Part shown: one piece after another, positions 1-64,000 of the stretch
Numbering within the stretch: the stretch's first letter is position 1
Layout of the letters: each line of letters opens with the position of its first letter
Assembly: GCF_050920415.1 (NCBI RefSeq)
Contig: NZ_CP169309.1
Strand: one strand, 5' to 3'
Length of the DNA: 64,000 nt
Source of the DNA: Escherichia coli
GTDB lineage: Bacteria > Pseudomonadota > Gammaproteobacteria > Enterobacterales > Enterobacteriaceae
The notes under the pieces: generated by a model
Told to the model about the DNA's origin: nothing
Seen by the model: only the letters and a program-made list of their open reading frames with translations
The model's database searches: none
Made by a program: the position numbers and the translations under genes

Positions 1-1219
1 CAATGAAGCGATAGCCTTCGATGAATTCCCAACCAGCGCTGGTTTGCCAGGTTCCATGACGACCAAACTGTGAGTTATCGTCGCTGCGTGCTGCGCCTTC
101 AAAGGTAAAATCGCCGACTTGTTGCAGCCCGGTCAGATAGATGCCGGTATTACGTTGATCATATCCATCCTCAACATAACCTGTACCCGGCGTCGTAGTC
201 TGTTTCTGCCAGTCGACACCCGCACCAATACTACCGTGACCAACGATGACATTGTTTGCCCACTGGACGGTGTATTGCTTCATCTCATCGAGCGTCGCCG
301 ACGAATCATAACGACCATAATGCGGATCGTAGTTGTAATCTTTGCTATGGCTATAGCTGGTAATGAGTTGTGATTTAATCAGTTCGCCGTTATAGCGCAG
401 CCCGGCGTCCCAACTTTGGCTATAGAGTTTACGGGTATCGAGCAACGGTGAGCCGGGAGAATAATATGCGTCATAATTGGTACGGTTATCATAGCCATAG
501 CCGCGCACAAAACCGCTCCAGACATCAGTAAAGTTATGCTCCAGCGCGCCATAAAGCGTTTTACTTAAAAAACCATCGTTATCTGGCTGAGCTTGCGTTC
601 CGGTATTACCATAGGCGACAACATCATAACCATGAGTATGGGCATAATCGCCCAACAGCGTTACCCGTGTCTTATCTCCCAGTTGTTGCTGTGTAGAAAC
701 ATCATAGTTCTGATAGCTATTGCTTCCCCACCCTGCTGAAATTTCCGTTCCGGGTTGATCGCGCGTCGTGATGATATTCACGACCCCACCTATTGCATCG
801 GAACCATAGACGGCGGAGCGCGGCCCACGGATATATTCAACACGCTGGACAAGCGCAATAGGGAACTGGCTAAGGTCGGCAGAACCACTCACCCCCGCCA
901 GATTCAGGCGGACGCCATCAATTAATACCAGCACATGACTGGCATTTGTACCGCGAATAAAAATAGATGAGAGCTGACCTGAACCGCCGTTTTGGGTGAT
1001 ATCGACACCCGGAAGACGGCGCAGCACATCATTGACCGAGGTCGACTGCCAGCGGTCGATATCCTGACGCGTCACAACGGTGGTTGGTGCAAGCACAGTG
1101 CTGCGCGGCTGTTCAAAACGGTTAGCAGTAACGACGAGAGTATCCGGGCTGGTATCCTGTGCCCAAGCGGAAAAGGCTGTGACAGAACACGCCGTCAGCA
1201 GCGAAGCTTTTTTAATCAT
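1..1219 (-). CDS. btuB: Vitamin B12/cobalamin TonB-dependent outer membrane receptor BtuB, 5' part only (gene continues past the window start)
   Basis: Minus-strand translation from ATG at 1219 gives [37 protein letters not shown] and continues in frame to position 1 (..[33 protein letters not shown]). Absent from the ORF track because there is no stop in the window. Confidence 0.93.
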
Positions 1220-1460
1220 TGTAAAGCATCCACAATAGAAGAAGGATGCCGCAGGCTTCATCAATATTACGCGATGATGAGAACCAGATGCGACGTTAGC
1301 CGGCAGGTCTTCGGGCTTGGAGGGGTATATAAAATACTAAGAGATGATGACTTCCCACCGGATGGCAGTGTCCGCATAACGCAATCATCGCACCTTTCCT
1401 TACCGCTGCGCGTCAGCTCCAGATTTGCACTGGATTCCCTATTAACTCACAGGACCGGCG
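1220..1460 (-). promoter_or_regulatory. btuB 5' leader containing the adenosylcobalamin (B12) riboswitch
   Basis: Roughly 240 nt untranslated leader directly upstream of the btuB ATG on the minus strand; the sequence matches my recollection of the btuB leader (established knowledge: btuB is controlled by a cobalamin riboswitch in its long leader). The 173 aa plus-strand ORF 992..1513 lies over it and is not believed to be coding. The 5' boundary is approximate. Confidence 0.8.
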
Positions 1461-1587
1461 AGTGGATGCTACAGGTTGTAACAAGTTGCTGTCCAGACGT
1501 AGCTCACAAATAGGAATACATCAAGATCTGGACATCTGATGAGCAATCCCTACAATCGCCGCGTACATTTCATTTTCAGGATACATC

Positions 1588-2688
1588 ATGACCCCCGAAC
1601 ACCTTCCAACAGAACAGTATGAAGCGCAGTTAGCCGAAAAAGTGGTACGTTTGCAAAGTATGATGGCGCCGTTTTCTGACCTGGTTCCGGAAGTGTTTCG
1701 CTCGCCGGTCAGTCATTACCGGATGCGTGCGGAGTTCCGCATCTGGCACGATGGCGATGACCTGTACCACATTATTTTTGATCAACAAACCAAAAGCCGC
1801 ATCCGTGTAGATAGCTTCCCCGCCGCCAGTGAACTTATCAACCAGTTGATGACGGCGATGATTACGGGTGTGCGTAATAATCCCGTTCTGCGCCACAAGC
1901 TATTCCAGATTGATTACCTCACCACGCTGAGCAATCAGGCGGTGGTTTCCCTGCTGTACCATAAAAAGCTGGATGACGAATGGCGTCAGCAGGCGGAAGC
2001 TTTGCGCGATGCGTTGCGCGCACAAAATTTAAATGTGCATCTGATTGGTCGGGCAACGAAAACCAAAATCGCGCTGGATCAAGATTACATCGACGAACGT
2101 CTGCCGGTCGCAGGGAAAGAGATGATCTACCGTCAGGTAGAAAACAGCTTTACCCAGCCGAACGCGGCGATGAATATTCAGATGCTGGAATGGGCGCTGG
2201 ACGTCACCAAAGGCTCAAAAGGCGATTTACTGGAGCTGTACTGCGGCAACGGTAACTTCTCATTAGCCCTGGCGCGCAATTTTGATCGGGTATTAGCCAC
2301 CGAAATCGCCAAGCCTTCGGTCGCTGCCGCGCAATACAACATTGCCGCTAACCATATTGATAACGTCCAAATTATTCGTATGGCGGCAGAAGAATTTACT
2401 CAGGCGATGAATGGTGTGCGCGAGTTTAATCGCCTGCAAGGGATCGACTTGAAGAGTTATCAGTGCGAAACCATTTTTGTCGACCCACCGCGCAGCGGTC
2501 TGGACAGTGAAACCGAGAAAATGGTGCAGGCGTATCCACGTATTCTGTATATCTCCTGCAATCCGGAAACGTTATGCAAGAATCTGGAAACATTAAGCCA
2601 GACGCACAAGGTTGAACGTCTGGCTCTGTTTGATCAGTTCCCCTACACGCACCATATGGAGTGCGGCGTATTACTGACCGCGAAGTAA
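1588..2688 (+). CDS. trmA: tRNA (uracil54-C5)-methyltransferase
   Basis: 366 aa [32 protein letters not shown]..., with the SAM-dependent methyltransferase C-terminal region; recognised as TrmA. Confidence 0.95.
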
Positions 2689-2693
2689 AATCT

Positions 2694-2719
2694 ATGCCGG
2701 ATGCGCCAGCATCCGGCAT
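2694..2719. terminator. Hairpin between convergent trmA and yijD, likely a bidirectional terminator / REP-like palindrome
   Basis: Inverted repeat gccggatgc gccagc atccggc immediately after the trmA stop. Confidence 0.5.
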
Positions 2720-2727
2720 GATACCGA

Positions 2728-3087
2728 TTACTCAGCAACTTCCTGCTTACGGTTACGCATCTTCGCGCCAATCCAGAACACCATAATGACGGACAGTACT
2801 GCCGGGAAGAAGTTAGAGCCGATATCCGGATATTCCGCACGAACTACCGTGCTGTACAGCAGTACGCCGAGAATAAAACAAGCAGCAGCCAGACCCGGCA
2901 AGCCTACCGGCATAGTGCGATTAAGATAACGTTGATGCAGGCAGTAAACTGTCAGCACCAGGGAAATAATCGGGAATACAGAAAATGGCACAATGGAGCT
3001 AAACAGCGCTGCGAAAGTACCATTAATCGATAAGCCAGCAACTAACGCCAGCAGCAGCGTACCTCTATCTTGATTTGCTTGTTTCAT
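2728..3087 (-). CDS. yijD: Inner membrane protein YijD (DUF1422)
   Basis: 119 aa hydrophobic [28 protein letters not shown]...; its start overlaps the fabR stop (TAATG), suggesting translational coupling. Confidence 0.88.
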
Positions 3088-3734
3088 TACTCGTCCTTCA
3101 CATTTCCCGGAATAATTGCGGTTTTCTCTTGTTCACGGCGATACCAGTAATAAGCCCCTTTCGAAATCATTCGCAGTTGCAGTACCAGTCGCTCTTCTAA
3201 TTGCCGACGTTGTTCGACGCCGACGTCCAACGCCTCGGCACCCGCACTGAAGACAATCGTCACCATGGCTTCGGCTTGCGCTTCAGTAAACGCACGCGGC
3301 ATATGGTTTTCGAGTTCCAGATAGTCCGCAAGTTCCGCAATGAAGTGCTGAATTTCACGCGCAACGGCGGCACGAAACGCAGCGGAGGTGCCGGAGCGTT
3401 CCCGCAATAATAACCGGAAGGCGTTAGGATTATTACCGATGAACTCCATAAATGTGGAGACCGAGGTGCGGATCACACTCCCACCTTTGGCGATACGCTG
3501 ACGCGCCTGGCGCATGAGTTGGCGCAGCATTAAACCGCTCTCATCAACCATGGTCAGACCGAGTTCGTCTACGTCGCGAAAATGCCGATAAAAAGAGGTG
3601 GGAGCAATGCCCGCTTCACGCGCCACTTCACGCAAACTCAGGCTGGCGAAGCTGCGTTCAGCACTTAATTGGCTAAATGCGGCTTCCACCAACGAACGGC
3701 GGGTTTTTTCTTTTTGTTGCGCTCTTACGCCCAT
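3087..3734 (-). CDS. fabR: TetR-family repressor of unsaturated fatty acid biosynthesis FabR
   Basis: ORF track gives 3087..3830; the conserved N-terminus [19 protein letters not shown] (TetR HTH) begins at 3734. An alternative annotated start, MFILWYSAS, would be at 3791. Confidence 0.9.
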
Positions 3735-4068
3735 CACGATGTCTGAATCCTTGCCAAAAGTACTGCTGGCACTATACCAGAGAATGAACATACTGGATTG
3801 CTCCAGTGTTGTGAATGAACCGTAACGCAATAAAACATATTTACTGCAATTCTTTGGCCGGTTCTTTTACGAACATCGGAAACCTGCCGCTTAAACGGTG
3901 AGTATTGGCGATAAAAATCCAATAAAACGTTCAAGGCAAAAGTAAGAAACAGACAAAGCAAAGGCCGCTCACGATATAGCCAGATAAATGACGGGGATCA
4001 ATTGGCTTACCCGCGATAAAATGTTACCATTCTGTTGCTTTTATGTATAAGAACAGGTAAGCCCTACC

Positions 4069-5469
4069 ATGCCACATTCCTACGATTACGATGCCATAGT
4101 AATAGGTTCCGGCCCCGGCGGCGAAGGCGCTGCAATGGGCCTGGTTAAGCAAGGTGCGCGCGTCGCAGTTATCGAGCGTTATCAAAATGTTGGCGGCGGT
4201 TGCACCCACTGGGGCACCATCCCGTCGAAAGCTCTCCGTCACGCCGTCAGCCGCATTATAGAATTCAATCAAAACCCACTTTACAGCGACCATTCGCGAC
4301 TGCTCCGCTCTTCTTTTGCCGATATCCTTAACCATGCCGATAACGTGATTAATCAACAAACGCGCATGCGTCAGGGATTTTACGAACGTAATCACTGTGA
4401 AATATTGCAGGGGAACGCTCGCTTTGTTGACGAGCATACGTTGGCGCTGGATTGCCCGGACGGCAGCGTCGAAACACTAACCGCTGAAAAATTTGTTATT
4501 GCCTGTGGTTCTCGCCCTTATCATCCAACAGATGTTGATTTCACCCATCCACGCATTTACGACAGCGACTCAATTCTTAGCATGCACCACGAACCGCGCC
4601 ATGTACTTATCTATGGTGCTGGAGTGATCGGCTGTGAATATGCGTCGATCTTCCGCGGTATGGATGTAAAAGTGGATCTGATCAACACCCGCGATCGTCT
4701 GCTGGCGTTTCTCGATCAGGAGATGTCAGACTCTCTCTCCTATCACTTCTGGAACAGTGGCGTAGTGATTCGTCACAACGAAGAGTACGAAAAGATCGAA
4801 GGCTGTGACGACGGTGTGATTATGCATCTGAAGTCGGGCAAAAAGCTGAAAGCCGACTGTCTTCTCTATGCCAACGGTCGTACCGGTAATACCGATTCGC
4901 TGGCGTTACAGAACATTGGGCTGGAAACTGACAGTCGTGGACAGCTGAAGGTCAACAGCATGTATCAGACCGCACAGCCGCACGTTTACGCGGTGGGCGA
5001 CGTGATTGGTTATCCGAGCCTGGCGTCGGCAGCCTATGACCAGGGGCGCATTGCCGCGCAGGCGCTGGTGAAAGGTGAAGCCACCGCACATCTGATTGAA
5101 GATATCCCTACCGGCATTTACACCATTCCGGAAATCAGCTCTGTAGGCAAAACCGAACAGCAGCTGACCGCGATGAAAGTGCCGTATGAAGTGGGCCGCG
5201 CCCAGTTTAAACATCTGGCACGTGCACAAATCGTTGGCATGAACGTGGGTACGCTGAAAATTTTGTTCCATCGGGAAACAAAAGAGATTCTGGGCATTCA
5301 CTGCTTTGGCGAACGCGCTGCCGAGATTATCCATATCGGGCAGGCGATAATGGAACAGAAAGGTGGCGGCAACACTATTGAGTACTTCGTCAACACCACC
5401 TTTAACTACCCGACGATGGCGGAAGCCTATCGGGTAGCCGCGTTAAACGGTTTAAACCGCCTGTTTTAA
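4069..5469 (+). CDS. sthA: Soluble pyridine nucleotide transhydrogenase
   Basis: 466 aa; N-terminal FAD-binding motif [12 protein letters not shown]; recognised as SthA/UdhA. Its 3' end overlaps the convergent oxyR 3' end. Confidence 0.95.
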
Positions 5470-6369
5470 CACTTTATCGAAATGGCCATCCATTCTTGCG
5501 CGGATGGCCTCTGCCAGCTGCTCATAGCGGCTGCGCAGCGGTGAGCCCGGACGATAAACCAGGCCAATAGTGCGGCGTGGTTCCGGCTTAATACACGGCA
5601 AATAAACAACCCCATCGCGTTTGCGCTCCGGCGGCACAGCCAGTGCAGGCAGTAAAGTGATCCCGCTACCTGCCGCCACCATGTTGCGCAGAGTTTCCAG
5701 GCTGGTCGCGCGGAAGTGTGTATCTTCATCCGCCCCGGCTTCAAAGCAGAAACCCATTGCCTGATCGCGCAAACAGTGACCATCTTCCAGCATCAGCAGT
5801 TTTTCCCCTGCCAGATCGGCCATCGGTACGCATTCGCGGTTCGCCCACGGGTGATCTTCATAGATAGCCAGCAACATTGGCTCATCAAACAACGGCACTT
5901 CAATGAATGCTTCGCTCTCTTTCACCAGCGCGAGGATCACGCAATCGAGTTTGCCGCTGTCCAGTTGCGCCAGTAACTGGTGGGTCTGTGCTTCATGCAG
6001 ATACATTTCCAGCTTTGGAAAGGTCTGGTGCAGCATCGGAATAATATGCGGTAACAGGTAAGGCCCAACCGTGGGAATCAAACCAATATGCAGCGGCCCG
6101 GACATTGTCTCGCCCTGCTGGCTTGCCATCTCTTTAAGGACTTTCACCTCACGCAGCACGGTACGCGCCTGATCCACCAGCAGCATTCCCGCCTGGGTGA
6201 ACAACACTTTACGGCTGGTCCGCTCCAGCAACATCACGCCCAGCTCATCTTCCAGCTTACGAATTTGCCCGCTAAGCGTCGGCTGGCTAACGTGGCAGGA
6301 ATCTGCCGCACGCCGAAAATGACGGTGTTCAGCCAATGCCACCAGGTACTCAAGATCACGAATATTCAT
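5452..6369 (-). CDS. oxyR: LysR-family hydrogen peroxide-inducible regulator OxyR
   Basis: Conserved start [45 protein letters not shown] (305 aa); the ORF track's longer ORF starts 10 codons upstream. Confidence 0.95.
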
Positions 6370-6379
6370 TATCCATCCT

Positions 6380-6464
6380 CCATCGCCACGATAGTTCATG
6401 GCGATAGGTAGAATAGCAATGAACGATTATCCCTATCAAGCATTCTGACTGATAATTGCTCACA
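6380..6464. promoter_or_regulatory. Divergent oxyR/oxyS promoter region with the OxyR binding site
   Basis: Intergenic region between the oxyR start (6369) and the oxyS 5' end (about 6465). Established knowledge: OxyR autoregulates and activates oxyS from this region. The site itself was not delimited. Confidence 0.6.
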
Positions 6465-6581
6465 GAAACGGAGCGGCACCTCTTTTAACCCTTGAAGTCA
6501 CTGCCCGTTTCGAGAGTTTCTCAACTCGAATAACTAAAGCCAACGTGAACTTTTGCGGATCTCCAGGATCCGCTTTTTTTT
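6465..6581 (+). ncRNA. oxyS: OxyS small regulatory RNA (oxidative-stress sRNA)
   Basis: Sequence gaaacggagcggcacctcttttaacccttgaagtcactgcccgtttcgagagtttctcaactcgaataactaaagccaacgtgaacttttgcggatctccaggatccgc followed by a T-run matches OxyS as I recall it; divergent from oxyR and ending in an intrinsic terminator. Confidence 0.9.
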
Positions 6582-6620
6582 ATTCTACAGGCCCACAGCA
6601 AGAGAGCCTGATAGTAACAG

Positions 6621-7904
6621 TTACTCAATCCGATCTTTGACAATAAAGAAGTAACACAGCGCCCCGGTGAACGTCACACAGGCCGCGATAACCAGCGCCA
6701 GATTAAACGAGTGCGTGGTATCCACTACCCAACCGGTTACGATCGGAGCAAAGGAAGCAAAAACAAAACTGCCAAAGTTTTGAATCCCGGCGATGGAAGC
6801 CACTTTTGTTTCTGACACCATCACCTGCACCAGTCCCCATGCAGATGTTCCCGCGAAATGCACGCAGAACAGCGCCATTGAGATAAACGCTACAGCCTGG
6901 GCTGGCGAGGAGGATTGCACGACCAGCAACGTGCCTAATGCCGACATCATCAAACCGCAAACAATAGCCGTTTTACGCGTCTTCGCCAGGTCGTAGCCTT
7001 TTTTCGCCAGCCGATCGACAACAATACCGTTAACCCACATCCCGACCGCCGCCGCGAGGAAAGGAATCGCCGCCACCCAACCGGTTTTCGCCAGACTGAA
7101 GCCTTGCTCGGCTTGTAAATAACCGGGTAACCACGCGATGTAGAGCCAACCGGTATAATTGACGCCAGAGAAACCTAAAATCATCCCCCAGGTTGTCCGA
7201 TGCTTAAACAGCGCCAGCCACTCGCTAAATTGTAATTGTGGACGCGGTTTAACCGGCGCGGAGAGATAGGTCCGTTCTTCGTCGGTCAGGACAAACTGCG
7301 CCCGGTTGCGATACCACGCGTACCAACAGATCCCAACCAGAATCCCCGCCACGCCGATGATGACGAACATTGCCCGCCAGCCCCATGCCAGCTGCATCAA
7401 TACAAGAGCAGGAGGCGCAATAGCCTGACCGATAACGGTAGATGAGTTAAAAATCCCCAGCGCCGTGCCGCGTTCTTTTTGCGCATACCAGTCGGTGATC
7501 GACTTTACTCCCGCAGGCATAAATGGCGCTTCGCCAATACCCAGACCGATACGCATTAAAATAAAGTGGCTAAAAGAATTAACCATTCCTGTTAATGCCT
7601 GCATTAATGACCAGAATATTAAGCCTGCGCCTAAAACTATTCGTGGGCCAAAGCGGTCTAGCAAAATACCGGAAGGGAGTTGTGAAAAACCATAAGACAG
7701 AGAAAATGCAGAAAGCAAAACGCCAAATTCTGTCGCCGATAATCCTAACTCGCCACGAATCGCTTCGCCTGCCACGCTCAATGACGAACGGTCGAGGAAA
7801 TTAACGATCCCCGCCATAAATAATAAAACCAGCGTTACTGTCTGAATACGACGAATCCGTTGCGGTTTATTACCCGCAACACTGGTTGACACATCAACGT
7901 CCAT
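6621..7904 (-). CDS. MFS transporter, anion:cation symporter (ACS) type, resembling hexuronate/aldonate/galactonate-family sugar-acid permeases
   Basis: 427 aa with about 12 predicted TM segments and MFS signature regions (GIVNFLDRSSLSVAG, LLDRFGPR). Accessory gene between oxyS and argH. Confidence 0.75.
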   Translation of the reverse strand: MDVDVSTSVAGNKPQRIRRIQTVTLVLLFMAGIVNFLDRSSLSVAGEAIRGELGLSATEFGVLLSAFSLSYGFSQLPSGILLDRFGPRIVLGAGLIFWSLMQALTGMVNSFSHFILMRIGLGIGEAPFMPAGVKSITDWYAQKERGTALGIFNSSTVIGQAIAPPALVLMQLAWGWRAMFVIIGVAGILVGICWYAWYRNRAQFVLTDEERTYLSAPVKPRPQLQFSEWLALFKHRTTWGMILGFSGVNYTGWLYIAWLPGYLQAEQGFSLAKTGWVAAIPFLAAAVGMWVNGIVVDRLAKKGYDLAKTRKTAIVCGLMMSALGTLLVVQSSSPAQAVAFISMALFCVHFAGTSAWGLVQVMVSETKVASIAGIQNFGSFVFASFAPIVTGWVVDTTHSFNLALVIAACVTFTGALCYFFIVKDRIE

Positions 7905-7970
7905 TTTTAGCTCCTTGAGCGGAATTAATCGATTTGCTGACTATTCAGAAAATAATTAAGCGAACCGTTA

Positions 7971-9185
7971 TTACCAGTTCCACAATGTGCCATCTTCCAG
8001 TCGTGCGACGGGGAGATACGCCGGGTCATACGGATATTTCGCCGCCAGTTTCTCATCGAAAGAAATACCCAGCCCCGGTTCATCGCCTGGGTGCATATAA
8101 CCTTCATCGAAGCGCCAGCTGTGCGGGAAGACTTCAAGCATTTGTTCGGAATAGCCCATGTACTCCTGAACGCCAAAGTTTGGCACCCAGAGGTCAAAAT
8201 GCAGCGCCGCCGCATGACAAACAGGCGATAAATCTGAAGGGCCATGCGAACCGGTACGTACCTGATAAAGCGATGCAAAATCGGCAATCCGTCGCATCCC
8301 GGTAATGCCGCCTGCATGGGTAATCGTCGTGCGAATATAGTCAATCAGCTGCTCTTCGATTAACTGCTTGCAGTCCCAGATACTGTTAAACACTTCACCG
8401 ACCGCAATCGGCGTCACAGTATGCTGGCGAATCAGACGAAAACATTCCTGGTTCTCGGCAGGCGTCGGATCTTCCATCCAGAACAGGCGGTAATCCTCAA
8501 TGCTCTTCCCAAAGCGCGCCGCTTCGATAGGAGTCAGGCGATGGTGCATGTCATGCAACAGATGTTCGTTAAAACCGAACTTATTACGCACCGCTTCAAA
8601 TAACTTCGGTGTAAAATCGAGATACTTTTCTGAAGACCACAACTGCTCTTCCGGCCACAGGCCTTTGGTTGCCGGTTCATACGCCAGTCCTTTGCCCTTC
8701 GCCAGGCCATAAGTGGTTTGCATACCCGGTACACCGCACTGCACACGAATCGCCTTAAAGCCCATCAGCTGGTGCTTTGCATAGTCTTCAAGGACTTCAT
8801 CAATCGTGCGCCCGGTGGTGTGGCAATAAACCATCACGCCTTCACGAGAAGCCCCACCAAGCAGTTGATACAATGGCATATTTGCCGCTTTGGCTTTGAT
8901 ATCCCACAACGCCATATCAATGGCAGAAATGGCCGACATCGTGACGGGGCCACGTCGCCAGTAAGCACCTTTATAAAAGAATTGCCAGATATCTTCGATA
9001 CGGCTGGCATCGCGGCCAATTAATTGTGGACAAAGATGATCTTTCAGATAAGAAGCGACCGACAATTCGCGACCATTTAATGTGGCATCTCCCAATCCAC
9101 AAAGTCCGCTTGCAGTGGTTATTTTAAGCGTAACGAAATTACGTCTTGGGCAAGTAACAAAAACATCTGCAGCAATAATTTTCAT
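7971..9185 (-). CDS. Enolase-superfamily dehydratase, D-mannonate dehydratase (ManD) / RspA-like
   Basis: Conserved start [40 protein letters not shown] at 9185 with an AGGAG RBS (the ORF track starts 20 codons upstream at 9245). The sequence is typical of the mandelate racemase/muconate lactonizing enzyme family. Sits 66 bp upstream of the MFS gene on the same strand. Confidence 0.75.
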
Positions 9186-9670
9186 TATTGCAATCTCCTG
9201 TGTTGTAAATAGATGCTTCAAACTTAATTTTACGCCTACTACCATACAAGAGAGAAAGAGCGATTATTCAACCGTGATCACATTAAAAATAAAAATTTCC
9301 GCCGAGGAGAAAAAACACCCTCAAAAACCACCTGAATAATTAACCATTATCGTTAAAACAACACGTTAAATAATCACATAACAAACTCCATTAATCATTA
9401 AATATGAGCGCAGCAATAGAAATGAATTATATTCAATTAATTAAAATATGTATTGATTGATGTATTGAAAATATGATTTTCATGGGGAGAGTGAAGGTAA
9501 AGAAGACGCAAGAATAAAAAGGAATATGACAAATAATAGTTCTGGTTGGGCGTTAAATTTAAGGTCACCAGAATGCTGACAAATTTCTGCCTGAGGCAGT
9601 CCGCCTACGTAGTGTCGCTACTTTATAGGCGTGGTAAGCTCCCCATTTTCAGGGGAGCAATATAAACCAA

Positions 9671-11044
9671 TTACCCCAACCGCGCCTGCGCAAAAGCAAT
9701 CGCCTGCGCCACCTGCTGCGGGGAGACGCCGCCTTTTGCCGCACGCTTGTCGAGGCACGATTGCAGCGACAGAATCGGATAGACATCTTCGCCAATCACC
9801 TCGCTGAATTTCTGCAACTCACTGAGCGGCAGTTCTTCCAGCGGTTTGCCCTGACGAATGGCTTCCACCACCGCTTCACCAACAATATGGTGCGCCTCGC
9901 GGAACGGCACACCTTTCGCCACCAGGTAATCCGCCAGTTCAGTGGCGTTCGCATACCCCTGCTGCGCCGCTTCCTGGCAACGTGGGCGTTTCACCTGAAT
10001 CCCGTCCAGCACCAGCGCCGCCATATGCAGGCAGTCCAGCCAGGTATCGAGCGCATCGAACAGACCTTCTTTGTCTTCCTGCATATCTTTGTTATAGGCC
10101 AACGGCAGACCTTTCAGCGTCATCATCATGCCGGTCAACGCGCCCTGAACACGACCGCATTTACCGCGAATCAACTCCAGCGCATCCGGGTTTTTCTTCT
10201 GCGGCATTAATGATGAACCGGAAGTAACACGATCAGAAAGCTCCACAAAACCCGCTTCGCCGGTGTTAAAGAAAATCAGATCTTCGGCAAAACGCGACAA
10301 ATGCACCATACCGATAGCGGCGGCAGATAGCAGTTCCAGCACGTGGTCGCGGTCAGAAACGCTGTCGAGACTGTTACGGGTCGCCGAGGCAAAGCCCAGC
10401 CAGCCTGCTAACTGTTCACGGTCGATTTCATAGGCCGTTCCCGCCAGGGCGCCACAGCCTAGCGGGCTGACATCCAGACGCTTAAGCGCATCCTGCAAAC
10501 GGCTTTCATCACGCGCCAGCATCTCAACATAGGCCAGGCACCAGTGCGCAAACGTCACCGGCTGGGCGCGTTGCAGGTGAGTGTAACCAGGCATTACCGC
10601 GTCCTGATTATTCTGCGCGGTTTCCACCAGCGCCGATTGTAACTGTCGGTTAGCCGTCAGCAACTCGCTAACGGTATCCTTGCACCACAGTTTCAGGTCA
10701 GTCGCTACCTGATCATTACGGCTACGCCCGGTATGCAGTTTTTTGCCTAACTGGCCCACTTTGTCGATCAGTTTGCCTTCCACCCAGCTATGGATATCTT
10801 CGGCGTCGCTTTCAAGAATTTGTTGTGGCCTGGCGCGAACATCTTCCAGCAGCACATTGAGCGCCTCTTCCAGTTGCACCTGTTCTTCTGCGGTTAACAC
10901 GCCTACCGTTACCAGCGCTTTGGACCAGGCCACAGAGCCAACAATATCCTGCTCCGCCAGACGGTAATCAAAGCGCAGTGAGTCGTTGAATTGTTTAAAC
11001 CGTTGATCTGCTGCCTGGGTAAAACGCCCGCCCCAAAGTGCCAT
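9671..11044 (-). CDS. argH: Argininosuccinate lyase
   Basis: 457 aa, [37 protein letters not shown]...; fumarate lyase family signature [12 protein letters not shown]. Confidence 0.96.
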
Positions 11045-11104
11045 AACTCTGTTTCCTTATTTTGAAATTCAATGCCAGAAAGCTACGTCTCTGGCCAACA
11101 AAAC

Positions 11105-11881
11105 TTAAGCTAAAATCCGCGTACCCATCGGCATACCGTTAAACAGTGCCGGAAGCTGTTCCGCATGACGCCAGGAGGCAATATCTACCGGGCGACCCAG
11201 CGTGCGCGCAGCGTCCAGCGCCGCGTTCACTTTCACTATCATGCCGTCAGTAATAATGCCCTGCTCAATCAGTTGTTCTGCTTTCGCTGCGGTCATTTCG
11301 GCAATACGTTGCCCTTTGCCGTCGAGAATACCGCTGACATCAGAGAGCAAAATCAGATCCGCGCCCAGCGTTGCCGCCAGCGCCGTCGCCGCCTGGTCAG
11401 CATTGACGTTCATCAGTTGCCCTTCGTCCGTTACGCCAATGGAGCTGACCACTGGTAGATAACCGTTTTCCAGCAACGTGTTGATAAGCTTAGGCGAACC
11501 TGGCTGCGCCAGTCCAACATGGCCTAACTCTTCATCGAGCTGGGTCACTTTTACGCTGTCGCCGTCACCGAGAAACAAACCTACGGCTGCAATCTGATGT
11601 TTCTTCGCCCATGCCAGCAGGGTTTTATTTGCCGTTCCCGCCAGCGCTCCGGTGATAATGTCTATCTGATCCGCAGGCGTCACCCGCAGGCCGTTTTTCT
11701 TTTTCACCGGCAGATTCAGTCCTTTCATCAGCTCATCCACCACGCAGCCGCCGCCGTGGACAATCACCAGCGGACGCTGATGTGACTCGCGATAATTCAC
11801 CAGGGCGCTAAACAGACGTTCCAGCGCCTCTTCACTATCCAGCAGTACGCCGCCCAGTTTGATAATTAATGGATTCATCAT
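11105..11881 (-). CDS. argB: Acetylglutamate kinase
   Basis: Conserved start [24 protein letters not shown] (258 aa) at 11881; the ORF track starts 11 codons upstream. Confidence 0.95.
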
Positions 11882-11888
11882 TGCACCC

Positions 11889-12893
11889 CTAAATAAGAGA
11901 CTGCGTTTCCGCATAGCCGAAACGAATATTGGCGCACTGTACCGCTTGTGCTGCCGCGCCTTTCAATAAGTTGTCTTCGGTCGCCACAATAATCAGATGT
12001 TCCCCCTGAACGGCAAAACCGATATCGCAGAACGGCAGCCCGACGACATTTTTCAGCGCCGGAACGCCTTTGTCATACAACCGTACCAGCGGTTTATGGG
12101 CATACGCCTGCTGTAACGCTTGCGCGACTTGCGCCTGGTTCACGCCAGGCTTCAGGCGGCAGGTAATGGTTTCGAGAATGCCGCGCGGGAAATTGCCCAG
12201 ATGCGGGGTAAAAATAACGTCAGCACCGAGATGCGTGGCGATCTCCGGCTGGTGGCGATGGGTAAAGACACCATACGGTTGCAGGCTAACTTCACAAAAA
12301 CTATTTGAAATCGCTGCCTTACGTCCTGCTCCGCTCACACCACTGGTGGCGTTGATAACCGGCCACTGATTGAGGTCAAGAAGATCGGCATCAATCAACG
12401 GTTTCAGCGCCAATTGCGCCGCCGTCGGATAACAGCCAGGCACCGCAATTAAGTTCGCTTCTTTTAATTTATGACCGCACCACTCCGCCAGACCGTAAGC
12501 TGCCTGTTCCAACAGTTCCGGGTATTGATGGCTAAAGCCGTAATATTTTTCATAGAAGGTGGCGTCGTTAACACGAAACGCGCCGGAAAGGTCGAACACC
12601 ACACAGCCCGCTTCAAGAAATTGTGGCGCTAAATCGTGACTAACTTCATGGGCAGTAGCAAGAAACACCACGTCCACCCCTGGGCTAAACTCACTGATAT
12701 CCGACATCGGCTGCAACGGCAGATCAACGATGCCTTTTAGCTGCGGATGCAAATCGGAGATTAACTTTCCCGCATCATTGCTTTGCGCTGAAACAGTCAA
12801 AGCGGTTATGTTCATATGCGGATGGCGATTTACATAGGTCACTAGCTCTGCGCCAGCGTAACCGCTGGCACCCACAATCAGCGTATTCAACAT
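11889..12893 (-). CDS. argC: N-acetyl-gamma-glutamyl-phosphate reductase
   Basis: 334 aa, [35 protein letters not shown]... Confidence 0.95.
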
Positions 12894-12983
12894 CGGGGCT
12901 ATTCACCTTCTTATGTCTGGTTGCCTGGTTAAACGTAAAACATTCACCTTACGGCTGGTGGGTTTTATTACGCTCAACGTTAG

Positions 12984-13020
12984 TGTATTTTTATTCACAA
13001 ATACTGCATGAATATTGATA
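12984..13020. promoter_or_regulatory. ArgR operator (two ARG boxes) in the divergent argE/argCBH control region
   Basis: gtgtatttttattcacaa and actgcatgaatattgata, two adjacent 18 bp palindromic ARG-box-like sequences between the argC and argE starts. Confidence 0.75.
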
Positions 13021-13046
13021 CTATCATGACCAGAGGTGTGTCAACA

Positions 13047-14198
13047 ATGAAAAACAAATTACCGCCATTTATCGAGATTTACCGTGCTCTGATTGCCACA
13101 CCTTCAATAAGCGCCACGGAAGAGGCACTCGATCAAAGCAATGCAGATTTAATCACTCTGCTGGCGGACTGGTTTAAAGATTTGGGCTTCAATGTGGAAG
13201 TGCAGCCCGTGCCGGGAACTCGCAACAAATTTAATATGCTGGCAAGTACCGGACAGGGAGCTGGCGGTTTGCTGCTGGCGGGGCATACCGATACGGTGCC
13301 ATTTGATGACGGCCGCTGGACGCGCGATCCGTTTACGCTGACGGAGCATGACGGCAAGCTTTACGGCTTAGGCACCGCCGACATGAAAGGCTTTTTTGCG
13401 TTTATCCTCGATGCACTACGCGATGTCGACGTCACGAAACTGAAAAAACCGCTCTACATTCTGGCGACTGCCGATGAAGAGACCAGTATGGCAGGAGCGC
13501 GTTATTTTGCCGAAACTACCGCCCTGCGCCCGGATTGCGCCATCATTGGCGAACCGACGTCGCTGCAACCGGTACGCGCGCATAAAGGCCATATCTCGAA
13601 CGCCATCCGTATTCAGGGCCAGTCGGGGCACTCCAGCGATCCAGCACGCGGAGTTAACGCGATCGAATTGATGCACGACGCCATCGGGCATATTTTGCAA
13701 TTGCGCGATAATCTGAAAGAACGTTATCACTACGAAGCATTTACCGTGCCATACCCTACGCTCAACCTCGGGCATATTCACGGTGGCGATGCATCTAACC
13801 GTATTTGCGCTTGCTGTGAGTTGCATATGGATATTCGTCCGCTGCCAGGCATGACACTCAATGAACTTAATGGTTTGCTCAACGATGCATTGTCTCCGGT
13901 GAGCGAGCGCTGGCCGGGTCGTCTGACGGTCGACGAGCTGCATCCACCGATTCCTGGCTATGAATGCCCACCGAATCATCAACTGGTTGAAGTGGTTGAG
14001 AAATTGCTCGGAGCAAAGACCGAAGTAGTGAACTACTGTACCGAAGCGCCGTTTATTCAGACGTTATGCCCGACGCTGGTGCTGGGACCTGGCTCAATTA
14101 ATCAGGCTCATCAGCCTGATGAATACCTGGAGACACGGTTTATCAAGCCCACCCGCGAACTGATCACCCAGGTGATTCACCATTTCTGCTGGCATTAA
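13047..14198 (+). CDS. argE: Acetylornithine deacetylase
   Basis: Conserved start [23 protein letters not shown] (383 aa) at 13047; M20 peptidase family. Confidence 0.95.
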
Positions 14199-14201
14199 AA
14201 C

Positions 14202-14251
14202 GTAGGCCAAACAATGTCGGATGCGATGCTTGCGCATCTTATCCGACCTAC
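14202..14251. repeat. REP (repetitive extragenic palindromic) element
   Basis: gtaggccaaacaatgtcggatgcgatgcttgcgcatcttatccgacctac, a palindromic REP-type unit downstream of argE. Confidence 0.7.
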
Positions 14252-14499
14252 ACCTTTGGTGTTACTCAAGGCGATTTTTTAACATTTCCATAAGTTACGC
14301 TTATTTAAAGCGTCGTGAATTTAATGGCGTAAATTCCTGCTATTTATTCGTTTGCTGAAGCGATTTCGCAGCATTTGACGTCATCGCTTTTACGTGGCTT
14401 TATAAAAGACGACGAAAAGCAAAGCCCGAGCATATTCGCGCCAATGCGACGTGAAGGATACAGGGCTATCAAACGATAAGATGGGGTGTCTGGGGTAAT

Positions 14500-17151
14500 A
14501 TGAACGAACAATATTCCGCATTGCGTAGTAATGTCAGTATGCTCGGCAAAGTGCTGGGGGAAACCATCAAGGATGCGTTGGGAGAACACATTCTTGAACG
14601 CGTTGAAACTATCCGTAAGTTGTCCAAATCTTCACGCGCTGGCAATGATGCTAACCGCCAGGAGTTGCTCACCACTTTACAAAATTTGTCGAACGACGAG
14701 CTGCTGCCCGTTGCGCGTGCGTTTAGTCAGTTCCTGAATCTGGCTAACACCGCCGAGCAATACCACAGCATTTCGCCGAAAGGCGAAGCAGCCAGCAATC
14801 CGGAAGTGATCGCCCGCACCCTGCGTAAACTGAAAAACCAGCCGGAACTGAGCGAAGACACCATAAAAAAAGCAGTGGAATCGCTGTCGCTGGAACTGGT
14901 CCTCACGGCTCACCCAACCGAAATTACCCGTCGTACGCTGATCCACAAAATGGTGGAAGTGAACGCCTGCTTAAAACAGCTCGACAACAAAGATATCGCC
15001 GACTACGAACATAACCAGCTGATGCGCCGCCTGCGCCAGTTGATCGCCCAGTCATGGCATACCGATGAAATCCGTAAGCTGCGCCCAAGCCCGGTAGATG
15101 AGGCCAAATGGGGCTTTGCCGTAGTAGAAAACAGCCTGTGGCAAGGCGTACCGAATTACCTGCGCGAACTGAACGAACAACTGGAAGAGAACCTCGGCTA
15201 CAAACTACCCGTCGAATTTGTTCCGGTGCGTTTTACCTCGTGGATGGGCGGCGACCGCGACGGAAACCCGAACGTCACTGCCGATATCACCCGCCACGTC
15301 CTGCTGCTCAGCCGCTGGAAAGCCACCGATCTGTTCCTGAAAGATATTCAAGTTCTGGTTTCTGAACTGTCGATGGTTGAAGCAACTCCGGAACTGCTGG
15401 CGCTGGTCGGCGAAGAAGGTGCCGCAGAACCGTATCGCTATCTGATGAAAAACCTGCGTTCCCGCCTGATGGCGACACAGGCATGGCTGGAAGCGCGCCT
15501 GAAAGGTGAAGAAGTACCAAAACCAGAGGGTCTGCTGACGCAGAACGAAGAACTGTGGGAGCCGCTCTACGCTTGCTACCAGTCCCTTCAGGCGTGTGGC
15601 ATGGGTATTATTGCCAACGGCGATCTGCTCGACACCCTGCGCCGCGTGAAATGTTTCGGTGTACCGCTGGTCCGTATTGATATCCGTCAGGAGAGCACCC
15701 GTCATACCGAAGCGCTGGGCGAACTGACCCGCTACCTCGGCATCGGCGACTACGAAAGCTGGTCAGAGGCCGACAAACAGGCGTTCCTGATCCGCGAACT
15801 GAACTCCAAACGCCCTCTTATGCCGCGTAACTGGCAACCGAGCGCCGAAACGCGCGAAGTACTTGATACCTGTCAGGTAATTGCTGAAGCACCGCAAGGT
15901 TCCATTGCCGCCTACGTGATCTCGATGGCAAAAACGCCGTCCGACGTACTGGCTGTACACCTGCTGCTGAAAGAAGCGGGTATTGGATTTGCGATGCCGG
16001 TTGCACCGCTGTTTGAAACCCTTGATGACCTGAACAACGCCAACGATGTCATGACCCAGTTGCTCAATATCGACTGGTATCGCGGCCTGATTCAGGGCAA
16101 ACAGATGGTGATGATTGGCTATTCCGACTCAGCAAAAGATGCGGGGGTGATGGCGGCTTCCTGGGCGCAATATCAGGCACAGGATGCATTAATCAAAACC
16201 TGCGAAAAAGCGGGTATTGAACTGACGCTGTTCCACGGCCGCGGCGGTTCCATTGGTCGCGGCGGCGCACCTGCCCATGCGGCGCTGCTGTCACAACCGC
16301 CAGGAAGCCTGAAAGGCGGCCTTCGCGTGACCGAACAGGGCGAGATGATCCGCTTTAAATATGGTCTGCCAGAAATCACCGTTAGCAGCCTGTCGCTGTA
16401 CACCGGGGCGATTCTGGAAGCCAACCTGCTGCCACCGCCGGAGCCGAAAGAGAGCTGGCGTCGCATTATGGATGAACTGTCAGTCATCTCCTGCGATCTC
16501 TACCGTGGCTACGTACGTGAAAACAAAGATTTTGTGCCGTACTTCCGCTCCGCTACGCCGGAACAAGAGCTGGGCAAACTGCCGTTGGGTTCACGTCCGG
16601 CGAAACGTCGCCCGACCGGCGGCGTCGAGTCACTGCGCGCCATTCCGTGGATTTTTGCCTGGACACAAAACCGCCTGATGCTCCCCGCCTGGCTGGGTGC
16701 AGGTACGGCGCTGCAAAAAGTGGTCGAAGATGGCAAGCAGAGCGAACTGGAAGCCATGTGCCGCGACTGGCCATTCTTCTCGACGCGTCTCGGCATGCTG
16801 GAGATGGTCTTCGCCAAAGCAGACCTGTGGCTGGCGGAATACTATGATCAACGTCTGGTAGACAAAGCATTGTGGCCGTTAGGTAAAGAGTTACGTAATC
16901 TGCAAGAAGAAGACATCAAAGTGGTGCTGGCGATTGCCAACGATTCTCACCTGATGGCCGATCTGCCGTGGATTGCGGAGTCTATTCAGCTGCGAAATAT
17001 TTACACCGACCCACTGAACGTATTGCAGGCCGAGTTGCTGCACCGCTCCCGCCAGGCAGAAAAAGAAGGCCAGGAACCGGATCCTCGCGTCGAGCAAGCG
17101 TTAATGGTTACTATTGCCGGGATTGCGGCAGGTATGCGTAATACCGGCTAA
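14500..17151 (+). CDS. ppc: Phosphoenolpyruvate carboxylase
   Basis: 883 aa, [43 protein letters not shown]... ending ..GMRNTG. Confidence 0.97.
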
Positions 17152-17166
17152 TCTTCCCCTCCTGCA

Positions 17167-17195
17167 AACCCTCGTGCTTTTGCGCGAGGGTTTTC
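17167..17195 (+). terminator. ppc intrinsic terminator
   Basis: aaccctcgtgcttttgcgcgagggtttt, a GC-rich hairpin followed by a T-run just after the ppc stop. Confidence 0.7.
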
Positions 17196-17332
17196 TGAAA
17201 TACTTCTGTTCTAACACCCTCGTTTTCAATATATTTCTGTCTGCATTTTATTCAAATTCTGGATATCCCTTCAGATATCCTTAAGGAATTGTCGTTACAT
17301 TCGGCGATATTTTTTCAAGACAGGTTCTTACT

Positions 17333-19066
17333 ATGCATTCCACAGAAGTCCAGGCTAAACCTCTTTTTAGCTGGAAAGCCCTGGGTTGGGCACTGCTCTA
17401 CTTTTGGTTTTTCTCTACTCTGCTACAGGCCATTATTTACATCAGTGGTTATAGTGGCACTAACGGCATTCGCGACTCGCTGTTATTCAGTTCGCTGTGG
17501 ATGATCCCGGTATTCCTCTTTCCGAAGCGGATTAAAATTATTGCCGCAGTAATCGGCGTGGTGCTATGGGCGGCCTCTCTGGCGGCGCTGTGCTACTACG
17601 TCATCTACGGTCAGGAGTTCTCGCAGAGCGTTCTGTTTGTGATGTTCGAAACCAACACCAACGAAGCCAGCGAGTATTTAAGCCAGTATTTCAGCCTGAA
17701 AATTGTGCTTATCGCGCTGGCCTATACGGCGGTGGCAGTTCTGCTGTGGACACGCCTGCGCCCGGTCTATATTCCAAAGCCGTGGCGTTATGTTGTCTCT
17801 TTTGCCCTGCTTTATGGCTTGATTCTGCATCCGATCGCCATGAATACGTTTATCAAAAACAAGCCGTTTGAGAAAACGTTGGATAACCTGGCATCGCGTA
17901 TGGAGCCTGCCGCACCGTGGCAATTCCTGACCGGCTATTATCAGTATCGTCAGCAACTAAACTCGCTAACAAAGCTACTGAATGAAAATAATGCCTTGCC
18001 GCCGCTGGCTAATTTCAAAGATGAATCGGGTAACGAACCGCGCACCTTAGTGCTGGTGATTGGCGAGTCGACCCAGCGTGGACGCATGAGTCTGTACGGT
18101 TATCCGCGTGAAACCACGCCGGAGCTGGATGCGCTGCATAAAACCGATCCGAATCTGACCGTGTTTAATAACGTGGTGACGTCTCGTCCGTACACCATTG
18201 AAATCCTGCAACAGGCGCTGACTTTTGCCAATGAAAAGAACCCGGATCTGTATCTGACGCAGCCGTCGCTGATGAACATGATGAAACAGGCGGGTTATAA
18301 AACCTTCTGGATCACCAACCAGCAAACGATGACCGCCCGCAATACCATGCTGACGGTATTTTCGCGCCAGACCGACAAGCAGTACTACATGAACCAGCAA
18401 CGTACGCAGAGTGCGCGTGAATACGACACCAACGTGCTGAAGCCGTTCCAGGAAGTGCTGAATGACCCTGCGCCGAAGAAACTGATCATCGTTCATCTGC
18501 TGGGTACGCATATCAAATACAAATACCGCTACCCGGAAAATCAGGGCAAGTTTGATGGCAATACCGATCATGTTCCGCCGGGACTAAGCGCAGAAGAGCT
18601 GGAGTCATATAACGATTATGATAACGCTAACCTGTATAACGATCATGTGGTTGCCAGCCTGATTAAAGACTTTAAAGCAGCAGACCCGAACGGTTTCCTG
18701 GTTTACTTCTCTGACCACGGTGAAGAGGTTTACGACACGCCGCCGCACAAAACTCAGGGGCGTAATGAGGACAACCCGACGCGTCATATGTACACCATTC
18801 CGTTCCTGCTGTGGACGTCAGAAAAATGGCAAGCGACTCATCCGCGTGATTTCTCGCAGGATGTTGATCGTAAATACAGCCTGGCGGAACTGATCCACAC
18901 CTGGTCAGATTTGGCGGGCTTATCTTACGACGGTTACGATCCAACCCGTTCAGTGGTGAATCCGCAGTTCAAAGAAACTACCCGCTGGATTGGTAACCCG
19001 TACAAGAAAAACGCGCTGATCGATTACGACACTCTGCCGTATGGCGATCAGGTGGGTAATCAGTAA
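17333..19066 (+). CDS. eptC: Phosphoethanolamine transferase (LPS core modification)
   Basis: 577 aa, MHSTEVQAKPLFSWKALGWALLYFWFF...; N-terminal TM helices plus a sulfatase-like periplasmic domain; recognised as EptC/YijP. Confidence 0.93.
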   Translation: MHSTEVQAKPLFSWKALGWALLYFWFFSTLLQAIIYISGYSGTNGIRDSLLFSSLWMIPVFLFPKRIKIIAAVIGVVLWAASLAALCYYVIYGQEFSQSVLFVMFETNTNEASEYLSQYFSLKIVLIALAYTAVAVLLWTRLRPVYIPKPWRYVVSFALLYGLILHPIAMNTFIKNKPFEKTLDNLASRMEPAAPWQFLTGYYQYRQQLNSLTKLLNENNALPPLANFKDESGNEPRTLVLVIGESTQRGRMSLYGYPRETTPELDALHKTDPNLTVFNNVVTSRPYTIEILQQALTFANEKNPDLYLTQPSLMNMMKQAGYKTFWITNQQTMTARNTMLTVFSRQTDKQYYMNQQRTQSAREYDTNVLKPFQEVLNDPAPKKLIIVHLLGTHIKYKYRYPENQGKFDGNTDHVPPGLSAEELESYNDYDNANLYNDHVVASLIKDFKAADPNGFLVYFSDHGEEVYDTPPHKTQGRNEDNPTRHMYTIPFLLWTSEKWQATHPRDFSQDVDRKYSLAELIHTWSDLAGLSYDGYDPTRSVVNPQFKETTRWIGNPYKKNALIDYDTLPYGDQVGNQ

Positions 19067-19214
19067 ATGACCTTTGTATCGCGTCTGGCACTATTTGCCG
19101 GATGCGATACTGGCACAATGTTTACATCGAACTCCCATCAGGCCACACTTTTCAGGTGGCCTTTTTTCATAATGCCAGTTACTGTTTTCCCGTCTATGTA
19201 CCTAAGGGAATAAC

Positions 19215-20066
19215 ATGTATCACGACGTCAGCTATCTGCTCTCCCGCCTGATCAACGGCCCGCTGTCGCTGCGCCAGATTTACTTTGCCAGCAGCAACGG
19301 TCCGGCGCCCGATCTTGCGTATCAGGTCGATTTTCCACGGCTGGAAATAGTGCTGGAAGGTGAATTTGTTGATACCGGCGCTGGCGCAACGTTAGTTCCC
19401 GGCGATGTGCTGTACGTTCCCGCTGGCGGCTGGAATTTCCCACAATGGCAAGCCCCCGCGACCACCTTTAGCGTGCTGTTTGGCAAACAGCAACTCGGTT
19501 TCAGCGTCGTGCAATGGGATGGCAAACAGTATCAAAATCTGGCGAAGCAACACGTCGCCCGACGCGGCCCGCGCATTGGTTCTTTTCTGCTACAAACGCT
19601 CAATGAAATGCAAATGCAGCCACAGGAGCAGCAAACGGCAAGGCTTATCGTCGCCAGCCTGCTTAGCCACTGCCGCGATTTGCTTGGCAGCCAAATCCAG
19701 ACCGCCTCACGCAGCCAGGCACTATTCGAAGCTATTCGCGATTATATCGACGAACGCTATGCCTCCGCGCTTACCCGCGAATCTGTCGCACAGGCGTTCT
19801 ATATTTCGCCAAATTACCTCTCGCACCTGTTTCAAAAAACGGGGGCCATTGGTTTTAACGAATACCTGAATCACACGCGACTGGAACACGCTAAGACGTT
19901 ATTGAAAGGCTATGACCTGAAGGTAAAAGAAGTGGCGCACGCCTGCGGCTTTGTTGACAGCAACTACTTCTGCCGTCTGTTTCGTAAAAACACCGAACGC
20001 TCGCCGTCGGAATATCGTCGGCAATACCATAGCCAACTGACAGAAAAATCGACTACTCCAGAATAA
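19215..20066 (+). CDS. yijO: AraC-family transcriptional regulator YijO
   Basis: 283 aa; C-terminal AraC-type HTH (..SPNYLSHLFQKTGAIGFNEYLNHTRLEHAKTLL..). Confidence 0.88.
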   Translation: MYHDVSYLLSRLINGPLSLRQIYFASSNGPAPDLAYQVDFPRLEIVLEGEFVDTGAGATLVPGDVLYVPAGGWNFPQWQAPATTFSVLFGKQQLGFSVVQWDGKQYQNLAKQHVARRGPRIGSFLLQTLNEMQMQPQEQQTARLIVASLLSHCRDLLGSQIQTASRSQALFEAIRDYIDERYASALTRESVAQAFYISPNYLSHLFQKTGAIGFNEYLNHTRLEHAKTLLKGYDLKVKEVAHACGFVDSNYFCRLFRKNTERSPSEYRRQYHSQLTEKSTTPE

Positions 20067-20394
20067 GATGGGTTTGCTGCGGCGCAGAAAGCACTTTGCG
20101 CACCGCGCTCATTACCCGCTGCGGCTCACGCAGGAATGCGTAGATGCTGCATTGCACATAGCGGCAATGTTCAAATCGCTCGGCACCGGCAAGCTCGATA
20201 TCCGTAATTAACAGCGCAACATCCGCCCGACGGATATCCTCGTCCGCTAAACGATTCTCCGTCCCCAGCGCGCCCTGAGTTTCAATGCTGACGCCCCACT
20301 TCTCTAACTGGCACAACTTTTCCAGCCGTTCCGCCGCCATATAAGTATGCGCCACGCCACTGACGCAGGCGGTTACTGCCACCAGGTATGCCAT
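20053..20394 (-). CDS. frwD: PTS fructose-like EIIB component FrwD
   Basis: Conserved start MAYLVAVTACVSGVAHTYMAAERLEK (113 aa), a PTS IIB fold with the active-site Cys; the ORF track's longer ORF begins 29 codons upstream. Confidence 0.88.
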   Translation of the reverse strand: MAYLVAVTACVSGVAHTYMAAERLEKLCQLEKWGVSIETQGALGTENRLADEDIRRADVALLITDIELAGAERFEHCRYVQCSIYAFLREPQRVMSAVRKVLSAPQQTHLILE

Positions 20395-20395
20395 T

Positions 20396-21274
20396 TTAAC
20401 CTCCCACGGTAACCTGAAATCCGGCCCGTTCTGCCATGTCACGCATCGTTGCCACATCAGCTGACGACGGCGCAGCAACATCTTTCATCGACCATGTTTT
20501 CCCCAGCAGACGGTATTTCGGTTCGCCGTACTGATGAAACGGCAACAGATGGATCTGCCTGATATTCAGCGGGATCAGCACGTCCAGCGCCTGCTGCATA
20601 TTCTCCCGACTGAGCGTGAAACCTGGGATCAGCGGTAAACGCGGTATCACGTTGACACCCTCACTCACCAGCAAACGCAGGTTCTCCAGCACGCGCGGCA
20701 GGTTCATCTTCACCACATCCCGCGCCTGAGTTGCATCCATTATTTTTAAATCGAACAACACTTCATCGCACAATTTCGCCAGCGGTAACAGCTTGCTGGC
20801 TGGCGCGTCTCCGGCAGTTTCGATGGCGCATGACACGCCCCACAATCGCAGCCGTTGCAAAAAACGGGTAGCAAACTCCGCCTGCATTAGCACTTCACCG
20901 CCAGAAAGCGTGACGCCGCCGCCAGACGTGCGAAAGAAAATGTCATCTTTCATCACTTCCCGTTCCAGCGCGTCGAGGCTGATATCACGACCAATCCGTT
21001 CAAACGCGCCGGAGGGACATTCATCCGCATCGCGCAAACATTTCGCGCAGTGCAGACATTTCGCCTCTCTGCGTACCGTCTGGATTTTGCCGGAGATCGA
21101 CTCCGGATTAGCACACCACGGGCAAAGATGCGGACAGCCTTTAAAAAATACCACCGTACGAATGCCCTCGCCGTCATTCAGTGAATAACGCTGAATGTTG
21201 AAAATGCGCGCCACATCATCGCGGCGCGTTTCCACAACGTTACAGCTGATGCGCTGTCCGGCGGATGATGTCAT
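20396..21274 (-). CDS. pflC: Glycyl-radical enzyme activating protein (pyruvate formate-lyase 2 activase)
   Basis: Conserved start MTSSAGQRI..; radical-SAM CxxxCxxC motif (GCPHLCPWC) and additional ferredoxin-like Cys clusters. Confidence 0.9.
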   Translation of the reverse strand: MTSSAGQRISCNVVETRRDDVARIFNIQRYSLNDGEGIRTVVFFKGCPHLCPWCANPESISGKIQTVRREAKCLHCAKCLRDADECPSGAFERIGRDISLDALEREVMKDDIFFRTSGGGVTLSGGEVLMQAEFATRFLQRLRLWGVSCAIETAGDAPASKLLPLAKLCDEVLFDLKIMDATQARDVVKMNLPRVLENLRLLVSEGVNVIPRLPLIPGFTLSRENMQQALDVLIPLNIRQIHLLPFHQYGEPKYRLLGKTWSMKDVAAPSSADVATMRDMAERAGFQVTVGG

Positions 21275-23537
21275 CCTGGATCTCCTTCGACAATTCGACA
21301 AAGAAGGCGCTGTATCCGGCTACGCGCACCACCAGCCCGGCATAGTCCTGTGGGCGCTGTTGGGCTTCCCGCAACGTGTCAGCGTTCACCACGTTAAACT
21401 GAATATGCTGTAACTTAAGCTGGGTAAATGCCCGTAAGAAGTCGGCTAGTTTGCGTAATCCCGCTTCACCTTCCAGGGTCGCCGGAGTGAATTTCACGTT
21501 CAGCAATGTACCGTTAGAAAGCAGCGTGTTATCGAGCTTGCTGACTGATTTCAGTACCGCCGTTGGTCCTTGTGCGTCCTGGCCCAGCATGGGTGACAAG
21601 CCTCCGTCTGCCAGTTGTTCCCCGGCAAAACGACCGTCTGGCGTCGCACCAACCACCGCTCCCAACGGGACATGAGCAGAAACGGTATACGATCCTGGCG
21701 TGAAGTAGCCACCGCGCGGGTTCTGGTAATTTTCCACTTCTTTGCAGTAATGACGCAGGAGTTCGGCGCTAATGTTATCCACCTCGTCGATATCGTTACC
21801 GTATTTCTCAAAGCGGTTAATTAAGCGAGCGCGGACTTTTTCGCCTTCTGGCGTTGCGAAGTTGGCTTTTAATACCGACAGCAATTCGTCAAAACTTAAA
21901 CGCTGTTGCTCAAAAACCATCCCTTTCAACGCATGGAGAGAATCGCTCAGGTTGGCGATACCGATCCCCTGTACGCCGGAGAAGTTATAACGCGCGCCGC
22001 CATCGGTAATATCGCGGCCATTTTCCAGACAATCGCTGATAAACGACGAGAGCAGCGGTACAGGAGCCCAGTCACGATGGCCGATATCACAAATATTGCT
22101 GCCTTCAACCATCAGGGTGATGTAGTGGCTGATCTTGACGCGGATCTGTTCCAGCAAACCTTCATAACTCAGCGCGGCATTGCCTTCATTTTCATGCAAG
22201 CAGATTTCCATCACTTTCAGCAGGTTAAACATCGCGATGTCATGCAAGCCGTAGGTTCTGCCAGGAATAGATAATTCCACGCAGCCCACTACGGAATAGT
22301 CGCGCGCATCTTCCAGCGAAACGCCACGGTTGAGGAACGCTGGCACCACCACTTCATCGTTAAAGATTTGCGGAATCCCCGTGCCGAGGCGGATGGTTTC
22401 TGCGGTTTTCATCAGGAAAGGCGTGTCGATCAAGGCGTTAGTGCGCACGCCGAGGTTCGGTTGCGGCAATTGCACGCTTTGATAAGCATCGAGACAGAGG
22501 AACGAAAGCACGTTCACTGCGCTACGTCCGTTCTCGGTTAACCCACCGAGCAGGGCGGTATAGCCGGTTGGGAAACCTGCGAAATAACGCGCGCTGCTGG
22601 TGGAGCGCAACAGCACGATGTCATTGCATTTCACCCATAAAGATTCGAGCAGTTCTTTCAGGAACGCCGGATCTTCGCCCTGGGTTAATGATGCCTGATA
22701 GAAAGGCAACATATACTGGTCGAAGCGCCCTAAAGACAGCGAGCTGGCGTTGGATTCGTATTGCAGAATGATGTTCATGTACCAGAACAACTGACACGCC
22801 TGCCAGAATGTCTGCGGCTTATGTTCGGCGTTATGGCGGGAGTTCTCCGCGATAGTCAGCAGTTCTTCGCGACGCTGGGCATCGGTGCAGTTTGCCGCCA
22901 TCGTTTCCGCCAGTTCGGCGTAACGCAAAATGTGTTTCTGCGAGGCTTCGAGCAATAACAGCGCAGCCTGATAAAAGTGATTCTCCGGCTGTTGCTGGCA
23001 ATGTTGCTGCATCTGCGCCACCAGCTCACCCAGCCCGTGATTCAGCAGGCGCGGGTAATCAATAATGATGTGCCCCTGGCCTTTATCTGTCTGGTTGATA
23101 CTGAAAATCTGCGTGCTGGTCGCGGCTTTTACTTCATCCGTCATCTGCCCGTTAATAAAATCTTTCATCGAGCGTTTTTCCCAGTATGGGAACAGCTCTT
23201 CGCGGTAGATACGTTTATCTTCTTCACTAATGGCGAAGCGGTCCTGCGGTCGCGTCGGAAATTGATCCAGCTCTTTCAGCAGCCAGTAAGGGTCCATTTC
23301 CGGCGACATAATCCCGGCGCGCGGTTTTACGGTACGGTTACCAGCAATCAGTTCTTCATCACGAATCGAAATTTCAACATGTTCAAGGATATACGCTGTT
23401 GCTTTCGCCCGGCGCAATATCACTGGATCGCCTTCGGTTTGCCGATGGCTGGCGGTATAAAGCAGCGCCCGCTCCAGCGAGATTTCACGGGTATTAGCAA
23501 ACAGTGCAGTTTTAAGGCGAGAGATACGATTCGTCAT
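21240..23537 (-). CDS. pflD: Formate acetyltransferase 2 / glycyl radical enzyme PflD
   Basis: 765 aa, MTNRISRLKTALFANTREISLERALLYTASHRQTEG..., with the C-terminal glycyl radical motif (RVAGYSAFF). Overlaps the pflC start by about 35 nt. Confidence 0.93.
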   Translation of the reverse strand: MTNRISRLKTALFANTREISLERALLYTASHRQTEGDPVILRRAKATAYILEHVEISIRDEELIAGNRTVKPRAGIMSPEMDPYWLLKELDQFPTRPQDRFAISEEDKRIYREELFPYWEKRSMKDFINGQMTDEVKAATSTQIFSINQTDKGQGHIIIDYPRLLNHGLGELVAQMQQHCQQQPENHFYQAALLLLEASQKHILRYAELAETMAANCTDAQRREELLTIAENSRHNAEHKPQTFWQACQLFWYMNIILQYESNASSLSLGRFDQYMLPFYQASLTQGEDPAFLKELLESLWVKCNDIVLLRSTSSARYFAGFPTGYTALLGGLTENGRSAVNVLSFLCLDAYQSVQLPQPNLGVRTNALIDTPFLMKTAETIRLGTGIPQIFNDEVVVPAFLNRGVSLEDARDYSVVGCVELSIPGRTYGLHDIAMFNLLKVMEICLHENEGNAALSYEGLLEQIRVKISHYITLMVEGSNICDIGHRDWAPVPLLSSFISDCLENGRDITDGGARYNFSGVQGIGIANLSDSLHALKGMVFEQQRLSFDELLSVLKANFATPEGEKVRARLINRFEKYGNDIDEVDNISAELLRHYCKEVENYQNPRGGYFTPGSYTVSAHVPLGAVVGATPDGRFAGEQLADGGLSPMLGQDAQGPTAVLKSVSKLDNTLLSNGTLLNVKFTPATLEGEAGLRKLADFLRAFTQLKLQHIQFNVVNADTLREAQQRPQDYAGLVVRVAGYSAFFVELSKEIQDDIIRRTAHQL

Positions 23538-23587
23538 GAGGAACTCCTGTGGGGAAGCGAACCCGCCCTTGCGAGCGGGATAAGGAC

Positions 23588-23908
23588 TTAAGCGGTTTGT
23601 GCCAGGTGAGCTTCAATTTTGCTCATAATGGCGTCAGCACGTTTTACCGCGTCGCTGATGTTGACGCGCACAATGGTCTTGCCAGCAAAACGCTCTTCAA
23701 ACTTGATGCCGATATCTTTGGTCAGAATCACCATATCGGCGCTCGCCACGTCTTCCGCAGTCAGTTCATTTTCCAGACCAATCGAGCCCTGAGTTTCTAC
23801 TTTCACTTCCCAACCTTTCGCTTTCGCGGCACTTTCCAGCGCCTCTGCCGCCATATAAGTATGGGCAACACCAGATGGACATGCGGTTACTGCAATAATT
23901 TTCGTCAT
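23588..23908 (-). CDS. frwB: PTS fructose-like EIIB component FrwB
   Basis: 106 aa, MTKIIAVTACPSGVAHTYMAAEALE... Confidence 0.9.
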   Translation of the reverse strand: MTKIIAVTACPSGVAHTYMAAEALESAAKAKGWEVKVETQGSIGLENELTAEDVASADMVILTKDIGIKFEERFAGKTIVRVNISDAVKRADAIMSKIEAHLAQTA

Positions 23909-23922
23909 GGCTCGTTCCTCAA

Positions 23923-25002
23923 TTAATTAATTTCAAAATCCAGATCCAGGTCGTCTTCCTTCTCATCAGTCGAAGGCCCATTTTTACGCGCCAGACTTTT
24001 CAGCACGTTCACACAAACTGCTGTCACTACTGCCCCGACAGCCACTGCTGCGATATAACCCAGCTTGCCTTCAACCACAGGCAGCACAATCAGACCACCC
24101 CAGCCTGCATAGCACTGCGCACCGACCAGCGCCGCAGTCACTGCACCACAAACTGAACCGACCATGATGGAAGGAATGACACGCAGCGGATCGGCAGCGG
24201 CGAAAGGAATCGCCCCTTCAGTAACACCAACGCACCCCATCACCAGCGCCGCTTTGCCGGTTTCGCGCTCTTCTGCAGAGAAATTTTTACGACCAATCAG
24301 CGTCGCCAGCCCCATGCCCAACGGTGGAACACAAATCCCAACAGCGGCAATAGCCACCACGGTATAAACACCCTGAGCAACGCAAATCAGCATGAAGGCA
24401 TAGGCCACTTTGTTAACCGGACCGCCCATATCGAACGCCAGCATCAGCCCCATGATCACCGCCAGCATAACAATGCTGCCCTGCTGCATCCCCTGTAGCC
24501 ACTGAGTCAGGCTGTTGGTCAACGCACCCACCGGCTCGCCCAGTCCCCACATCATGACACCAGCGGTAATCAGTGTGCCGACGATCGGAATGATGAAGAT
24601 TGGCATCACCGAGCGCAGAACTTTATGCACCGGAATTTTCTTCAGATAATGCACCACGATGCCGCCGATAATCCCTGCGATCAGCGCACCAAAGAAGCCC
24701 GCGCCAAAGCTGTTACCAACCCAGGCACCGATGGCGCACGGAGCCAGCGCAGAACGTTCTGCAATGGAATAACCGATGTACGCTGCGAGGAAAGGCACCA
24801 TCAGCGTCAACCCCGCAACGCCGATATCAAACAGTTTTTTTAGATTCGGATCGGCTACGGCATCCGGCACTGCGCCTTTGCCATACAACATGACGGAAAC
24901 CGCCAGCAAAATACCGCCCGATACCACGAAGGGAATCATATGTGAAACGCCCGTCATTAAATGCTGACGGGTATTTTTCAGGATCTGCACCAACTCATTC
25001 AT
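23923..25002 (-). CDS. frwC: PTS fructose-like EIIC permease FrwC
   Basis: Conserved start MNELVQILKNTRQHLMTGVSHMIPF (359 aa), polytopic membrane protein; the ORF track starts 7 codons upstream. Confidence 0.9.
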   Translation of the reverse strand: MNELVQILKNTRQHLMTGVSHMIPFVVSGGILLAVSVMLYGKGAVPDAVADPNLKKLFDIGVAGLTLMVPFLAAYIGYSIAERSALAPCAIGAWVGNSFGAGFFGALIAGIIGGIVVHYLKKIPVHKVLRSVMPIFIIPIVGTLITAGVMMWGLGEPVGALTNSLTQWLQGMQQGSIVMLAVIMGLMLAFDMGGPVNKVAYAFMLICVAQGVYTVVAIAAVGICVPPLGMGLATLIGRKNFSAEERETGKAALVMGCVGVTEGAIPFAAADPLRVIPSIMVGSVCGAVTAALVGAQCYAGWGGLIVLPVVEGKLGYIAAVAVGAVVTAVCVNVLKSLARKNGPSTDEKEDDLDLDFEIN

Positions 25003-25310
25003 AAGCTGCTCCCGGGCTTGCAAAAGCCCATGTCCATATTTTTGATGGAGGAAACAATAGGCAATCGCAGGCGGAGCAAACAGTGGATAAAAAGGCCATT
25101 TACTGGACTTTTGTAATATCAGTACAAAAATGCGATCCGCCTCATAACTTGCGATAATCCGGAAGCCTGCCGCAAAACGGCATCTTGTGAGACGCGTCGC
25201 AAATTGACGGTTACATTACATTTGTCCAGCTTTTGGCAGATTTGTCACATGGCAGGCCGTTGCCGTGCGCTCTTATCCTGTAAACAGAGAACCGTACCGG
25301 GAGAAAGGCA

Positions 25311-27812
25311 ATGGCCCTGATTGTGGAATTTATTTGTGAGCTACCTAACGGCGTACATGCCCGTCCGGCAAGCCACGTTGAAACGCTGTGTAATACTTTT
25401 TCATCACAAATTGAGTGGCATAACCTGCGCACTGACCGCAAGGGCAACGCCAAAAGCGCCCTTGCGCTGATTGGCACCGATACGCTGGTGGGCGATAGCT
25501 GCCAGTTACTGATTTCCGGGGCCGATGAACAGGAAGCGCATCAGCGTTTAAGCCAATGGCTGCGCGATGAATTTCCCCACTGCGACGCGCCGCTGGCGGA
25601 AATAAAATCTGACGAACTGGAGCCGCTGCCGGTATCATTAACCAACCTGAATCCGCGTATTATCCGCGCCCGCACCGTATGCAGTGGTAGCGCAGGCGGC
25701 ATTCTGACGCCAATCTCTTCTTTAGATCTCAACGCGCTGGGTAACCTCCCCGCAACCAACGGCGTTGACGCCGAGCAATCCGCGCTGGAAAACGGCCTGA
25801 CACTGGTACTGAAAAATATTGAGTTTCGTCTGCTGGATAGCGACGGTGCTACCAGCGCGATTCTGGAAGCGCACCGCTCCCTGGCTGGCGATACTTCCCT
25901 GCGCGAACATTTACTGGCAGGCGTCAGCGCTGGATTAAGCTGCGCCGAAGCGATTGTCGCCAGTGCGAATCACTTTTGCGAAGAGTTTTCCCGTTCCAGC
26001 AGCAGCTACCAGCAAGAACGCGCGCTGGATGTGCGCGATGTCTGCTTCCAGTTACTCCAGCAAATCTACGGCGAGAAACGCTTTCCGGCACCGGGCAAGC
26101 TAACGCAGCCCGCCATTTGTATGGCGGATGAACTGACCCCTAGCCAGTTCCTCGAACTGGATAAAAATCACCTCAAAGGATTGTTGCTCAAAAGCGGCGG
26201 CACCACCTCACACACGGTGATCCTTGCCCGTTCGTTCAACATTCCGACGCTGGTTGGTGTGGATATTGATGCCCTTACTCCGTGGCAGCATCAAACGATT
26301 TATATCGACGGCAACGCTGGGGCGATTGTGGTTGAGCCTGGAGAAGCCGTAGCCCGTTATTATCAGCAAGAAGCCCGCGTACAGAACGCCCTTCGTGAGC
26401 AACAGCGTGTCTGGCTGACCCAACAAGCCCGTACCGCTGACGGTATCCGCATTGAAATTGCCGCTAACATCGCTCACTCCGTCGAAGCGCAGGCCGCATT
26501 CGGCAATGGTGCGGAAGGCGTTGGTTTGTTCCGCACTGAAATGCTCTATATGGATCGCACCAGTGCACCGGGCGAAAGCGAGCTGTACAACATTTTTTGT
26601 CAGGCGCTGGAGTCCGCCAACGGACGCAGCATTATTGTGCGCACTATGGATATTGGCGGTGACAAACCCGTTGATTATCTGAATATTCCCGCAGAGGCAA
26701 ACCCGTTCCTCGGTTATCGCGCCGTACGTATTTATGAAGAGTACGCCTCGTTGTTTACCACGCAGCTACGATCGATCCTGCGCGCCTCCGCTCATGGCAG
26801 CCTGAAAATCATGATCCCGATGATCTCTTCAATGGAAGAGATCTTATGGGTGAAAGAAAAACTGGCAGAAGCTAAACAGCAGCTGCGTAACGAACACATT
26901 CCGTTTGATGAGAAAATCCAGCTCGGTATCATGCTTGAAGTGCCGTCAGTAATGTTCATCATCGATCAATGCTGTGAAGAGATTGATTTCTTTAGTATTG
27001 GTAGTAATGACCTGACGCAATATCTGCTGGCAGTGGATCGCGATAACGCTAAGGTAACTCGTCACTACAACAGCCTGAATCCGGCATTCTTACGAGCGCT
27101 TGATTACGCCGTGCAGGCAGTGCATCGCCAGGGCAAATGGATTGGTCTGTGCGGTGAACTGGGGGCGAAAGGTTCCGTGCTGCCGTTGCTGGTCGGTTTA
27201 GGGCTGGATGAGTTGAGCATGAGTGCACCGTCAATTCCGGCGGCGAAAGCGCGGATGGCGCAACTTGATAGCCGCGAATGCCGCCAGTTACTCAACCAGG
27301 CAATGGCCTGCCGTACTTCGCTGGAAGTGGAACACCTGCTGGCACAATTCCGCATGACGCAACAGGACGCACCGTTGGTCACCGCCGAGTGCATCACGCT
27401 GGAAAGCGACTGGCGCAGCAAAGAAGAAGTGCTCAAAGGCATGACCGATAACCTGCTGCTGGCGGGCCGCTGCCGCTATCCGCGTAAACTGGAAGCCGAC
27501 TTGTGGGCGCGCGAGGCCGTTTTCTCTACCGGTCTGGGCTTTAGTTTTGCCATTCCACACAGCAAATCAGAACACATTGAGCAGTCCACCATCAGCGTGG
27601 CGCGTCTGCAAGCGCCAGTGCGCTGGGGCGATGATGAAGCACAATTCATCATTATGTTAACCCTTAACAAACACGCTGCCGGCGATCAGCATATGCGCAT
27701 TTTCTCGCGCCTCGCTCGCCGCATCATGCACGAAGAATTCCGTAACGCGCTGGTTAACGCCGCCTCTGCCGACGCTATCGCCAGCCTGCTGCAACATGAA
27801 CTGGAACTGTAA
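25311..27812 (+). CDS. ptsA: Multiphosphoryl transfer protein (HPr-like / Enzyme I-like / EIIA fusion)
   Basis: 833 aa; N-terminal HPr-like domain (..[11 protein letters not shown]..), central PEP-utilising enzyme domain, C-terminal EIIA (fructose type) domain. Confidence 0.9.
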
Positions 27813-27823
27813 AAGGAAACATC

Positions 27824-28486
27824 ATGGAACTGTATCTGGACACCGCTAACGTCGCAGAAGTCGAACGTCTGGCACGCATATTCCCGATTGCCGGGGTAAC
27901 AACTAACCCGAGCATTATCGCGGCCAGCAAGGAGTCCATCTGGGAAGTGCTGCCGCGTTTGCAAAAAGCGATTGGTGATGAGGGTATTTTGTTTGCTCAG
28001 ACCATGAGTCGTGACGCGCAGGGTATGGTGGAAGAAGCGAAGCGCCTGCGCGACGCCATTCCGGGCATTGTGGTGAAAATCCCGGTAACTTCCGAAGGTC
28101 TTGCCGCCATTAAAATGCTGAAAAAAGAGGGTATTACTACACTTGGCACCGCTGTATATAGCGCCGCACAAGGGTTATTAGCCGCGCTGGCAGGGGCAAA
28201 ATATGTTGCTCCGTATGTTAACCGCGTCGACGCCCAGGGCGGTGACGGCATTCGTACGGTTCAGGAGCTGCAAGCGCTGTTGGAAATGCACGCGCCAGAA
28301 AGCATGGTGCTGGCTGCCAGCTTTAAAACACCGCGTCAGGCGCTGGAATGTTTGCTGGCAGGATGTGAGTCCATCACCCTACCCTTAGATGTAGCGCAAC
28401 AAATGCTCAACACTCCTGCGGTAGAGTCGGCTATAGAGAAGTTTGAGCACGACTGGAATGCCGCATTTGGCACTACTCATCTCTAA
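27824..28486 (+). CDS. fsaB: Fructose-6-phosphate aldolase 2
   Basis: 220 aa, [37 protein letters not shown]... (transaldolase-like). Confidence 0.93.
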
Positions 28487-28496
28487 AGGAGCAATT

Positions 28497-29600
28497 ATGG
28501 ACCGCATTATTCAATCACCGGGTAAATACATCCAGGGCGCAGATGTCATTAATCGTCTGGGCGAGTACCTGAAGCCGCTGGCAGAACGCTGGTTAGTGGT
28601 GGGTGACAAATTTGTTTTAGGTTTTGCTCAATCCACTGTCGAGAAAAGCTTTAAAGATGCTGGACTGGTAGTAGAAATTGCGCCGTTTGGCGGTGAATGT
28701 TCGCAAAATGAGATCGACCGTCTGCGTGGCATCGCGGAGACTGCGCAGTGTGGCGCAATTCTCGGTATCGGTGGCGGAAAAACCCTCGATACTGCCAAAG
28801 CGCTGGCACATTTCATGGATGTTCCGGTAGCGATCGCACCGACTATTGCCTCTACCGACGCACCGTGCAGCGCGCTGTCTGTTATCTACACCGATGATGG
28901 TGAGTTTGACCGCTATTTGCTGTTGCCAAATAACCCGAATATGGTCATTGTCGACACCAAAATCGTCGCGGGCGCACCTGCACGTCTGTTAGCGGCGGGT
29001 ATCGGCGATGCGCTGGCGACCTGGTTTGAAGCGCGTGCTTGCTCTCGTAGCGGTGCGACCACAATGGCGGGCGGTAAGTGTACTCAGGCAGCGCTGGCGC
29101 TGGCTGAACTGTGCTACAACACGCTGCTGGAAGAAGGCGAAAAAGCGATGCTTGCCGCCGAACAGCATGTAGTAACTCCAGCACTGGAACGCGTGATTGA
29201 AGCGAACACCTATTTGAGCGGCGTTGGCTTTGAAAGCGGTGGGCTGGCTGCGGCGCACGCGGTGCATAACGGCCTGACTGCAATCCCTGATGCCCATCAC
29301 TATTATCATGGTGAAAAAGTGGCATTCGGTACGCTGACGCAGCTGGTTCTGGAAAATGCGCCGGTGGAAGAAATCGAAACCGTAGCTGCACTTAGCCATG
29401 CGGTAGGTTTGCCAATAACCCTCGCTCAACTGGATATTAAAGAAGATGTCCCGGCGAAAATGCGGATTGTGGCAGAAGCGGCATGTGCAGAAGGTGAAAC
29501 CATCCACAACATGCCTGGCGGCGCGACGCCAGATCAGGTTTACGCCGCACTGCTGGTAGCCGACCAGTACGGTCAGCGTTTCCTGCAAGAGTGGGAATAA
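28497..29600 (+). CDS. gldA: Glycerol dehydrogenase
   Basis: Conserved start [39 protein letters not shown] (367 aa); iron-containing alcohol dehydrogenase family. Confidence 0.95.
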
Positions 29601-29645
29601 TCTATGCCAAACTCCCGGCTTGTCCGGGAGTTTGAACGCAAAATT

Positions 29646-29744
29646 GCCTGATGCGCTACGCTTATCAGGCCTACGAAATATCTGCAATGCATTGAATTTA
29701 CGTGTTTTTTATGTCTGACAAGGCGTTCACGCCGCATCCGGCAC
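29646..29744. repeat. BIME/REP cluster downstream of gldA
   Basis: REP-type palindromes gcctgatgcgctacgcttatcaggcctac and gacaaggcgttcacgccgcatccggcac; a gldA terminator-like hairpin (aaactcccggcttgtccgggagttt) lies just upstream at about 29610-29633. Confidence 0.7.
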
Positions 29745-29871
29745 TCTGTGCCATTAATCTGATACTCCCACGTTGTTCGGGAGTTTTTATCCGCTTCTGG
29801 ACATTTTCTCCACAGAACAATCGTTAGCCCGGAAGGTCGAATCTGTGAATATTTTTTCACGGACGAAACAG

Positions 29872-30489
29872 ATGAAAGCTTCACTGGCGTTGTTCAGTCT
29901 TCTGACGGTATTTACCAGTTACTCCTTAAAATCTCCCGCTGTTCCACCAACCGTGGTACAAATCCAGGCCAACACCAATCTTGCCATCGCAGACGGTGCC
30001 AGACAGCAAATTGGCAGCACGCTATTTTACGATCCGGCGTATGTGCAGCTTACTTATCCTGGCGGTGATGTCCCACAAGAACGCGGTGTATGTTCCGATG
30101 TGGTGATCCGCGCCCTGCGCAGCCAGAAGGTCGATTTGCAAAAACTGGTTCACGAAGATATGGCGAAGAATTTTGCCGATTATCCGCAAAAGTGGAAGTT
30201 AAAGCGCCCGGACAGCAACATCGATCACCGTCGGGTGCCTAATCTGGAAACCTGGTTTACCCGCCACGATAAAACGCGCCCCACCAGCAAAAACGCCAGT
30301 GACTACCAAGCGGGCGATATTGTCTCCTGGCGATTAGATAATGGGCTGGCGCATATCGGAGTAGTGTCAGATGGCTTAGCCCGCGACGGTACGCCGCTGG
30401 TGATACATAACATTGGCGCAGGCGCGCAGGAAGAAGACGTGCTGTTTAGCTGGCGGATGGTGGGGCATTATCGGTATTTTGCTAAATAA
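29872..30489 (+). CDS. yijF: DUF1287-family periplasmic protein YijF
   Basis: Conserved start MKASLALFSLLTVFTSYSLKSPA (signal peptide); the ORF track starts 33 codons upstream. Confidence 0.85.
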   Translation: MKASLALFSLLTVFTSYSLKSPAVPPTVVQIQANTNLAIADGARQQIGSTLFYDPAYVQLTYPGGDVPQERGVCSDVVIRALRSQKVDLQKLVHEDMAKNFADYPQKWKLKRPDSNIDHRRVPNLETWFTRHDKTRPTSKNASDYQAGDIVSWRLDNGLAHIGVVSDGLARDGTPLVIHNIGAGAQEEDVLFSWRMVGHYRYFAK

Positions 30490-30513
30490 GCGCTCGCCCC
30501 ACCTGTAAAAAAT

Positions 30514-31419
30514 TCAGATCCTTTTTACGCTGACGGCTTCTTTTTTCTTACGGCTCACCAGCGCCAGTGCCAGCACAATCAGCACAATACCGCTGCCTTC
30601 AACCGCGCCGGGATTCTCACCGAGCAACCACCAGGAAAAGAGTACGCCGCAAACGGGAACCGCCAGTGTACTTAAGCTGGCAATACTGGCGGGCAAGTTT
30701 TTCAGCACAAACAGCCATAAGCTCCAGGCCAGCGCCGTCGCCAGAATCGCACTGTAGGCCAGCGCCCAGAATACGGTGGGCTGCCAGTCAATTTCACGTT
30801 GCGGCACCAGTAAAGCGACCGCACTCATCACCAGCGCCGCATACAACATCTGCCAGGATGTTAACGACAATAAATCTACGCGCGGATGACGGGCGTAAAG
30901 GCGTTTAGCGACAATGGCACTCGCCCCCCAACTGACACCAGAGAGGATCGCCAGCATGGCGCTTTTCATCGAAGAGAAATCGAGTTGCCACGGCTGCAAC
31001 ACCAAAAATAAGCCGAAAGCGGCAATCAGAATCGCCAAATATTGCCCGCGTCGCAGGCGTTCACCGAGAAACAACGCGGCGAAAATCACCACCCAGAATG
31101 GCATGGTATAGCTCAGGATCGCCACCTTCCCCGCTCCGCCGCTCACCAGCGCCCACTGCGCCAGGCCAACCATCCCGCAGGTTTGTAACAGGGCAATGGC
31201 TAAGGTGTATTTAAAGGGCGTCGGGCGCATGCCGCGACCGCGTAATAAAAGGACGATGAATAAAACGAGAGCGCCGAAAATGCAGCGTAAAGCGGTAAAG
31301 TCGAAGGCACCGATGTAGCTGGTGACTTGCTTCATGAAAATCCAGCTATAACTCCAGATAAGTGTGAGCACAACCAGGCCACTGATTGCCAGTGGGTTGC
31401 TCTTTCCTGCGGCAGACAT
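30514..31419 (-). CDS. yijE: EamA/DMT-family inner membrane transporter YijE (cystine/cysteine exporter family)
   Basis: Conserved start [31 protein letters not shown]; 10-TM DMT architecture. Confidence 0.88.
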
Positions 31420-31512
31420 GAGAGATCCAGTGTGTAGTTTTCCTGTGGACACTATACGCCGGTAAAGAAACTTCAGCGACTGCCTGAAAGACAGTCGCTG
31501 AAGAAGGTCAGA

Positions 31513-33747
<2,235 letters not shown>

Positions 33748-34020
33748 TTATAATTGAATTAATCCACGGATGCGATAGTTGAGATCTTACATATTGTTGG
33801 TTAAAGAGATGTAGATCAAATTGATCGTAATTAAGACTTTTTGATTATGTCCGATTTCGGACAAATGCTTTATAAAAAAGGTTTTAGCTTCGTATTCTTC
33901 AAGAAATGAGGGAGAAAACAAGGCTGACTACCTTATTTTCTCACTCGCATTTCGAGGCAGCATTTTGTGCTCTGTTTAAAATTTGTGATCACAGTGTGAT
34001 TTTCACAAAAGGCACACTAT

Positions 34021-34914
<894 letters not shown>

Positions 34915-34956
34915 TTACCTCATCAATCGCTTGTAGTTATATGTTGTGTTGTGCAC

Positions 34957-34988
34957 ATCTATCCGTTTAGACGTCCAGATGTAAAGAT
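34957..34988 (-). promoter_or_regulatory. MetJ operator (tandem met boxes) upstream of metF
   Basis: Minus-strand sequence ctttacatctggacgtctaaacggatagat contains tandem 8 bp repeats resembling the met-box consensus AGACGTCT. Confidence 0.75.
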
Positions 34989-35204
34989 GAAGGAAAAGCT
35001 GAAGGGCGTCAACCGAAAAATGACCAATGATGGTGAGGAAAAATCAGGGAAGATGAAAAAAATTCATCTTAATTAGAGGTAATAAATAGATTTCTTTATA
35101 GCGCAATCAACCTCACTCGTTTTGACTGATATACAGGCAACACAACGGCACCTGTTTCTCATTCGAAAAACAACGCCCTGCCACCAGATGGTGATGCTAA
35201 AGCA

Positions 35205-35245
35205 TCTGATTCGGCCTGCGCTCTCGTGTAGGCCGAATACAGAAT
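35205..35245. repeat. REP-like palindrome near the left edge of the metF-metL accessory segment
   Basis: Inverted repeat attcggcctgcgctctcgtgtaggccgaat. Confidence 0.4.
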
Positions 35246-35294
35246 CTGCGAAATCAACGGGTAACAAACAGCAGAGTCAACTCAGTGCGTACTT

Positions 35295-36850
35295 TTATTT
35301 AATATCTTTCACGCGCATACCGTTGATCTGTTCATCCGTGATGGTATTACCCGCTTTAAAGTAATCAACCACCGCGTGATAAACGTAATAACCGCCCGTC
35401 GTATTGCGCGCTTTACCCTCGGTAAACGCGGTAAAACCATCTCCACCATCAGCAAGGAAACTCTGAGTGGCAATGTGGTAAACCGTCGCATCTTCAATCG
35501 GTTTGCCATTCAAAGTCAGTGAGATAACCCGCTGACCAACCGGCTTGCTGCTGTCGTACTTCATTTCCAGGCCTTTCGATACCTGTAAAACGCCATTACT
35601 TAAACTTGCGCCGTGTTCCATCAAACTGCGTAATTGTTTACCCGTGAGATCCATCGTCACCAGTTCGTTGGGGAACGGGAAGGTACTGATGACGCCACCC
35701 ATCGTAATTGCACCCGCCGGGATCTCATTGCGAATCCCGCCAGAGTTGGTTAACGCCAACTGGGTATTTTTACCCGCCGCTGCCAGCAAAGCGTCCGCCG
35801 CCAGGTTCCCGAGGGAAGCCGATTCACCATAGGCACGTTTTAATTCAACCGGCGATTGCGCCACCGTTTGCTGACTTCATCCAGCTTTTTGTTCCAACTA
35901 TCAATCACCTGTTTCGTTTGCGGATCGGGCTTCCACTCATCGGCGTAAAGGGTTTTAAGCTCGAAGTTTTTCACCGTAAAAGTGTGCGGCTTCTCTTTGT
36001 AGTCGAGAACCAGTTTACCCACATCAATCCCGCCGCTGTCAGTGGAGAGGATTAACGTATTGCCGACTTTAATCGGTTCCGGCGTACCCACATGTGCATG
36101 CCCGGTGATCAAAATATCCAGCCCTTTCACCTGACTTGCCGTCTGAATATCTTTATCCAGCGCGCGACGCACATCTGTGCCTCCCATACTGGACTGGCGG
36201 GCCGGAACACCTTCGTGGATCAGGGCAACGGTCAAATCAACCTTGCCTTTGAGTTCATCGATATAACGTTGTAGCCATTTAATTTCATCACGCGCCTCAA
36301 TACCCACTCGCGTTGCCGCAGATACCGTATCATTAAAGGCAAATACACCGTGCAAACCAATCACGCCAATTTTCACGCCGTCTTTTTCAATGATGGTATA
36401 GGGCTTATCCCAGAATGATTTACTGCTGTTCTGATAAAAAACATTACCCTGCACAATCGGGAATTTTGCCTGACTCAGCTGTAATAACGTATTGTCCCAG
36501 CCGTGATCAAATTCATGATTACCTATAGTGACCGCATCGAACGGCATGGTATTCATAATATCGATAATCGCCTTGCCTTTAGTCAGGCTGCTGATATACG
36601 GCCCGGTAAAATAGTCACCCGCATCAAAAAACCAGGTCGCTTTGTTTTTAGCTTTTTCTTGTTTAACAAGCGTAGTGATATTTGCCCAGCCGCCAATATC
36701 TCGTTTACCGTCAGCAATCCACGGCACTTTATAAGGCTCTACATGTGCATGGAGGTCGTTGGTATAAATGATGGTGACATCTTTGGCGCAAGCCCAAAAC
36801 GGCAGTGTTAATGCGATACCCGCAGCAAGCATTTTAATTTTCATAAACAA
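35295..36850 (-). pseudogene. Frameshifted periplasmic 5'-nucleotidase/metallophosphatase paralog (UshA/CpdB-type two-domain enzyme)
   Basis: ORF 35840..36850 (336 aa, signal peptide MFMKIKMLAAGIALTLPFWA; metallophosphatase motifs NDLHAH, DAGDYF, GNHEFD, GHAH) is followed in another frame by ORF 35295..35864 (189 aa, nucleotidase C-terminal domain). The two parts align end-to-end with the intact downstream paralog, so a single frameshift near 35860-35875 splits one gene. Confidence 0.75.
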
Positions 36851-36903
36851 TCCCTTCCAGTGAGATAAAGGATTGCTACATTACGTTCTGAAAGGCTTTT
36901 TTA

Positions 36904-36919
36904 TGTGAGAATACTCACA
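36904..36919. promoter_or_regulatory. CRP-type palindrome (TGTGA-N6-TCACA) in the divergent promoter region
   Basis: tgtgagaatactcaca is a perfect match to both CRP half-sites with a 6 bp spacer, lying between the nucleotidase pseudogene start (36850) and the Cys-rich ORF start (36977). Confidence 0.55.
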
Positions 36920-36976
36920 TCCAGAGGCGATAACTGTAGGACAAAATCAACGACCTTATGAAATCGTTGGTGATAT

Positions 36977-38104
36977 ATGTCAAATCTGTTTGCGATTAAT
37001 GTCTGTAAAACGTTCGGTTGTCGAAATTTGGGATTGGCCTCATCGGAAGATTACAGTTGGCCAGACTATAAACTGGGTTTTCCGGCACTACACTGCCAGG
37101 CATGCGGAAGTTACCCCCCTTTGTTTGATGAACAACAATTTCGTGACTGGTTGTCAGTTCACATGACTACGTGTGCCATAGAAACAGGGCATTTTTGTCC
37201 ATCATGCTATTGTAAAGAAAAGATTTTTTATGGCCACAACCCGCAGGGAACACAACGCGTTCAATGCCGTTCATGCAAAAAAGTCTGGACTCCGAAACAG
37301 CAGCCAGCAAGAGAAATTACGTATCCCCAGTCCATTGAAACCGTTCAACTGTTCATGCCCTTTCAAGGAGCCAGCGCACTACAAAAGCTCTATGTTTTAG
37401 TCAGTCTTGACGCCACTCGTGGCAACATCCTTCATCTCTCCACGAATTATACGCAACATCAGACAGGAGACAGTCTGCGGTACAGTTACAGAGGCAATAC
37501 AGAACCAACTGAGCACCATAGCGATATTGTGCAGAGGGTAGATATGCGTGAAGCGCAATTCTTGCGCCGGAGCCAGTTCGATGAAATTCAGTATGGCAGT
37601 GCTGTGCTCAAGCGCAATGGCAAGGGAGCCATACTACGCCCGGTTATCACGGCACACGGGCATTTCAGAATACTGAAAATCCGCTTTCCACATGTCAAAA
37701 CGCATATCATTTCACACGAATGTTTTCTGAGAGGCGCAATTATTACAGCCTGGGCAGATCAGTTCCGCCAACAACAAGGCGAACTTTGGTTCGTAGAAGA
37801 AGAAATCAGCGACCGTAACGCTGATATTCCCTGGCATTTTCAGGGAACGACATACCATGGTTGGTGGCAAAATCAGTGGCAACGCTGGGGGCAGGGGAAT
37901 AACAGCAAGATGGTCTGCCTGCTCACAGGAGTCTCCTTAGAAAGGGGCGCAAATGTTTCTCTGGCAACCAGTCGTTGCTTTATCACATGGCTGACAGACC
38001 AACACGACTTTACCCAAAGCGCGTTATTATCCGCAGGTCGCGTAACGAAAATGCTGACCTCACTGGCGTTAAAATACAATGAATCGCTCAATCCATCTTG
38101 TTAG
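36977..38104 (+). CDS. Hypothetical cysteine-rich protein with an IS1 InsA-like N-terminal zinc ribbon
   Basis: 375 aa. N-terminal 100 aa carry CxxxxC, CxxC, CxxC and CxxC motifs (CKTFGC, CQAC, CPSC, CRSC); the stretch CPSC..RVQCRSCKKVW resembles the IS1 InsA zinc finger CPSC..RYLCSHCRKTW as I recall it. No recognisable DDE or HTH motif seen by eye in the remaining 270 aa. Flanked by AT-rich DNA. Confidence 0.6.
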   Translation: MSNLFAINVCKTFGCRNLGLASSEDYSWPDYKLGFPALHCQACGSYPPLFDEQQFRDWLSVHMTTCAIETGHFCPSCYCKEKIFYGHNPQGTQRVQCRSCKKVWTPKQQPAREITYPQSIETVQLFMPFQGASALQKLYVLVSLDATRGNILHLSTNYTQHQTGDSLRYSYRGNTEPTEHHSDIVQRVDMREAQFLRRSQFDEIQYGSAVLKRNGKGAILRPVITAHGHFRILKIRFPHVKTHIISHECFLRGAIITAWADQFRQQQGELWFVEEEISDRNADIPWHFQGTTYHGWWQNQWQRWGQGNNSKMVCLLTGVSLERGANVSLATSRCFITWLTDQHDFTQSALLSAGRVTKMLTSLALKYNESLNPSC

Positions 38105-38333
38105 TCAATACACTCGACAAACGACCATAAATTAATGGGATCACTATTTCTCATTTAATTAAATATATGAATGTATGACTGAAAAATATAATCACAGTCA
38201 ATGTTTAATTAATAACATTATTTGTTACTAAGATCACATAATACTTTCCTGACCTATGCTTACATAAAAATAAGACACGGAGTTCCTTTTATTTAAATAA
38301 TTCAACCAATGTAACAACCCCTATCAAGGAGGG

Positions 38334-39887
38334 ATGATGAGAACTGTATTTACGACTTTATCAGTCATATTCAGCGTGATGTTTTCTCACAGTATACTAG
38401 CTCAGGACGTTACTATTTATTATACGAATGATATTCACGCACATGTCAATCCGGCAAAAATTCCCGCTGTTGATAAGAACAGACTTGTAGGTGGTATGGC
38501 TAATATCGCAGGCATCGTTAATGAAGCGAAGAAAAAAAACAAAGATGTCTTTTTCTTTGATGCAGGCGACTATTTTACCGGTCCGTATATCAGTACCCTG
38601 ACCAAAGGTGAAGCTATTATTGATATCATGAACACCATGCCCTTTGATGCGGTGTCCGTTGGTAATCACGAGTTCGATCACGGCGTGCCCAATATGGTAT
38701 CTCAGTTATCAAAAGCAAAATTCCCCATTCTGCTGGGAAATATTTACTACACCGATACAAATAAACCAGTTTGGGATCATCCGTGGACCATTATCGAAAA
38801 AGATGGTTTAAAGATTGGTGTGATTGGATTGCATGGTGCATTCGCTTTCTATGATACAGTCGCGGCAAAAGCACGTGAAGGCGTAGAAGCCAGAGACGAA
38901 ATTAAATATTTAAATAAAGCACTTGCAGAATTAAAAGGTAAAGTCGACATTACCGTTTTGCTAATTCACGAAGGTGTTCCGGCGCGTCAATCAAGCTTTG
39001 GTAGTAAAGATGTGGAGCGGCTACTACAGGCAGATATTGAGACAGCTAAAAAAGTGAATGGTGTTGATGTCTTAATTACCGGTCACGCACATGTCGGAAC
39101 ACCGCAACCAATAAAAGTTAATAACACATTAATTGTATCTACCGATGCATACGGCACCGACATCGGAAAACTTGTGCTTGATTACAATCCGAAAACAAAG
39201 AAAATTGATAGTTATAATGGTGAGTTAATCACCATCTTTGCAGATCAATTTAAACCTGACACCATCGTTCAAAATACTATCGATAAATGGAGCGTAAAAC
39301 TTAACAAAATAACACAGGAAGTTGTCGGCCATTCTCCCGTAGTTTTAACACGTGAGTATGGCAGTTCTTCTTCTACCGGTAACCTTATTCTGGATGCAAT
39401 GATGGAAAAAACACCTGATGCCATTGCCGGATTTCAAAATAGCGGTGGGATGCGAGCTGATTTTCCTAAAGGTGATATCACACTGGGAGATGTTATTAGC
39501 ACATTCCCCTTTAATAATGACCTCATCGAGATGGATTTGACGGGCCGCGATCTCAAATCGTTGATGACGCATGCAACCAATCTAACTAACGGTGTGTTAC
39601 AGGTTTCAAAAAGCGTTGCGGTTGTCTATGACAGCAAAAAACCACTCAACCAACGGTTAATCTCTTTCACCATTAACGGCAAACCCGTGGAAGATAATCA
39701 AACATATCGTATTGCCACGCACTCCTTTTGTGCCAGTGGTGGTGACGGTTTTGAAGCATTTTTGAATGGAAAAAATGTGAAGACGATACCGGGAACAACC
39801 TCGGCGGAATCAATCATCGATTATTTCAAAAATCATAAACCTGTCACCCCAGACTTAACTAAACGAGTCATGGACGTCGCCAAATAA
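38334..39887 (+). CDS. Periplasmic 5'-nucleotidase/metallophosphatase (UshA/CpdB family), paralog B
   Basis: 517 aa; signal peptide MMRTVFTTLSVIFSVMFSHSILA; all metallophosphatase motifs present (NDIHAH, DAGDYF, GNHEFD, GHAH) plus a C-terminal nucleotidase domain. Strong RBS aggaggg; the start may be the second ATG at 38337. Confidence 0.8.
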   Translation: MMRTVFTTLSVIFSVMFSHSILAQDVTIYYTNDIHAHVNPAKIPAVDKNRLVGGMANIAGIVNEAKKKNKDVFFFDAGDYFTGPYISTLTKGEAIIDIMNTMPFDAVSVGNHEFDHGVPNMVSQLSKAKFPILLGNIYYTDTNKPVWDHPWTIIEKDGLKIGVIGLHGAFAFYDTVAAKAREGVEARDEIKYLNKALAELKGKVDITVLLIHEGVPARQSSFGSKDVERLLQADIETAKKVNGVDVLITGHAHVGTPQPIKVNNTLIVSTDAYGTDIGKLVLDYNPKTKKIDSYNGELITIFADQFKPDTIVQNTIDKWSVKLNKITQEVVGHSPVVLTREYGSSSSTGNLILDAMMEKTPDAIAGFQNSGGMRADFPKGDITLGDVISTFPFNNDLIEMDLTGRDLKSLMTHATNLTNGVLQVSKSVAVVYDSKKPLNQRLISFTINGKPVEDNQTYRIATHSFCASGGDGFEAFLNGKNVKTIPGTTSAESIIDYFKNHKPVTPDLTKRVMDVAK

Positions 39888-39921
39888 AATATCATTTATC
39901 AGTCTATATATTTAACAAGGA

Positions 39922-41547
39922 ATGCGAATGAAAACAGTGCAGCGTACTTTACTTGCCGCAACATTGCTGACTATTTTTTCGGTCTCAGTCATGGCGCAGG
40001 ATGGCACGATTATTTATACAAATGATCTTCACACTCATGTGGATTCTTATAAAGTGCCGTATATCGCAGACGGAAAACGCGACATTGGCGGCTTTGCCAA
40101 TATATCTACTTTAGTAAAACAAGAGAAAGCGAAAAATAAAGCCACCTTTTATTTTGATGCTGGAGACTATTTCACCGGCCCTTATATCAGCAGTCTGACA
40201 AAGGGCGAAGCAATAATTGACATTATGAATACCATGCCTTTTGACGCAGTATCAATCGGCAATCATGAGTTTGACCATGGCTGGGATAATGCCCTGCGAC
40301 AATTAAGCAAAGCGAATTTTCCTGTTTTATTGGGCAATGTTTATCATAAAGAGAGTGAGAAACCCTTCTGGAACAAGCCCTACACCATCCTGGAAAAAGA
40401 TGGCATCAAGATTGGTATTATTGGGCTACACGGCGTATTTGCATTTAATGATACGGTCTCGGAGCTCTCTCTCCAGGGACTCGATAATGACAATAATAAC
40501 CGCTTTGATAAATCTTCCGAGACCCTTAAGAATCAGGGGATTGAAGCACGTGATGAAGTGAAGTATTTGCAGCATTATATCGACGAGTTACGTGATAAGG
40601 TTGACCTCACTGTGGCGCTGGTTCATGAAGGCGTTCCGGCGCGTCAGTCCAGCATTGGCAATACAGATGTTAGACGCGCTCTTGATAAAGATATTCAAAC
40701 CGCTAGCAAGGTGAAAGGATTGGATATTCTGATTACCGGGCATGCCCACGTCGGAACGCCAGAACCAATCAAAGTCGGCAACACCTTAATCCTTTCGACT
40801 GATAGTGGCGGTATCGATATTGGTAAATTAGTCCTTGATGTCAACCCTACAGCTCGTACCCATAAAATGAAGAGCTTTGAGCTGAAAACAGTTTATGCCG
40901 ATGAATGGATACCCGATCCAACGACACAAAAAGTTATCAATGGCTGGAATAAAAAACTGGCGGATATTGTACGCCAACCAGTGGGTGAATCATCGATTGT
41001 ATTAACTCGCGCCTATGGTGAGTCATCGCAACTAGGCAACCTGTTTACCGATGCAATGCTTGTCGCTGCTCCGACTGCACAGATTGCATTGATAAACTCC
41101 GGCAGCTTACGTGCGGATATAAATGCAGGCACGATTACCTTTGGCGACATTACCAGTACATTCCCCTTCAAGAATGAACTTACTGAAATGGATCTCAGCG
41201 GTAAGGATCTGCGTAACCTACTGGAACACGGGGCATCGCTTACCAATGGCATCCTGCAAATGTCAAAAGGCGCAGAAATGCGCTATACCCCGCAGAAACC
41301 AGTAGGTCAGCGCATAGTATCTTTTAAAATTAATGGTGAAGAGATCGTTGATACGAATATTTACCATGTTGCAACAACGACTTTCCTTGCACTGGGGGGC
41401 GATGGTTTTCTGGCATTCAAAGAAGGGAAAAATGTTCAGGTCCGCGCCAGAAATAACATGTCCGATGTCGTGATCGATTATTTGAAGAAAGGCCACAAGA
41501 TTACGCCTGCACAGGTAAATGAAATGCGGGTGGACGTTAGCAAATAA
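39922..41547 (+). CDS. Periplasmic 5'-nucleotidase/metallophosphatase (UshA/CpdB family), paralog C
   Basis: 541 aa; signal peptide MRMKTVQRTLLAATLLTIFSVSVMA; metallophosphatase motifs intact. The N-terminal domain is about 80-85% identical to the frameshifted paralog and carries an extra N/D-rich segment of about 25 aa. Confidence 0.8.
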   Translation: MRMKTVQRTLLAATLLTIFSVSVMAQDGTIIYTNDLHTHVDSYKVPYIADGKRDIGGFANISTLVKQEKAKNKATFYFDAGDYFTGPYISSLTKGEAIIDIMNTMPFDAVSIGNHEFDHGWDNALRQLSKANFPVLLGNVYHKESEKPFWNKPYTILEKDGIKIGIIGLHGVFAFNDTVSELSLQGLDNDNNNRFDKSSETLKNQGIEARDEVKYLQHYIDELRDKVDLTVALVHEGVPARQSSIGNTDVRRALDKDIQTASKVKGLDILITGHAHVGTPEPIKVGNTLILSTDSGGIDIGKLVLDVNPTARTHKMKSFELKTVYADEWIPDPTTQKVINGWNKKLADIVRQPVGESSIVLTRAYGESSQLGNLFTDAMLVAAPTAQIALINSGSLRADINAGTITFGDITSTFPFKNELTEMDLSGKDLRNLLEHGASLTNGILQMSKGAEMRYTPQKPVGQRIVSFKINGEEIVDTNIYHVATTTFLALGGDGFLAFKEGKNVQVRARNNMSDVVIDYLKKGHKITPAQVNEMRVDVSK

Positions 41548-41558
41548 TAAAAAATTAT

Positions 41559-41594
41559 AATGCCATTCATTCACTGAATGGCATTATTTTTCTC
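41559..41594 (+). terminator. Intrinsic terminator after nucleotidase paralog C
   Basis: aatgccattca ttcac tgaatggcatt followed by a T-rich run. Confidence 0.6.
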
Positions 41595-41624
41595 TAAATC
41601 AACAATAAATAATGAGATATATTT

Positions 41625-42485
41625 ATGTGTATAAAAAAGCACGGGATAGCTTTATCGATTCTATTAATACCTTGCATTGGAAACGCTCAGGAAATTAAAA
41701 GTGAGGAAGGCTGGTTACATCAAAGCTTGAATGTCATTGGTCGCACAGACTCTCGCTTTGGCCCAAGGCTGACTAACGACCTCTACCCTGAATATACTGT
41801 AGCAGGAAGAAAAGACTGGTTTGATTTTTATGGTTATGTTGATCTACCAAAATTCTTTGGCGTCGGCAGTCACTATGATGTTGGGATCTGGGATGAGGGC
41901 TCACCACTATTTACGGAAATAGAACCTCGGTTTTCCATTGACAAATTGACCGGATTAAATCTTGCGTTCGGCCCTTTTAAAGAATGGTTCATTGCAAACA
42001 ACTATGTCTATGATATGGGTGACAACCAGTCATCCCGGCAAAGTACATGGTATATGGGGCTTGGTACAGATATCGACACGGGTCTACCAATTAAGCTTTC
42101 TGCCAATATATACACCAAGTATCAGTGGCAAAACTATGGTGCCGCTAATGAAAATGAATGGGACGGATATCGATTCAAAATAAAATATAGCATTCCTCTT
42201 ACCCATTTATTCGGAGGGCGATTGGTATACAATAGTTTTACTAACTTTGATTTTGGCTCCGATCTTGCGGACAAATCACACAATAATAAACGAACCAGTA
42301 ATGCTATTGCTTCAAGCCATATCCTTTCCCTGCTATATGAACACTGGAAATTTGCATTTACACTACGTTATTTTCACAACGGTGGACAATGGAATGCTGG
42401 GGAGAAAGTTAACTTCGGAGATGGTCCATTTGAATTAAAAAACACAGGATGGGGAACCTATACTACTATTGGTTATCAATTTTAA
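41625..42485 (+). CDS. Tsx-family nucleoside-specific outer membrane channel paralog
   Basis: 286 aa; aligns along its whole length with E. coli Tsx as I recall it (e.g. [63 protein letters not shown]). Signal peptide present. Confidence 0.8.
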
Positions 42486-42664
42486 ATCAGGTGATGTTTT
42501 AGATATTTTTACTTAATGCCATTTTGTAATTGTCATAAATAACTTCACCATTCACACTGTGAATTCATCGCTCAACACAAAAGCCCCTTATTACCGGGGC
42601 ACTGACCAAAGGCAAAATGACAATCAATCACCACCTCCGCAGGAGGTGGTTTAGAGGTGACAAC

Positions 42665-42690
42665 AAAAGCTGGCAACTGCCAGCTTTTGT
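42665..42690. terminator. Bidirectional intrinsic terminator downstream of metL
   Basis: aaaagctggcaactgccagctttt, a perfect hairpin flanked by an A-run and a T-run. Confidence 0.7.
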
Positions 42691-42700
42691 TCAATAATCA

Positions 42701-45133
42701 CTACAACAACTGCGCCAGACGGTTAATATCCGACTGAATCGCCCCGGCGGTGACGTCGCGCCCTGCACCTGGCCCGCGGATCACCAGCGGGTTGTCGCGA
42801 TACCAGCGGCTTTCGATGGCAAAGACGTTATCGCACGGTAGTAGTGATGCCAGCGGATGGTCTTCTCGCACCGCTTCCACGCCTACTCGCGCTTTGCCGT
42901 TGGCATCGAAACGCGCCACGTAGCGCAACACCAGCCCCATTTCACGGGCCGCTTCCAACCGTTGTACCATCTGCTCATTAAGTTCATCGCCATTTTCAAA
43001 GAAATGGTCGATGCTTCCACCTTCGCAATGGGTTGGCACCAGTGATTCAACACGCACCTGGTCCGGTTCAATGTTGTAACCCGCTTCACGCGCCAGAATC
43101 ACCAGCTTGCGCATCACGTCTTTGCCGGAGAGGTCATCACGCGGGTCAGGTTCAGTTAAGCCCTGCTGCCACGCCTGATCCACCAGCTCGGTAAACGGCA
43201 CGCTACCGTCGAATTGCAGGAACAGCCAGGAGAGTGTGCCGGAGAAGATCCCGCTGATCGACAAAATAGTGTCGCCGCTGTCGATCAGATCGCGCACGGT
43301 ATGGTTGATCGGCAAACCTGCGCCGACGGTGGCGTTGTATAGCCAGTGACGCCCGGTTTTTTCGAACGCGTCGTGGATCTGGCGATATTTATTGCTGTCG
43401 CTCGCTCCCGCCAGTTTGTTGGCACTGATGACGTGGAAACCGTGGCTGGCGAAATCGAGGTATTGATCGGCCAGTTGCTGACTGGCGGTAACGTCCAGCA
43501 CCACTAAATCATCATACGGATGGGCACGCATCCACAGGAACAGCGACTCTTCATCCTGTTCGACGGCTTCATCATTAAAGAAGGCTAGCGCACGGCTGGC
43601 GTCCAGCCCGTCATAGCTCAACAGGCTGCGACGGCTGTCCACCACGCCTGCCAGCACAAATTCAAAGCCGGTGCGCGCCGAGAGCGTGCTCTGCTCACGG
43701 GCGAACAGTTCCAGCCAGCGGGAACCGATATTGCCCTTACCGAACAATACCAGGCCGATGCGTTTTTCTGCGCGGAAGACGGACTGATGCAGCCCCTGAA
43801 TCAGGCTTTCGGTCGGCCCGGTGCGCAGTACTGCCACCAGGCTGATGCCGTCATCGGACTGCCAGGTAAACTCGACCGGCTGGCCTTTCAGTTGCTGCCA
43901 GAAGCGGTGGCAATGCAGCGGGTTACGGGTGACGCCCGCCCCAACCATCGCCACCAGCGCCAGCCCCTGACGCAGGCGCAGTTCGCCAGGTAATCCTGCT
44001 TCGTCGAGGATTTTCAGCGCACTGTCGGCCACTTCCGAGGTGTAGCAAAATTGCAGCAACTGGCGATCGTTATGCACGCCAACCGCCAGTGGGCGCACCT
44101 GAGCACGTTTCAGGATTTGGTCGATCTCTTTATGCGCCAGTTTGAAATCCTGACTGGCGGGCACCTGAAACTCAATCAAACAGACATCATCGTGGCTGGT
44201 GACAATACGCGCGCCCGTACCGGAAGCCAGCACGCGTTCAATGCGCGTGGAACCTTGATCCGGTGTATAGCTACAGCGCAGCTGCAGGTCGATTTCACTG
44301 CCAGAAACTGGCTGTAAAGTACGCGCGTGCAACACTGGCGCGGCAAGACGCGCCAGTTCGCTGGCTTCATCAAGACGCAGCAATGGCAGCAGACAGGCAT
44401 CTTTCACTTTACGCGGGTCGGCGCTATATACCCCGGCGACGTCACTCCAGATGGTTACGCGGGAAACTCCCGCCAGCGCACCGATTTGTGTCGCGGAATA
44501 GTCGGAACCGTTACGCCCCAGCAGCACCGTTTCACCGGCGTTGTTACGGCTGATAAACCCGGTCACCACCAGACGTTTGCCCGGATGTTGTACCAGTAGC
44601 TGTTGCAGCAACGGGTAAGAAAGCCCTTCATCAACCTGCGGCTGCGCGGCGCGTTCAGCGCGTAAAAACTCGCGGGCATCAAGCCAGGCCGCTGGCAATC
44701 CTTGTTGATTAAGTACCGCAGACATCAGGCGCGCCGACCACACTTCACCGTGGCCCACCACTTCCGCATACACCGCATCGTTAATACCGCTGTCGAGCAG
44801 CGCCGCCAGGCGTTCCAGATCGCTGACAAAAGCGCTAATGAGGCTATCGGCTTCTTCAGCGGGTAGCAGGCCGCTAATCAGATCGCACTGATAACGACGT
44901 AGCGTTTGTTGAACCTGATGCGCAGAGAGACGATCGGTCTGGCTTAGTTTCAACCAGTTAATCAACTGGTTAGTGGTGCTACCGGCGGCGGAAACCACCA
45001 TCATATCGTCAGGCTGAGAGTACTCCGCCATAATGCCCGCGACACGCAAATAACACTTCACATCAGCCAGACTACTGCCACCAAATTTATGCAGTTGACG
45101 ACCTTTCGCCCCTGCCTGCGCAATCACACTCAT
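42701..45133 (-). CDS. metL: Bifunctional aspartokinase II / homoserine dehydrogenase II
   Basis: 810 aa, MSVIAQAGAKGRQLHKFGGSSLADVKCYLRVAGIMAEY... Confidence 0.96.
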   Translation of the reverse strand: MSVIAQAGAKGRQLHKFGGSSLADVKCYLRVAGIMAEYSQPDDMMVVSAAGSTTNQLINWLKLSQTDRLSAHQVQQTLRRYQCDLISGLLPAEEADSLISAFVSDLERLAALLDSGINDAVYAEVVGHGEVWSARLMSAVLNQQGLPAAWLDAREFLRAERAAQPQVDEGLSYPLLQQLLVQHPGKRLVVTGFISRNNAGETVLLGRNGSDYSATQIGALAGVSRVTIWSDVAGVYSADPRKVKDACLLPLLRLDEASELARLAAPVLHARTLQPVSGSEIDLQLRCSYTPDQGSTRIERVLASGTGARIVTSHDDVCLIEFQVPASQDFKLAHKEIDQILKRAQVRPLAVGVHNDRQLLQFCYTSEVADSALKILDEAGLPGELRLRQGLALVAMVGAGVTRNPLHCHRFWQQLKGQPVEFTWQSDDGISLVAVLRTGPTESLIQGLHQSVFRAEKRIGLVLFGKGNIGSRWLELFAREQSTLSARTGFEFVLAGVVDSRRSLLSYDGLDASRALAFFNDEAVEQDEESLFLWMRAHPYDDLVVLDVTASQQLADQYLDFASHGFHVISANKLAGASDSNKYRQIHDAFEKTGRHWLYNATVGAGLPINHTVRDLIDSGDTILSISGIFSGTLSWLFLQFDGSVPFTELVDQAWQQGLTEPDPRDDLSGKDVMRKLVILAREAGYNIEPDQVRVESLVPTHCEGGSIDHFFENGDELNEQMVQRLEAAREMGLVLRYVARFDANGKARVGVEAVREDHPLASLLPCDNVFAIESRWYRDNPLVIRGPGAGRDVTAGAIQSDINRLAQLL

Positions 45134-45135
45134 TT

Positions 45136-46296
45136 TTACCCCTTGTTTGCAGCCCGGAAGCCATTTTCCAGGTCGGCAATTAAATCTTCGCCATCTTCAA
45201 TACCGGTGGAGATACGCAGCAGCGTCTCGGAGATCCCGGCGGCAGCACGCGCTTCTGGTGCCATGCCTGCATGTGTCATGGTTGCGGCGTGAGAGATTAA
45301 ACTTTCCACTCCCCCTAATGATTCCGCCAGCGTAAACAACGACAGCCCACCCAGGAAACGACGCAGCGTCTGCTCATCGCCATCCAGTTCAAAACTCAAC
45401 ATTGCGCCAAAGCCTTTTTGCTGGCGCGCAGCAATTTCATGCCCTTGATTTTCCGGCAGCGACGGGTGATACAGTTTTTTCACCAACGGCTGGGTTTGCA
45501 GATATTTCACAATCGCCTGCGCGTTGCGCTGCGCCAGCTCCATACGCGGCACCAGCGTTCGCAAACCGCGCAGCAACAAATAACTGTCAAACGCGCCGCC
45601 CGTCACGCCAATATTGTTTGCCCACCAGGCCAGTTCGGTGACAACGTCCGGGTCTTTAGCAATCACCACGCCAGCCACTACATCTGAGTGACCGTTCAGA
45701 TATTTCGTGCATGAATGCAACACCAGATCGGCACCTAATGCCAGTGGATTTTGTAATGCCGGGCTTAAGAAGGTGTTATCCACCACGCTCACCGCCCCGA
45801 CTTCCCTTGCCAGATGGCAGATTTTCGCAATATCCACGACGCGTAACAATGGATTACTTGGGCTTTCTACCAGTACTAGTTTGGGTTTTTCTGCCAGTGC
45901 AGCCTGCAATGCCTGCTCATCTCCTTGATCAACAAACAGCACGCGATAACAGCCGCGTTTCGCCAGGCTGTCGAACAGGCGATAGCTGCCGCCGTAGCAG
46001 TCGTGCGGTGCAACCAGCAAATCGCCAGGTTTCAAAAAGACGGTCGTTACCAGGTGGATGGCAGACATGCCGGTATTAGTCAGCACTGCACCAGCACCGC
46101 CTTCCAGTTCAGCCAGCGCACGCTGAACCACATCGCGCGTTGGGTTGCCGCGACGCGAGTAATCATGCGCGCGCGGTTCATTAAATCCGGTAAAGTTATA
46201 GGTGCTGGAAAGATGGATTGGAGGGACAACGCAACCATACTGTTCGTCGTCATTTAACCCGCTACGCACTGCGATGGTGGCCTGTTTACGCGTCAT
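45136..46296 (-). CDS. metB: Cystathionine gamma-synthase
   Basis: Conserved start MTRKQATIAVRSGLNDDEQYGCVVPPIHLSSTYNF (386 aa) at 46296; the ORF track extends 59 codons upstream across the promoter. Confidence 0.95.
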   Translation of the reverse strand: MTRKQATIAVRSGLNDDEQYGCVVPPIHLSSTYNFTGFNEPRAHDYSRRGNPTRDVVQRALAELEGGAGAVLTNTGMSAIHLVTTVFLKPGDLLVAPHDCYGGSYRLFDSLAKRGCYRVLFVDQGDEQALQAALAEKPKLVLVESPSNPLLRVVDIAKICHLAREVGAVSVVDNTFLSPALQNPLALGADLVLHSCTKYLNGHSDVVAGVVIAKDPDVVTELAWWANNIGVTGGAFDSYLLLRGLRTLVPRMELAQRNAQAIVKYLQTQPLVKKLYHPSLPENQGHEIAARQQKGFGAMLSFELDGDEQTLRRFLGGLSLFTLAESLGGVESLISHAATMTHAGMAPEARAAAGISETLLRISTGIEDGEDLIADLENGFRAANKG

Positions 46297-46354
46297 GTGA
46301 TGAAGTTCCCTGGGCTTTGTCGGTGAAATCTCAGGCACCAGAGTAAACATTGTG

Positions 46355-46387
46355 TTAATGGACGTCAATACATCTGGACATCTAAAC
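46355..46387. promoter_or_regulatory. MetJ operator (met boxes) in the divergent metB/metJ control region
   Basis: ttaatggacgtcaatacatctggacatctaaac contains tandem met-box-like 8-mers (AGATGTCC, AGATGTAT, TGACGTCC on the metB strand). Confidence 0.75.
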
Positions 46388-46572
46388 TTCTTTGCGTATA
46401 GATTGAGCAAATCCCCAATAACCGTTAAAATTACATGCATTATCACGCCGACAGGTGCATTACACGATGTCACGGTAACGCCTGTACGGTAAACTATGCG
46501 GGTTTACGGTCAGTACCCACATAAATTGTGTGGTCTGGTCTCAATTTATTGACGAAGAGGATTAAGTATCTC

Positions 46573-46890
46573 ATGGCTGAATGGAGCGGCGAATATATCA
46601 GCCCATACGCTGAGCACGGCAAGAAGAGTGAACAAGTCAAAAAGATTACGGTTTCCATTCCTCTTAAGGTGTTAAAAATCCTCACCGATGAACGCACGCG
46701 TCGTCAGGTGAACAACCTGCGTCACGCTACCAACAGCGAGCTGCTGTGCGAAGCGTTTCTGCATGCCTTTACCGGGCAACCTCTGCCGGATGATGCCGAT
46801 CTGCGTAAAGAGCGCAGCGACGAAATCCCGGAAGCGGCAAAAGAGATCATGCGTGAGATGGGGATTAACCCGGAAACGTGGGAATACTAA
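46573..46890 (+). CDS. metJ: Methionine repressor MetJ
   Basis: Conserved start [45 protein letters not shown] (105 aa). Confidence 0.96.
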
Positions 46891-46897
46891 AGCGGAA

Positions 46898-46930
46898 AAG
46901 AGCGGCGCGGAGTTAACCAGCCGCTTTTTT
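46898..46930 (+). terminator. metJ intrinsic terminator
   Basis: gagcggcgcggagttaaccagccgctttttt. Confidence 0.6.
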
Positions 46931-46949
46931 CATACATGGACGTTTAACT

Positions 46950-47558
46950 ATGAAATACAGGCTACTGATCCTCAGCCTGCTGGTTTCTGTGCCTGCCTTT
47001 GCCTGGCAGCCGCAAACTGGCGACATCATCTTTCAAATCTCTCGCTCATCGCAAAGTAAAGCGATCCAACTGGCGACCCATTCCGATTACAGCCACACCG
47101 GTATGCTGGTGATGCGTAACAAAAAGCCCTACGTTTTTGAAGCGGTCGGCCCGGTGAAATACACCCCGCTCAAGCAGTGGATCGCCCATGGTGAAAAGGG
47201 CAAATACGTTGTTCGCCGCGTTGAAGGCGGACTGAGTGTTGAACAACAGCAAAAACTGGCGCAAACGGCAAAACGTTATCTCGGAAAACCGTATGACTTC
47301 AGCTTCTCGTGGAGCGACGATCGCCAGTACTGTTCGGAAGTGGTGTGGAAGGTTTATCAGAACGCGCTGGGGATGCGCGTAGGTGAACAGCAGAAGTTGA
47401 AAGAGTTCGATCTTAGTAACCCGCTGGTTCAGGCGAAACTCAAAGAACGTTATGGGAAAAATATTCCGCTTGAGGAAACAGTAGTTTCACCCCAGGCCGT
47501 TTTCGATGCGCCACAACTCACCACAGTCGCCAAAGAATGGCCGCTGTTTTCGTGGTAA
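46950..47558 (+). CDS. yiiX: YiiX-family periplasmic protein (permuted papain-like / DUF830)
   Basis: 202 aa with signal peptide MKYRLLILSLLVSVPAFAWQ. Confidence 0.85.
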   Translation: MKYRLLILSLLVSVPAFAWQPQTGDIIFQISRSSQSKAIQLATHSDYSHTGMLVMRNKKPYVFEAVGPVKYTPLKQWIAHGEKGKYVVRRVEGGLSVEQQQKLAQTAKRYLGKPYDFSFSWSDDRQYCSEVVWKVYQNALGMRVGEQQKLKEFDLSNPLVQAKLKERYGKNIPLEETVVSPQAVFDAPQLTTVAKEWPLFSW

Positions 47559-47580
47559 TACGACCAAAATTCAGACACAA

Positions 47581-47606
47581 AAAAAGCGCCGTGCGGCGCT
47601 TTTTTC
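47581..47606. terminator. Bidirectional terminator between convergent yiiX and rpmE
   Basis: aaaaagcgccgtgcggcgcttttttc. Confidence 0.75.
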
Positions 47607-47618
47607 GGAAATCCGGTC

Positions 47619-47870
<252 letters not shown>

Positions 47871-47910
47871 CTAACGCCAGACACCACGCGATGTTTAAAG
47901 TATAGTTTGA

Positions 47911-50232
<2,322 letters not shown>

Positions 50233-50387
50233 TGCGCAAACGATGCGAGGCGGATCGAAAAATTCAATATTCATCACACTTTTCATGAAAATTCTGTAAC
50301 CGTTTTCACGCGCTATCTGCTAAAAATGTTGCCGATGTGAAGTAAACATGGAAGTAGTACGCCTGCCGTGCCGGGCGAGGAGTGAGT

Positions 50388-51413
50388 GTGAAAGCGAAGA
50401 AGCAGGAAACTGCCGCGACCATGAAAGACGTTGCCCTGAAGGCAAAAGTCTCTACAGCGACCGTCTCCCGAGCATTAATGAATCCCGATAAAGTCTCCCA
50501 GGCCACCCGTAATCGGGTTGAAAAAGCGGCCCGGGAAGTAGGTTATTTGCCGCAGCCTATGGGGCGCAACGTCAAACGTAATGAATCCCGCACCATTCTG
50601 GTGATTGTCCCGGATATCTGCGATCCCTTCTTTAGCGAAATTATTCGCGGTATCGAAGTTACGGCGGCAAATCACGGATATCTGGTGCTGATTGGCGACT
50701 GTGCGCATCAAAATCAGCAGGAAAAAACCTTTATCGATTTGATTATCACCAAGCAAATTGATGGCATGTTGCTGCTGGGTTCAAGGCTGCCGTTTGATGC
50801 CAGCATTGAGGAACAGCGTAATCTGCCGCCGATGGTGATGGCGAACGAATTTGCGCCGGAACTGGAGCTGCCTACAGTTCATATCGACAATCTGACCGCG
50901 GCATTTGATGCAGTAAATTATTTATATGAGCAAGGTCATAAACGGATTGGCTGTATAGCCGGTCCCGAAGAGATGCCGCTGTGTCACTACCGCCTGCAAG
51001 GCTACGTTCAGGCGCTGCGTCGCTGCGGCATTATGGTTGATCCGCAATACATCGCCCGGGGCGACTTCTCCTTTGAAGCCGGAAGCAACGCGATGCAACA
51101 GCTGCTTGCTCTTCCGCAACCGCCTACTGCTGTCTTCTGCCATAGCGATGTAATGGCGCTCGGCGCACTTTCTCAGGCAAAACGCCAGGGGCTGAAAGTC
51201 CCGGATGATCTATCCATAATCGGTTTTGATAACATCGACCTGACGCAATTTTGTGATCCGCCGCTGACAACCATCGCGCAGCCGCGTTACGAAATCGGTC
51301 GGGAAGCTATGCTGTTATTGCTTGATCAAATGCAGGGGCAACACGTTGGCAGTGGCTCTCGTTTAATGGACTGCGAACTTATCATCCGGGGATCAACACG
51401 CGCGTTACCTTAA
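50388..51413 (+). CDS. cytR: LacI-family repressor CytR (nucleoside catabolism/transport regulon)
   Basis: MKAKKQETAATMKDVALKAKVSTATVSRALMNPDKVS...; GTG start inferred from the conserved N-terminus. Confidence 0.93.
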   Translation: MKAKKQETAATMKDVALKAKVSTATVSRALMNPDKVSQATRNRVEKAAREVGYLPQPMGRNVKRNESRTILVIVPDICDPFFSEIIRGIEVTAANHGYLVLIGDCAHQNQQEKTFIDLIITKQIDGMLLLGSRLPFDASIEEQRNLPPMVMANEFAPELELPTVHIDNLTAAFDAVNYLYEQGHKRIGCIAGPEEMPLCHYRLQGYVQALRRCGIMVDPQYIARGDFSFEAGSNAMQQLLALPQPPTAVFCHSDVMALGALSQAKRQGLKVPDDLSIIGFDNIDLTQFCDPPLTTIAQPRYEIGREAMLLLLDQMQGQHVGSGSRLMDCELIIRGSTRALP

Positions 51414-51504
51414 AGTAAACCTTTAAGACTGCCGTGACTGGTCAAAGGCCCGCCGCTTAAGTAACATGGCGGGCTGACGAACGAATAAATACAGCGAAAC
51501 GATA

Positions 51505-52452
51505 GTGGCACAACGAGATTATGTACGCCGCAGCCAACCGGCACCTTCGCGGCGAAAAAAAAGCACCTCACGGAAAAAGCAACGAAATCTGCCTGCGGTT
51601 TCTCCCGCAATGGTCGCTATTGCTGCCGCCGTTCTTGTGACCTTTATCGGTGGTCTGTACTTCATTACGCATCACAAGAAAGAAGAGTCCGAGACGCTGC
51701 AAAGCCAGAAAGTGACCGGAAACGGATTACCACCGAAACCAGAAGAACGCTGGCGCTACATTAAAGAGCTGGAAAGTCGCCAGCCGGGTGTGCGTGCACC
51801 AACAGAACCTTCTGCCGGTGGTGAAGTGAAAACGCCGGAACAACTGACACCAGAACAACGTCAGCTTCTTGAACAAATGCAGGCTGATATGCGCCAGCAA
51901 CCAACGCAACTGGTTGAAGTCCCATGGAATGAACAGACGCCGGAACAGCGTCAGCAAACGCTTCAACGTCAGGCACAACAGCGTCAGATTCAGGCGGCTC
52001 AACAGCAGCAGCGTCAGGCTGAGCAGGCATATCAACAACCGCGTACCGCGCAAGCGCAGCAACCACCGCGCCAGACGCAGCAGACTCGCCAGGCGGCTCA
52101 GCAGCCGTACCAGGATCTCCTGCAAACGCCAGCACACACTGCCGCGGCGCAGCCGAAGTCACAGCAAGTCGCGCCTGTTAGCCGGGCCGCTGACGCGCCA
52201 AAACCGACGGCGGAGAAAAAAGACGAACGCCGCTGGATGGTGCAGTGCGGTTCGTTCAGAGGCGCGGAACAGGCAGAGACGGTACGTGCTCAGCTGGCGT
52301 TTGAAGGCTTTGACTCGAAGATCACCACCAACAATGGCTGGAATCGTGTGGTCATTGGCCCGGTGAAAGGCAAAGAGAACGCAGACAGCACCCTCAATCG
52401 CTTGAAGATGGCGGGTCATACAAACTGTATTCGACTCGCTACCGGGGGTTGA
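51505..52452 (+). CDS. ftsN: Cell division protein FtsN
   Basis: GTG start; MAQRDYVRRSQPAPSRRKK, one TM segment, Q-rich linker, C-terminal SPOR domain (..RWMVQCGSFRGAEQAETVRAQLAFEGF..). Confidence 0.93.
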   Translation: MAQRDYVRRSQPAPSRRKKSTSRKKQRNLPAVSPAMVAIAAAVLVTFIGGLYFITHHKKEESETLQSQKVTGNGLPPKPEERWRYIKELESRQPGVRAPTEPSAGGEVKTPEQLTPEQRQLLEQMQADMRQQPTQLVEVPWNEQTPEQRQQTLQRQAQQRQIQAAQQQQRQAEQAYQQPRTAQAQQPPRQTQQTRQAAQQPYQDLLQTPAHTAAAQPKSQQVAPVSRAADAPKPTAEKKDERRWMVQCGSFRGAEQAETVRAQLAFEGFDSKITTNNGWNRVVIGPVKGKENADSTLNRLKMAGHTNCIRLATGG

Positions 52453-52476
52453 AACCCTCAAAATCCCCCCCATCTA
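52448..52476 (+). promoter_or_regulatory. sigma-32 (heat shock) promoter of hslVU
   Basis: -35-like gttgaaa and -10-like ccccatcta with about 13 nt spacing, matching the sigma-32 consensus CTTGAAA / CCCCATNTA. Confidence 0.7.
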
Positions 52477-52489
52477 TAATTGCATTATG

Positions 52490-52513
52490 CCCCGTACTTT
52501 TGTACGGGGTTTG
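52490..52513 (+). terminator. Stem-loop with T-run in the ftsN-hslV intergenic region / hslV leader
   Basis: ccccgtac tttt gtacgggg ttt. Confidence 0.55.
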
Positions 52514-52544
52514 TACTCTGTATTCGTAACCAAGGGGTCAGCTC

Positions 52545-53075
52545 GTGACAACTATAGTAAGCGTACGCCGTAACGGCCATGTGGTCATCGCTGGTGATGG
52601 TCAGGCCACGTTGGGCAATACCGTAATGAAAGGTAACGTGAAAAAGGTCCGCCGTCTGTACAACGACAAAGTCATCGCGGGCTTTGCGGGCGGTACTGCG
52701 GATGCTTTTACGCTGTTCGAACTGTTTGAACGTAAACTGGAAATGCATCAGGGCCATCTGGTCAAAGCCGCCGTTGAGCTGGCAAAAGACTGGCGTACCG
52801 ATCGCATGTTACGCAAACTTGAAGCACTGCTGGCAGTCGCGGATGAAACTGCATCGCTTATCATCACCGGTAACGGTGACGTGGTGCAGCCAGAAAACGA
52901 TCTTATTGCTATCGGCTCCGGCGGCCCTTACGCCCAGGCTGCGGCGCGCGCGCTGTTAGAAAACACTGAATTGAGTGCTCGTGAAATTGCTGAAAAGGCG
53001 TTGGATATTGCAGGCGACATTTGCATCTATACCAACCATTTCCACACCATCGAAGAATTAAGCTACAAAGCGTAA
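52545..53075 (+). CDS. hslV: ATP-dependent protease subunit HslV
   Basis: 176 aa, [39 protein letters not shown]... Confidence 0.97.
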
Positions 53076-53084
53076 GGATCTCCC

Positions 53085-54416
53085 ATGTCTGAAATGACCC
53101 CACGCGAAATCGTCAGCGAACTGGATAAACACATCATCGGCCAGGATAACGCCAAGCGTTCCGTGGCGATTGCACTGCGTAACCGCTGGCGTCGCATGCA
53201 GCTTAACGAAGAGCTGCGCCATGAAGTGACCCCGAAAAATATCCTGATGATCGGCCCGACCGGTGTCGGTAAAACTGAAATCGCTCGTCGTCTGGCTAAG
53301 CTGGCGAATGCGCCGTTCATCAAAGTTGAAGCGACCAAATTCACCGAAGTGGGCTATGTAGGTAAGGAAGTGGATTCTATTATCCGCGATCTGACCGATG
53401 CCGCCGTGAAAATGGTACGCGTCCAGGCTATTGAGAAAAACCGGTATCGCGCTGAAGAACTGGCAGAAGAACGTATTCTCGACGTGCTGATCCCACCGGC
53501 TAAAAACAACTGGGGACAGACCGAACAACAGCAGGAACCGTCCGCTGCTCGTCAGGCATTCCGCAAAAAACTGCGTGAAGGCCAGCTCGATGACAAAGAA
53601 ATCGAGATCGATCTTGCCGCAGCACCGATGGGCGTTGAAATTATGGCGCCTCCGGGAATGGAAGAGATGACCAGCCAGCTGCAGTCCATGTTCCAGAACC
53701 TGGGTGGTCAGAAACAAAAAGCGCGTAAGCTGAAAATCAAAGACGCCATGAAGCTGCTGATTGAAGAAGAAGCGGCGAAACTGGTGAATCCGGAAGAGCT
53801 GAAGCAAGACGCTATCGACGCCGTTGAACAGCACGGGATCGTATTTATCGACGAAATCGACAAAATCTGTAAGCGCGGCGAGTCTTCCGGTCCGGATGTT
53901 TCTCGTGAAGGCGTTCAGCGTGACCTGCTGCCGCTGGTAGAAGGTTGCACCGTTTCCACCAAACACGGGATGGTCAAAACTGACCACATTCTGTTTATCG
54001 CTTCTGGCGCGTTCCAGATTGCGAAACCGTCTGACCTGATCCCGGAACTGCAAGGTCGTCTGCCAATCCGCGTTGAACTGCAGGCACTGACCACCAGCGA
54101 CTTCGAGCGTATTCTGACCGAACCGAATGCCTCTATCACCGTGCAGTACAAAGCATTGATGGCGACTGAAGGCGTAAATATCGAGTTCACCGACTCCGGT
54201 ATTAAGCGGATCGCGGAAGCAGCATGGCAGGTGAACGAATCTACCGAAAACATCGGTGCTCGTCGTTTACATACTGTTCTGGAGCGTTTAATGGAAGAGA
54301 TTTCCTACGACGCCAGCGATTTAAGCGGTCAAACCATCACTATTGACGCAGATTATGTGAGCAAACATCTGGATGCGTTGGTGGCAGATGAAGATCTGAG
54401 CCGTTTTATCCTATAA
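53085..54416 (+). CDS. hslU: ATP-dependent protease ATPase subunit HslU
   Basis: 443 aa, [37 protein letters not shown]..; Walker A GPTGVGKT. Confidence 0.97.
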
Positions 54417-54445
54417 TCGCGTTCAATCATTTTCATCATTGTTTG

Positions 54446-54470
54446 ATGGGGCTGAAAGGCCCCATTTTTA
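54446..54470 (+). terminator. hslU intrinsic terminator
   Basis: atggggc tgaaag gccccat tttt. Confidence 0.6.
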
Positions 54471-54482
54471 TTGGCGCGTATT

Positions 54483-55409
54483 ATGACTGAACAACAAATT
54501 AGCCGAACTCAGGCGTGGCTGGAAAGTTTACGACCTAAAACCCTCCCCCTCGCCTTTGCTGCAATTATCGTCGGGACGGCGCTGGCATGGTGGCAAGGTC
54601 ACTTCGATCCGCTGGTCGCCCTGCTGGCACTGATTACCGCCGGACTGCTTCAAATTCTCTCTAACCTCGCTAATGATTACGGCGATGCAGTAAAAGGCAG
54701 CGATAAACCTGACCGCATTGGCCCGCTACGTGGCATGCAAAAAGGGGTCATTACCCAGCAAGAGATGAAACGGGCGCTCATTATTACCGTCGTGCTCATC
54801 TGTCTCTCCGGGCTGGCACTGGTTGCAGTGGCGTGCCATACGCTGGCCGATTTTGTCGGTTTCCTGATTCTTGGCGGGTTGTCGATCATTGCCGCTATCA
54901 CCTACACCGTGGGCAATCGTCCTTATGGTTATATCGGTTTGGGTGATATTTCCGTACTGGTTTTCTTTGGCTGGTTAAGCGTCATGGGCAGCTGGTATTT
55001 ACAGGCTCATACGTTGATTCCGGCGTTGATCCTTCCGGCGACCGCATGCGGCCTGCTGGCAACGGCAGTACTGAACATTAATAACCTGCGTGATATCAAT
55101 AGCGACCGCGAAAATGGCAAAAACACGCTGGTAGTGCGCTTAGGTGAAGTGAACGCGCGTCGTTATCATGCCTGCCTGCTGATGGGCTCTCTGGTGTGTC
55201 TGGCGCTGTTTAATCTCTTTTCACTGCATAGCCTGTGGGGCTGGCTGTTCCTGCTGGCGGCACCATTACTGGTGAAGCAAGCCCGTTATGTGATGCGGGA
55301 AATGGACCCGGTGGCGATGCGACCGATGCTGGAACGCACTGTCAAGGGAGCGTTACTGACTAACGTGCTGTTTGTTTTAGGGATATTCCTAAGCCAGTGG
55401 GCAGCATAA
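54483..55409 (+). CDS. menA: 1,4-dihydroxy-2-naphthoate octaprenyltransferase
   Basis: Conserved start MTEQQISRTQAWLESLRPKTLPLAF (308 aa); UbiA prenyltransferase family membrane protein. Confidence 0.94.
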   Translation: MTEQQISRTQAWLESLRPKTLPLAFAAIIVGTALAWWQGHFDPLVALLALITAGLLQILSNLANDYGDAVKGSDKPDRIGPLRGMQKGVITQQEMKRALIITVVLICLSGLALVAVACHTLADFVGFLILGGLSIIAAITYTVGNRPYGYIGLGDISVLVFFGWLSVMGSWYLQAHTLIPALILPATACGLLATAVLNINNLRDINSDRENGKNTLVVRLGEVNARRYHACLLMGSLVCLALFNLFSLHSLWGWLFLLAAPLLVKQARYVMREMDPVAMRPMLERTVKGALLTNVLFVLGIFLSQWAA

Positions 55410-55501
55410 CTGACAAATATCAATTAACAATTGATGATTTTGCCAACAGCCCACATAGCGCGATATACTGAAAATTCTCGCAGCAACTGAATGTTAAGCC
55501 T

Positions 55502-55987
55502 ATGAAATACGATACTTCCGAGCTTTGTGACATCTATCAAGAAGATGTTAACGTCGTGGAACCGCTGTTCTCCAACTTTGGCGGACGGGCGTCGTTTGGC
55601 GGACAAATAATCACGGTAAAATGTTTCGAGGACAACGGGTTGCTGTACGATCTGCTCGAACAGAATGGCCGTGGTCGTGTTCTCGTCGTTGACGGCGGTG
55701 GTTCTGTTCGTCGCGCACTGGTCGATGCTGAGCTGGCGCGTCTGGCAGTACAAAATGAATGGGAAGGCCTGGTCATTTACGGCGCGGTGCGTCAGGTAGA
55801 TGACCTGGAAGAGCTGGATATCGGCATCCAGGCGATGGCAGCAATTCCAGTCGGTGCCGCTGGCGAAGGCATTGGCGAAAGCGATGTCCGCGTTAATTTT
55901 GGCGGCGTCACCTTCTTCTCCGGTGACCATCTTTATGCCGACAATACCGGAATTATTCTTTCAGAAGATCCGCTGGATATTGAATAA
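55502..55987 (+). CDS. rraA: RNase E inhibitor RraA
   Basis: 161 aa, [56 protein letters not shown]... Confidence 0.95.
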
Positions 55988-56003
55988 GTACCTGCCATGC
56001 GTT

Positions 56004-56030
56004 AAAAGGGGAATTAAATTCCCCTTTTTT
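56004..56030. terminator. Intrinsic terminator after rraA
   Basis: aaaagggg aattaaatt cccctttttt. Confidence 0.7.
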
Positions 56031-56245
56031 ATATGCAAAATATTCATAAAGACTATCGTTTGTTTTTATTTAATTCATTTTAAATATCAATAGTTCACAT
56101 CTGACAATATAAATTAATTATCGATAAATCATTTCATAAAAATATGCAGCATTAAAAATTAATGCTATATGGTAAATTAACTATTCTGGGAATAGGGATA
56201 TGAATCATCGTTAGTAGCGAACGTATTAAATAATAATGGATTGAT

Positions 56246-56524
56246 ATGAAATACGTTATCTTATTAATACTATGGATAATAACTACTTTTCTTAGTCATC
56301 TTCAGCACAGCAACCTACTGTCTGGAGATCCTGGCATGGTTGGCGAGTATATCGGTTCAGTATTTCTGGGGCCGTTGTTACTTCCCGTGCTTGTGTCAGG
56401 TATTCTGTGCGTATTTATTAAAAAAAAACGTAACTTCGCCAGTTTTACTCGCGGGTGCTGTTGGGTATTGGGAATCCTGCTTTTATCCAAAGTCGGCAAT
56501 ACGTTTCGTATGTTTACCCCGTGA
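56246..56524 (+). CDS. Hypothetical small membrane protein (92 aa, 2-3 predicted TM helices)
   Basis: ORF MKYVILLILWIITTFLSHL.. in a very AT-rich insertion between rraA and zapB. No homolog recognised, so the coding status is unverified. Confidence 0.45.
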   Translation: MKYVILLILWIITTFLSHLQHSNLLSGDPGMVGEYIGSVFLGPLLLPVLVSGILCVFIKKKRNFASFTRGCCWVLGILLLSKVGNTFRMFTP

Positions 56525-56554
56525 CAATATACCTTTGAGAATGCTGCGATAACC

Positions 56555-56962
56555 GTGACTATCCCGAACCGACACTGGAATACGGTTTCCATTAGTACTA
56601 ATAAAACCATTGATATAAGAAGTGAGGATAATAGCGTCTTCATTTCTGCTTTCCGCCTGCCCGCAGGACGTAGCGCCGATGACCCGCTGGAAGCGTTAAA
56701 GAAGAAGCAGCGAGACAATCTCAAGGATCAATACAATGAGGAAGCCTTCCAGTTTCATGATTGTAATGCCAAACATTTCACCTGTAAGTATCAGGATGTG
56801 TTGATAAATTTTGATGGTCAGCAGAAAAGAACCATCAGTGTTTATCTTGAAGACACCCCTAGGGCTGTGGGGATCATTGCATTAATGGCGCCAGATACGG
56901 CAGATAAATATCGCCAACAGGCGATGGAGATTATGCTTTCCGCTAAAAATGCAGTGAAGTAA
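56555..56962 (+). CDS. Hypothetical soluble protein (135 aa)
   Basis: ORF directly downstream of the 92 aa ORF with a probable GTG start. No family recognised by eye. Confidence 0.45.
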   Translation: MTIPNRHWNTVSISTNKTIDIRSEDNSVFISAFRLPAGRSADDPLEALKKKQRDNLKDQYNEEAFQFHDCNAKHFTCKYQDVLINFDGQQKRTISVYLEDTPRAVGIIALMAPDTADKYRQQAMEIMLSAKNAVK

Positions 56963-57000
56963 AAAATAAGGCGCCTTGCGGCGCCTCTGCGTGGAAGAGA

Positions 57001-57294
<294 letters not shown>

Positions 57295-57379
57295 TTACCG
57301 GTGACGCCTTAATAAATACGAGCGCACTTTAGTTAGCTCCGATTGTATGAAGCCGCGCCATCGCTGTCCAGCGGCACGC

Positions 57380-57670
57380 CTTGCAGATTACGGTTTGCCA
57401 CACTTTTCATCCTTCTCCTGGAGACATAATCCACGCAAATCGAAAATGTTAATAAATTTGTTGCACGAATGATCTAACAAACATGCATCATGTACAATCA
57501 GATGGAATAAATGGCGCGATAACGCTCATTTTATGACGAAGCACACACATTTTAAGTTCGATATTTCTCGTTTTTGCTCGTTAACGATAAGTTTACAGCA
57601 TGCCTACAAGCATCGTGGAGGTCCGTGACTTTCACGCATACAACAAACATTAACTCTTCAGGATCCGATT
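57380..57670 (+). promoter_or_regulatory. glpFK promoter/operator region (CRP and GlpR sites expected)
   Basis: Intergenic region upstream of glpF with GlpR-operator-like repeats (ttcgatatttctcg, ctcgttaacgataag) and a CRP-like region. Established knowledge: glpFKX is controlled by GlpR and CRP. Individual sites were not delimited. Confidence 0.5.
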
Positions 57671-60047
<2,377 letters not shown>

Positions 60048-60083
60048 TATCAGGCATCTGAACCAATTGCCTGATACTGATCG

Positions 60084-60170
60084 CCTGATGCGACGCTTAC
60101 GCGTCTTATCAGGCCTACGAGCCGATGCCATTTTGTGTAGGCCGGATAAGGCGTTCACGCCGCATCCGGC
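60084..60170. repeat. BIME/REP cluster between glpK and glpX
   Basis: gcctgatgcgacgcttacgcgtcttatcaggcctac and gtaggccggataaggcgttcacgccgcatccggc, classic REP palindromes. Confidence 0.75.
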
Positions 60171-60277
60171 ATGTCGTAGACTCTGAAATCGTGCGGGGGC
60201 AACCCCCGCACACATCAATAATCCCGCCCTTCCCCTGTGCTACACTTCGCGCCATTCCTTACTGCTTAGAGTTTGCT

Positions 60278-61288
60278 ATGAGACGAGAACTTGCCATCGA
60301 ATTTTCCCGCGTCACCGAATCTGCGGCGCTGGCTGGCTACAAATGGTTAGGACGCGGCGATAAAAACACCGCGGACGGCGCGGCGGTTAACGCCATGCGT
60401 ATTATGCTCAACCAGGTCAACATTGACGGCACCATCGTCATTGGTGAAGGTGAAATCGACGAAGCACCGATGCTCTACATTGGTGAAAAAGTCGGTACCG
60501 GTCGCGGTGATGCGGTAGATATTGCTGTTGATCCGATTGAAGGCACGCGCATGACGGCGATGGGCCAGGCTAACGCGCTGGCGGTGCTGGCAGTAGGCGA
60601 TAAAGGCTGCTTCCTCAACGCGCCAGATATGTATATGGAGAAGCTGATCGTCGGACCGGGAGCCAAAGGCACCATTGATCTGAACCTGCCGCTGGCGGAT
60701 AACCTGCGCAATGTTGCGGCGGCGCTCGGCAAACCGTTGAGCGAACTGACGGTAACGATTCTGGCAAAACCGCGCCACGATGCCGTTATCGCAGAAATGC
60801 AGCAACTCGGCGTGCGCGTATTTGCTATTCCGGATGGCGATGTGGCAGCCTCAATTCTCACCTGTATGCCAGACAGCGAAGTTGACGTGCTGTACGGTAT
60901 TGGTGGCGCGCCGGAAGGCGTGGTTTCTGCGGCGGTGATCCGCGCATTAGATGGCGACATGAATGGTCGTCTGCTGGCACGTCATGACGTCAAAGGCGAC
61001 AACGAAGAAAATCGCCGCATTGGCGAGCAGGAGCTGGCGCGCTGCAAAGCGATGGGCATCGAAGCGGGTAAAGTGTTGCGTCTGGGCGATATGGCGCGCA
61101 GCGACAACGTCATCTTTTCTGCCACTGGCATCACCAAAGGTGATCTGCTGGAAGGTATTAGCCGCAAAGGCAATATCGCCACCACCGAAACACTGCTGAT
61201 CCGCGGTAAATCACGCACCATTCGTCGCATTCAATCCATCCACTATCTGGATCGTAAAGACCCGGAAATGCAGGTGCACATTCTCTGA
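60278..61288 (+). CDS. glpX: Fructose-1,6-bisphosphatase class II
   Basis: Conserved start MRRELAIEFSRVTESAALAGYKWLGRGDKNTADGAAV (336 aa). Confidence 0.96.
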   Translation: MRRELAIEFSRVTESAALAGYKWLGRGDKNTADGAAVNAMRIMLNQVNIDGTIVIGEGEIDEAPMLYIGEKVGTGRGDAVDIAVDPIEGTRMTAMGQANALAVLAVGDKGCFLNAPDMYMEKLIVGPGAKGTIDLNLPLADNLRNVAAALGKPLSELTVTILAKPRHDAVIAEMQQLGVRVFAIPDGDVAASILTCMPDSEVDVLYGIGGAPEGVVSAAVIRALDGDMNGRLLARHDVKGDNEENRRIGEQELARCKAMGIEAGKVLRLGDMARSDNVIFSATGITKGDLLEGISRKGNIATTETLLIRGKSRTIRRIQSIHYLDRKDPEMQVHIL

Positions 61289-61308
61289 GTGATTTGATCG
61301 ATTGAGCC

Positions 61309-61338
61309 TTCCAGTCCTTCGGGACTGGAATTTTTTTG
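61309..61338 (+). terminator. glpX intrinsic terminator
   Basis: ccagtcc ttcg ggactgg aattttttt. Confidence 0.7.
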
Positions 61339-61384
61339 TTCGGAGAACGAAGATAAGGCAAGTCAATCAAAACAGGAGAAAAAC

Positions 61385-62131
61385 ATGGCTGATTGGGTAA
61401 CAGGCAAAGTCACTAAAGTGCAGAACTGGACCGACGCCCTGTTTAGTCTCACCGTTCACGCTCCCGTGCTTCCATTTACTGCCGGGCAATTCACCAAACT
61501 AGGCCTTGAAATTGACGGCGAACGCGTCCAGCGTGCCTATTCCTACGTTAACTCTCCTGATAATCCCGATCTGGAGTTTTACCTGGTGACCGTGCCCGAT
61601 GGAAAATTAAGCCCACGATTAGCGGCACTGAAACCGGGCGATGAAGTACAGGTGGTTAGCGAAGCAGCTGGCTTCTTTGTGCTGGATGAGGTCCCTGACT
61701 GCGAAACACTGTGGATGCTGGCAACCGGTACAGCGATTGGCCCTTATTTATCAATTCTGCAACTGGGCAAAGATTTAGATCGCTTCAAAAATCTGGTTCT
61801 GGTTCACGCCGCACGTTATGCCGCCGACTTAAGTTATCTGCCACTGATGCAAGAACTGGAAAAACGCTACGAAGGGAAACTGCGCATTCAGACGGTGGTC
61901 AGTCGGGAAACGGCGGCGGGTTCGCTCACCGGGCGAATACCGGCGTTAATTGAAAGTGGTGAACTGGAAAGTGCGGTGGGCTTGCCGATGGATAAAGAAA
62001 CCAGCCATGTGATGCTGTGCGGCAATCCACAGATGGTTCGCGATACGCAACAGTTGCTAAAAGAAACCCGGCAGATGACGAAACATTTACGTCGTCGACC
62101 GGGCCATATGACAGCGGAGCATTACTGGTAA
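61385..62131 (+). CDS. fpr: Ferredoxin/flavodoxin-NADP+ reductase
   Basis: 248 aa, MADWVTGKVTKVQNWTDALFSLTVHAPVLPFTAGQFTKLGLEIDGERVQRAYSYVNSP... Confidence 0.95.
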   Translation: MADWVTGKVTKVQNWTDALFSLTVHAPVLPFTAGQFTKLGLEIDGERVQRAYSYVNSPDNPDLEFYLVTVPDGKLSPRLAALKPGDEVQVVSEAAGFFVLDEVPDCETLWMLATGTAIGPYLSILQLGKDLDRFKNLVLVHAARYAADLSYLPLMQELEKRYEGKLRIQTVVSRETAAGSLTGRIPALIESGELESAVGLPMDKETSHVMLCGNPQMVRDTQQLLKETRQMTKHLRRRPGHMTAEHYW

Positions 62132-62135
62132 GCGG

Positions 62136-62564
62136 TTACTTATCGATAAACGGCACGATGAGCAGATCCGCTTTCAACTTATTGATCATCCCGCGGTATG
62201 CCGGCATCAAACGGTTGATAAATGAGTGGTGATGACCACAGACAAGGAGGTCGCACTGCTCTTGTTGCATAATATCCAGCAGTGTTTCCGGCATTTCCCC
62301 ACGTTCAATACGCAGTTTTGTCTTCGGCCATTGAATATTTTTCGTCAGTTTATACAGCTTGTTATCCGACTTATTCTTCAACAATTGAAGAATATCCTCT
62401 GTTGCAGGGAAGTAGATACCCGGATACAACTCGCTTAAGCCATCATCAATATGAATTAACGTCAGGTGAGCGTCATTATGTCTGGCGAGCTCCAGGGCTT
62501 TATTCACCAGTAAGGCATCTTCTTCATTCCCGGAAATTGCCACGCCAATGTGTTTATAAGCCAT
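62136..62564 (-). CDS. uspD: Universal stress protein D
   Basis: 142 aa, [40 protein letters not shown].. Confidence 0.92.
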
Positions 62565-62590
62565 GTTTAACTCCTTCTAAAGCAACTCCA

Positions 62591-62890
62591 TCAAGCTAAC
62601 GAACGCAGTGATAACTCAAAAATAATCATCTCGGCCTGGCATGAGAAGGTGAAGGCCGCATCAAGTTCAACTTGCCCCTCCAGATCCTTAATCTTATAGG
62701 CCACGCTGGCCCCTTCATCCGCAGAGGATGCAGCGGTGGCAAGCTCTTTCAGTTTAGTCATAAAGGACTCTGCTTCTTCGCGGGTGGCAAAAAAGCGCGA
62801 AAACTTACTGGTACAGTTGTCGTTATCAATCACCGTACCGATATCAATCGCACATCCTTTAGTACTGCATTTATCTACGACATCTTTCAT
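62591..62890 (-). CDS. yiiS: UPF0381 family protein YiiS
   Basis: 99 aa, [47 protein letters not shown].. Confidence 0.88.
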
Positions 62891-63101
62891 AGGGCACCTC
62901 TGTATATTCGCCTCTCTGTCGATTACGACTTAAGAATAATGCGCCGTTAAGGGAAGAACAAACAAGTAATGATCTTATGGATTACCATTTTTTTTGATAT
63001 TGCTTAAGGTGAAGAGCTCAGAAGGATTTTCCGGGCATTGTCATTTGCATGGTGGAAATAACAATCCCGGAAAAAAATAGCAGTAAGAGATATATTAAAG
63101 G

Positions 63102-63542
63102 TTAATTACTTGATTTATTGTCGGCTTTATACTTCACATCCTGAGTGTCTTTACCATATTTATTTTCGCCTTGTGTGCCAACAAACGCACCAAGATCGAT
63201 AAGCATCATCACCAGAATCAACGTCGGGACAAAACGCCCCACCGCCCATTGCCAGACACCAGGTAAAATCGCCCAGTTACCCGCCAGCAGCATCCACGCC
63301 ACAATCATCAGAAATGACCAGGCGCCGGAACGCCCGCGATCATGCAAGCGCTTAACGGTTACTGCCGCTGTTGGCCAAAGCAAGCACACAAGGCAAAACG
63401 CCGCGGTCTGAATATCGAGTAAATTTTTACCCGCCAGTGAGAAAAGCACCAGCATGCCTGCGAACCACAGGCCTATCCAAATCCAGAAATCACGGCGTCC
63501 AATACGCCCTTTAAATGAAAATAACCATTGCTGTATGGTCAT
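63102..63542 (-). CDS. yiiR: DUF805-family inner membrane protein YiiR
   Basis: 146 aa, MTIQQWLFSFKGRIGRRDFWIWIGLWFAGMLVLFSL.. Confidence 0.88.
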   Translation of the reverse strand: MTIQQWLFSFKGRIGRRDFWIWIGLWFAGMLVLFSLAGKNLLDIQTAAFCLVCLLWPTAAVTVKRLHDRGRSGAWSFLMIVAWMLLAGNWAILPGVWQWAVGRFVPTLILVMMLIDLGAFVGTQGENKYGKDTQDVKYKADNKSSN

Positions 63543-63641
63543 GTAAGTTCCTTGATGGTTGTCTTTTCCAGGATTCTACCCTTTTGACAAGGGCGACAGA
63601 TATCGTTTTAATCGGAGCCAGTCATAACAAAAGGTACTGTC

Positions 63642-64000
63642 AATGAAGCCAGGGTGTACGCTGTTTTTTCTCTTATGTTCTGCATTAACCGTTACAACAG
63701 CGGCGCATGCACAAACACCAGATACGGCAACGACCGCGCCTTATCTGCTGGCTGGAGCCCCTACTTTCGATCTCTCCATCAGCCAGTTTCGAGAAGACTT
63801 TAACAGCCAGAACCCCAGCCTGCCACTGAACGAATTTCGTGCCATCGACAGCAGTCCCGACAAAGCCAATCTCACTCGTGCTGCAAGTAAAATTAATGAG
63901 AACTTGTATGCTTCTACAGCGCTGGAGCGCGGTACCTTAAAAATCAAAAGCATTCAAATGACCTGGCTACCCATCCAGGGGCCAGAGCAAAAAGCCGCGA
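63642..64000 (+). CDS. yiiQ: Periplasmic protein YiiQ, N-terminal part only (gene continues past the window end)
   Basis: ATG at 63642 followed by MKPGCTLFFLLCSALTVTTAAHAQTPDTATT.. (signal peptide), open to the window end; absent from the ORF track because there is no stop. Confidence 0.8.

Follow-up and report, generated by a model that had tools for sequence, protein, structure and literature searches.

A nucleotidase island between metF and metL

The window analysed here, a stretch of 64,000 nucleotides of Escherichia coli DNA, carries an island between metF and metL that takes the place of 194 bp of K-12 sequence (Table 1). The island comprises three 5'-nucleotidase paralogs, a gene for a Tsx-family channel and an open reading frame of 375 codons, hereafter X. 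The initial annotation had placed X exactly, from its ATG to its stop. The frame is unbroken, and an arrangement of two overlapping frames with a programmed -1 frameshift is absent. Divergently to X lies nucleotidase paralog 1, which had been described as a pseudogene separated from X by a CRP-like site. Both statements hold: compared with the intact copy of IAI39, the gene has lost 4 bp at 35874 and is thereby frameshifted, and a perfect CRP-type core is located in the intergenic region. An Rfam scan across the island returned no match.

Table 1 Features of the island, of X and of the flanking promoter regions
Feature	Position	Strand	Remarks
Island between metF and metL, in place of 194 bp of K-12 sequence	35067..42701		without terminal inverted repeats
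5'-nucleotidase paralog 1, UshA/CpdB superfamily, signal peptide; frameshifted here	35295..36850	-	
Invariant block TTACGTTCTGAAAG	36881..36894		between CRP site and nucleotidase start
CRP-type core TGTGA-N6-TCACA, perfect: TGTGAgaatacTCACA	36904..36919		between X and nucleotidase paralog 1
Inverted repeat TCAACGA-N10-TCGTTGG, candidate operator or 5'-UTR hairpin	36947..36970		ends 7 nt before the ATG of X
X, 375 aa, IS1-like transposase-derived protein, predicted catalytically inactive	36977..38104	+	ATG at 36977, stop ends at 38104
Zinc ribbon 1 (C10, C15, C40, C43), family-specific, without Pfam match	37004..37105	+	
Zinc ribbon 2 (C74, C77, C97, C100), homologous by profile comparison to the IS1 InsA zinc finger	37196..37276	+	
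Short linker, residues 101-118, replacing the InsA-type HTH of relatives	37277..37330	+	
Predicted RNase H-like (DDE transposase/integrase) core, residues 119-258	37331..37750	+	by topology: T122 (beta1), P222 (after beta4), E248 (before the helix following beta5)
Family-specific beta-sheet insertion (269-317; conserved W296, W297, W301) and C-terminal helical bundle (321-371; conserved N368)	37781..38089	+	from model and alignment
Second CRP-like site TGTTActaagaTCACA, 1 mismatch	38223..38238		upstream of nucleotidase paralog 2
5'-nucleotidase paralog 2, 517 aa, signal peptide	38334..39887	+	
5'-nucleotidase paralog 3, 541 aa, signal peptide	39922..41547	+	
Tsx-family nucleoside-specific outer-membrane channel	41625..42485	+	489.9 bits vs cut-off 311

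In RefSeq X corresponds to WP_000067197, labelled 'hypothetical protein' or 'cytoplasmic protein', and some of its orthologues are named 'IS1 family transposase' by PGAP. The family comprises 122 clusters (50% identity) from Enterobacterales, Vibrionales and Alteromonadales-like taxa; the gene is carried by about one third of the complete E. coli genomes and is near-core in Klebsiella pneumoniae. When a database of 5.8 billion proteins was searched again with a profile, the matches listed were close family members only. The PHROG library gave a single match, confined to the zinc ribbon. X likewise lacks a match to a known anti-phage defence protein, as none of the PADLOC families matched it at E<=1.

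Two zinc ribbons, one of them related to IS1 InsA

The four cysteine pairs pointed out initially, C10/C15 (CKTFGC), C40/C43 (CQAC), C74/C77 (CPSC) and C97/C100 (CRSC), are conserved down to 19% identity and thus not a matter of chance. In an alignment of 52 relatives of X (identity 19-72%), C97 and C100 are invariant, C77 is found in 50 and C74 in 41 sequences, and C10, C15, C40 and C43 are kept in all 48-49 sequences that span them. Zinc ribbons are predicted for both cysteine sets; the model of ribbon 1 shows beta-hairpins at residues 26-30 and 37-40.

The resemblance of ribbon 2 to the InsA zinc finger of IS1 proved to be real, although it stays below threshold for X alone and becomes solid only at the family level. 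Pfam Zn_ribbon_InsA matches X over residues 74-101 with an i-E of 0.009, NCBIfam transpos_IS1 (NF033558) gives 19.6 bits, restricted to residues 74-115, against a cut-off of 100 (a genuine IS1A scores 243 bits), and NCBIfam IS1_IS1595_Zn gives 15.1 bits against a cut-off of 28. By contrast, the alignment of the X family profile with IS1 InsAB' in hhalign has a probability of 96.6% and an E of 6.7e-10 over IS1 residues 5-87. Zn_ribbon_InsA (PF03811) is matched by 7/52 family members at E<=0.001 (best 1.4e-7), and distant relatives match positions 1-81 of transpos_IS1 with E values from 1e-9 to 1e-5. On these profile comparisons, ribbon 2 of X and the IS1 InsA zinc finger are homologous.

An assignment to the IS1595 family was rejected: Zn_ribbon_IS1595 (PF12760) matches only weakly, at E<=0.1, in 4/52 members, and DDE_Tnp_IS1595 matches none. 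A sequence search of the PDB yielded C2H2 zinc-finger arrays, which represent compositional CxxC matches, and a spurious flavohaemoglobin match.

A predicted transposase-type fold with apparently replaced catalytic positions

The C-terminal 260 residues of X are predicted to adopt a transposase-type RNase H fold. The AF2 model (pLDDT 93.4, pTM 0.93) has the order b1-b2-b3-a-b4-a-b5-a, and its nearest structural outgroups include IS1 transposases. The initial annotation had seen neither a DDE triad nor an HTH in this protein, which is correct according to model and alignment, even though the RNase H fold is there. DDE_Tnp_IS1 (PF03400) and DDE_Tnp_IS1595 do not match any of the 52 family members. 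With hhalign or hmmsearch and a low-diversity IS1 profile, only the zinc ribbon and the HTH could be aligned, and any extension beyond them was noise; therefore the mapping of the D, D and E positions rests on fold topology, without superposition. Mapped in this way, the three positions appear to hold T122, P222 and E248, i.e. both aspartates would have been replaced throughout the family and the glutamate left. Among the 52 relatives the T122 column contains 40 T and 9 S, P222 occurs in 49, and the E248 column, the sole conserved acidic one in the family, contains 46 E and 6 D; a conserved acidic triad is absent. Judging from model and alignment, X is catalytically inactive. H229 does not vary, and H247, E248 and R252 hardly do; together with R198 and W296/297/301 they make up a pocket-like conserved set.

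Loss of the helix-turn-helix in the enterobacterial clade

IS1 InsA binds the ends of IS1 through its zinc finger and HTH and represses transcription (PMC12428005). At the place of the 18-residue linker of X, its relatives have an InsA-type helix-turn-helix of about 50-80 residues in the alignment. The predicted model of X shows no helix in residues 101-118, whereas that of the V. mimicus relative shows three helices at 108-161, with the HTH present. The HTH is missing from the enterobacterial metF|metL clade, to which the E. coli, Citrobacter, Klebsiella and Enterobacter proteins belong; from the alignment and the predicted structures, it has been deleted there.

X is a single-copy gene at a conserved site

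In each of the 1841 E. coli genomes that gave a match, X is present at one place only, and no second copy was found in the 64-kb window. E. coli, Citrobacter and Klebsiella all carry the gene at the metF|metL site; the chromosome of Enterobacter hormaechei has the X-nucleotidase-Tsx cluster elsewhere. Over deep divergence the dN/dS of X is about 0.1 (0.09-0.14). X is thus single-copy, syntenic and under purifying selection. Within E. coli, dS is 1.75 between the alleles of X but 0.2 for the neighbouring nucleotidase, a gap in divergence that points to recombination at the locus.

The search for flanking inverted repeats and target-site duplications that had been proposed at the outset gave no terminal inverted repeats around the X ORF, the 3-kb island form or the 7.6-kb island form, and the empty site of K-12 differs by the replacement of 194 bp, not by a clean insertion with target duplication. 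On these grounds, and because X is single-copy, a conventional IS insertion was rejected. An inverted pair at 36898-36919 and 38223-38270 around X was considered as transposon ends; it rather represents two CRP-like promoter sites. The suggestion that X might be left over from the element by which the island arrived is not supported either, given that three genera share the X-nucleotidase pair at the metF|metL site and the pairing recurs in Vibrionaceae. X is not an insertion sequence, nor is it a remnant.

Neighbouring genes and upstream motifs

In a GTDB-wide neighbour census, which covered the Vibrio clade of the family, a 5'-nucleotidase gene lies immediately upstream on the same strand in 23/27 species loci. 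Members of other clades adjoin nucleotidase, Tsx, nucleoside phosphorylase, deoB-like, nupG-like, nupC-deoC-deoA, add-deoA or class B acid phosphatase/PDE/porin genes. The relative of X in Agarivorans and in Celerinatantimonas is divergent from deo/nupC genes, an arrangement expected of a local regulator. Wherever the flanks could be read (Vibrionaceae, Agarivorans, Celerinatantimonas, Salmonella), all loci are beside nucleotide/nucleoside catabolic genes or phosphatases. It is important to note that this conservation is partly phylogenetically non-independent. Since the family resides beside genes for nucleotide and nucleoside scavenging, it is reasonable to propose that its members are probably regulators of them.

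At the loci of HTH-bearing relatives, a conserved and oriented 20-bp motif, ACCAACnCAAAnGGTAAC, is found upstream of the catabolic genes. The motif has 19.4 bits and occurs in 22/22 training promoters; these are orthologous, and some of the conservation therefore reflects common descent. In nine untrained HTH-bearing loci the best match per region faces the catabolic operon (Fisher p = 3e-9). Eight of these matches are intergenic, and the one of Thaumasiovibrio (L009) is inside the phosphorylase coding sequence. Control intergenic regions gave a median p of 0.36. From these data we infer that ACCAACnCAAAnGGTAAC is a candidate operator for the HTH-bearing members. Several Vibrio promoters also contain LacI-type palindromes, GCAAACGTTTGC; these and the CRP sites are known-regulator elements by which expression could be explained without X.

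The E. coli clade lacks a motif of this type: a repeat, CACCAACGATTTCATAAGG, that resembles the Vibrio motif by eye has PWM scores at background (p = 0.83). Neither of the two motifs resembles the terminal repeats of IS1, with which only the pentamer CCAAC is shared (best PWM 4.9), which we take as chance. Directly upstream of X lies the inverted repeat TCAACGA-N10-TCGTTGG, which occurs nowhere else in the 64-kb window (chance expectation 0). It is conserved in the enterobacterial clade, and on the minus strand it was also marked as a weak terminator-like hairpin. The neighbouring CRP core is perfect in 4/5 enterobacterial orthologous regions, with one mismatch (TGCGA) in Enterobacter; the other E. 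coli allele, Citrobacter and Klebsiella share it, with spacers that vary. Further towards the nucleotidase start, the invariant block TTACGTTCTGAAAG is probably the core-promoter region of the nucleotidase gene.

Proposed role of X and alternatives

We propose that X is a domesticated, inactive descendant of an IS1-like transposase and most likely a local transcription regulator of the three adjacent nucleotidases and Tsx, a reading to which we assign a probability of roughly 0.55. Of the three readings offered in the initial annotation, the domesticated transposase-derived regulator is the one best favoured. Neither of the two outcomes named there as refuting, a complete conventional IS or the lack of a predicted zinc-ribbon fold, came about. 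Its transposase ancestry is supported by the homology of the InsA-type ribbon, the DDE-transposase fold and the rank of IS1 as one of the closest structural outgroups. In favour of domestication speak the loss of the Asp positions, the lack of inverted repeats, the single copy, the cross-genus synteny, the dN/dS of about 0.1 and the catabolic neighbours. The regulatory role itself is what we infer from the sequences and, for the E. coli protein, it is weakened because the InsA-type HTH, on which IS1 InsA depends to bind DNA, has been deleted in its clade.

In the proposed scenario, the ancestor would have kept the module by which IS1 recognises its ends (zinc ribbon plus HTH), and in the HTH-bearing members this module may now recognise ACCAACnCAAAnGGTAAC as an operator located upstream of a catabolic promoter that depends on CRP. 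Oligomerisation and/or effector binding could be the task of the dead RNase H-like domain, with R198, H229, H247, E248, R252, W296, W297 and W301. The clade of E. coli, Citrobacter, Klebsiella and Enterobacter would have deleted the HTH and lost the ACCAACnCAAAnGGTAAC motif, and therefore its mode of action may differ. Here the zinc ribbons of X might act on TCAACGA-N10-TCGTTGG, which would overlap the X transcription start and ribosome-binding site; as the repeat adjoins the shared CRP site, X would control the divergent nucleotidase/X promoters. A bolder version, which we regard as doubtful, extends this idea to the whole family as an unrecognised class of bacterial transcription factors derived from an IS1-like transposase. 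The InsA module would have turned to operator binding, and the dead DDE pocket with the Trp cluster to sensing a nucleoside, nucleotide or pentose phosphate, which would make the family a third CRP-linked master regulator of nucleotide and nucleoside scavenging beside CytR and DeoR in gamma-proteobacteria. In the enterobacterial clade, a palindromic operator with ACCAACGA half-sites would have arisen anew after the loss of the HTH, to be recognised by the zinc ribbons.

It is also conceivable, although unlikely, that the domesticated X of the HTH-less E. coli clade no longer binds DNA and instead senses small molecules, acts by RNA binding or post-transcriptionally (e.g., on its own 5' hairpin), or is a partner protein of CRP or another regulator. 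Such a role would agree with the deletion of the HTH in E. coli, Citrobacter, Klebsiella and Enterobacter, with the missing Vibrio-type motif, with a conserved inverted repeat able to form a hairpin and with the pocket-like residues R198, H229, H247, E248, R252 and W296/297/301. However, both ribbons, which in IS1 are nucleic-acid-binding modules, are kept under selection, a conserved palindrome in such a divergent layout is what one typically sees for a DNA operator, and the hairpin arms are conserved without covariation. Still less probably, X works in the cytoplasm as an enzyme of nucleotide or nucleoside metabolism, such as a metal-dependent nuclease or hydrolase that relies on H229, H247 and E248, and supplies or processes substrates for the neighbouring pathway. 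This would suit the linkage to catabolic genes, the invariance of H229 and near invariance of H247, E248 and R252, and the RNase H fold, which is a nuclease fold. Yet a metal site of two or three carboxylates is absent, and the InsA-type DNA-binding module and the conserved upstream motif would be left unexplained. Moreover, the neighbours are a mixture of periplasmic nucleotidases, cytoplasmic deo enzymes, transporters and porins, and this heterogeneity therefore speaks for a pathway-level regulatory link rather than a single enzymatic step. The 'novel zinc-ribbon enzyme' of the initial annotation thus found no support, and we leave it only this small chance.

Least credible, and already largely refuted, is the view of X as an active non-canonical transposase or recombinase, or as a relic of the IS that delivered the island, with the nucleotidase genes as passenger cargo. 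The PGAP label on some orthologues, the DDE transposase fold, the restriction of the island to about one third of complete E. coli genomes, the recombination apparent from the dS values (1.75 for X, 0.2 for the nucleotidase) and the different position of the cluster in Enterobacter hormaechei could be read in that sense. Against it stand the replacement of both Asp positions across the family, the lack of terminal inverted repeats for the gene and for the 3-kb and 7.6-kb island forms, the 194-bp replacement at the K-12 empty site, the exactly one copy per genome, the syntenic locus in three genera and the NCBIfam IS1 score of 19.6 bits against a cut-off of 100. A dN/dS of about 0.1 over deep divergence is likewise unexpected for a decaying relic.

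Comparison with known systems

Among known systems, IS1 InsAB' comes closest. The X family shares with it the homologous ribbon 2, the InsA-type HTH that follows the ribbon in the relatives of X, and the domain order zinc ribbon - HTH - RNase H-like. Unlike InsAB' (232 aa), the family members have 375-570 aa with an extra N-terminal ribbon, the beta-sheet insertion and the C-terminal helical bundle; X does without a programmed frameshift and, by the topology mapping, has Thr and Pro at the Asp positions of the triad. It stays far under the NCBIfam cut-off, lacks a Pfam DDE_Tnp_IS1 match and, like the rest of the E. coli clade, lacks the HTH. IS1 itself has inverted repeats of about 23 bp, generates a target duplication and occurs in multiple copies, in contrast to the repeat-free, single-copy and syntenic X.

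In eukaryotes there are well-documented cases of DDE transposases that became transcription factors, e.g. FHY3/FAR1, from Mutator-like elements, and DAYSLEEPER, from hAT. As in these proteins, a DNA-binding domain has been retained in the X family, the RNase H-like core appears inactivated, and a single, immobile gene copy is maintained by purifying selection; regulation of host genes would be a further parallel. The difference is that X is bacterial, IS1-derived and tied to nucleotide/nucleoside scavenging, with a role that is predicted. Bacterial exaptation of transposon proteins is exemplified by TldR, RNA-guided repressors derived from TnpB. Like TldR, X combines a transposon-encoded nuclease fold with a presumed loss of catalysis and a putative new use in regulation. 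TldR, however, has a RuvC-type TnpB ancestor, and X descends from a DDE IS1-like transposase, with no guide RNA detected by Rfam in the island. A full-text literature search found no paper on the X family or on bacterial DDE-transposase-derived regulators.

In E. coli, CytR and DeoR together with CRP regulate nucleoside catabolism (deoCABD, tsx, nupC, nupG, udp, cdd). Gene context suggests analogous targets for the X family, namely the deo operon, nupC, tsx and nucleoside phosphorylases, again with CRP sites. The likeness would be functional only, as the zinc ribbon and RNase H-like fold of X is unrelated to the LacI and DeoR families. If the regulatory reading is true, the uncharacterised periplasmic nucleotidases and Tsx of extra-intestinal E. 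coli, Klebsiella and vibrios would have their missing local regulator in X. X would represent a clear bacterial transposase domestication with a defined target pathway, and a natural experiment on how a DNA-binding protein copes with the loss of its HTH. The label 'IS1 family transposase' on members of the X family is an annotation error, which inflates IS1 counts.

Relationship to IS1 and probable loss of the catalytic site

X, the 375-aa protein of the island described below (RefSeq WP_000067197), is labelled 'hypothetical protein' or 'cytoplasmic protein'. Profile libraries detect only its second zinc ribbon, and this weakly (Pfam Zn_ribbon_InsA, i-E 0.009; NCBIfam transpos_IS1, 19.6 bits where the cut-off is 100 bits); a single transposase family of PHROG is matched with an E of 0.004, and a PADLOC search with X returned no match. 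Searching 1.84 billion cluster representatives exhaustively revealed a family of 122 clusters, in which Vibrio, Photobacterium, Thaumasiovibrio and Salmonella contribute full-length relatives of 400-570 aa that are 19-34% identical to X. The four cysteine pairs highlighted in the initial annotation are present, and they are kept in 52 relatives with identities as low as 19%. AlphaFold2, run on the family alignment, modelled X with confidence (pLDDT 93.4, pTM 0.93). A long helix lies between two zinc ribbons of the beta-hairpin type, C10/C15/C40/C43 and C74/C77/C97/C100; the model also has a domain whose elements run b1-b2-b3-a-b4-a-b5-a, an insertion of four strands and, at the C-terminus, a bundle of helices.

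The closest relative of X in both sequence and structure is IS1 InsAB'. When the family profile was compared with InsAB', residues 5-87 (zinc finger and HTH) aligned with a probability of 96.6% (E 6.7e-10), and the NCBIfam IS1 model is matched by distant members over its positions 1-81 (E 1e-9 to 1e-5). In the V. mimicus relative, modelled with a pLDDT of 89.5, three helices (108-161) connect ribbon 2 to the RNase H-like domain. Therefore, the ancestral order was zinc ribbon - zinc ribbon - HTH - RNase H-like, i.e. the InsAB' architecture plus added parts.

Judged by the topology of the modelled fold, T122, P222 and E248 would occupy the D, D and E positions. In the 52-member alignment, the T122 column at the centre of strand 1 holds T in 40 and S in 9 members, P222, after strand 4, is Pro in 49, and E248, the acidic residue before the helix after strand 5, is E in 46 and D in 6; it is the only column in which an acidic residue is conserved. 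None of the family members matched the IS1 or IS1595 DDE Pfam models. The search for terminal inverted repeats proposed in the initial annotation found none flanking the ORF and none flanking the island in its two forms, and comparison with the 'empty' site of K-12 revealed a 194-bp replacement instead of a clean insertion. Of 5426 complete E. coli genomes, 1841 carry X, each in exactly one copy, and the window has one copy as well. At the metF|metL site where the window has it, the X-nucleotidase pair is also found in a second allele group of E. coli, in Citrobacter, and in thousands of assemblies of Klebsiella pneumoniae. X is thus neither a working transposase nor an IS. PGAP names the Klebsiella and Vibrio orthologues 'IS1 family transposase'; because six of the seven defining features of IS1 transposases tested are missing, this is a misannotation. 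We put the probability of X being an inactive transposase that has been domesticated at roughly 0.85.

Some Salmonella and E. coli strains harbour a second, distant paralogue (21-23% identity) elsewhere in the genome (AFDB matches A0A8X6EQK0, G5PXM9, A0A5N8HJ61 and A0A828N132).

The metF-metL island and gene neighbourhoods

The window comes from an E. coli chromosome; it shares 100% identity with NZ_CP169399 and 99.7% with both IAI39 and CE10. X resides on a 7.6-kb island (35067-42701) in the metF-metL interval that is missing from K-12. In agreement with the initial annotation, the nucleotidase gene divergent from X is a pseudogene, cut into two ORFs by a 4-bp deletion at 35874 (relative to IAI39), and the CRP-like site between them is real in having a perfect core.

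Features of the X-bearing island
Feature	Position	Strand	Remarks
5'-nucleotidase 1	35295-36850	-	Island gene; frameshifted in the window, intact in IAI39
CRP-like site	36904-36919		TGTGA-N6-TCACA, inside the 126-bp divergent region
Inverted repeat TCAACGA-N10-TCGTTGG	36947-36970		Conserved in enterobacterial regions; ends 7 nt ahead of the X start codon
X	36977-38104	+	Island gene
CRP-like site TGTTActaagaTCACA	38223-38238		Upstream of nucleotidase 2
Two further 5'-nucleotidase paralogues			Island members
Tsx channel	41625-42485		Island gene

The nucleotidase 1 stretch is only 95.4% identical to IAI39, the X region 99.7%. The window's Tsx-like gene is complete, covering positions 6-289 of a profile of 289; its IAI39 counterpart (L001 16776-17621) is annotated as an incomplete pseudogene.

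When each GTDB species, represented by a single genome, was scanned with the Vibrio-clade alignment, 27 loci came up, belonging to Vibrio, Photobacterium, Enterovibrio, Aliivibrio, Thaumasiovibrio, Psychromonas, Motilimonas, Agarivorans and Celerinatantimonas. A signal-peptide 5'-nucleotidase is encoded directly upstream of the X relative on the same strand in 23 of them; two of the remaining four are truncated or fragmentary. X is divergent from a nucleotidase (V. taketomensis, Photobacterium), nucleotidase-nucleotidase-Tsx (Enterobacter hormaechei), a nucleoside phosphorylase (Motilimonas), deoB-like, phosphorylase and NupG-like genes (one metagenome contig), nupC-deoC-deoA...deoD (Agarivorans), tal-add-deoA...deoD, with nupC downstream (Celerinatantimonas), or porin, class B acid phosphatase and class II phosphodiesterase genes (Salmonella Give). 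It lies downstream of a nucleoside phosphorylase gene in Thaumasiovibrio and adjacent to phosphodiesterase/sulfatase, Tsx and nucleotidase genes on a second metagenome contig. The partners belong to varied families and cellular compartments with one common pathway theme, a pattern characteristic of pathway regulators and not of enzyme partners.

A candidate operator in HTH-bearing members

A Gibbs search identified ACCAACnCAAAnGGTAACTn (19.4 bits) in 22 of 22 Vibrio-clade nucleotidase promoters, mostly 127-155 bp ahead of the start codon; in many promoters a CRP half-site then follows. We applied the matrix to nine untrained HTH-bearing loci with various neighbours, one of which, Thaumasiovibrio, has its match within coding sequence and is to be discounted. 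The best match in the searched region was always on the strand pointing toward the catabolic genes (per-locus shuffle p 0.001-0.09; Fisher's combined p 3e-9). As a control, 27 other intergenic regions of the same loci gave a median p of 0.36 and p<0.05 in only two, both within the Salmonella phosphatase island.

This phosphatase/phosphodiesterase/porin island of Salmonella Give (L006 8420, 414-3022) contains two more good matches, 31 bp past the X stop codon and between the PAP2 and PDE genes, which may be additional operators. Several Vibrio-clade nucleotidase promoters (L013, L016, L020, L021, L024, L025, L032) carry a LacI-family-type palindrome, GCAAACG(T/A)TTGC (PurR- or CytR-like), beside a TGTGA half-site, and may additionally be controlled by a known regulator.

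Cis-elements of the HTH-less clade

The motif has no match in five regions of the enterobacterial clade from which the HTH was deleted (p = 0.83); thus, HTH loss and motif loss coincide. The CRP core is perfect in four of these regions and has one mismatch in Enterobacter, and a TTACGTTCTGAAAG block is invariant across all five. The window (64 kb) contains only three CRP-like sites with at most one mismatch, two of which lie on either side of X. The pair formed by 36898-36919 and the second CRP-like site mimics inverted repeats around the ORF; it was rejected as transposon ends and is explained as two CRP-like promoter sites. Both terminal repeats of IS1A of K-12 (L043) contain CCAACTTAyTGAT, and the pentamer CCAAC recurs in the Vibrio motif core and the E. 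coli half-sites (ACCAACGA); the PWM supports no more than a chance likeness of the motif or the 36947-36970 repeat to IS1 ends.

On the minus strand, in the direction of the nucleotidase gene, the inverted repeat (36948-36969) also scores weakly as an intrinsic-terminator-like hairpin, with 9 pairs including G-U, then ATTTTGTCCT. No covariation supports an RNA role of this hairpin.

Proposed mechanism

An IS1-like transposase would have lost catalysis and its ends and retained its end-binding module, which may now read an operator upstream of CRP-dependent nucleotide/nucleoside catabolic promoters. Within the dead core, the residues R198, H229, H247, E248, R252, W296, W297, W301, Y169, N157 and N368, conserved but non-catalytic, would probably serve in oligomerisation or effector sensing. 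For E. coli X, the most likely target would be the conserved palindrome over its own promoter and ribosome-binding site, adjoining the shared CRP site. On balance we lean slightly towards regulation of the adjacent genes by X, and less so for the HTH-less clade.

X would functionally resemble eukaryotic transposase-derived transcription factors, and its presumed target theme is like that of CytR and DeoR. The full-text literature searched contained no description of the X family or of bacterial regulators derived from DDE transposases. We rate X as a case of transposase domestication, here bacterial, IS1-derived and pathway-specific.

Selection and divergence

Between orthologues, dN/dS is 0.09-0.14 for X and 0.02-0.06 for the adjacent nucleotidase. 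The X gene is functional, though evolving faster than its neighbour. Much faster evolution of X than of its partner is seen in enterobacteria and likewise in the Vibrio clade (L012-L037), where nucleotidases are 68-94% identical between species and the co-transcribed X proteins 32-51%.

Highly divergent X alleles occupy one E. coli site (window 36851-38104 versus L003 7869-9131), with megablast identity bands of >=99%, 90-95% and 60-80%. When IAI39 is compared with the allele of 73% identity, dS is 1.75 for X and 0.2 for the adjacent nucleotidase (protein 99% identical), and therefore a recombination or replacement breakpoint lies in or near the intergenic region. In Photobacterium nomapromontoriensis (L010 6645-7000), the deposited X relative (380 aa) begins too late: the 'intergenic' DNA upstream codes for the N-terminal zinc ribbon (…CKNLGVASQDYHFPVYTLGYKALHCRHCDSYPPLFDDE…), and therefore the gene start was mis-called or the gene is frameshifted.

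Follow-up and report, generated by a model that had tools for sequence, protein, structure and literature searches.

Three paralogous genes of the 5'-nucleotidase family, termed A, B, and C below, lie close together in a 64-kb stretch of the Escherichia coli contig NZ_CP169309.1 (the window), and their products appear to combine conserved catalytic N-domains with more divergent C-domains. The question raised by this locus is whether such a pattern reflects a diversification of substrate specificity, as had been proposed in a preliminary description of this DNA. The window sequence matches E. coli MFDS1022581 with 100% identity. The genes belong to an islet that is inserted between metF and metL and has a low GC content (40-48% vs 52-58% in the flanks). 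The following features were located:

35295..36850, minus strand: paralog A, 5'-nucleotidase-family pseudogene, 'frameshifted' in RefSeq (N-domain ~35933-36781, linker 35856-35932, C-domain 35298-35855)
36904..36919, unstranded: palindrome TGTGAGAATACTCACA, a perfect match to the CRP consensus, in the region of the divergent promoters of A and the Cys-rich gene
36977..38104, plus strand: Cys-rich hypothetical protein of 375 aa, companion in the module
38223..38238, unstranded: CRP-like site TGTTACTAAGATCACA with one mismatch, ~100 bp upstream of B
38334..39887, plus strand: paralog B, intact, with signal peptide, Pfam Metallophos and 5_nucleotid_C, RefSeq start 38337 (N-domain 38406-39251, linker 39252-39332, C-domain 39333-39884)
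39922..41547, plus strand: paralog C, intact, with signal peptide, assigned by Pfam, RefSeq start 39928 (N-domain 40000-40908, linker 40909-40989, C-domain 40990-41544)
40471..40530, plus strand: insertion of 20 aa LQGLDNDNNNRFDKSSETLK that the alignment shows in the N-domain of C but not in A or B
41557..41587, plus strand: terminator-like hairpin between C and the tsx-like gene, a 13-bp stem followed by a T-run, found by pattern match
41625..42485, plus strand: Tsx-like nucleoside-specific outer-membrane channel (NCBIfam NF011686)

All three paralogs had initially been placed at 38334-41547. Three do exist, but this interval holds B and C only, and A lies outside it at 35295-36850. Paralog A is inactivated in this strain by a recent 4-bp deletion (GGTG, between 35874 and 35873), which shifts the reading frame within the interdomain linker and leaves the C-domain (5_nucleotid_C) of the window copy out of frame. 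This strain thus retains two full-length copies, B and C. The frameshift is confined to it, and the gene is intact in strains N96, IAI39, CFT073, and 201609.

Among 5,426 complete E. coli genomes, B and C, and with them the islet, are present in 658 and A in 1,843. Enterobacter chuandaensis harbors orthologues of the Cys-rich hypothetical gene, A, B, tsx, and C in one cluster, and in Salmonella one nucleotidase gene adjoins a tsx gene. The anatomy of the locus and the conservation of the module are direct observations, as are the residue conservation and the rate asymmetries described below. The Tsx-like protein scores 489.9 bits against NF011686 (cutoff 311) over residues 2-286 of 286 and is thus a member of this family; RefSeq marks its gene as partial, but the gene has its full length and shares 98% identity with that of CFT073. 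The Cys-rich protein is 66% identical to its Enterobacter orthologue, whose gene is likewise transcribed in divergent orientation to A. Residues 74-115 have a weak, sub-threshold similarity to the InsA/IS1 zinc ribbon, and a PDB search retrieved no relative of this protein.

Judged from sequence motifs, the module is probably under CRP control. The palindrome at 36904..36919 is the sole zero-mismatch CRP site in the window, and its half-sites are kept at the same position in CFT073 and, with one mismatch, in E. chuandaensis. The site upstream of B is identical in CFT073 and is not above chance on its own. Overall, CRP-like sites in the window occur at chance frequency (27 observed vs 26 expected). 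Among these matches, only the perfect, positionally conserved one is noteworthy.

In the 5'-nucleotidase/UshA family, the nucleoside pocket is held by the C-domain and the dimetal site by the N-domain (PMC7922932), which agrees with what had been assumed for the paralogs. The roles of the individual residues are described for UshA-type enzymes (PMC7922932), and alignment with a UshA reference sequence 100% identical to PDB 1USH allowed them to be followed through the paralogs. The metallophosphatase motifs reported earlier (DxH, GD, GNHE, the Ile/Val-His-Glu histidine, and GHAH) are indeed intact in A, B, and C and correspond to D41, H43, D84, N116, H117, D120, H217, and H252 of UshA; the position of UshA Q254 is occupied by histidine in all three. 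The set of dimetal ligands (equivalents of D41, H43, D84, N116, H217, and H252) is complete. The catalytic His-Asp dyad (UshA His117/Asp120) is present within a GNHEFD motif that is invariant in A, B, C, and their homologues. Substrate contacts known from the family, namely the two stacking phenylalanines and the Arg, Asn, and Asp residues, are likewise invariant in the three paralogs. Metal ligands, dyad, phenylalanine clamp, and Arg/Asn/Asp contacts are also invariant in 11 diverse homologues, with a glycine at D504 as the one exception. A few lineage-fixed substitutions lie beside contact residues, as in F-[P/N/K]-N. In the lineage of C, changes near contact residues are few as well (four of the eight described below).

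Profile searches place the N-domains in PF00149 (Metallophos; B, E = 3e-12; C, E = 1e-10) and the C-domains, with their aromatic clamp, in PF02872 (5_nucleotid_C; B, E = 3.5e-36; C, E = 1.7e-36). Orthology with UshA is ruled out by scores of 151-166 bits (B 165.6, C 151.3, A orthologue 153.8) against a cutoff of 600 bits for the equivalog NF007109. The CpdB models NF006938 and TIGR01390 (cutoffs 486 and 883 bits) are matched with only 78-102 bits and in the N-domain only, and the NadN NAD nucleotidase model TIGR01530 (cutoff 436 bits) with 121-132 bits. In contrast, C matches PDB 3IVD with E = 1.4e-226, and its AlphaFold2 model (mean pLDDT 85.6, linker helix at residues 331-348) superimposes on this structure in Foldseek with TM-scores of 0.89/0.96 (query/target length). 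The region of the insertion (residues 180-202) has a pLDDT <50 in this model, and the 20 additional residues fit the length of 536-539 aa of C-clade members. A, B, and C are assigned to the c4898/PDB 3IVD subfamily of Enterobacterales, a distinct group of secreted two-domain metallophosphatases of the 5'-nucleotidase type, in which they represent three clades. They would presumably act as phosphohydrolases on nucleotides in the periplasm, and the uridine and cytidine bound in crystals of the A orthologue point indirectly to such an activity. Because no published enzymology for this subfamily was found in the literature, we infer the substrates of A, B, and C.

The claim that the C-domains diverge more strongly than the N-domains holds in all three pairs when identities are determined per domain. 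For A and C, amino acid identity is 80.9% in the N-domain, 52% in the linker, and 55.7% in the C-domain, the last value matching the earlier estimate of roughly 55%. For A and B, it is 66.3% in the N-domain and about 50-51% (50.0%) in the C-domain, and for B and C 64.2% and about 48-49% (47.8%), respectively. Accordingly, the N-domains can be called highly similar, as they had been, for A and C but not for B, which even in this domain shares no more than 64-66% identity with A and C. Divergence among the paralogs is strongest in the linker, with 37-52% identity. The asymmetry between the domains is not due to chance since Fisher tests give p = 7e-9 (A-C), 5e-4 (A-B), and 5.5e-4 (B-C).

Each paralog forms a clade of its own among Enterobacterales homologues, and by these comparisons A, B, and C are anciently diverged paralogs. 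Synonymous sites between them are saturated in both domains (pS 0.7-1.0) and in every 50-codon window (pS 0.7-1.1), so that dN/dS is uninformative for the paralog pairs. Omega between the window genes and their CFT073 orthologues is 0.02-0.09 in both domains; paralog B is 98.6% identical to its orthologue, with an omega of 0.03-0.09. E. coli and Enterobacter have both kept all three lineages side by side, and purifying selection on them is strong.

The same saturation bears on an explanation by gene conversion or domain shuffling, according to which the N-domains resemble each other through homogenisation or exchange and not through selection. Such an origin might be suspected because the N-domains of A and C are 88-95% identical in some 40-residue windows and because megablast with A as the query hits a second place in genomes carrying B and C. 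However, even the most conserved 50-codon windows are saturated, and conversion of the N-domain was rejected in view of the lack of low-pS tracts and of equal N-domain distances of A, C, and an intermediate clade to outgroups. These equal distances indicate that it was acceleration of the C-domain, and not homogenisation of the N-domain, that produced the asymmetry. Domain swapping was rejected because both domains yield the same clade relationships. Conversion or shuffling is thus considered highly improbable.

An asymmetry that is real does not have to be specific to the paralogs. Rates were compared by Kimura-corrected p-distances, NJ topology, and column bootstraps, in which the members of a clade are not independent. 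Among 120 homologues, the C-domain evolves ~1.2-2x faster than the N-domain even between orthologues, so that stronger conservation of the N-domain is not diagnostic of a change in specificity. The dC/dN ratio between E. coli and Enterobacter is 1.85 for A, 1.54 for B, and 1.02 for C; within-clade means are 1.2-2.0, and the whole tree gives 1.69. A-B and B-C, both with a ratio of 1.71, cannot be told apart from this baseline, with the proviso that saturation compresses rate ratios for these deep pairs. Sites that also vary within clades make up 57% of the C-domain vs 41% of the N-domain (p = 9e-4) and account for most of the extra C-domain divergence, and clade-fixed differences are not enriched in the C-domain (15% vs 11%, p = 0.20).

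These results are what relaxed constraint or neutral drift would produce, with the same broad specificity in all three enzymes and their retention for dosage or differential regulation. This reading agrees with the orthologue (1.5-2.0) and whole-tree baselines, with the location of the excess divergence at within-clade-variable sites, and with the invariance of all direct contact residues. It also fits the broad specificity of UshA-type enzymes, which results from the base being held by stacking (PMC7922932). However, it does not accommodate the pair A-C, whose net C/N ratio of 3.0 (bootstrap 95% CI 2.1-4.6, P < 0.005) is the only one above baseline. Nor does it readily explain why the C-domain of the C lineage accelerated and then came under tight constraint (within-clade ratio 1.2; E. 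coli vs Enterobacter 1.02), or why three lineages were co-retained in two genera with omega < 0.1. Drift of this kind is accordingly regarded as possible but rather unlikely.

Relative-rate tests trace the A-C excess to an acceleration in the lineage of paralog C that is restricted to the C-domain, with a delta d of 0.16-0.18 (CI excluding zero) for this domain and about zero for the N-domain. NNLS stem-branch C/N ratios of 5-15 were judged unstable, the N-domain branches being very short, and NNLS branch lengths were replaced by net-divergence bootstraps and the relative-rate tests. Changes of the C lineage at otherwise conserved sites affect 8 of 98 such positions in the C-domain vs 4 of 196 in the N-domain (p = 0.024). 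Half of the eight C-domain changes (T367I, G371S, I387T, and P393K in paralog A numbering) fall within the N368-R373-F392-N394 contact stretch. This clustering, like the lack of evidence for partners, speaks against the idea that something other than base recognition drove the divergence of the C-domains, such as the dynamics of the hinge, oligomerisation, or contacts with the Tsx-like pore, the cell envelope, or another partner. That idea would be in line with the strong divergence of the linker (37-52% identity), with many lineage-fixed differences far in sequence from contact residues, and with the disordered 20-aa loop gained in the N-domain of C; it is nevertheless judged improbable.

The explanation preferred here, which we hold to be slightly on the probable side as a whole, combines a horizontally acquired, low-GC, nucleotide-scavenging islet at metF/metL with ancient paralogs, a baseline asymmetry between the domains, and a modest retuning in the C lineage. 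The nucleoside moiety of a nucleotide would be held between the two invariant phenylalanines of the C-domain, and rotation of this domain on the linker helix would bring the phosphate to the dimetal centre and the His-Asp dyad of the N-domain. Uptake of the liberated nucleosides would follow. A generally weaker constraint on the C-domain in this family would account for the asymmetry of A-B and B-C and for most of that of A-C. In addition, a burst of change specific to the C-domain, followed by renewed constraint, would have occurred in the C lineage and to a lesser degree in the A lineage. This is what a modest retuning of nucleotide preference, and not of chemistry, would look like. The proposed diversification of specificity is thus upheld in part: the A-C excess, the C-lineage acceleration, the fixed changes flanking the contacts, and the co-retention argue for it, while the baseline ratios of A-B and B-C, the invariant contacts, and the location of the excess mainly at within-clade-variable sites argue against it.

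A stronger version of this view, which we regard as possible but rather unlikely, would see in the three enzymes a substrate-partitioned trio. The A lineage would bind pyrimidine nucleosides (PDB 3IVD/3IVE), C would have gained a new preference through T367I, G371S, I387T, and P393K around the nucleoside/phosphate pocket and through its new surface loop, and B would serve a third class. Purine nucleotides, NAD, UDP-sugars, and cyclic dinucleotides are among the candidate classes. In extraintestinal pathogenic E. coli (ExPEC), such enzymes might generate extracellular adenosine or degrade nucleotides sensed by the host.

The domain asymmetry is therefore real but fairly ordinary, being largely a general property of the 5'-nucleotidase family, and in this family a conserved N-domain combined with a divergent C-domain cannot by itself be taken to mean that specificity has diversified. 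If the paralogs differ in preference, they would provide a compact natural example of retuning in the mobile C-domain of 5'-nucleotidases, with a possible bearing on nutrient scavenging or the degradation of nucleotide signals in ExPEC, APEC, and B2/F lineages.

Parts of this picture were known before: the locus is annotated, the structure of one member has been solved, and published work covers the region. The stretch from metL to metF has been reported as GR31 in the ExPEC/APEC strain BEN2908, for which nucleotide processing and Tsx-dependent nucleoside uptake were proposed (PMC12928451). GR31 likewise comprises three ORFs with UshA domains (1554, 1551, and 1620 bp) and an 861-bp tsx-like ORF; the passages of that paper considered here do not deal with divergence by domain, the pseudogenization of A, the CRP site, or the module in Enterobacter (PMC12928451). 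A literature search with the PDB codes 3IVD/3IVE or the locus tags c4894-c4899 yielded no relevant paper.

The closest characterized structure is the 'putative 5'-nucleotidase' c4898 of CFT073, solved with uridine (3IVD) and cytidine (3IVE), which is the orthologue of A (98% identity). Its subfamily also takes in B and C, with 59% and 70% identity to A, respectively. Compared with c4898, A of the window is frameshifted, and C has an additional loop of 20 aa and shows acceleration of its C-domain. E. coli UshA (PDB 1USH) is built from the same two domains as the paralogs and shares with them the full complement of metal ligands, the dyad of His117 and Asp120, the clamp formed by Phe429 and Phe498, and the residues Arg410, Asn431, and Asp504. 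It differs in its low overall identity (~20%), in Gln254, which is replaced by His in the paralogs, and in the segment of Arg375/Arg379, which is shorter in them. The NCBIfam models that match best are those of the type of Bacillus subtilis YfkN, through their 5'-nucleotidase half, and the next-closest solved structure is the 5'-nucleotidase of Thermus thermophilus (PDB 2Z1A). Identity to both is ~25-28%, and YfkN is a multi-module fusion, whereas A, B, and C are single modules.

The three 5'-nucleotidase-family paralogs A, B and C, of which A is a pseudogene, lie in an islet of about 7.4 kb and five genes between the core genes metF and metL. The GC content of the islet is 40-48% versus 52-58% in the flanks.

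34021-34911, minus strand: metF, core flank of the islet
35295-36850, minus strand: paralog A, 5'-nucleotidase family, annotated 'frameshifted'
36977-38104, plus strand: Cys-rich hypothetical protein (hyp), 375 aa
38334-39887, plus strand: paralog B, 517 aa
39922-41547, plus strand: paralog C, 541 aa
41625-42485, plus strand: Tsx-like channel gene (tsx)
42701-45133, minus strand: metL, core flank of the islet

This locus is already known and annotated. The BEN2908 genome paper names the same islet (metL..metF) GR31 and proposes that it couples the processing of nucleotides to uptake through Tsx (PMC12928451). E. coli MFDS1022581 is 100% identical to the window, which is chromosomal there. Of 5,426 complete E. 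coli genomes, 1,843 have A and 658 have B together with C, the latter group including CFT073, UTI89, O127:H6, ATCC 25922, IAI39 and APEC strains; in about 1,185 genomes, A and hyp are present but B, C and tsx are missing. Compared with CFT073, A (93.4% nucleotide identity, dS about 0.3) and hyp (91.5%) are more diverged than B, C and tsx (95.7-97.7%) and the flanking metF and metL (about 96%). Thus, the two halves of the islet (35295-38104 and the rest) may differ in history. Enterobacter chuandaensis carries the complete module as a single cluster elsewhere in its chromosome, with identity to the E. coli gene of 66% for hyp, 91% for A, 74% for B, 59% for tsx and 84% for C, and in Salmonella a single B-like nucleotidase adjoins a tsx-like gene.

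The preliminary description, placed at 38334-41547 and thereby taking in B and C only, reported intact metallophosphatase motifs in all three paralogs and C-terminal domains diverging far more than the N-terminal ones, with about 55% identity between A and C. Both observations were confirmed. The motifs DxH, GD, GNHE(FD), the His of I/V-H-E, and GHAH are found in A, B and C, and their residues correspond to D41, H43, D84, N116, H117, D120, H217 and H252 of UshA (reference sequence 100% identical to PDB 1USH), with Q254 replaced by His. Domain limits were set by alignment (A residues: metallophosphatase N-domain 22-304, linker 305-331, nucleoside-binding C-domain 332-517), consistent with a linker helix at residues 331-348 in the AlphaFold2 model of C. 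Per-domain pairwise identities differ significantly in every pair, and the linker is the most divergent segment (37-52% identity).

Identity between paralogs by domain, with Fisher p for N-domain versus C-domain
A-C: N-domain 80.9%, C-domain 55.7%, p = 7e-9
A-B: N-domain 66.3%, C-domain 50.0%, p = 5e-4
B-C: N-domain 64.2%, C-domain 47.8%, p = 5.5e-4

At synonymous sites, all three pairs are saturated throughout both domains, in each window of 50 codons (pS 0.7-1.1). Therefore, A, B and C are ancient paralogs and not duplications within E. coli, and dN/dS between them is not computable. The conserved N-domain shows no trace of gene conversion, pS being saturated in every window. Comparison of the window with its CFT073 orthologues gives an omega of 0.02-0.09 for either domain; the nucleotidase genes are under strong purifying selection, except for the broken copy of A in the source strain.

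The asymmetry had been read as diversification of substrate specificity, a reading that has to be weighed against the normal domain rates of the family. A search with B yielded 120 homologues, every named one from Enterobacterales. In a neighbour-joining tree A, B and C each fall into separate clades, and the C clade (536-539 aa, with an insertion) is nested among shorter intermediate sequences. Over the whole tree, C-domain change is 1.69 times N-domain change. The ratios of C-domain to N-domain distance (dC/dN) are based on Kimura-corrected p-distances and this topology. The bootstraps resample only the columns of the alignment, sequences within a clade are non-independent, and saturation compresses deep comparisons.

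dC/dN within clades, between E. coli and Enterobacter orthologues, and between paralogs
Within clades: A 2.0; B 1.55; C 1.2; intermediates 1.5
Orthologues: A 1.85; B 1.54; C 1.02
Paralogs: A-B 1.71; B-C 1.71; A-C 2.95

The A-B and B-C ratios lie within the orthologue range and are thus indistinguishable from this baseline, so that the family norm fully accounts for pairs involving B. Only A-C exceeds it, with a net ratio of 3.0 after subtraction of within-clade diversity (bootstrap 95% CI 2.1-4.6), above the within-clade ratios in 200 of 200 replicates. A domain swap as the source of this excess is ruled out because both domains give identical clade relationships. In relative-rate tests against outgroups, A, C and the intermediates are equal in the N-domain (differences -0.01 to 0.03, all CIs including zero); in the C-domain, the distance to the outgroups is greater for the C clade than for A or the intermediates, by 0.16-0.18 (CIs excluding zero). 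Parsimony at sites conserved within clades assigns to the C lineage changes at 4/196 N-domain versus 8/98 C-domain sites (p = 0.024), and to the A lineage 10/196 versus 12/98 (p = 0.035). After this burst, both domains of the C clade are equally constrained (ratios 1.0-1.2). Sites variable within clades are enriched in the C-domain (57% versus 41%, p = 9e-4), whereas clade-fixed differences are not (15% versus 11%, p = 0.20), indicating that the asymmetry mostly reflects general C-domain laxity.

In an alignment to UshA, A, B and C invariantly retain the Arg that binds phosphate (equivalent to R410), both stacking Phe (F429 and F498), Asn431, Asp504 and the Arg of an L-K/T-R-x-Y-G segment; what Phe429, Phe498 and His117 do, and how the two domains share their tasks, has been described (PMC7922932). 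Lineage-fixed differences flank these contacts. The single residue that separates the clamp Phe from the Asn differs by lineage: A and the intermediates have Pro, B has Asn and C has Lys. In C, the loop surrounding R373 also has T367I, G371S, P377N and I387T; B carries L465C adjoining the second Phe, as well as H458R (A numbering). The proposed substrate diversification is thus only partly upheld: the greater N-domain conservation as such is the family norm, and what speaks for it is the A-C excess with a genuine but modest C-domain-specific acceleration in the C lineage, involving a few changes beside invariant contact residues, and more weakly in the A lineage. That two genera have kept all three lineages also speaks against redundancy among A, B and C.

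In A, alignment with intact alleles shows 4 bp (GGTG) missing between 35874 and 35873, exactly within the interdomain linker. Since A is intact in N96 (a 99.4%-identical strain), IAI39, CFT073 and 201609, the inactivation is recent and strain-specific in the sample examined. The residual ORF (35840-36850, 336 aa) encodes a signal peptide and the complete catalytic domain. By analogy with CpdB, whose isolated N-domain is still active to some extent as a phosphodiesterase (PMC7922932), this truncated product might not be wholly inert.

The 126-bp divergent A/hyp promoter region contains the only zero-mismatch CRP-consensus site of the 64-kb window, the palindrome TGTGAGAATACTCACA (36904-36919), whose half-sites are kept in CFT073 and Enterobacter with a variable spacer. 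A CRP-like site with one mismatch (38223-38238) precedes B by about 100 bp. These putative sites suggest catabolite control as for other nucleoside-scavenging genes. B and C, spaced by 35-40 bp, may be transcribed together and independently of tsx; a hairpin with a 13-bp stem and T-runs on both strands (41557-41587) lies between C and tsx. The latter is a full-length 286-aa ORF with the C-terminal Phe typical of outer-membrane proteins, 98% identical to the CFT073 copy annotated as intact, and its RefSeq label 'partial, missing C-terminus' in the source strain, N96 and IAI39 is probably an annotation artefact. Hyp, conserved alongside the nucleotidase module, contains several CxxC pairs and, at residues 74-115, a sub-threshold similarity to the InsA/IS1 zinc ribbon; no PDB relative was found. 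It might be a regulator. Its Enterobacter orthologue (66% identity) is also divergently oriented from A.

B and C contain the Pfam domains Metallophos and 5_nucleotid_C. All three paralogs score below the NCBIfam cutoffs for UshA, NadN and CpdB and are not orthologues of characterised E. coli enzymes. A 20-aa low-complexity insertion in the N-domain of C, LQGLDNDNNNRFDKSSETLK (40471-40530), has a pLDDT below 50, which predicts disorder; its presence agrees with the length of the C clade, the nearest shorter relatives (516-520 aa) having about 20 aa less. The model of C (mean pLDDT 85.6) superimposes with TM-scores of 0.89/0.96 on 3IVD/3IVE, the structural-genomics entry 'putative 5'-nucleotidase (c4898)', which is the orthologue of A and was solved with uridine and with cytidine.

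Follow-up and report, generated by a model that had tools for sequence, protein, structure and literature searches.

One of three 5'-nucleotidase paralogs in the metF-metL region of Escherichia coli carries an ancient, conserved 20-residue insertion

Background

Why does one of three neighbouring 5'-nucleotidase paralogs on an Escherichia coli chromosome carry an extra segment in a loop where the other two have only a short linker? The sequence analysed, a stretch of 64,000 nucleotides that we call the window, includes the region of the E. coli chromosome between metF and metL and is there 100% identical to NZ_CP169399. The metL-metF island is an accessory trait found in approximately 12% of complete E. 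coli genomes, many of its carriers are extra-intestinal pathogens (UTI89, 536 and BEN2908, for example), and it encodes three uncharacterised periplasmic nucleotidases together with a Tsx-like channel. No other structural feature sets paralog C apart from A and B as clearly as the insert does, and since it is also under selection it offers a handle for asking why three paralogs have been kept. A literature search found no publication on the insert and no biochemical data for paralog C, and searches on PDB entry 3IVD and on c4894-c4898 gave nothing relevant.

Results and discussion

Gene content of the metF-metL region

Paralog C (39922..41547, plus strand; the RefSeq start is at 39928) encodes a predicted periplasmic metallophosphatase/5'-nucleotidase of 541 amino acids, with a signal peptide ending in VMA before Q. 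Paralog B (38334..39887, plus strand) is intact, while paralog A (35295..36850, minus strand) is a frameshifted pseudogene in this strain, its intact ortholog being c4898, the protein of PDB entries 3IVD and 3IVE. Sequence comparison identified the gene between A and B (36977..38104, plus strand) as encoding a hypothetical protein of 375 amino acids that is conserved in the cluster; with its weak InsA-type zinc ribbon it is a possible regulator. Downstream of paralog C lies a Tsx-family outer-membrane nucleoside channel gene (41625..42485, plus strand; NCBIfam PRK15106, 490 bits against a cut-off of 311), followed in the window by metL and then metB.

Pfam assignments of identical and near-identical proteins give paralog C the architecture PF00149 (Metallophos) followed by PF02872 (5_nucleotid_C), and the protein matches PDB 3IVD over its full length (E = 1e-226). 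The dimetal and catalytic motifs are present as DxH (D35, H37), GD (D79, D82), GNHE (N114, H115), H235 and GHxH (H274, H276), and these columns are invariant in an alignment of 84 sequences. Invariant as well are the substrate-binding residues of the C-terminal domain, R363, N392, R397, F416 and F496, which align to R354, N390, R395, F417 and F500 of CD73. By every criterion of sequence and fold paralog C is a member of the two-domain dimetal 5'-nucleotidase superfamily, with a predicted activity to match. It scored 151.3 bits against the UshA equivalog model (NCBIfam NF007109), below the cut-off of 600, and by this comparison paralog C is a member of a distinct subfamily and not a UshA ortholog.

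Length and boundaries of the insertion

The segment SELSLQGLDNDNNNRFDKSSETLKNQG is encoded in the frame of paralog C at 40459-40539. The interval originally assigned to the extra segment, 40462-40540, corresponds to E181-G206 plus one extra base. When the three paralogs of the window were aligned a clean 20-column gap was produced, in which paralog C has 26 residues (E181-G206) against six in the others, AAKARE in paralog B (within a linker AAKAREG) and SAATRV in the pseudogene copy A (within SAATRVG), in keeping with the sequence-only reading, which had reported only a short linker for these two. The insertion proper consists of 20 codons, E181-E200 (ELSLQGLDNDNNNRFDKSSE; 40462..40521, plus strand), as defined by the gap against the paralogs and 103 homologs and by a codon alignment of 12 carriers, with edges that are ambiguous by a few codons. 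The residues that follow, TLKNQG (40522..40539, plus strand), align with xxMRQG in relatives and are a diverged remnant of the ancestral short linker. TLKNQ, the last five to six residues of the segment, replaces the ancestral xxMRQ linker. By the gap in the alignment the net insertion is 20 amino acids (60 nt); the extra segment noticed from the sequence alone is thus present, but the length of approximately 25 residues first given to it was too great. The segment had been placed within the conserved catalytic domain, and it does lie there, in the N-terminal metallophosphatase domain.

In order to define how variable this loop is among relatives, its length was counted in 119 database homologs, each of at least 450 amino acids. 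The spacing between the equivalents of T178 and I207 was 8 residues in 103 of them and 28 in the remaining 16, with no intermediates. That the segment might be ancestral, and universally carried by homologs, is not borne out by this count. A wider survey covered 194 5'-nucleotidase domains from 150 representatives of 50%-identity clusters, with identities of 27-64% for full-length matches and higher values in a few short fragments. The distance between the equivalents of H170 and E208 fell between 13 and 19 residues in 186 of the 194 domains (mode 16), and paralog C, at 37, was the longest. The loop is normally held at a fixed length, so that the insert of paralog C is exceptional. The insertion is a confirmed fact of the alignment, for which chance is not at issue.

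Distribution and origin of the insertion

Apart from two recombinants, every protein in a database search that was at least 74% identical to paralog C had the insert and every protein at 72% identity or below was without it. Gene C was found in 658 of 5426 complete E. coli genomes, all of them with the insert and with one full-coverage copy each. A degenerate DNA pattern for G-L-D-N-[DN]-x-[NS]-x-R-F-x-K-S matched six of 100,044 species-representative genomes (E. coli, E. albertii, Escherichia sp., Enterobacter asburiae and two Citrobacter sp.), always in this gene. With the insert columns excluded and the two recombinant proteins P0015 and P0031 removed, the carriers were monophyletic in 98 of 100 neighbor-joining bootstraps, and their sister group was an insert-less clade of Cronobacter, Atlantibacter and Citrobacter. 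Multiple origins had been considered on the strength of a first tree in which the carriers were not monophyletic; this was traced to the same two proteins and the idea was rejected. P0015 occupies the A position beside metF and is of A type except for residues ~100-240, which are C-type and include the insert, and its insert is 100% identical to the window allele over 75 nt; this is a gene conversion from C into A. P0031 is a hybrid of B (1-240) and C (241-end) and has no insert.

The monophyly of the carriers indicates that the insertion arose once, and the short linker of the outgroups that it is derived. Alignment gave the short linker in all other homologs as well as in the outgroups, in agreement with the initial view of an insertion specific to paralog C. 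That view had also allowed that the insertion might be recent. It is ancient: the same 20 residues are found in carrier genes from E. coli, E. albertii, Escherichia sp., Citrobacter and Enterobacter, whose synonymous sites are 46-90% different and whose proteins differ by up to 20% in sequence, and a synonymous divergence of 0.46-0.9 per site between carriers is not that of a recent event.

The source of the inserted DNA was also considered. In the window a perfect 9-nt inverted repeat, GGTCTCGGA at 40455-40463 and TCCGAGACC at 40516-40524, brackets most of the insert and includes BsaI-like GGTCTC/GAGACC sites, an arrangement that raised the possibility of exogenous or artefactual DNA, such as what is left of a small mobile element. 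The repeat hinges on a single SNP found in the minority allele of the window: the common (UTI89-type) E. coli alleles read GCG in place of GAG, and in other genera neither arm is the same. Since it is confined to one minority allele, the repeat is coincidental and not a terminal repeat. Searches with blastn-short and tblastn of the window and 15 related loci returned self matches alone, revealing neither a donor nor a further copy; each of the 658 E. coli genomes has the insert at one place; and the six species-representative matches all fall within this gene. On these data we regard a mobile or exogenous origin as extremely improbable. A miniature mobile element in particular was rejected, the terminal repeats being unconserved among orthologs and extra copies absent. 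Weaker inverted matches to upstream sequence, considered as traces of a template switch, were not colinear as a hairpin copy would be and were taken as chance.

Selection on the insert

Pairwise Nei-Gojobori comparisons of six orthologs gave pN values of 0.02-0.09 for the insert against pS values of 0.46-0.8 in most pairs, and pN reached 0.13-0.22 only in pairs with the most divergent carrier. This pattern is like that of the gene as a whole, for which dN/dS is 0.03-0.10. Among 12 carrier genes, 15 of the 20 insert codons varied synonymously and eight varied in amino acid, while the corresponding numbers for the other 485 codons were 380 and 145. Within the insert and a few flanking residues, 19 of 31 positions were invariant across carriers, including L182, S183, G186, L187, D188, N189, R194, F195, K197 and S198, and the length of the insert did not vary. 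Purifying selection thus acts on the insert as it does on the remainder of the enzyme. The insert had been described as low-complexity sequence, but it does not behave as a drifting tract of that kind: its length is fixed and its pN/pS resembles that of the catalytic core.

Structure and position of the insert

AlphaFold2 modelling of paralog C with the 84-sequence alignment gave a mean pLDDT of 85.7 and a pTM of 0.84, and Foldseek matched the model to 3IVD with a TM score of 0.89. Residues 182-204 were modelled as coil without regular structure at pLDDT below 50, which may reflect disorder without a defined role or merely a shallow alignment in this part of the protein. Helices at 181-187 and 199-204 appeared only when the alignment was restricted to carriers, and that model was unusable (mean pLDDT 32). 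The prediction thus agrees with the sequence-only reading that the segment is a loop, here a non-regular one of low confidence. Structure prediction had further been proposed as a way to place the loop relative to the active site; AlphaFold2 predicted a loop but gave no confident structure for it, and the site was placed instead by profile alignment.

The insert comes after a strand (I164-G171) and a short helix (172-178) and before a strand at 207-209. In a profile-to-sequence alignment the four residues just after S180 align opposite the SNPG of CD73, the snake-venom enzyme and the Thermus enzyme. In a crystal structure, Asn186 of the CD73 loop S185-N186-P187-G188 contacts ligands in the inter-domain cleft (PMC13077603), and docking points to the same contact (PMC8657903). 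The alignment of the insertion site with this SNPG loop implies, by homology, a position at the rim of the cleft. We infer from a profile alignment of ~24% identity in a loop region that the insert probably belongs to the N-terminal-domain side of the cleft rim, opposite the C-terminal domain that binds the nucleoside.

Substitutions that accompany the insert

The carriers also share substitutions elsewhere in the protein. Defining a carrier-diagnostic position as one at which a single residue is found in at least 90% of carriers and at most 3% of non-carriers, we found 15 such positions, five of which lie within five residues of the substrate-binding anchors: T391I and G395S in the N-S-G-G-x-R motif, I411T and P417K around the clamp residue Phe416, and D/P491L before G-G-D-G-F. 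N486T and Y142H are diagnostic as well and lie outside the five-residue neighbourhood of the anchors. The enrichment near the anchors is modest (P = 0.011, hypergeometric, with the neighbourhood defined after the data had been seen). In control clades the corresponding counts of diagnostic positions near the anchors were 0 of 3 for the sister clade, 2 of 16 for A-type and 3 of 28 for B-type proteins. H142, K417, T486 and L491 were present in all carriers, and I391, S395 and T411 were missing from the most divergent carrier, P0014.

Association with a Tsx-family gene

The insert-bearing gene directly adjoins a Tsx-family gene in all 13 complete carrier loci, and such a neighbour was found in neither of two loci of the insert-less sister clade (Cronobacter, Atlantibacter). 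Three architectures were seen among the carrier loci: A (minus strand), the hypothetical gene, B, C and Tsx (architecture I); the hypothetical gene (minus strand), A, in some cases B', then B, Tsx and C (architecture II); and C with Tsx alone (architecture III), represented by one locus holding just these two genes. Paralog B, paralog C and the Tsx-like gene were each found in 658-660 of the 5426 complete E. coli genomes, and their equal frequency suggests that the island is inherited as a unit.

Possible roles of the insert

The results above are consistent with the following model. A single ancient in-frame insertion of 60 nt entered a normally length-constrained loop of the N-terminal metallophosphatase domain in one paralog lineage. 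This loop leaves the strand ending in G168-L-H-G171 on the active-site face and, by profile alignment, corresponds to the SNPG loop of CD73 and other 5'-nucleotidases, which borders the inter-domain cleft next to the nucleobase. The 20 extra residues could then form a flexible rim or lid on the cleft, and this lid may act together with the co-inherited substitutions near the nucleoside-binding motifs (H142, K417, T486 and L491, and later I391, S395 and T411) in changing either the nucleotides accepted by paralog C or the closure of its two domains. Paralog C would then have a role of its own, apart from those of A and B, within a nucleotide-scavenging module of which a Tsx-type channel is a constant member. 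The reading we favour, tentatively and with somewhat less than even confidence, from the alignments and the conservation of the segment, is that of a selected loop or lid at the cleft rim that retunes substrate access, specificity or domain closure. The insert is a plausible, though unproven, specificity element and one that would not surprise a specialist. If a lid or a metal switch were true, the segment would be a compact example of a loop insertion retuning a fold shared with human CD73; if the insert had no measurable effect it would be an ordinary lineage-specific indel.

One alternative reading is that the insert is a tolerated, functionless surface loop, a harmless historical accident, which would fit its N/D-rich composition, its pLDDT below 50 and its want of any domain match or known function. 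Its invariant length, and the invariance of 19 of 31 positions across genera whose synonymous sites approach saturation, run against such a loop; moreover no cluster at 74% identity or above has lost the insert secondarily, with the exception of the one B/C hybrid, and a gene conversion brought it unbroken into a gene that is otherwise A-type. With both its sequence and its length constrained, we disfavour this reading and consider it unlikely. A second possibility, compatible with the cleft-rim model, is that the insert is a structural Ca2+ loop of the EF-hand-like or DxDxDG type, ordered by metal binding. The conserved core D188-N-D-N-N-N-R-F-D196 (40483..40509, plus strand) has the 1, 3, 5, 7, 9 spacing of such a loop, and in all carriers D-N-D-x-N-x-R-F-D agrees with PROSITE EF-hand positions 1-7 and 9, with changes at ligand positions that stay within the allowed set (D to N at position 3, N to S at 5, N to H at 6 and D to S at 9). 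The relaxed pattern recurs just once more in the 19,457 residues of the window's open reading frames, and 3.1% of loop shuffles match it. Set against these points, position 12 is S, A or G and not Asp or Glu, position 8 is Phe, outside the PROSITE set in which an aliphatic residue is expected, a Pfam scan of the insert and its flanks gave no match even at E <= 10 (no EF-hand), a PDB sequence search with the 27-amino-acid segment returned nothing even at E <= 10, AlphaFold2 gave no confident helix-loop-helix, and the pattern was noticed after the fact. We judge a Ca2+ loop to have a small but real chance of being correct; in it D188, D190, N192, the R194 carbonyl and D196 would bind the metal, and the last ligand would come from elsewhere, by analogy with the periplasmic galactose-binding protein. 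The DxDxNxxFD core could bind Ca2+, a possibility that we treat as a lead and no more.

A regulatory or interaction role, which had been raised from the sequence alone, is possible. In its most specific form the insert would be a docking element for a partner, either the periplasmic face of the Tsx-type channel or another of the paralogs, so that hydrolysis is coupled to transport. The adjacency of C-type and Tsx-family genes in all 13 complete carrier loci and across three architectures would fit such a role, as would the want of a Tsx neighbour beside the insert-less sister genes and the conserved hydrophobic residues L182, L/I184, L187, F195 and L202 within an otherwise polar loop. Adjacency is, however, expected for any shared pathway; the insert-less A and B share these clusters and B too abuts the Tsx gene in architecture II, and the Tsx partners are only 57-63% identical between architectures, whereas the insert is nearly invariant. 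Docking appears improbable to us. It is tempting to speculate that a metal-dependent, EF-hand-like lid, acquired once, gates the cleft or docks to the Tsx-type channel, and that paralog C and the channel form a Ca2+-responsive, channel-coupled scavenging unit spreading as a two-gene module among Enterobacteriaceae, but this combination would be a long shot.

Comparison with known systems

The island is the same as the region named GR 31 metL..metF in ExPEC strains, whose authors proposed that it is a module for nucleoside/nucleotide processing and uptake (PMC12928451). In the numbering of GR 31, ORF 231 (1620 bp) corresponds to paralog C, ORF 331 to B, ORF 431 to A and ORF 131 to the Tsx homolog; the passages on this region mention neither the insertion nor differences among the three paralogs (PMC12928451).

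For the candidate metal-binding core the nearest parallels are the EF-hand-like Ca2+ loop of nine residues in periplasmic D-galactose-binding protein and the DxDxDG loops in general. The insert shares with these the spacing D-x-[DN]-x-[DNS]-x-x-hydrophobic-[DS], a periplasmic location and the want of a canonical acidic residue at position 12. Unlike them it has Asn or His, not Gly, at position 6, and it gave no profile match.

Human CD73 and E. coli UshA are two-domain dimetal 5'-nucleotidases that undergo domain closure. Paralog C has in common with both its domain architecture, metal ligands and substrate-binding Arg, Asn and Phe residues, and within this comparison its AlphaFold2 model was closest to closed-state CD73 (Foldseek TM 0.75-0.78). 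These two enzymes are only 21-24% identical to paralog C, and they have a loop of normal length at the insertion point.

The closest relative of known structure is c4898 of E. coli CFT073, annotated as a 'putative 5'-nucleotidase' and solved in complex with uridine and cytidine (PDB 3IVD/3IVE), the sole solved member of this uncharacterised enterobacterial subfamily. It is 66% identical to paralog C and belongs to the same subfamily and fold (Foldseek TM 0.89-0.96, rmsd 2.1 A), and it comes from the same gene cluster, being the intact form of the window's pseudogene paralog A. In contrast to paralog C it has the short SAATRVG linker and is without both the 20-residue insert and the carrier-specific pocket substitutions. 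The solved structure of paralog A offers a direct comparison for the insert-bearing enzyme.

Probable recombination among the nucleotidase paralogs

A sign of exchange between the periplasmic 5'-nucleotidase genes comes from P0015, a database homolog of paralog C encoded in E. coli GCA_001520995.1 (locus L009, 3398-5011). This gene is A-type and occupies the A position, adjoining metF, but sequence comparison showed that residues ~100-240 are C-type and include the 20-aa insert, the extra loop of paralog C. The insert region was 100% identical to the window allele across 75 nt, and the central tract looks like the product of gene conversion in the direction C to A. The L009 contig stops ~320 nt inside gene C, consistent with the converted tract having broken the assembly. 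A second protein, P0031 (ENA metagenome, 492 aa), is B-type over residues 1-240 and C-type from residue 241 onward, without the insert. Unequal recombination of the tandem genes B and C could account for this hybrid, as could a chimeric assembly.

At 40455-40463 and 40516-40524, bracketing most of the insert, lies a perfect 9-nt inverted repeat, GGTCTCGGA / TCCGAGACC. It arises from the replacement of one Ala codon, GCG, by the Glu codon GAG, which is specific to an E. coli allele group in the minority: at >=99% identity, 97 of the 658 genomes belong to it. The repeat lacks conservation and was judged coincidental.

The loop P-A-R-Q-S-S-x-G, invariant throughout the subfamily, spans residues 239-246 of paralog C (40636-40659) and closely follows the metal ligand H235. 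This loop also had a pLDDT <50 in the AlphaFold2 model, the rest of which was confident, and may represent a mobile active-site loop particular to the subfamily.

Organization of the cluster

The same gene set was found in at least three cluster architectures when L003, L004 and L010-L015, a set of related loci, were compared with the window, with the Tsx gene, encoding an outer-membrane nucleoside channel, lying either downstream or upstream of C. Between architectures the Tsx partners share only 57-63% identity versus 80-87% for C. The pattern implies shuffling, or that the channel gene was recruited independently. The window's Tsx-like ORF (41625-42485, + strand) is full length at 286 aa and scored 490 bits against NCBIfam PRK15106 (cut-off 311); 280 residues are identical to the UTI89 copy, and it ends in the usual C-terminal Phe. 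Its designation in RefSeq record NZ_CP169399 as a partial pseudogene without a C-terminus is probably an annotation artefact.

Every cluster also contains a gene for a 375-aa hypothetical protein (36977-38104, + strand), transcribed divergently from the A-type gene, and in Cronobacter and Atlantibacter a 37-40% homolog lies upstream of the insert-less sister genes. Searches of NCBIfam and Pfam matched nothing beyond a weak InsA/IS1-type zinc-ribbon at residues 74-115 (E = 7e-4 and 0.009, respectively). The protein is a candidate for a dedicated regulator.

In the window strain, one frameshift close to codon 327 inactivates paralog A (35295-36850, - strand); past this point, reading continues in another frame. 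The UTI89 copy is intact, and intact paralog A has been crystallised (PDB 3IVD/3IVE).

Follow-up and report, generated by a model that had tools for sequence, protein, structure and literature searches.

The 64-kb window of Escherichia coli DNA studied here, by which we mean the whole stretch that was analysed, contains a real and intact second gene of the Tsx family, which we call tsx2. The explanation that we favour, and regard as probable, is that tsx2 encodes a functional nucleoside channel and stands last in a nuc2-nuc3-tsx2 unit, within a cassette that would scavenge nucleotides and nucleosides. The features on which this account is built are collected in Table 1.

Table 1. Features of the tsx2 segment in the window, and the tsx2 copies flagged by PGAP
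Feature	Position	Strand	Basis or remark
Low-GC segment absent from K-12	35067..42701	.	blastn against K-12 metL-metF region; GC profile
Nucleotidase-1, pseudogene in this strain	35295..36844	-	PGAP 'frameshifted'; alignment to SMS-3-5 gene
Perfect CRP-consensus half-sites TGTGAGAATACTCACA	36904..36919	.	pattern search; nucleotidase-1/375-aa divergent promoter region
375-aa cytoplasmic protein, several CxxC motifs, divergently transcribed	36977..38104	+	weak InsA zinc-ribbon matches
Palindrome AATGTTTAATTAATAACATT (20 bp)	38200-38219	.	pattern search; upstream of nuc2-nuc3-tsx2
CRP-like site TGTTACTAAGATCACA, one mismatch	38223-38238	.	pattern search; 95 bp upstream of nucleotidase-2
Nucleotidase-2, UshA/5'-nucleotidase family, 517 aa, signal peptide	38334..39887	+	ORF; 637 bits to PDB 3IVD
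Nucleotidase-3, UshA/5'-nucleotidase family, 541 aa, signal peptide	39922..41547	+	ORF; 757 bits to PDB 3IVD
Hairpin, 13-bp stem, T runs either side	41557..41587	+	terminator-like scan; within 77-bp nucleotidase-3/tsx2 gap
tsx2, accessory Tsx-family outer-membrane channel	41625..42485	+	ORF, 286 aa, 861 nt
PGAP-flagged tsx2 copies	L001 12126-12971; L003 9130-9975		'missing C-terminus'

A second, intact Tsx-family gene

In a profile search the tsx2 product matched the NCBIfam Tsx model NF011686 at 489.9 bits, against a cut-off of 311, with residues 2-286 of 286 aligned to profile positions 6-289 of 289; it also matched Pfam PF03502 (Channel_Tsx; E-value 1.3e-69), and a PDB search returned the Tsx structures 1TLW, 1TLY and 1TLZ (E 5e-114). 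Inspection of the translation points to a signal peptide comprising residues 1-21, with cleavage after GNA and a mature start at QE, and to a C-terminus (...TIGYQF) whose last residue is aromatic, as is that of Tsx (...GYNF). An AlphaFold (AF2) model built from 42 family members had a mean pLDDT of 86.9 and a pTM of 0.82, was of low certainty only in the signal peptide, and contained 12 strands as assigned by DSSP. The best PDB match of this model in Foldseek was 1TLW (TM 0.93, rmsd 1.8 Å), followed by NanC at TM 0.62. A first-pass annotation, made from the letters of the sequence and a list of open reading frames, had claimed an end-to-end match to Tsx, which the profile, Pfam and PDB searches bear out, and had offered to give the assignment up if no 12-strand barrel was predicted; the fold predicted is a 12-strand Tsx barrel.

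PGAP flags tsx2 as a pseudogene of 846 nt in MFDS1022581 and SMS-3-5. We dropped this label because the open reading frame is of full length, equal to that of the B2 allele that PGAP takes as intact, and because residues 195-286, the last 92 of the protein, are identical to those of that allele. For the same reasons the flag is treated here as what it probably is, an annotation artefact.

Paralogy and distribution

Using K-12 DNA as the query and a threshold of at least 95% identity, we found canonical tsx in 5424 of 5426 complete E. coli genomes. At least 95% identity to tsx2 was found in approximately 658-660 of the 5426 (12%), each with two Tsx-like places, and it follows that at least 656 genomes have both genes. 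Carriers include CFT073, 536, Nissle 1917, ATCC 25922 and SMS-3-5; over the island the window is 100% identical to MFDS1022581 and 99.3% identical to SMS-3-5.

The precursors of tsx2 and K-12 Tsx are 60.7% identical and the mature proteins 63.3%. In a neighbour-joining tree with bootstrap, tsx2 paired with its counterpart from Citrobacter enshiensis (100%), this pair joined a third type of paralog, P0004 (84%), and paralogs of 293 residues from E. hormaechei and C. freundii grouped with the tsx2 clade (76%), the accessory clade lying outside every canonical Enterobacterales Tsx. Judged by this position, tsx2 is an old paralog lineage rather than a recent duplication of tsx. Nor is it an orthologue of canonical tsx, the locus being nuc3-metL and not yajD-tsx-yajI and the clade not the canonical one. 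With a different locus, a different clade and canonical tsx separately present, tsx2 is a paralog, as the first-pass annotation had proposed when it described a clearly diverged accessory copy; the case that would have undone its proposal, that this gene is the organism's only Tsx orthologue, is excluded by the genomes that hold both.

Two further paralogs may be recorded here. P0004 (L007 10001-10849), the closest relative of the tsx2 clade, adjoins sprT and endA, the latter encoding periplasmic endonuclease I. The Salmonella enterica paralog P0110 (289 aa; L012/L013 7001-7870) lies between an AdoHcyase-like gene and a NupG-like symporter gene, with NUDIX and LacI-type genes in its surroundings, and so represents another specialised nucleoside locus with a Tsx paralog.

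The cassette around tsx2

The gene order is nucleotidase-1 (on the minus strand), a 375-aa CxxC-rich protein, nucleotidase-2, nucleotidase-3 and tsx2. All three nucleotidases match UshA-family NCBIfam models at 1e-35 to 1e-58, far under the equivalog cut-offs, and on that account we place them in a separate subfamily. Nucleotidase-1 of this strain has a frameshifting deletion of 4 bp near 35873 relative to the intact SMS-3-5 gene. The intact B2 nucleotidase-1 matches PDB 3IVD at 1124 bits, a near-identity, and by sequence it is the crystallised protein 3IVD/3IVE, deposited as 'Nucleotidase'; we take these two entries to be the uridine and cytidine complexes of CFT073 c4898.

The 375-aa protein had no PDB or PADLOC match; its Pfam matches were limited to the InsA zinc ribbon at E 0.009 and its NCBIfam matches to a sub-threshold IS1 hit, and an AF2 model was unusable (pLDDT 42.5). 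One possibility is a regulator that arose from a zinc ribbon of the IS1 type. Its gene is the constant divergent partner in the cassettes of six taxa, and it is kept in ST131, where nuc2, nuc3 and tsx2 are missing. We also considered a role of the cassette in defence against phages, and abandoned it because PADLOC gave no match and the enzymes carry signal peptides.

Five other taxa, namely E. hormaechei, C. freundii, E. albertii, Klebsiella sp. and C. enshiensis, have a cassette of the same kind, in which a divergently transcribed zinc-ribbon protein of 375-391 aa is combined with nucleotidases and a Tsx-like channel. The number of nucleotidases varies from two to four. In C. enshiensis the segment occupies the same chromosomal site as in E. 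coli, and across the other taxa the cassette is found at three or more further sites. The E. hormaechei cassette, at one such other locus, has protein identities of 67%, 59% and 53%, the counterpart of the 375-aa protein being 67% identical, and in C. freundii, E. albertii and Klebsiella sp. the Tsx gene is flanked by nucleotidase genes on the same strand. The first-pass annotation had remarked that tsx2 stands next to periplasmic nucleotidases. Two intact UshA-family genes with signal peptides do lie directly 5' of it, and the recurrence of the cassette in five other taxa makes the link firmer than could have been known from the window by itself.

Divergence of the barrel and the question of substrate

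Where does tsx2 depart from Tsx? Strand and loop borders were read off the AlphaFold model, and by these borders tsx2 and K-12 Tsx are 67.6% identical in the strands, 73% in the periplasmic turns and 58% in the extracellular loops. It had been suggested in the first-pass annotation that the divergence is greatest in the external loops. This stands only in part: both indels do fall within loops (one residue gained in L2, five lost in L5), but the difference between loops (58%) and strands plus turns (68%) gave p=0.12 in a Fisher test, and loop 4 is 100% identical. Moreover, the canonical orthologues of K-12 and Salmonella are 94% identical in their strands and 61.5% in their loops; since canonical Tsx proteins are already divergent in the loops, it is the barrel wall, not the loops, that distinguishes tsx2. 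Divergence is greatest in the N-terminal segment and in strands b1, b2, b11 and b12. Of the 122 columns with a conservation of 90% or more among other Tsx proteins, tsx2 retains 111; the 11 family-conserved positions that have changed (e.g., W31L, S40R and L55P) cluster in b1 and b2. The mature protein has a net charge of -6, compared with -12 for Tsx, and a pI of 5.6 compared with 4.9.

Residues required for transport tell a different part of the story. The mature-Tsx numbering used for our alignment is validated by its agreement with every published K-12 residue letter. According to published genetics, nucleoside transport by K-12 Tsx requires F27, G28, S217, G239 and G240 (PMC6499177; PMC8245764), and all five of these are identical in the tsx2 alignment.

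Could the specificity of Tsx2 nevertheless have shifted, so that it passes nucleotides, NAD-type dinucleotides or a modified nucleoside and the channel is the first step of a pathway? Several observations are in keeping with this. The Tsx gene is embedded among nucleotidase genes, as expected of a channel that lies upstream of periplasmic hydrolases; the mature protein is less acidic; the divergence is in the barrel strands and not in the loops alone; and other Tsx paralogs occupy differently specialised nucleoside loci, for example in Salmonella. Additionally, the clade-specific changes W31L, S40R, T43S and L55P lie beside loop 1 at family-conserved positions, and, going by strand alternation, S22R and H24D (in the numbering of mature K-12 Tsx) would point into the lumen. 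We nonetheless consider a shifted specificity unlikely: the five genetically defined transport residues are unchanged, and the predicted backbone superposes on Tsx at 1.8 Å. General porins, furthermore, already pass mononucleotides. A channel for nucleosides remains the reading that we prefer.

Regulation and expression

Within the 64-kb window TGTGA-N6-TCACA occurs without a mismatch only once, in the promoter region from which nucleotidase-1 and the 375-aa gene diverge. The half-sites are likewise perfect in B2, ST131 and C. enshiensis, where the spacer varies, and E. hormaechei deviates from them at a single position. Upstream of nucleotidase-2 the palindrome and the adjoining CRP-like site form a block (38200..38238) that both the B2 allele and C. 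enshiensis retain, with diverged sequence on either side. By count, the CRP-like sites of the window are not above chance (three found, 1.8 expected). In view of its conservation in B2 and C. enshiensis, the palindrome may be an operator for some regulator; by inspection it bears only a weak resemblance to the CytR octamer consensus.

Two other observations on the window belong here. A stretch of 220 bp at 25131-25350 contains four CRP-like matches with two mismatches or fewer (starts at 25131, 25186, 25234 and 25335). The gene for CytR, which represses canonical tsx and the regulon of nucleoside catabolism, is found at ~50388-51413 (+), ~8 kb from tsx2, but its position is core synteny common to K-12, and its closeness is therefore probably coincidental.

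C. enshiensis, too, has a hairpin in the gap before tsx2, though of different sequence, and by inspection of the pairing the one in the B2 allele is weaker. Such a hairpin may terminate transcription in part or stabilise the mRNA. With a terminator-like structure just 5' of tsx2, co-transcription of nuc3 and tsx2 is not certain. An Rfam search of 34500-43500 (E<=0.1) returned no match, and hence no riboswitch or known sRNA in that interval.

There is published evidence on expression. The CFT073 gene C_RS23130 (c4894; L019 12056-12916) is tsx2, and overproduction of TosR raises c4894 with a log2FC of 3.3 (FDR 8.1e-9), which places it among the top induced genes (PMC5956150). TosR is a PapB-type regulator thought to counter silencing of AT-rich DNA by H-NS/Lrp (PMC5956150). 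The induction by TosR implies that tsx2 is transcribable and is probably silenced in standard culture. As c4894 is listed plainly as 'tsx' in the CFT073 RNA-seq table (PMC5956150), expression data of the two genes are easily confused.

History of the segment

The low-GC segment covers 7.6 kb at 40-46% GC, takes the place of 194 bp of the K-12 metF-metL spacer, and runs from the metF promoter region to exactly the metL stop codon. We found no integrase, tRNA or IS within it. Synonymous divergence within E. coli is 0.07-0.24 for the segment genes and 0.15-0.19 for the flanking metL/metB; against Citrobacter enshiensis the values are ~1.0-1.6 and 0.8-1.0, respectively. The description 'island-encoded' in the first-pass annotation therefore calls for caution: with no integrase, tRNA or IS, the same site in C. 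enshiensis and a divergence that tracks metL/metB, the segment has the look of a long-standing resident in the course of loss rather than of a recent import. A separate patch of low GC (42.6% over 56-58 kb) includes a hypothetical gene at ~56336-56962, between rraA and zapB, with an internal stop in RefSeq.

That the cassette is decaying in E. coli is plain from the nuc1 frameshift in this strain, from ~1170 complete genomes, among them ST131 EC958, that retain just nucleotidase-1 and the 375-aa gene at the locus, and from other genomes in which fragments alone are left at the metF-metL locus. In EC958 (L008 8680-9810) the 3' end of the 375-aa gene now overlaps the end of metL.

Is tsx2, then, a redundant leftover heading for loss, with no role distinct from that of canonical Tsx? 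Its presence in just ~12% of complete genomes, the series of decay states at the locus, the frameshifted nuc1, the PGAP flag in this lineage and an apparent silence unless a nucleoid antagonist is overproduced are all what one would predict of such a gene. The selective record, however, is not. When the allele of the window, which is of phylogroup-F type, is compared with the B2 allele, tsx2 has a dN/dS of 0.148, with seven amino-acid changes of which none is in a loop (the loops are 100% identical), and against the C. enshiensis counterpart dN/dS is 0.05, so that tsx2 is, by these ratios (0.05-0.15), under purifying selection. If we add that the reading frame is of full length with the C-terminus of the intact allele, and that the cassette has been maintained in several genera, then a mere leftover seems to us improbable.

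A more ambitious reading is that the cassette is an unrecognised, self-contained nucleotide-acquisition system of the Enterobacteriaceae, with several paralogous nucleotidases in the periplasm, the 375-aa protein as its dedicated regulator and a Tsx-clade barrel re-tuned for a new substrate or for nucleoside release. In that event the substrates would be nucleotides, dinucleotides or a modified nucleoside or, alternatively, the barrel would release a product such as adenosine. We give either form of this reading only a slight chance.

The surface of Tsx2 and phage reception

T6-type phages, colicin K and the antibiotic albicidin are known to use Tsx as a receptor (PMC6499177, PMC8245764). The determinants for phage T6 in mature K-12 Tsx include N249, N254 and the segment 198-207, and substitution of N254 strongly impairs T6 reception (PMC6499177; PMC8245764). 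In our alignment with tsx2, N249 is kept, N254 is replaced by Pro, the segment 198-207 has a deletion of five residues together with substitutions, and R32 of K-12 Tsx corresponds to Thr. Taken with the transport residues, this pattern favours a working nucleoside channel whose phage-facing surface has been altered.

The first-pass annotation had speculated that the paralog could change susceptibility to phages or colicins. If tsx2 mattered mainly at the cell surface, it would be either an alternative receptor for Tsx-dependent phages, colicin K, CdiA or albicidin, such that loss of canonical tsx would not give resistance, or a new receptor for other phages. The known receptor roles of Tsx and the retention in tsx2 of N249 and most of loops 1, 3 and 4 lend themselves to this, but with the T6-critical N254, R32 and the 198-207 segment changed, loops that are undiversified between alleles and so give no hint of phage pressure, and an expression that seems low, such a main role is very unlikely.

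Proposed role and implications

We return to tsx2 as a nucleoside channel within a scavenging cassette. Tsx2 would be exported by Sec and inserted by BAM as a 12-strand channel through which nucleosides and deoxynucleosides could diffuse across the outer membrane. Nucleotides in the periplasm would be dephosphorylated by the cassette nucleotidases, and the products, pooled with the nucleosides that had entered via Tsx2, would then be imported across the inner membrane by the core transporters NupC and NupG. In laboratory culture tsx2 is probably expressed at a low level, its AT-rich DNA being likely subject to silencing, and cAMP-CRP probably turns expression on. Family membership, the predicted fold, the retained transport residues, purifying selection and the conservation of the neighbourhood and of the CRP-like sites are shown here, and transcription in CFT073 is on record elsewhere; the substrate, the co-transcription of nuc2-nuc3-tsx2, the dependence on CRP and the physiological role are inferred. 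Against the explanation stand the decay of the cassette, the hairpin before tsx2, the 11 changed family-conserved positions and a count of CRP-like sites that is no higher than chance. A pairing of pore and nucleotidase is also not obviously needed, because the nucleotidase products arise inside the outer membrane.

What would a second Tsx mean for its host? Resistance to T6-type phages, colicin K and albicidin usually amounts to loss of tsx, and about one in eight complete E. coli genomes, including those of the B2 strains CFT073, 536, Nissle 1917 and ATCC 25922, holds a second Tsx-type barrel. If tsx2 is expressed in the host, it could alter escape from Tsx-targeting phages or drugs, and it could add to the scavenging of nucleotides and nucleosides in nutrient-poor sites such as urine. 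It is chiefly for the targeting of ExPEC by phages or albicidin that tsx2 would matter, with in addition a small chance of a shifted substrate. The labels under which the gene currently travels, 'tsx' in RNA-seq tables and pseudogene in PGAP for one lineage, can both mislead.

Comparison with known systems

The locus has already been described as GR31 (metL..metF) of ExPEC/APEC (PMC12928451, 2026), which is the same locus and the same gene set as the tsx2 segment. In that account ORF 1_31, of 861 bp, is 67% identical to Salmonella Tsx and has three UshA-like ORFs alongside, and a coordinated system of nucleoside degradation and transport is proposed (PMC12928451). It is a comparative account, which leaves out the tsx paralogy, other genera, regulation, receptor residues and selection. 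Literature searches for a functional study of the tsx2 channel found none. With GR31 published and no such study found, tsx2 is an uncharacterised member of a well-known family that has been correctly recognised, and its nucleoside-scavenging reading is not new. To this the present work adds proof that tsx2 is a paralog and a figure for how common it is, the occurrence of the cassette in other genera, the conservation of the CRP-like sites, a divergence based in the strands rather than the loops, the state of the transport and receptor residues, and purifying selection beside a decaying locus.

With K-12 Tsx (b0411; 1TLY/1TLW/1TLZ) tsx2 shares its Pfam and NCBIfam family, length class, predicted 12-strand barrel, signal peptide and C-terminal Phe, as well as the transport residues. 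It differs in being less acidic, in its diverged strands b1, b2, b11 and b12, in a loop 5 shorter by five residues, and in the replacement of N254 by Pro and of R32 by Thr. The two genes also belong to different clades and lie at different places, tsx2 at metF-metL in an operon-like unit with nucleotidases whereas K-12 tsx, at yajD-yajI, is monocistronic.

Closer in architecture are the 293-aa Tsx paralogs (P0077, P0087 and relatives) of E. hormaechei, C. freundii, E. albertii and Klebsiella sp., which belong to the accessory clade and sit in cassettes like that of tsx2. They are ~58-60% identical to tsx2, with a longer L5 and an altered L6, and their chromosomal sites differ from that of tsx2, some having an extra nucleotidase and a downstream radical-SAM gene. 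Our literature searches on these paralogs found no characterisation.

Finally, in the UshA/CpdB routes of E. coli and Vibrio and the NadN route of Haemophilus, nucleotides or NAD in the periplasm are converted to nucleosides for uptake across the inner membrane, and the enzymes are, like those of the cassette, periplasmic members of the UshA family. To our knowledge, no known periplasmic route of nucleotide scavenging is encoded together with a dedicated Tsx-type outer-membrane channel.

Follow-up and report, generated by a model that had tools for sequence, protein, structure and literature searches.

In the window, that is, the whole 64-kb stretch of Escherichia coli chromosome analysed here, the ORF list and the annotation give the local gene order katG, metF, a 7.6-kb insert, metL, metB and metJ. 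The insert lies between metF (34021-34911, minus strand) and metL (42701-45133, minus strand), which encodes aspartate kinase/homoserine dehydrogenase II and whose stop codon TAG occupies positions 42701-42703. According to a BLAST comparison with the K-12 spacer and to the annotation of an identical strain, the island-specific segment extends from 35067 to 42701, and it comprises a frameshifted 5'-nucleotidase gene (minus strand), a gene for a 375-aa hypothetical protein, two intact 5'-nucleotidase genes, a tsx-like gene and the spacer that is the subject of this analysis. The tsx-like gene (41625-42485, plus strand) is an intact ORF of 286 aa for an outer-membrane nucleoside channel, as indicated by the ORF list and by Pfam PF03502 on its homologues. 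It converges with metL, and the two stops, at 42485 and 42701, enclose a spacer of 215 bp (42486-42700). From the tsx-like side, this spacer contains a palindrome (42550-42564), a small GC hairpin (hairpin 2, 42573-42600 with its tail), a conserved core (42601-42627), a larger GC hairpin (hairpin 3, 42630-42650) and a predicted bidirectional intrinsic terminator (42662-42691).

The island between metL and metF has been described as GR31 of the APEC strain BEN2908 and of other ExPEC strains, with a cargo of three UshA-like nucleotidase genes and a Tsx homologue (PMC12928451). GR31 is the same island in the same place, differing from the window in that the first nucleotidase gene of the latter is frameshifted; the passages on GR31 deal with the genes and not with the non-coding 3' region (PMC12928451).

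Several further observations were made in the island. Its first 5'-nucleotidase gene (35295-36850, minus strand) falls into two ORFs, 35295-35864 and 35840-36850; it is frameshifted according to RefSeq in an identical strain, and B2-type strains have an intact gene of 517 aa. A REP-like palindromic sequence (ttcggcctgcgctctcgtgtaggccgaa, 35205-35240) is located in the left island-specific spacer, beside this nucleotidase pseudogene. The 375-aa hypothetical protein (36977-38104, plus strand) is cysteine-rich, with several CxxC motifs, and otherwise uncharacterised; its similarity to the IS1-type N-terminal zinc-binding domain was sub-threshold (E = 7e-4, 19.6 bits, cut-off 100). Between the third nucleotidase gene and the tsx-like gene there is a perfect 10-bp stem (ATGCCATTCA / TGAATGGCAT, loop TTCAC) followed by TATTTTTCTC (41560-41596), which resembles a terminator or attenuator preceding tsx-like; if this stem terminates transcription, tsx-like would need its own promoter or read-through. 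RefSeq calls the tsx-like gene a pseudogene ('missing C-terminus') in strain MFDS1022581 (locus L001, 8640-9485), the sequence of which is identical to the window. The ORF of that strain is full length, with 286 aa, and is 99% identical to alleles annotated as intact, and the pseudogene label looks like an annotation quirk. Two sequence matches to other parts of the island were judged to be due to chance: the 8-mer CCATTCAC, common to the spacer and to the hairpin upstream of tsx-like (41560-41584), and an inverted match of 30 nt (73%) that links 42644-42673 with a part of the nucleotidase pseudogene (35881-35910).

Layouts and alleles of the metF-metL slot

Of 5426 complete E. coli genomes, 660 contain the 215-bp spacer, always once and always on the chromosome, and 660 contain the tsx-like gene; the two were adjacent in every locus opened. 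A full K-12-type spacer was present in 3576 of the 5426 genomes, which leaves, by subtraction, roughly 1190 genomes with other metF-metL layouts, two of which were inspected. In strain 7/2 the island is short, being made up of the first nucleotidase gene and the hypothetical gene only, the latter in a diverged allele whose 3' end overlaps metL by 37 bp; a further layout combines the short island with a PTS EIIC gene and malI. Five metF-metL layouts were seen (window 34912-42700; loci L002, L006, L008, L089 and L090), their types being the K-12-type spacer of 348 bp with a REP-like element, the short island, the short island with PTS EIIC and malI, the full island with the tsx module and, in Citrobacter, two versions with differing genes between tsx-like and metL. 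The metL-side breakpoint coincided with the metL stop codon in all of these layouts.

The spacer occurs in E. coli as two main alleles: the window type, carried by 101 genomes (at least 99% identity), and a B2-type, carried by 553 genomes (about 92.6% identity), among them CFT073, UTI89, 536 and E2348/69. Divergence between the window and B2 types amounts to 7.4% in the spacer, compared with 9-13% in the other island spacers, 2.3% in tsx-like and 4.3% in metL. Two parts of the spacer do not vary between the aligned E. coli alleles, namely the terminator (42662-42691) and the block 42601-42634. In strain Z1323HEC0300 (locus L095) the spacer is a mosaic that follows the B2 type toward tsx and the window type toward metL, with the allele switch located between 42537 and 42556; this strain is a plain recombinant and shows homologous recombination between the two island alleles.

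A close relative of the tsx-like gene was searched for in 100,044 species-representative genomes, and the best 80 loci contained only the canonical tsx, at 60-68% identity. The protein database yielded a single cluster at about 85% identity, formed by Citrobacter enshiensis strains and a few metagenomic contigs. C. enshiensis CP119862 carries the same island in the same place, between metF and metL, with an extra gene for a 327-aa membrane protein and a REP-like element between tsx-like and metL, and Citrobacter sp. S2-9 has in the same slot a lysR-type gene (minus strand), a CMD-domain gene and REP-like elements. A distant-mode search of all complete E. coli genomes with the Citrobacter 327-aa gene and its flank gave no match. 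The E. coli spacer can be aligned with the 3' flank of the Citrobacter tsx-like gene from the stop codon to about 42627, at 66% identity. The remaining 73 bp (42628-42700), which hold hairpin 3 and the terminator, have no counterpart in Citrobacter and fill the slot in which Citrobacter carries 1.3-1.6 kb of cargo. The cargo between metF and metL varies in E. coli as well as in Citrobacter, and this variable slot may be of interest to researchers working on recombination hotspots.

The island boundary and the palindrome

The junctions of the island were mapped by BLAST alignment of the window to the 348-bp metL-metF spacer of K-12 MG1655. This spacer matches the window at 34848-35066 and at 42702-42763 only, with nothing in between, and the breakpoints are therefore located at 35066/35067 on the metF side and at 42701/42702 on the metL side, inside the metL stop codon. 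In place of the island segment 35067-42701, K-12 has about 195 bp of unrelated DNA. As homology resumes only at 42702, the whole 215-bp spacer is island-specific, including the "metL terminator". The original prediction had described the latter as the metL bidirectional terminator, and its 14-bp inverted repeat is indeed present, but the sequence belongs to the island and differs from the one that follows metL in K-12. The prediction had also placed the right island junction in this stretch. This was borne out in so far as the stretch is island-specific and absent from K-12-type genomes, which contradicts the possibility that it is ancestral intergenic sequence shared with island-free strains; however, the palindrome and the hairpin that were thought to mark the insertion lie about 137 and 50 bp, respectively, inside the right breakpoint. 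The metL-side boundary is found at the metL stop, in short-island strains too, plausibly because DNA past the reading frame is less constrained.

The palindrome had been reported as a 13-bp sequence (TTCACACTGTGAA) at 42551-42563, with TCACA/TGTGA halves in a non-canonical arrangement. The coordinates are right and the sequence extends to a perfect palindrome of 15 bp, ATTCACA-C-TGTGAAT (42550-42564), in which the two halves stand in reversed order with a 1-bp spacer. Its frequency was compared with chance by means of dinucleotide shuffles of the window and of the 215-bp spacer. The 64-kb window contains 22 odd palindromes of 13 bp, against 19.4 +/- 4.8 expected, and four of 15 bp, against 5.0 expected, while for the 215-bp spacer by itself the p values are about 0.13 for a 13-bp and about 0.04 for a 15-bp palindrome. 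In the B2-type allele the palindrome reads ATTCACTCTGTTACT, with three of the seven pairs broken (at 42556, 42561 and 42563), and it is broken in 553 of the 660 spacer-bearing E. coli genomes. The RNA hairpin predicted from it has -3.4 kcal/mol in the window allele, versus 0, no hairpin, in the B2 allele. No counterpart was found in the Citrobacter versions. At two of the three broken positions Citrobacter agrees with the B2 form in an alignment that is only about 66% identical there, a weak hint that the perfect palindrome may be the derived state. A quasi-palindrome template switch was considered as a single event and rejected, since the left arm (42556) and the right arm (42561 and 42563) are both changed. 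The palindrome does not go beyond chance and is specific to one E. coli lineage.

The suggestion that the palindrome and the hairpin are recombination scars, or site-specific recombination sites marking the insertion, draws on the island-specific nature of the stretch and its place beside the right boundary, and on the metF-metL spacer being a variable hotspot with several cargo configurations. In addition, hairpin 3 starts 3 nt past the break in homology between E. coli and Citrobacter (about 42627), and hence in the variable slot. This reading is nevertheless very unlikely, given that the boundary with both K-12 and short-island strains is at the metL stop, 50-137 bp away. No direct or inverted repeats joining the two island ends (35066/35067 and 42701/42702) were found, and the annotation of the island lists no integrase gene, the sole transposase-like signal being the sub-threshold IS1-type zinc-ribbon match mentioned above. 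As for the palindrome itself, it is polymorphic, at chance level, off the boundary and, in the majority allele, broken by three substitutions, which speaks against its being a scar. The spacer is better read as island DNA that travels with the tsx-like gene than as an insertion scar.

The alternative of a protein-binding site, also put forward in the original prediction, would make TTCACA-C-TGTGAA an operator for a CRP-like protein or for the 375-aa protein encoded in the island. In favour of this are the dyad itself, perfect over 15 bp and with TGTGA/TCACA halves, and the presence in the island of this uncharacterised protein with its cysteine-rich motifs. The consensus of CRP (cAMP receptor protein) is TGTGA-N6-TCACA, so that both it and the palindrome hold the pentamers TCACA and TGTGA; in the palindrome, however, their order is inverted and they are separated by 1 bp, compared with 6 bp in the CRP site. 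Moreover, the palindrome is located 3' of a gene, 553 of the 660 genomes lack three of its seven pairs, it is absent in Citrobacter, and its frequency is that expected by chance. A second copy of the motif was not found in the window (one match, against 0.74 expected), nor any regulon-like recurrence. An operator function is accordingly regarded as highly improbable, and the palindrome appears to have no supportable role.

The map of the known ExPEC-associated island GR31 is corrected by these results in that island-specific DNA reaches the metL stop codon, from which we infer that island-bearing strains terminate metL by another terminator than K-12.

Predicted terminator, hairpins and conserved core

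The predicted terminator of the spacer is a perfect 14-bp inverted repeat (AACAAAAGCTGGCA-AC-TGCCAGCTTTTGTT), in which 42662-42675 pairs with 42678-42691 (14-nt arms, 100% complementary) and which is flanked by an A-run and a T-run. Its stem of 13-14 bp has a predicted energy of about -20 to -21 kcal/mol on either strand, with the U-tract TTTTGTT on the plus strand and TTTTGTTGT on the minus strand, and it starts 10 nt downstream of the stop codon of metL and 177 nt downstream of that of tsx-like. In its stem, its U-tract and its position after a stop codon it has the structure of an intrinsic terminator. It is invariant in all E. coli alleles aligned, and absent from K-12 and from Citrobacter.

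The 215-nt spacer as a whole folds far better than its shuffles (z = -6.4 on the plus strand and -4.3 on the minus strand). It holds four stems of at least 9 bp with loops of 3-8 nt, the four being nested registers of two hairpins, against 0.011 expected; none of 2000 shuffles reached this count, so that hairpin 3 and the main terminator are considered non-random. Hairpin 3 is the GC hairpin of the original prediction, which proved real and extends over 42630-42650, with a 9-bp stem (ACCACCTCC/GGAGGTGGT) and a 3-nt loop (GCA), as seen in the sequence, the terminator scan and the shuffles. Among the roles that had been offered for the two elements, an RNA structure is reasonable for this hairpin. 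The tails of hairpin 3 read GATTGATTGT on the minus strand and TTTAGAGG on the plus strand, and its U-tract is marginal. The B2 allele keeps eight of the nine pairs, one of them compensated (42635-42645, C-G to T-A), whereas pair 42633-42647 is broken and the loop is changed, and the energy is -16 kcal/mol in the window allele versus -8.5 kcal/mol in the B2 (majority) allele. Due to the poor T-run on both strands and the weakened majority allele, a terminator role of hairpin 3 is doubtful. This hairpin is E. coli-specific and is not conserved outside the species.

Hairpin 2, which was absent from the original prediction, was identified by the terminator scan and by folding. It consists of the stem GCCCC/GGGGC at 42583-42600 (GCCCC-TTATTACC-GGGGC, with five pairs, all G-C, and an 8-nt loop) and of the minus-strand tail TTTTGTGTTG (42582-42573), so that the feature as a whole covers 42573-42600 on the minus strand. 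A T-run is present on the minus strand only, and the terminator scan flagged both hairpins 2 and 3 as terminator-like on that strand. The lengths of the C- and G-runs are 4/4 in the window, 5/4 in most close relatives and 5/5 in the B2-type, with the stem kept in each case. The C-run 42584-42587 and the G-run 42596-42599 vary even among relatives that are 99.5% identical, and these differences could represent real slippage or homopolymer errors in some assemblies.

Hairpin 2 recurs in the same place, with other stem sequences and a minus-strand U-run, in C. enshiensis and in the metagenomic relatives, and it is the sole structure conserved across genera. In the E. coli alleles and the Citrobacter-type sequences it has -10 to -18 kcal/mol despite the differing stems, and the minus-strand U-run is always present (UUUUGUGUUG in E. 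coli, UUAUUUUAG in Citrobacter). Covariation in the spacer, over five distinct sequences, amounted to one compensated pair, a score reached by 67 of 500 shuffles and thus not significant. With its stem and U-run, hairpin 2 looks like a minus-strand intrinsic terminator. The lysR-type gene of Citrobacter sp. S2-9 is read on the minus strand toward hairpin 2 and stops about 75 nt short of it, an arrangement that would fit hairpin 2 as the terminator of that gene. Against a terminator, the next downstream gene in CP119862 is on the plus strand, and there is no obvious minus-strand gene to terminate.

The core CTGACCAAAGGnAAAAnGAnAAT (42601-42627) is the last stretch that can be aligned with Citrobacter. 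It is conserved and predicted to be mostly unpaired, and its conservation is left unexplained by a plain terminator model. Read as CTGACCAAAGGCAAAATGACAAT over the same positions, the core is invariant in E. coli and near-invariant in Citrobacter and the metagenomic relatives.

One explanation for the core would be a minus-strand small regulatory RNA of about 80 nt, either independent or derived from the metL 3' UTR, in which hairpin 3 would be the 5' stem-loop, the core a seed or Hfq site, and hairpin 2 with its U-run the terminator. The layout fits, with a stem-loop, a conserved single-stranded U-rich core and a GC stem with a U-tail; the core is the part best conserved between E. coli and Citrobacter, and hairpin 2 is conserved as a structure. 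A promoter-like site was also found on the minus strand of C. enshiensis (11075-11046). That site, however, lies beyond the point at which two Citrobacter strains diverge, and is therefore unconserved, and promoter-like sites in C. enshiensis occur at chance frequency (2 versus 2.0 expected), while the scan detected no minus-strand promoter-like site in the E. coli spacer. Moreover, the candidate folds only modestly better than expected, with z-scores of -2.5 for the window allele, -1.0 for B2 and -0.9 for Citrobacter, Rfam gave no match, and the putative 5' stem-loop, hairpin 3, is not conserved outside E. coli. Taken together, a small RNA of this kind is unlikely. The narrower proposal, that the core and the minus-strand hairpin (42573-42600) form the body of a small RNA travelling with the nucleotidase/tsx-like island, is rated as quite unlikely; its source would be a fragment of the metL 3' UTR in E. 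coli, or a promoter of its own in Citrobacter.

A coding function of the spacer was considered as well, in the form of a 20-aa ORF on the minus strand (42627-42565) or a 31-aa ORF on the plus strand (42559-42654). Small ORFs do exist on both strands, the minus-strand one having a Shine-Dalgarno-like GGAGG, inside hairpin 3, 6 nt upstream of its TTG start, and the differences between the E. coli and Citrobacter cores can be read as conservative or synonymous in both frames. Nevertheless, small ORFs on both strands were rejected because hairpin 2 varies in run length (4/4, 5/4 or 5/5), and these indels put any ORF passing through it into different frames in different E. coli alleles. In addition, the B2 allele carries GTT in place of the GTG with which the plus-strand ORF starts. 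In the matching minus-strand frame of Citrobacter, none of the start codons ATG, GTG and TTG precedes the core, and an internal TTG leaves 16 aa; a terminator-like hairpin would also truncate the minus-strand ORF. A small protein encoded here is extremely improbable.

Proposed reading and comparison with known systems

The 215 bp would constitute the shared 3' region of two convergent units, tsx-like on the plus strand and metL on the minus strand. Judging from its anatomy, the stem at 42662-42691 probably terminates both units, and the hairpins at 42630-42650 and 42583-42600 would lie in the 3' UTR of tsx-like. These two hairpins are most likely back-up terminators, which may keep transcripts that read through from metL from continuing antisense into tsx-like; protection of the 3' end of the tsx-like mRNA is a further possible role. 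No function is proposed for the palindrome at 42550-42564. We assign a probability of about 75% to this overall reading of a convergent-gene 3' region with a bidirectional terminator, two back-up hairpins and a functionless palindrome.

On this account, the region is an ordinary terminator stretch of an island that has already been published, the palindrome carries no signal, and the stretch matters little. The tsx-like gene is accompanied, wherever it was found, by a conserved 3' flank of about 140 nt that includes one conserved hairpin, and the one feature of some further interest is the pairing of conserved core and conserved hairpin 2 downstream of tsx-like.

Among the known systems, dispersed extragenic repeats of the REP/BIME type resemble the spacer hairpins in being GC-rich palindromic hairpins beside metL, where REP-like sequences are indeed present in K-12 and in both Citrobacter versions. 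In contrast to these, the spacer hairpins are without the REP consensus and single-copy in all 660 genomes; with one place per genome in 660 of 660, the sequence is not a dispersed repeat, be it REP/BIME, ERIC or MITE. A covariance-model search against Rfam 15 with an E-value limit of 10 returned nothing in 42486-42700; the lone match, a snoRNA at 41953-42040, was judged spurious.

A closer likeness is found with tandem or back-up terminators and with stabilising stem-loops of 3' UTRs, which likewise correspond to two further GC hairpins 3' of metL with T-rich tails, although hairpin 3 departs from them by its weak T-run and its degradation in the majority allele, and the function is a predicted one. 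Finally, the stem at 42662-42691 is like the bidirectional Rho-independent terminators of convergent genes, with its GC-containing perfect stem, its A- and T-runs and the stops converging on it, and it is peculiar only in that it is borne by the island and is not the metL terminator of K-12.

Follow-up and report, generated by a model that had tools for sequence, protein, structure and literature searches.

The ftsN locus and the domains of its product

The window (the whole 64,000-nucleotide stretch of Escherichia coli DNA analysed here) contains an ftsN gene with cytR on its 5' side and hslV, followed by hslU, on its 3' side (Table 1), and this cytR-ftsN-hslV-hslU order is the standard enterobacterial neighbourhood. 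The gene product matched the NCBIfam model NF008179, "cell division protein FtsN", over its full length at 643.6 bits (E = 6e-194, curated cutoff 525), and scored 352.6 bits against TIGR02223 (cutoff 107.65). The DedD model gave 18.5 bits (E = 0.002), far under the DedD cutoff of 150. The solved FtsN SPOR domain (PDB 1UTA) matched the C-terminal 78 residues, 238-315, with E = 2.8e-47, and the SPOR family PF05036 is precomputed on all close homologues of the window protein; the PDB search returned no solved structure over the middle, or linker, of FtsN. A promoter and terminator scan of 51380-52560 returned nothing on the + strand.

The layout of E. coli FtsN comprises a cytoplasmic tail (residues 1-33), a transmembrane helix (34-53), three short helices including the essential segment L75-Q93, an unstructured Q-rich linker (129-225), and a SPOR domain (243-319) (PMC7939390). 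The window protein is identical to that of K-12 over residues 1-153, and this identity predicts the same bitopic topology, with a basic tail, a transmembrane helix at 34-53 and a periplasmic essential segment at L75-Q93. Judged by its sequence, the product is FtsN, with every sequence-testable defining feature of that protein present, and septal localisation and activation of FtsWI/PBP1b would be expected of it from orthology. The linker has been seen as a long flexible tether, with the SPOR domain probing denuded glycans and the essential domain engaging the synthase complex (bioRxiv 10.1101/2024.05.13.594014).

Table 1. Features of the ftsN locus, in window coordinates
Feature	Position	Strand	Remarks
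cytR	50382-51413		flanks ftsN on the 5' side
ftsN CDS	51505-52452	+	GTG start, 315 aa, TGA stop; NF008179 match; annotated ftsN in every matching E. coli record
FtsN residues 1-130	51505-51894	+	cytoplasmic tail, transmembrane helix, H1-H3, essential EFtsN region (residues 75-93); coli-type DNA
ORF of 136 aa	51727-52137	-	antisense to ftsN; ends differ in other alleles
ORF of 133 aa	51761-52162	-	antisense to ftsN; shortened to 88-112 aa in most alleles of the K-12 type and of other Escherichia
ORF of 165 aa	51869-52366	+	+2 frame
Q-rich low-complexity linker, residues about 129-221	51889-52167	+	equivalent to K-12 129-225; from composition, entropy and PMC7939390
E. fergusonii-type linker cassette, residues about 153-228	51963-52186	+	replaces the usual E. 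coli linker
Imperfect 24-nt tandem duplication	51972-52019	+	AQQRQIQA / AQQQQRQA; inside the cassette; Tandem Repeats Finder; repeat family D2
GCG (Ala) insertion	52144-52146	+	in GCC-GCG-GCG; absent from K-12 and from E. fergusonii
SPOR domain, residues about 239-315	52219-52449	+	PDB 1UTA match; mostly coli-type DNA
Second fergusonii-type patch	52428-52441	+	four sites; gives LATGG, not LAAGG; read as a probable remnant of a longer import
hslV	52545-53075		flanks ftsN on the 3' side
hslU	53085-54416		beyond hslV

Composition and repeat content of the linker

Sequence entropy, computed in 25-residue windows, is 2.1-2.5 bits at residues 151-195, as against 3.1-3.8 bits in residues 1-105 and the SPOR domain. 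Residues 116-235 consist of 32.5% Q, 15% A, 10.8% P, and 8.3% R, Q making up 37% of the cassette described below, so that the central Gln-rich unstructured region of FtsN is present in the window protein. The commonest codons in these residues are CAG (25), CAA (14), GCG (8), and CGT (6). A preliminary description of this DNA had quoted a Q/R-rich peptide, which is indeed found in the ftsN translation, and had described the segment as rich in CAG/CAA/CGT repeats. The richness in these codons was borne out, whereas the "repeats" proved to be a bias of codon composition accompanied by one weak two-copy tandem. That duplication (24 nt x 2.0 copies, 79% match, score 61) is the sole tandem repeat reported by Tandem Repeats Finder on the gene, and the remaining direct repeats in the linker are short and imperfect.

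A divergent linker cassette of the E. fergusonii type

Across 5,426 complete E. coli genomes, cytR and hslVU of the window have 97.3-97.9% identity to practically every one, whereas ftsN has only 80-90% identity to 5,113. Aligned with K-12, the linker cassette shows 64.7% identity and 18 gap columns, whereas with E. fergusonii it shows 96.4-97.3% identity and 3 gap columns. Its core, at about 51963-52100, has about 48% identity to K-12 and is unalignable with it, a blastn search of 51960-52105 against K-12 giving no match at word size 7; the tail of the cassette is about 80% identical to K-12, and its flanks 97-100%. The largest difference between the window and ordinary E. coli thus stems from replacement of a whole cassette and not from repeat slippage. 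Compensating frameshifts, which the open alternative frames of the gene might have suggested as the origin of the cassette, were rejected, since in no register does the core resemble K-12 DNA.

Outside the cassette, most of the gene is nearer to K-12 than to E. fergusonii: the 5' part (51505-51950) is 97.3% identical to K-12 versus 88.8% to E. fergusonii, and the middle of the SPOR region 98.4% versus 82.9%, with 98-99% identity to K-12 across 52194-52420. For cytR, the corresponding values are 97.9% and 77.3%. The final 32 bp of ftsN show the reverse, with 100% identity to E. fergusonii and 87.5% to K-12. The same alternation emerged site by site from the 159-161 positions that distinguish E. 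coli from E. fergusonii: as far as about 51947 the window is coli-type, and it is then fergusonii-type throughout the cassette, coli-type again from 52194 to about 52420, fergusonii-type in the second patch near the stop codon, and coli-type once more from 52495. At the informative sites of cytR, about 95% of states are coli-type, and over 14 kb (priA to fpr) the cassette is the only dense fergusonii-type run, accounting for 43 of 53 fixed differences in 52000-52249.

When searched for alone, the cassette was recovered from 18 of the 5,426 complete E. coli genomes (0.33%), always at 99.6% identity or more. The tract has properties expected of a mosaic allele: it is nearer to another species than its flanks are, it is discretely bounded, and its state is the usual one in the donor species but uncommon in the recipient. 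A literature search on ftsN with fergusonii returned no relevant paper and no description of a coli/fergusonii mosaic.

Related linkers in Escherichia and other genera

A scan of 80 species representatives, a set that excludes E. fergusonii, E. marmotae, and E. ruysiae, placed a K-12-type linker in all five Escherichia representatives (E. whittamii, E. albertii, E1V33, E. coli E69, and MOD1-EC7003). In a protein-database search with the cassette and SPOR region as query, the best match outside E. coli was FtsN of E. fergusonii. That first match (P0037; 304 aa, 89% identity) is a 30-nt deletion variant and not the canonical protein of the species. Canonical E. fergusonii FtsN with the cassette-type linker is represented on 214 and 207 contigs, and the window protein falls in the same 90% cluster as the canonical FtsN of E. 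fergusonii ATCC 35469 (B7LUS1; 314 aa, 214 contigs). The linker peptides of the window and B7LUS1 are identical save for one extra Ala in the window (AHTAAAQPK, versus AHTAAQPK in E. fergusonii), and the GCG insertion accounts for the length of 315 aa in the window versus 314 aa in E. fergusonii.

At the DNA level, where E. fergusonii was compared as two haplotype groups, the cassette differs from sampled E. fergusonii by 6-8 substitutions in 221 nt and a 3-nt indel. This residual divergence suggests either that the exact donor is unsampled or that the transfer was not very recent. Donors from other genera were also considered, since Citrobacter and others share peptide motifs with the cassette, and were rejected: the best DNA identity was about 70%, in C. 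amalonaticus. An import reaching as far as hslU was likewise set aside. The 5' part of hslU is 99.3% identical to one E. fergusonii contig versus 97.4% to K-12, but this was judged uninformative because another E. fergusonii contig is K-12-like there, the two species show few differences, and the window strain already lies about 2% away from most E. coli.

Proposed import, spread, and erosion of the tract

We compared nine carriers, four ordinary E. coli, and five E. fergusonii loci base by base. The cassette, its boundaries, and its internal exceptions are the same in all nine carriers, whose cytR genes lie 2-21 substitutions from that of the window, on differing backgrounds. Fergusonii-type sequence 3' of the cassette is nested among them: L095 has none, L093 and L094 have one or two sites, the window has the patch at its 3' end, and in L004 and L096-L099 the fergusonii-type stretch extends over 52323-52441. 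The simplest and most likely reading of this pattern is a single import event that was later eroded. A tract from about 51963 to about 52441 would have entered E. coli from an E. fergusonii lineage by one homologous recombination, before spreading to further E. coli backgrounds. The alignable SPOR part may then have been patched back progressively through recombination with ordinary alleles of the species, while the unalignable linker core could be transferred or lost only as a block.

We assume that the linker swap is functionally neutral. The same nested pattern could be read otherwise, in that the linker block stayed whole in at least several E. coli backgrounds while the SPOR DNA imported with it eroded, which might reflect selection on the tether and a fergusonii-type linker that is non-neutral in E. 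coli. We regard such selection as unlikely. If it were at work, the "spacer" would be a functional, exchangeable module, and its length, its charge, periplasmic partners, or an agent that targets the linker might be involved.

A history with no transfer at all would have both linker types ancestral and the second kept in E. coli at low frequency as an ancient trans-species polymorphism, through incomplete lineage sorting or balancing selection. With cores as unlike as theirs, the two cassettes must be old, and motifs of the second type (QRQAQQRQ, EQ.YQQP.RTAQ, and PRQTQQ) are common to Citrobacter and Salmonella linkers, which makes this type look the more ancestral. An allele kept since speciation should nonetheless match the divergence of its flanks, and the cassette is 96-97% identical to E. 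fergusonii where flanking ftsN is 83-89% and cytR 77% identical. The fergusonii-specific SPOR sites at 52323-52441 in L004 and L096-L099, together with the K-12-type linkers of E. albertii, E. whittamii, and the three other Escherichia representatives, also speak against shared ancestry, and we find this history quite improbable.

Import into E. coli has also to be weighed against transfer the other way, in which the second linker type originated in a minor lineage of E. coli, passed from it to E. fergusonii, and became fixed there. Divergence between the two species is uneven across this region, with 77% identity in cytR and about 98-99% in priA, hslU, and glpK. They evidently exchange DNA here, which weakens simple arguments about direction, and there are signs of exchange both ways, including hslU haplotypes common to both species and the near-identity (about 99%) of priA and glpK. 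Transfer from E. fergusonii to E. coli is favoured because the cassette is canonical in E. fergusonii, on the contigs counted above, and rare among E. coli genomes; because in E. fergusonii it lies within continuous species-specific ftsN sequence, as against its sharply bounded position in coli-type sequence in E. coli; and because some E. coli carriers hold fergusonii-specific SPOR sites along with it. On these comparative grounds a donation by E. coli seems very unlikely.

Length variation of the linker among strains

The preliminary description had also proposed that the linker might support in-frame length variation between strains, a proposal that identical length and sequence across strains would have contradicted. 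Alignment of the linker across strains revealed neither. In-frame variation is real, with genes of 885, 927, 948, 954, and 960 bp and deletions at short direct repeats, but it is rare. The K-12-type gene of 960 bp encodes 319 aa, and the window allele of 948 bp encodes 315 aa. The 954-bp gene (317 aa) has lost one QR, the 927-bp gene (308 aa) has lost 11 aa, and the 885-bp gene of E2348/69 (294 aa) has lost K-12 residues 131-155. A 940-bp gene, frameshifted through a deletion of 20 bp, stops after about residue 193, which takes away the SPOR domain.

Every ftsN deletion falls within the linker at 129-225, and each is placed at short direct repeats: two perfect CGCGTACG copies bracket the 33-bp deletion, the QRQR codons contain the 6-bp deletion, GCGCCAGC and GCGCCAAC flank the 75-bp deletion, and the 20-bp deletion is at CCGC. 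Junction-specific searches of the 5,426 complete E. coli genomes recovered the 33-bp deletion from 13, the 75-bp deletion from four, and the 6-bp deletion from one; at least 5,301 are undeleted at the QRQR site, as K-12 is. Similar changes affect the second linker type: an E. coli variant of 307 aa with the linker of the window (P0035) lacks 8 aa, corresponding to one 24-nt unit of the tandem duplication in Table 1, and the 304-aa variant of E. fergusonii lacks 30 nt between two CAGCAGCG repeats.

The 960-bp gene is kept in about 99% of the complete genomes, and for this reason we do not regard the variation as hypervariable. The linker is a tolerant spacer with occasional slippage and not a hypervariable locus. 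The in-frame length classes, five of them in E. coli and three of them in E. fergusonii, have their junctions in short direct repeats and are what a repeat-driven, contingency-like locus with frequent slippage under selection might produce, and yet Tandem Repeats Finder detected one weak two-copy repeat and no perfect short-unit array, each length variant occurs in 1 to about 15 genomes, and the 885-bp allele is confined to four genomes that are all E2348/69 derivatives. Such a locus is highly improbable here. Expansion of tandem repeats as the main source of variation was rejected on the same ground of a single weak two-copy repeat.

Alternative-frame open reading frames

Three alternative-frame ORFs overlap the linker on both strands, as had been described, and the earlier view of them as artefacts is upheld by their composition-expected lengths, their lack of conservation, synonymy confined to the ftsN frame, and the absence of family matches. 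In 2,000 codon-order shuffles, the stop-free runs of the five alternative frames were within expectation (P = 0.06-0.64), as they were in 2,000 synonymous resamplings of ftsN (P = 0.20-0.82), and the lengths of the alternative-frame ORFs do not exceed chance for this composition (P = 0.06-0.72). The linker is made up mostly of CAG, CAA, GCN, CCN, and CGN codons, which rarely give stops in other frames, and long alternative-frame ORFs follow as a by-product. Their boundaries differ in every species examined. At a threshold of 80 aa, the K-12, 927-bp, 954-bp, and E2348/69 alleles lack the 165-aa ORF, and the E2348/69 allele is without any alternative ORF of at least 80 aa.

Outside the cassette, 18 of the 19 substitutions that separate the window from K-12 are synonymous in the ftsN frame, whereas four, none, and two of the same 19 are synonymous in the frames of the 136-, 133-, and 165-aa ORFs, respectively. 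An NCBIfam search of the three gave no matches. The ORFs thus show neither conservation, nor excess length, nor purifying selection in their own frames of the kind that would mark an overlapping gene. That one or more of them is nevertheless a real overlapping gene is a negligible prospect: they are long (133-165 aa) and three lie over one 948-bp gene, but such lengths are what the composition predicts, the ORFs are unconserved between alleles or species, the substitutions suit the ftsN frame alone, no family matches were found, their starts are GTG or TTG, and nested ORFs that reach 130 aa or more are frequent in the window, where 16 host ORFs contain 24 of them, a 331-aa ORF antisense to hslU being one. 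Gene callers should leave out these three nested ORFs.

An account of the locus and its implications

Taken together, we consider it very likely that the segment is the disordered linker of FtsN, that the ORFs over it are artefacts, that length variants of it are rare, and that the window carries a fergusonii-type tract imported into an E. coli ftsN. From the role given in the literature, the periplasmic linker would join the membrane-proximal essential domain, which activates the synthase of septal peptidoglycan, to a C-terminal SPOR domain with affinity for denuded glycan strands. It may be constrained mainly in composition and approximate length and not in exact sequence. A linker tolerant in this way could now and then lose or duplicate segments in frame where short direct repeats occur, giving rise to the rare variants of 294, 307, 308, and 317 aa.

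Natural alleles tolerate the loss of 2-25 linker residues as well as complete replacement of the linker sequence, which is consistent with a flexible tether, and they offer ready-made variants (294-319 aa, in two unrelated sequences) for tests of how far FtsN depends on linker length or sequence. The gene is also a local hotspot of apparent divergence, at about 10% versus about 2% in its neighbours, and could mislead gene-based typing or phylogeny. The wider biological import is small: mosaic alleles between E. coli and a sister species are expected, and FtsN with its Q-rich disordered linker and SPOR domain is already well characterised, the allele itself being present in public databases as FtsN.

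Comparison with known systems

The window protein resembles K-12 FtsN (P29131) in gene, locus, and architecture, with a Q-rich unstructured linker of similar length and a SPOR domain that differs by a single amino acid (LATGG in the window, LAAGG in K-12). It differs from K-12 FtsN in that linker residues about 154-228 are another sequence and in being four residues shorter (315 versus 319). With E. fergusonii FtsN (B7LUS1_ESCF3) it shares the linker peptide, but for one Ala, and the terminal LATGG. Elsewhere the two part company, the window having S10, L29, KTPEQ, FRGAEQ, and GPVKGKENADS where E. fergusonii has G10, M29, INPDQ, FKGAEQ, and GPIKGKENADG, with DNA identity of 83-89% outside the cassette. 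DedD, DamX, and RlpA likewise carry a C-terminal SPOR domain after a low-complexity periplasmic linker; unlike DedD, the window protein is the FtsN equivalog, and its DedD score is far under the cutoff.

Interspecies homologous recombination in enterobacteria yields mosaic genes, and the coli/fergusonii mosaic described here is an ordinary product of that process which calls for no new mechanism. It has in common with other enterobacterial mosaic genes its sharp tract boundaries, an identity to the donor well above that seen in flanking DNA, a patchy layout of tracts, and carriers that show nested degrees of erosion. It differs from them in that no selective agent, such as an antibiotic or an immune system, is evident, and in that the part replaced is a disordered spacer and not an active site or a surface epitope.

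Strain background and divergence between species

The window strain is unusual among E. coli, judging from the genes flanking ftsN: in a set of 5,426 complete E. coli genomes, nearly every one differs from it by 2.1-2.7% in cytR and hslVU (50382-54416), with just 7 at 99% identity or above. E. coli MFDS1022581 (NZ_CP169399.1) is 100% identical to the window in all three genes, cytR, hslV and hslU. The 5' part of hslU (53085-53652), in both the window and L004, another E. coli carrier of the fergusonii-type linker cassette, matches the canonical E. fergusonii contig at 99.3-99.6% identity but K-12 at 97.4-97.7%, while the hslU of a further E. fergusonii contig (L088) is K-12-like. Two hslU haplotypes appear to be common to both species.

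Comparison of window positions 47900-62000 with E. fergusonii (L100/L101) revealed that divergence between the species is strongly uneven, with just 77% identity in cytR, about 20% fixed differences across ~57250-58500, and only ~1-2% differing sites in priA, in hslU and past position 58500. This pattern suggests either much past exchange between E. coli and E. fergusonii here or the replacement of genes in one of the species.

Features near ftsN

Across the 64-kb window, 24 ORFs with lengths of 130 aa or more sit inside longer ORFs, a count that represents the phantom-ORF background; a 331-aa example lies opposite hslU (see table). Directly 3' of ftsN, the window carries a hairpin, CCCCGTAC-TTTT-GTACGGGG, followed by TTTGT, whose E. 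fergusonii counterpart is CCCCGCAC-AATT-GTGCGGGG. The T>C and A>G changes between the two are compensatory and preserve the stem, and the hairpin looks like a terminator or attenuator. It was not reported by a simple promoter/terminator scan of 51380-52560.

Coordinates of features near ftsN and of variant ftsN alleles
Feature	Sequence	Coordinates	Strand	Context
331-aa ORF	window	53058-54053	-	antisense to hslU
Hairpin	window	52490-52509		ftsN-hslV intergenic region
294-aa FtsN allele	L006	1201-2085		EPEC E2348/69 lineage
Frameshifted ftsN	L007	1201-2140		E. coli HBUT-L; second strain H91 (strain hubt-sl)

Other FtsN variants

FtsN of the prototype EPEC strain E2348/69 lacks K-12 residues 131-155, a segment starting directly after helix H3, and among the 5,426 complete E. 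coli genomes the allele turned up solely in the four E2348/69-derived records. In HBUT-L and H91, ftsN has lost 20 bp at a CCGC microhomology, and the resulting stop after approximately residue 193 removes the whole SPOR domain and part of the linker; RefSeq labels the gene "frameshifted". Barring an assembly error common to these two related strains, this allele would be a viable SPOR-less FtsN. Finally, P0039, an FtsN from a Logan assembly of unknown species, has a more divergent N-terminal region and a linker that is hybrid in look, with a K-12-like first half (QRQRQVQQLADQQRLAQSSR...STWQQQ) and a second half resembling the fergusonii type (PPRQTQQTRQ), which may represent an intermediate or another mosaic.
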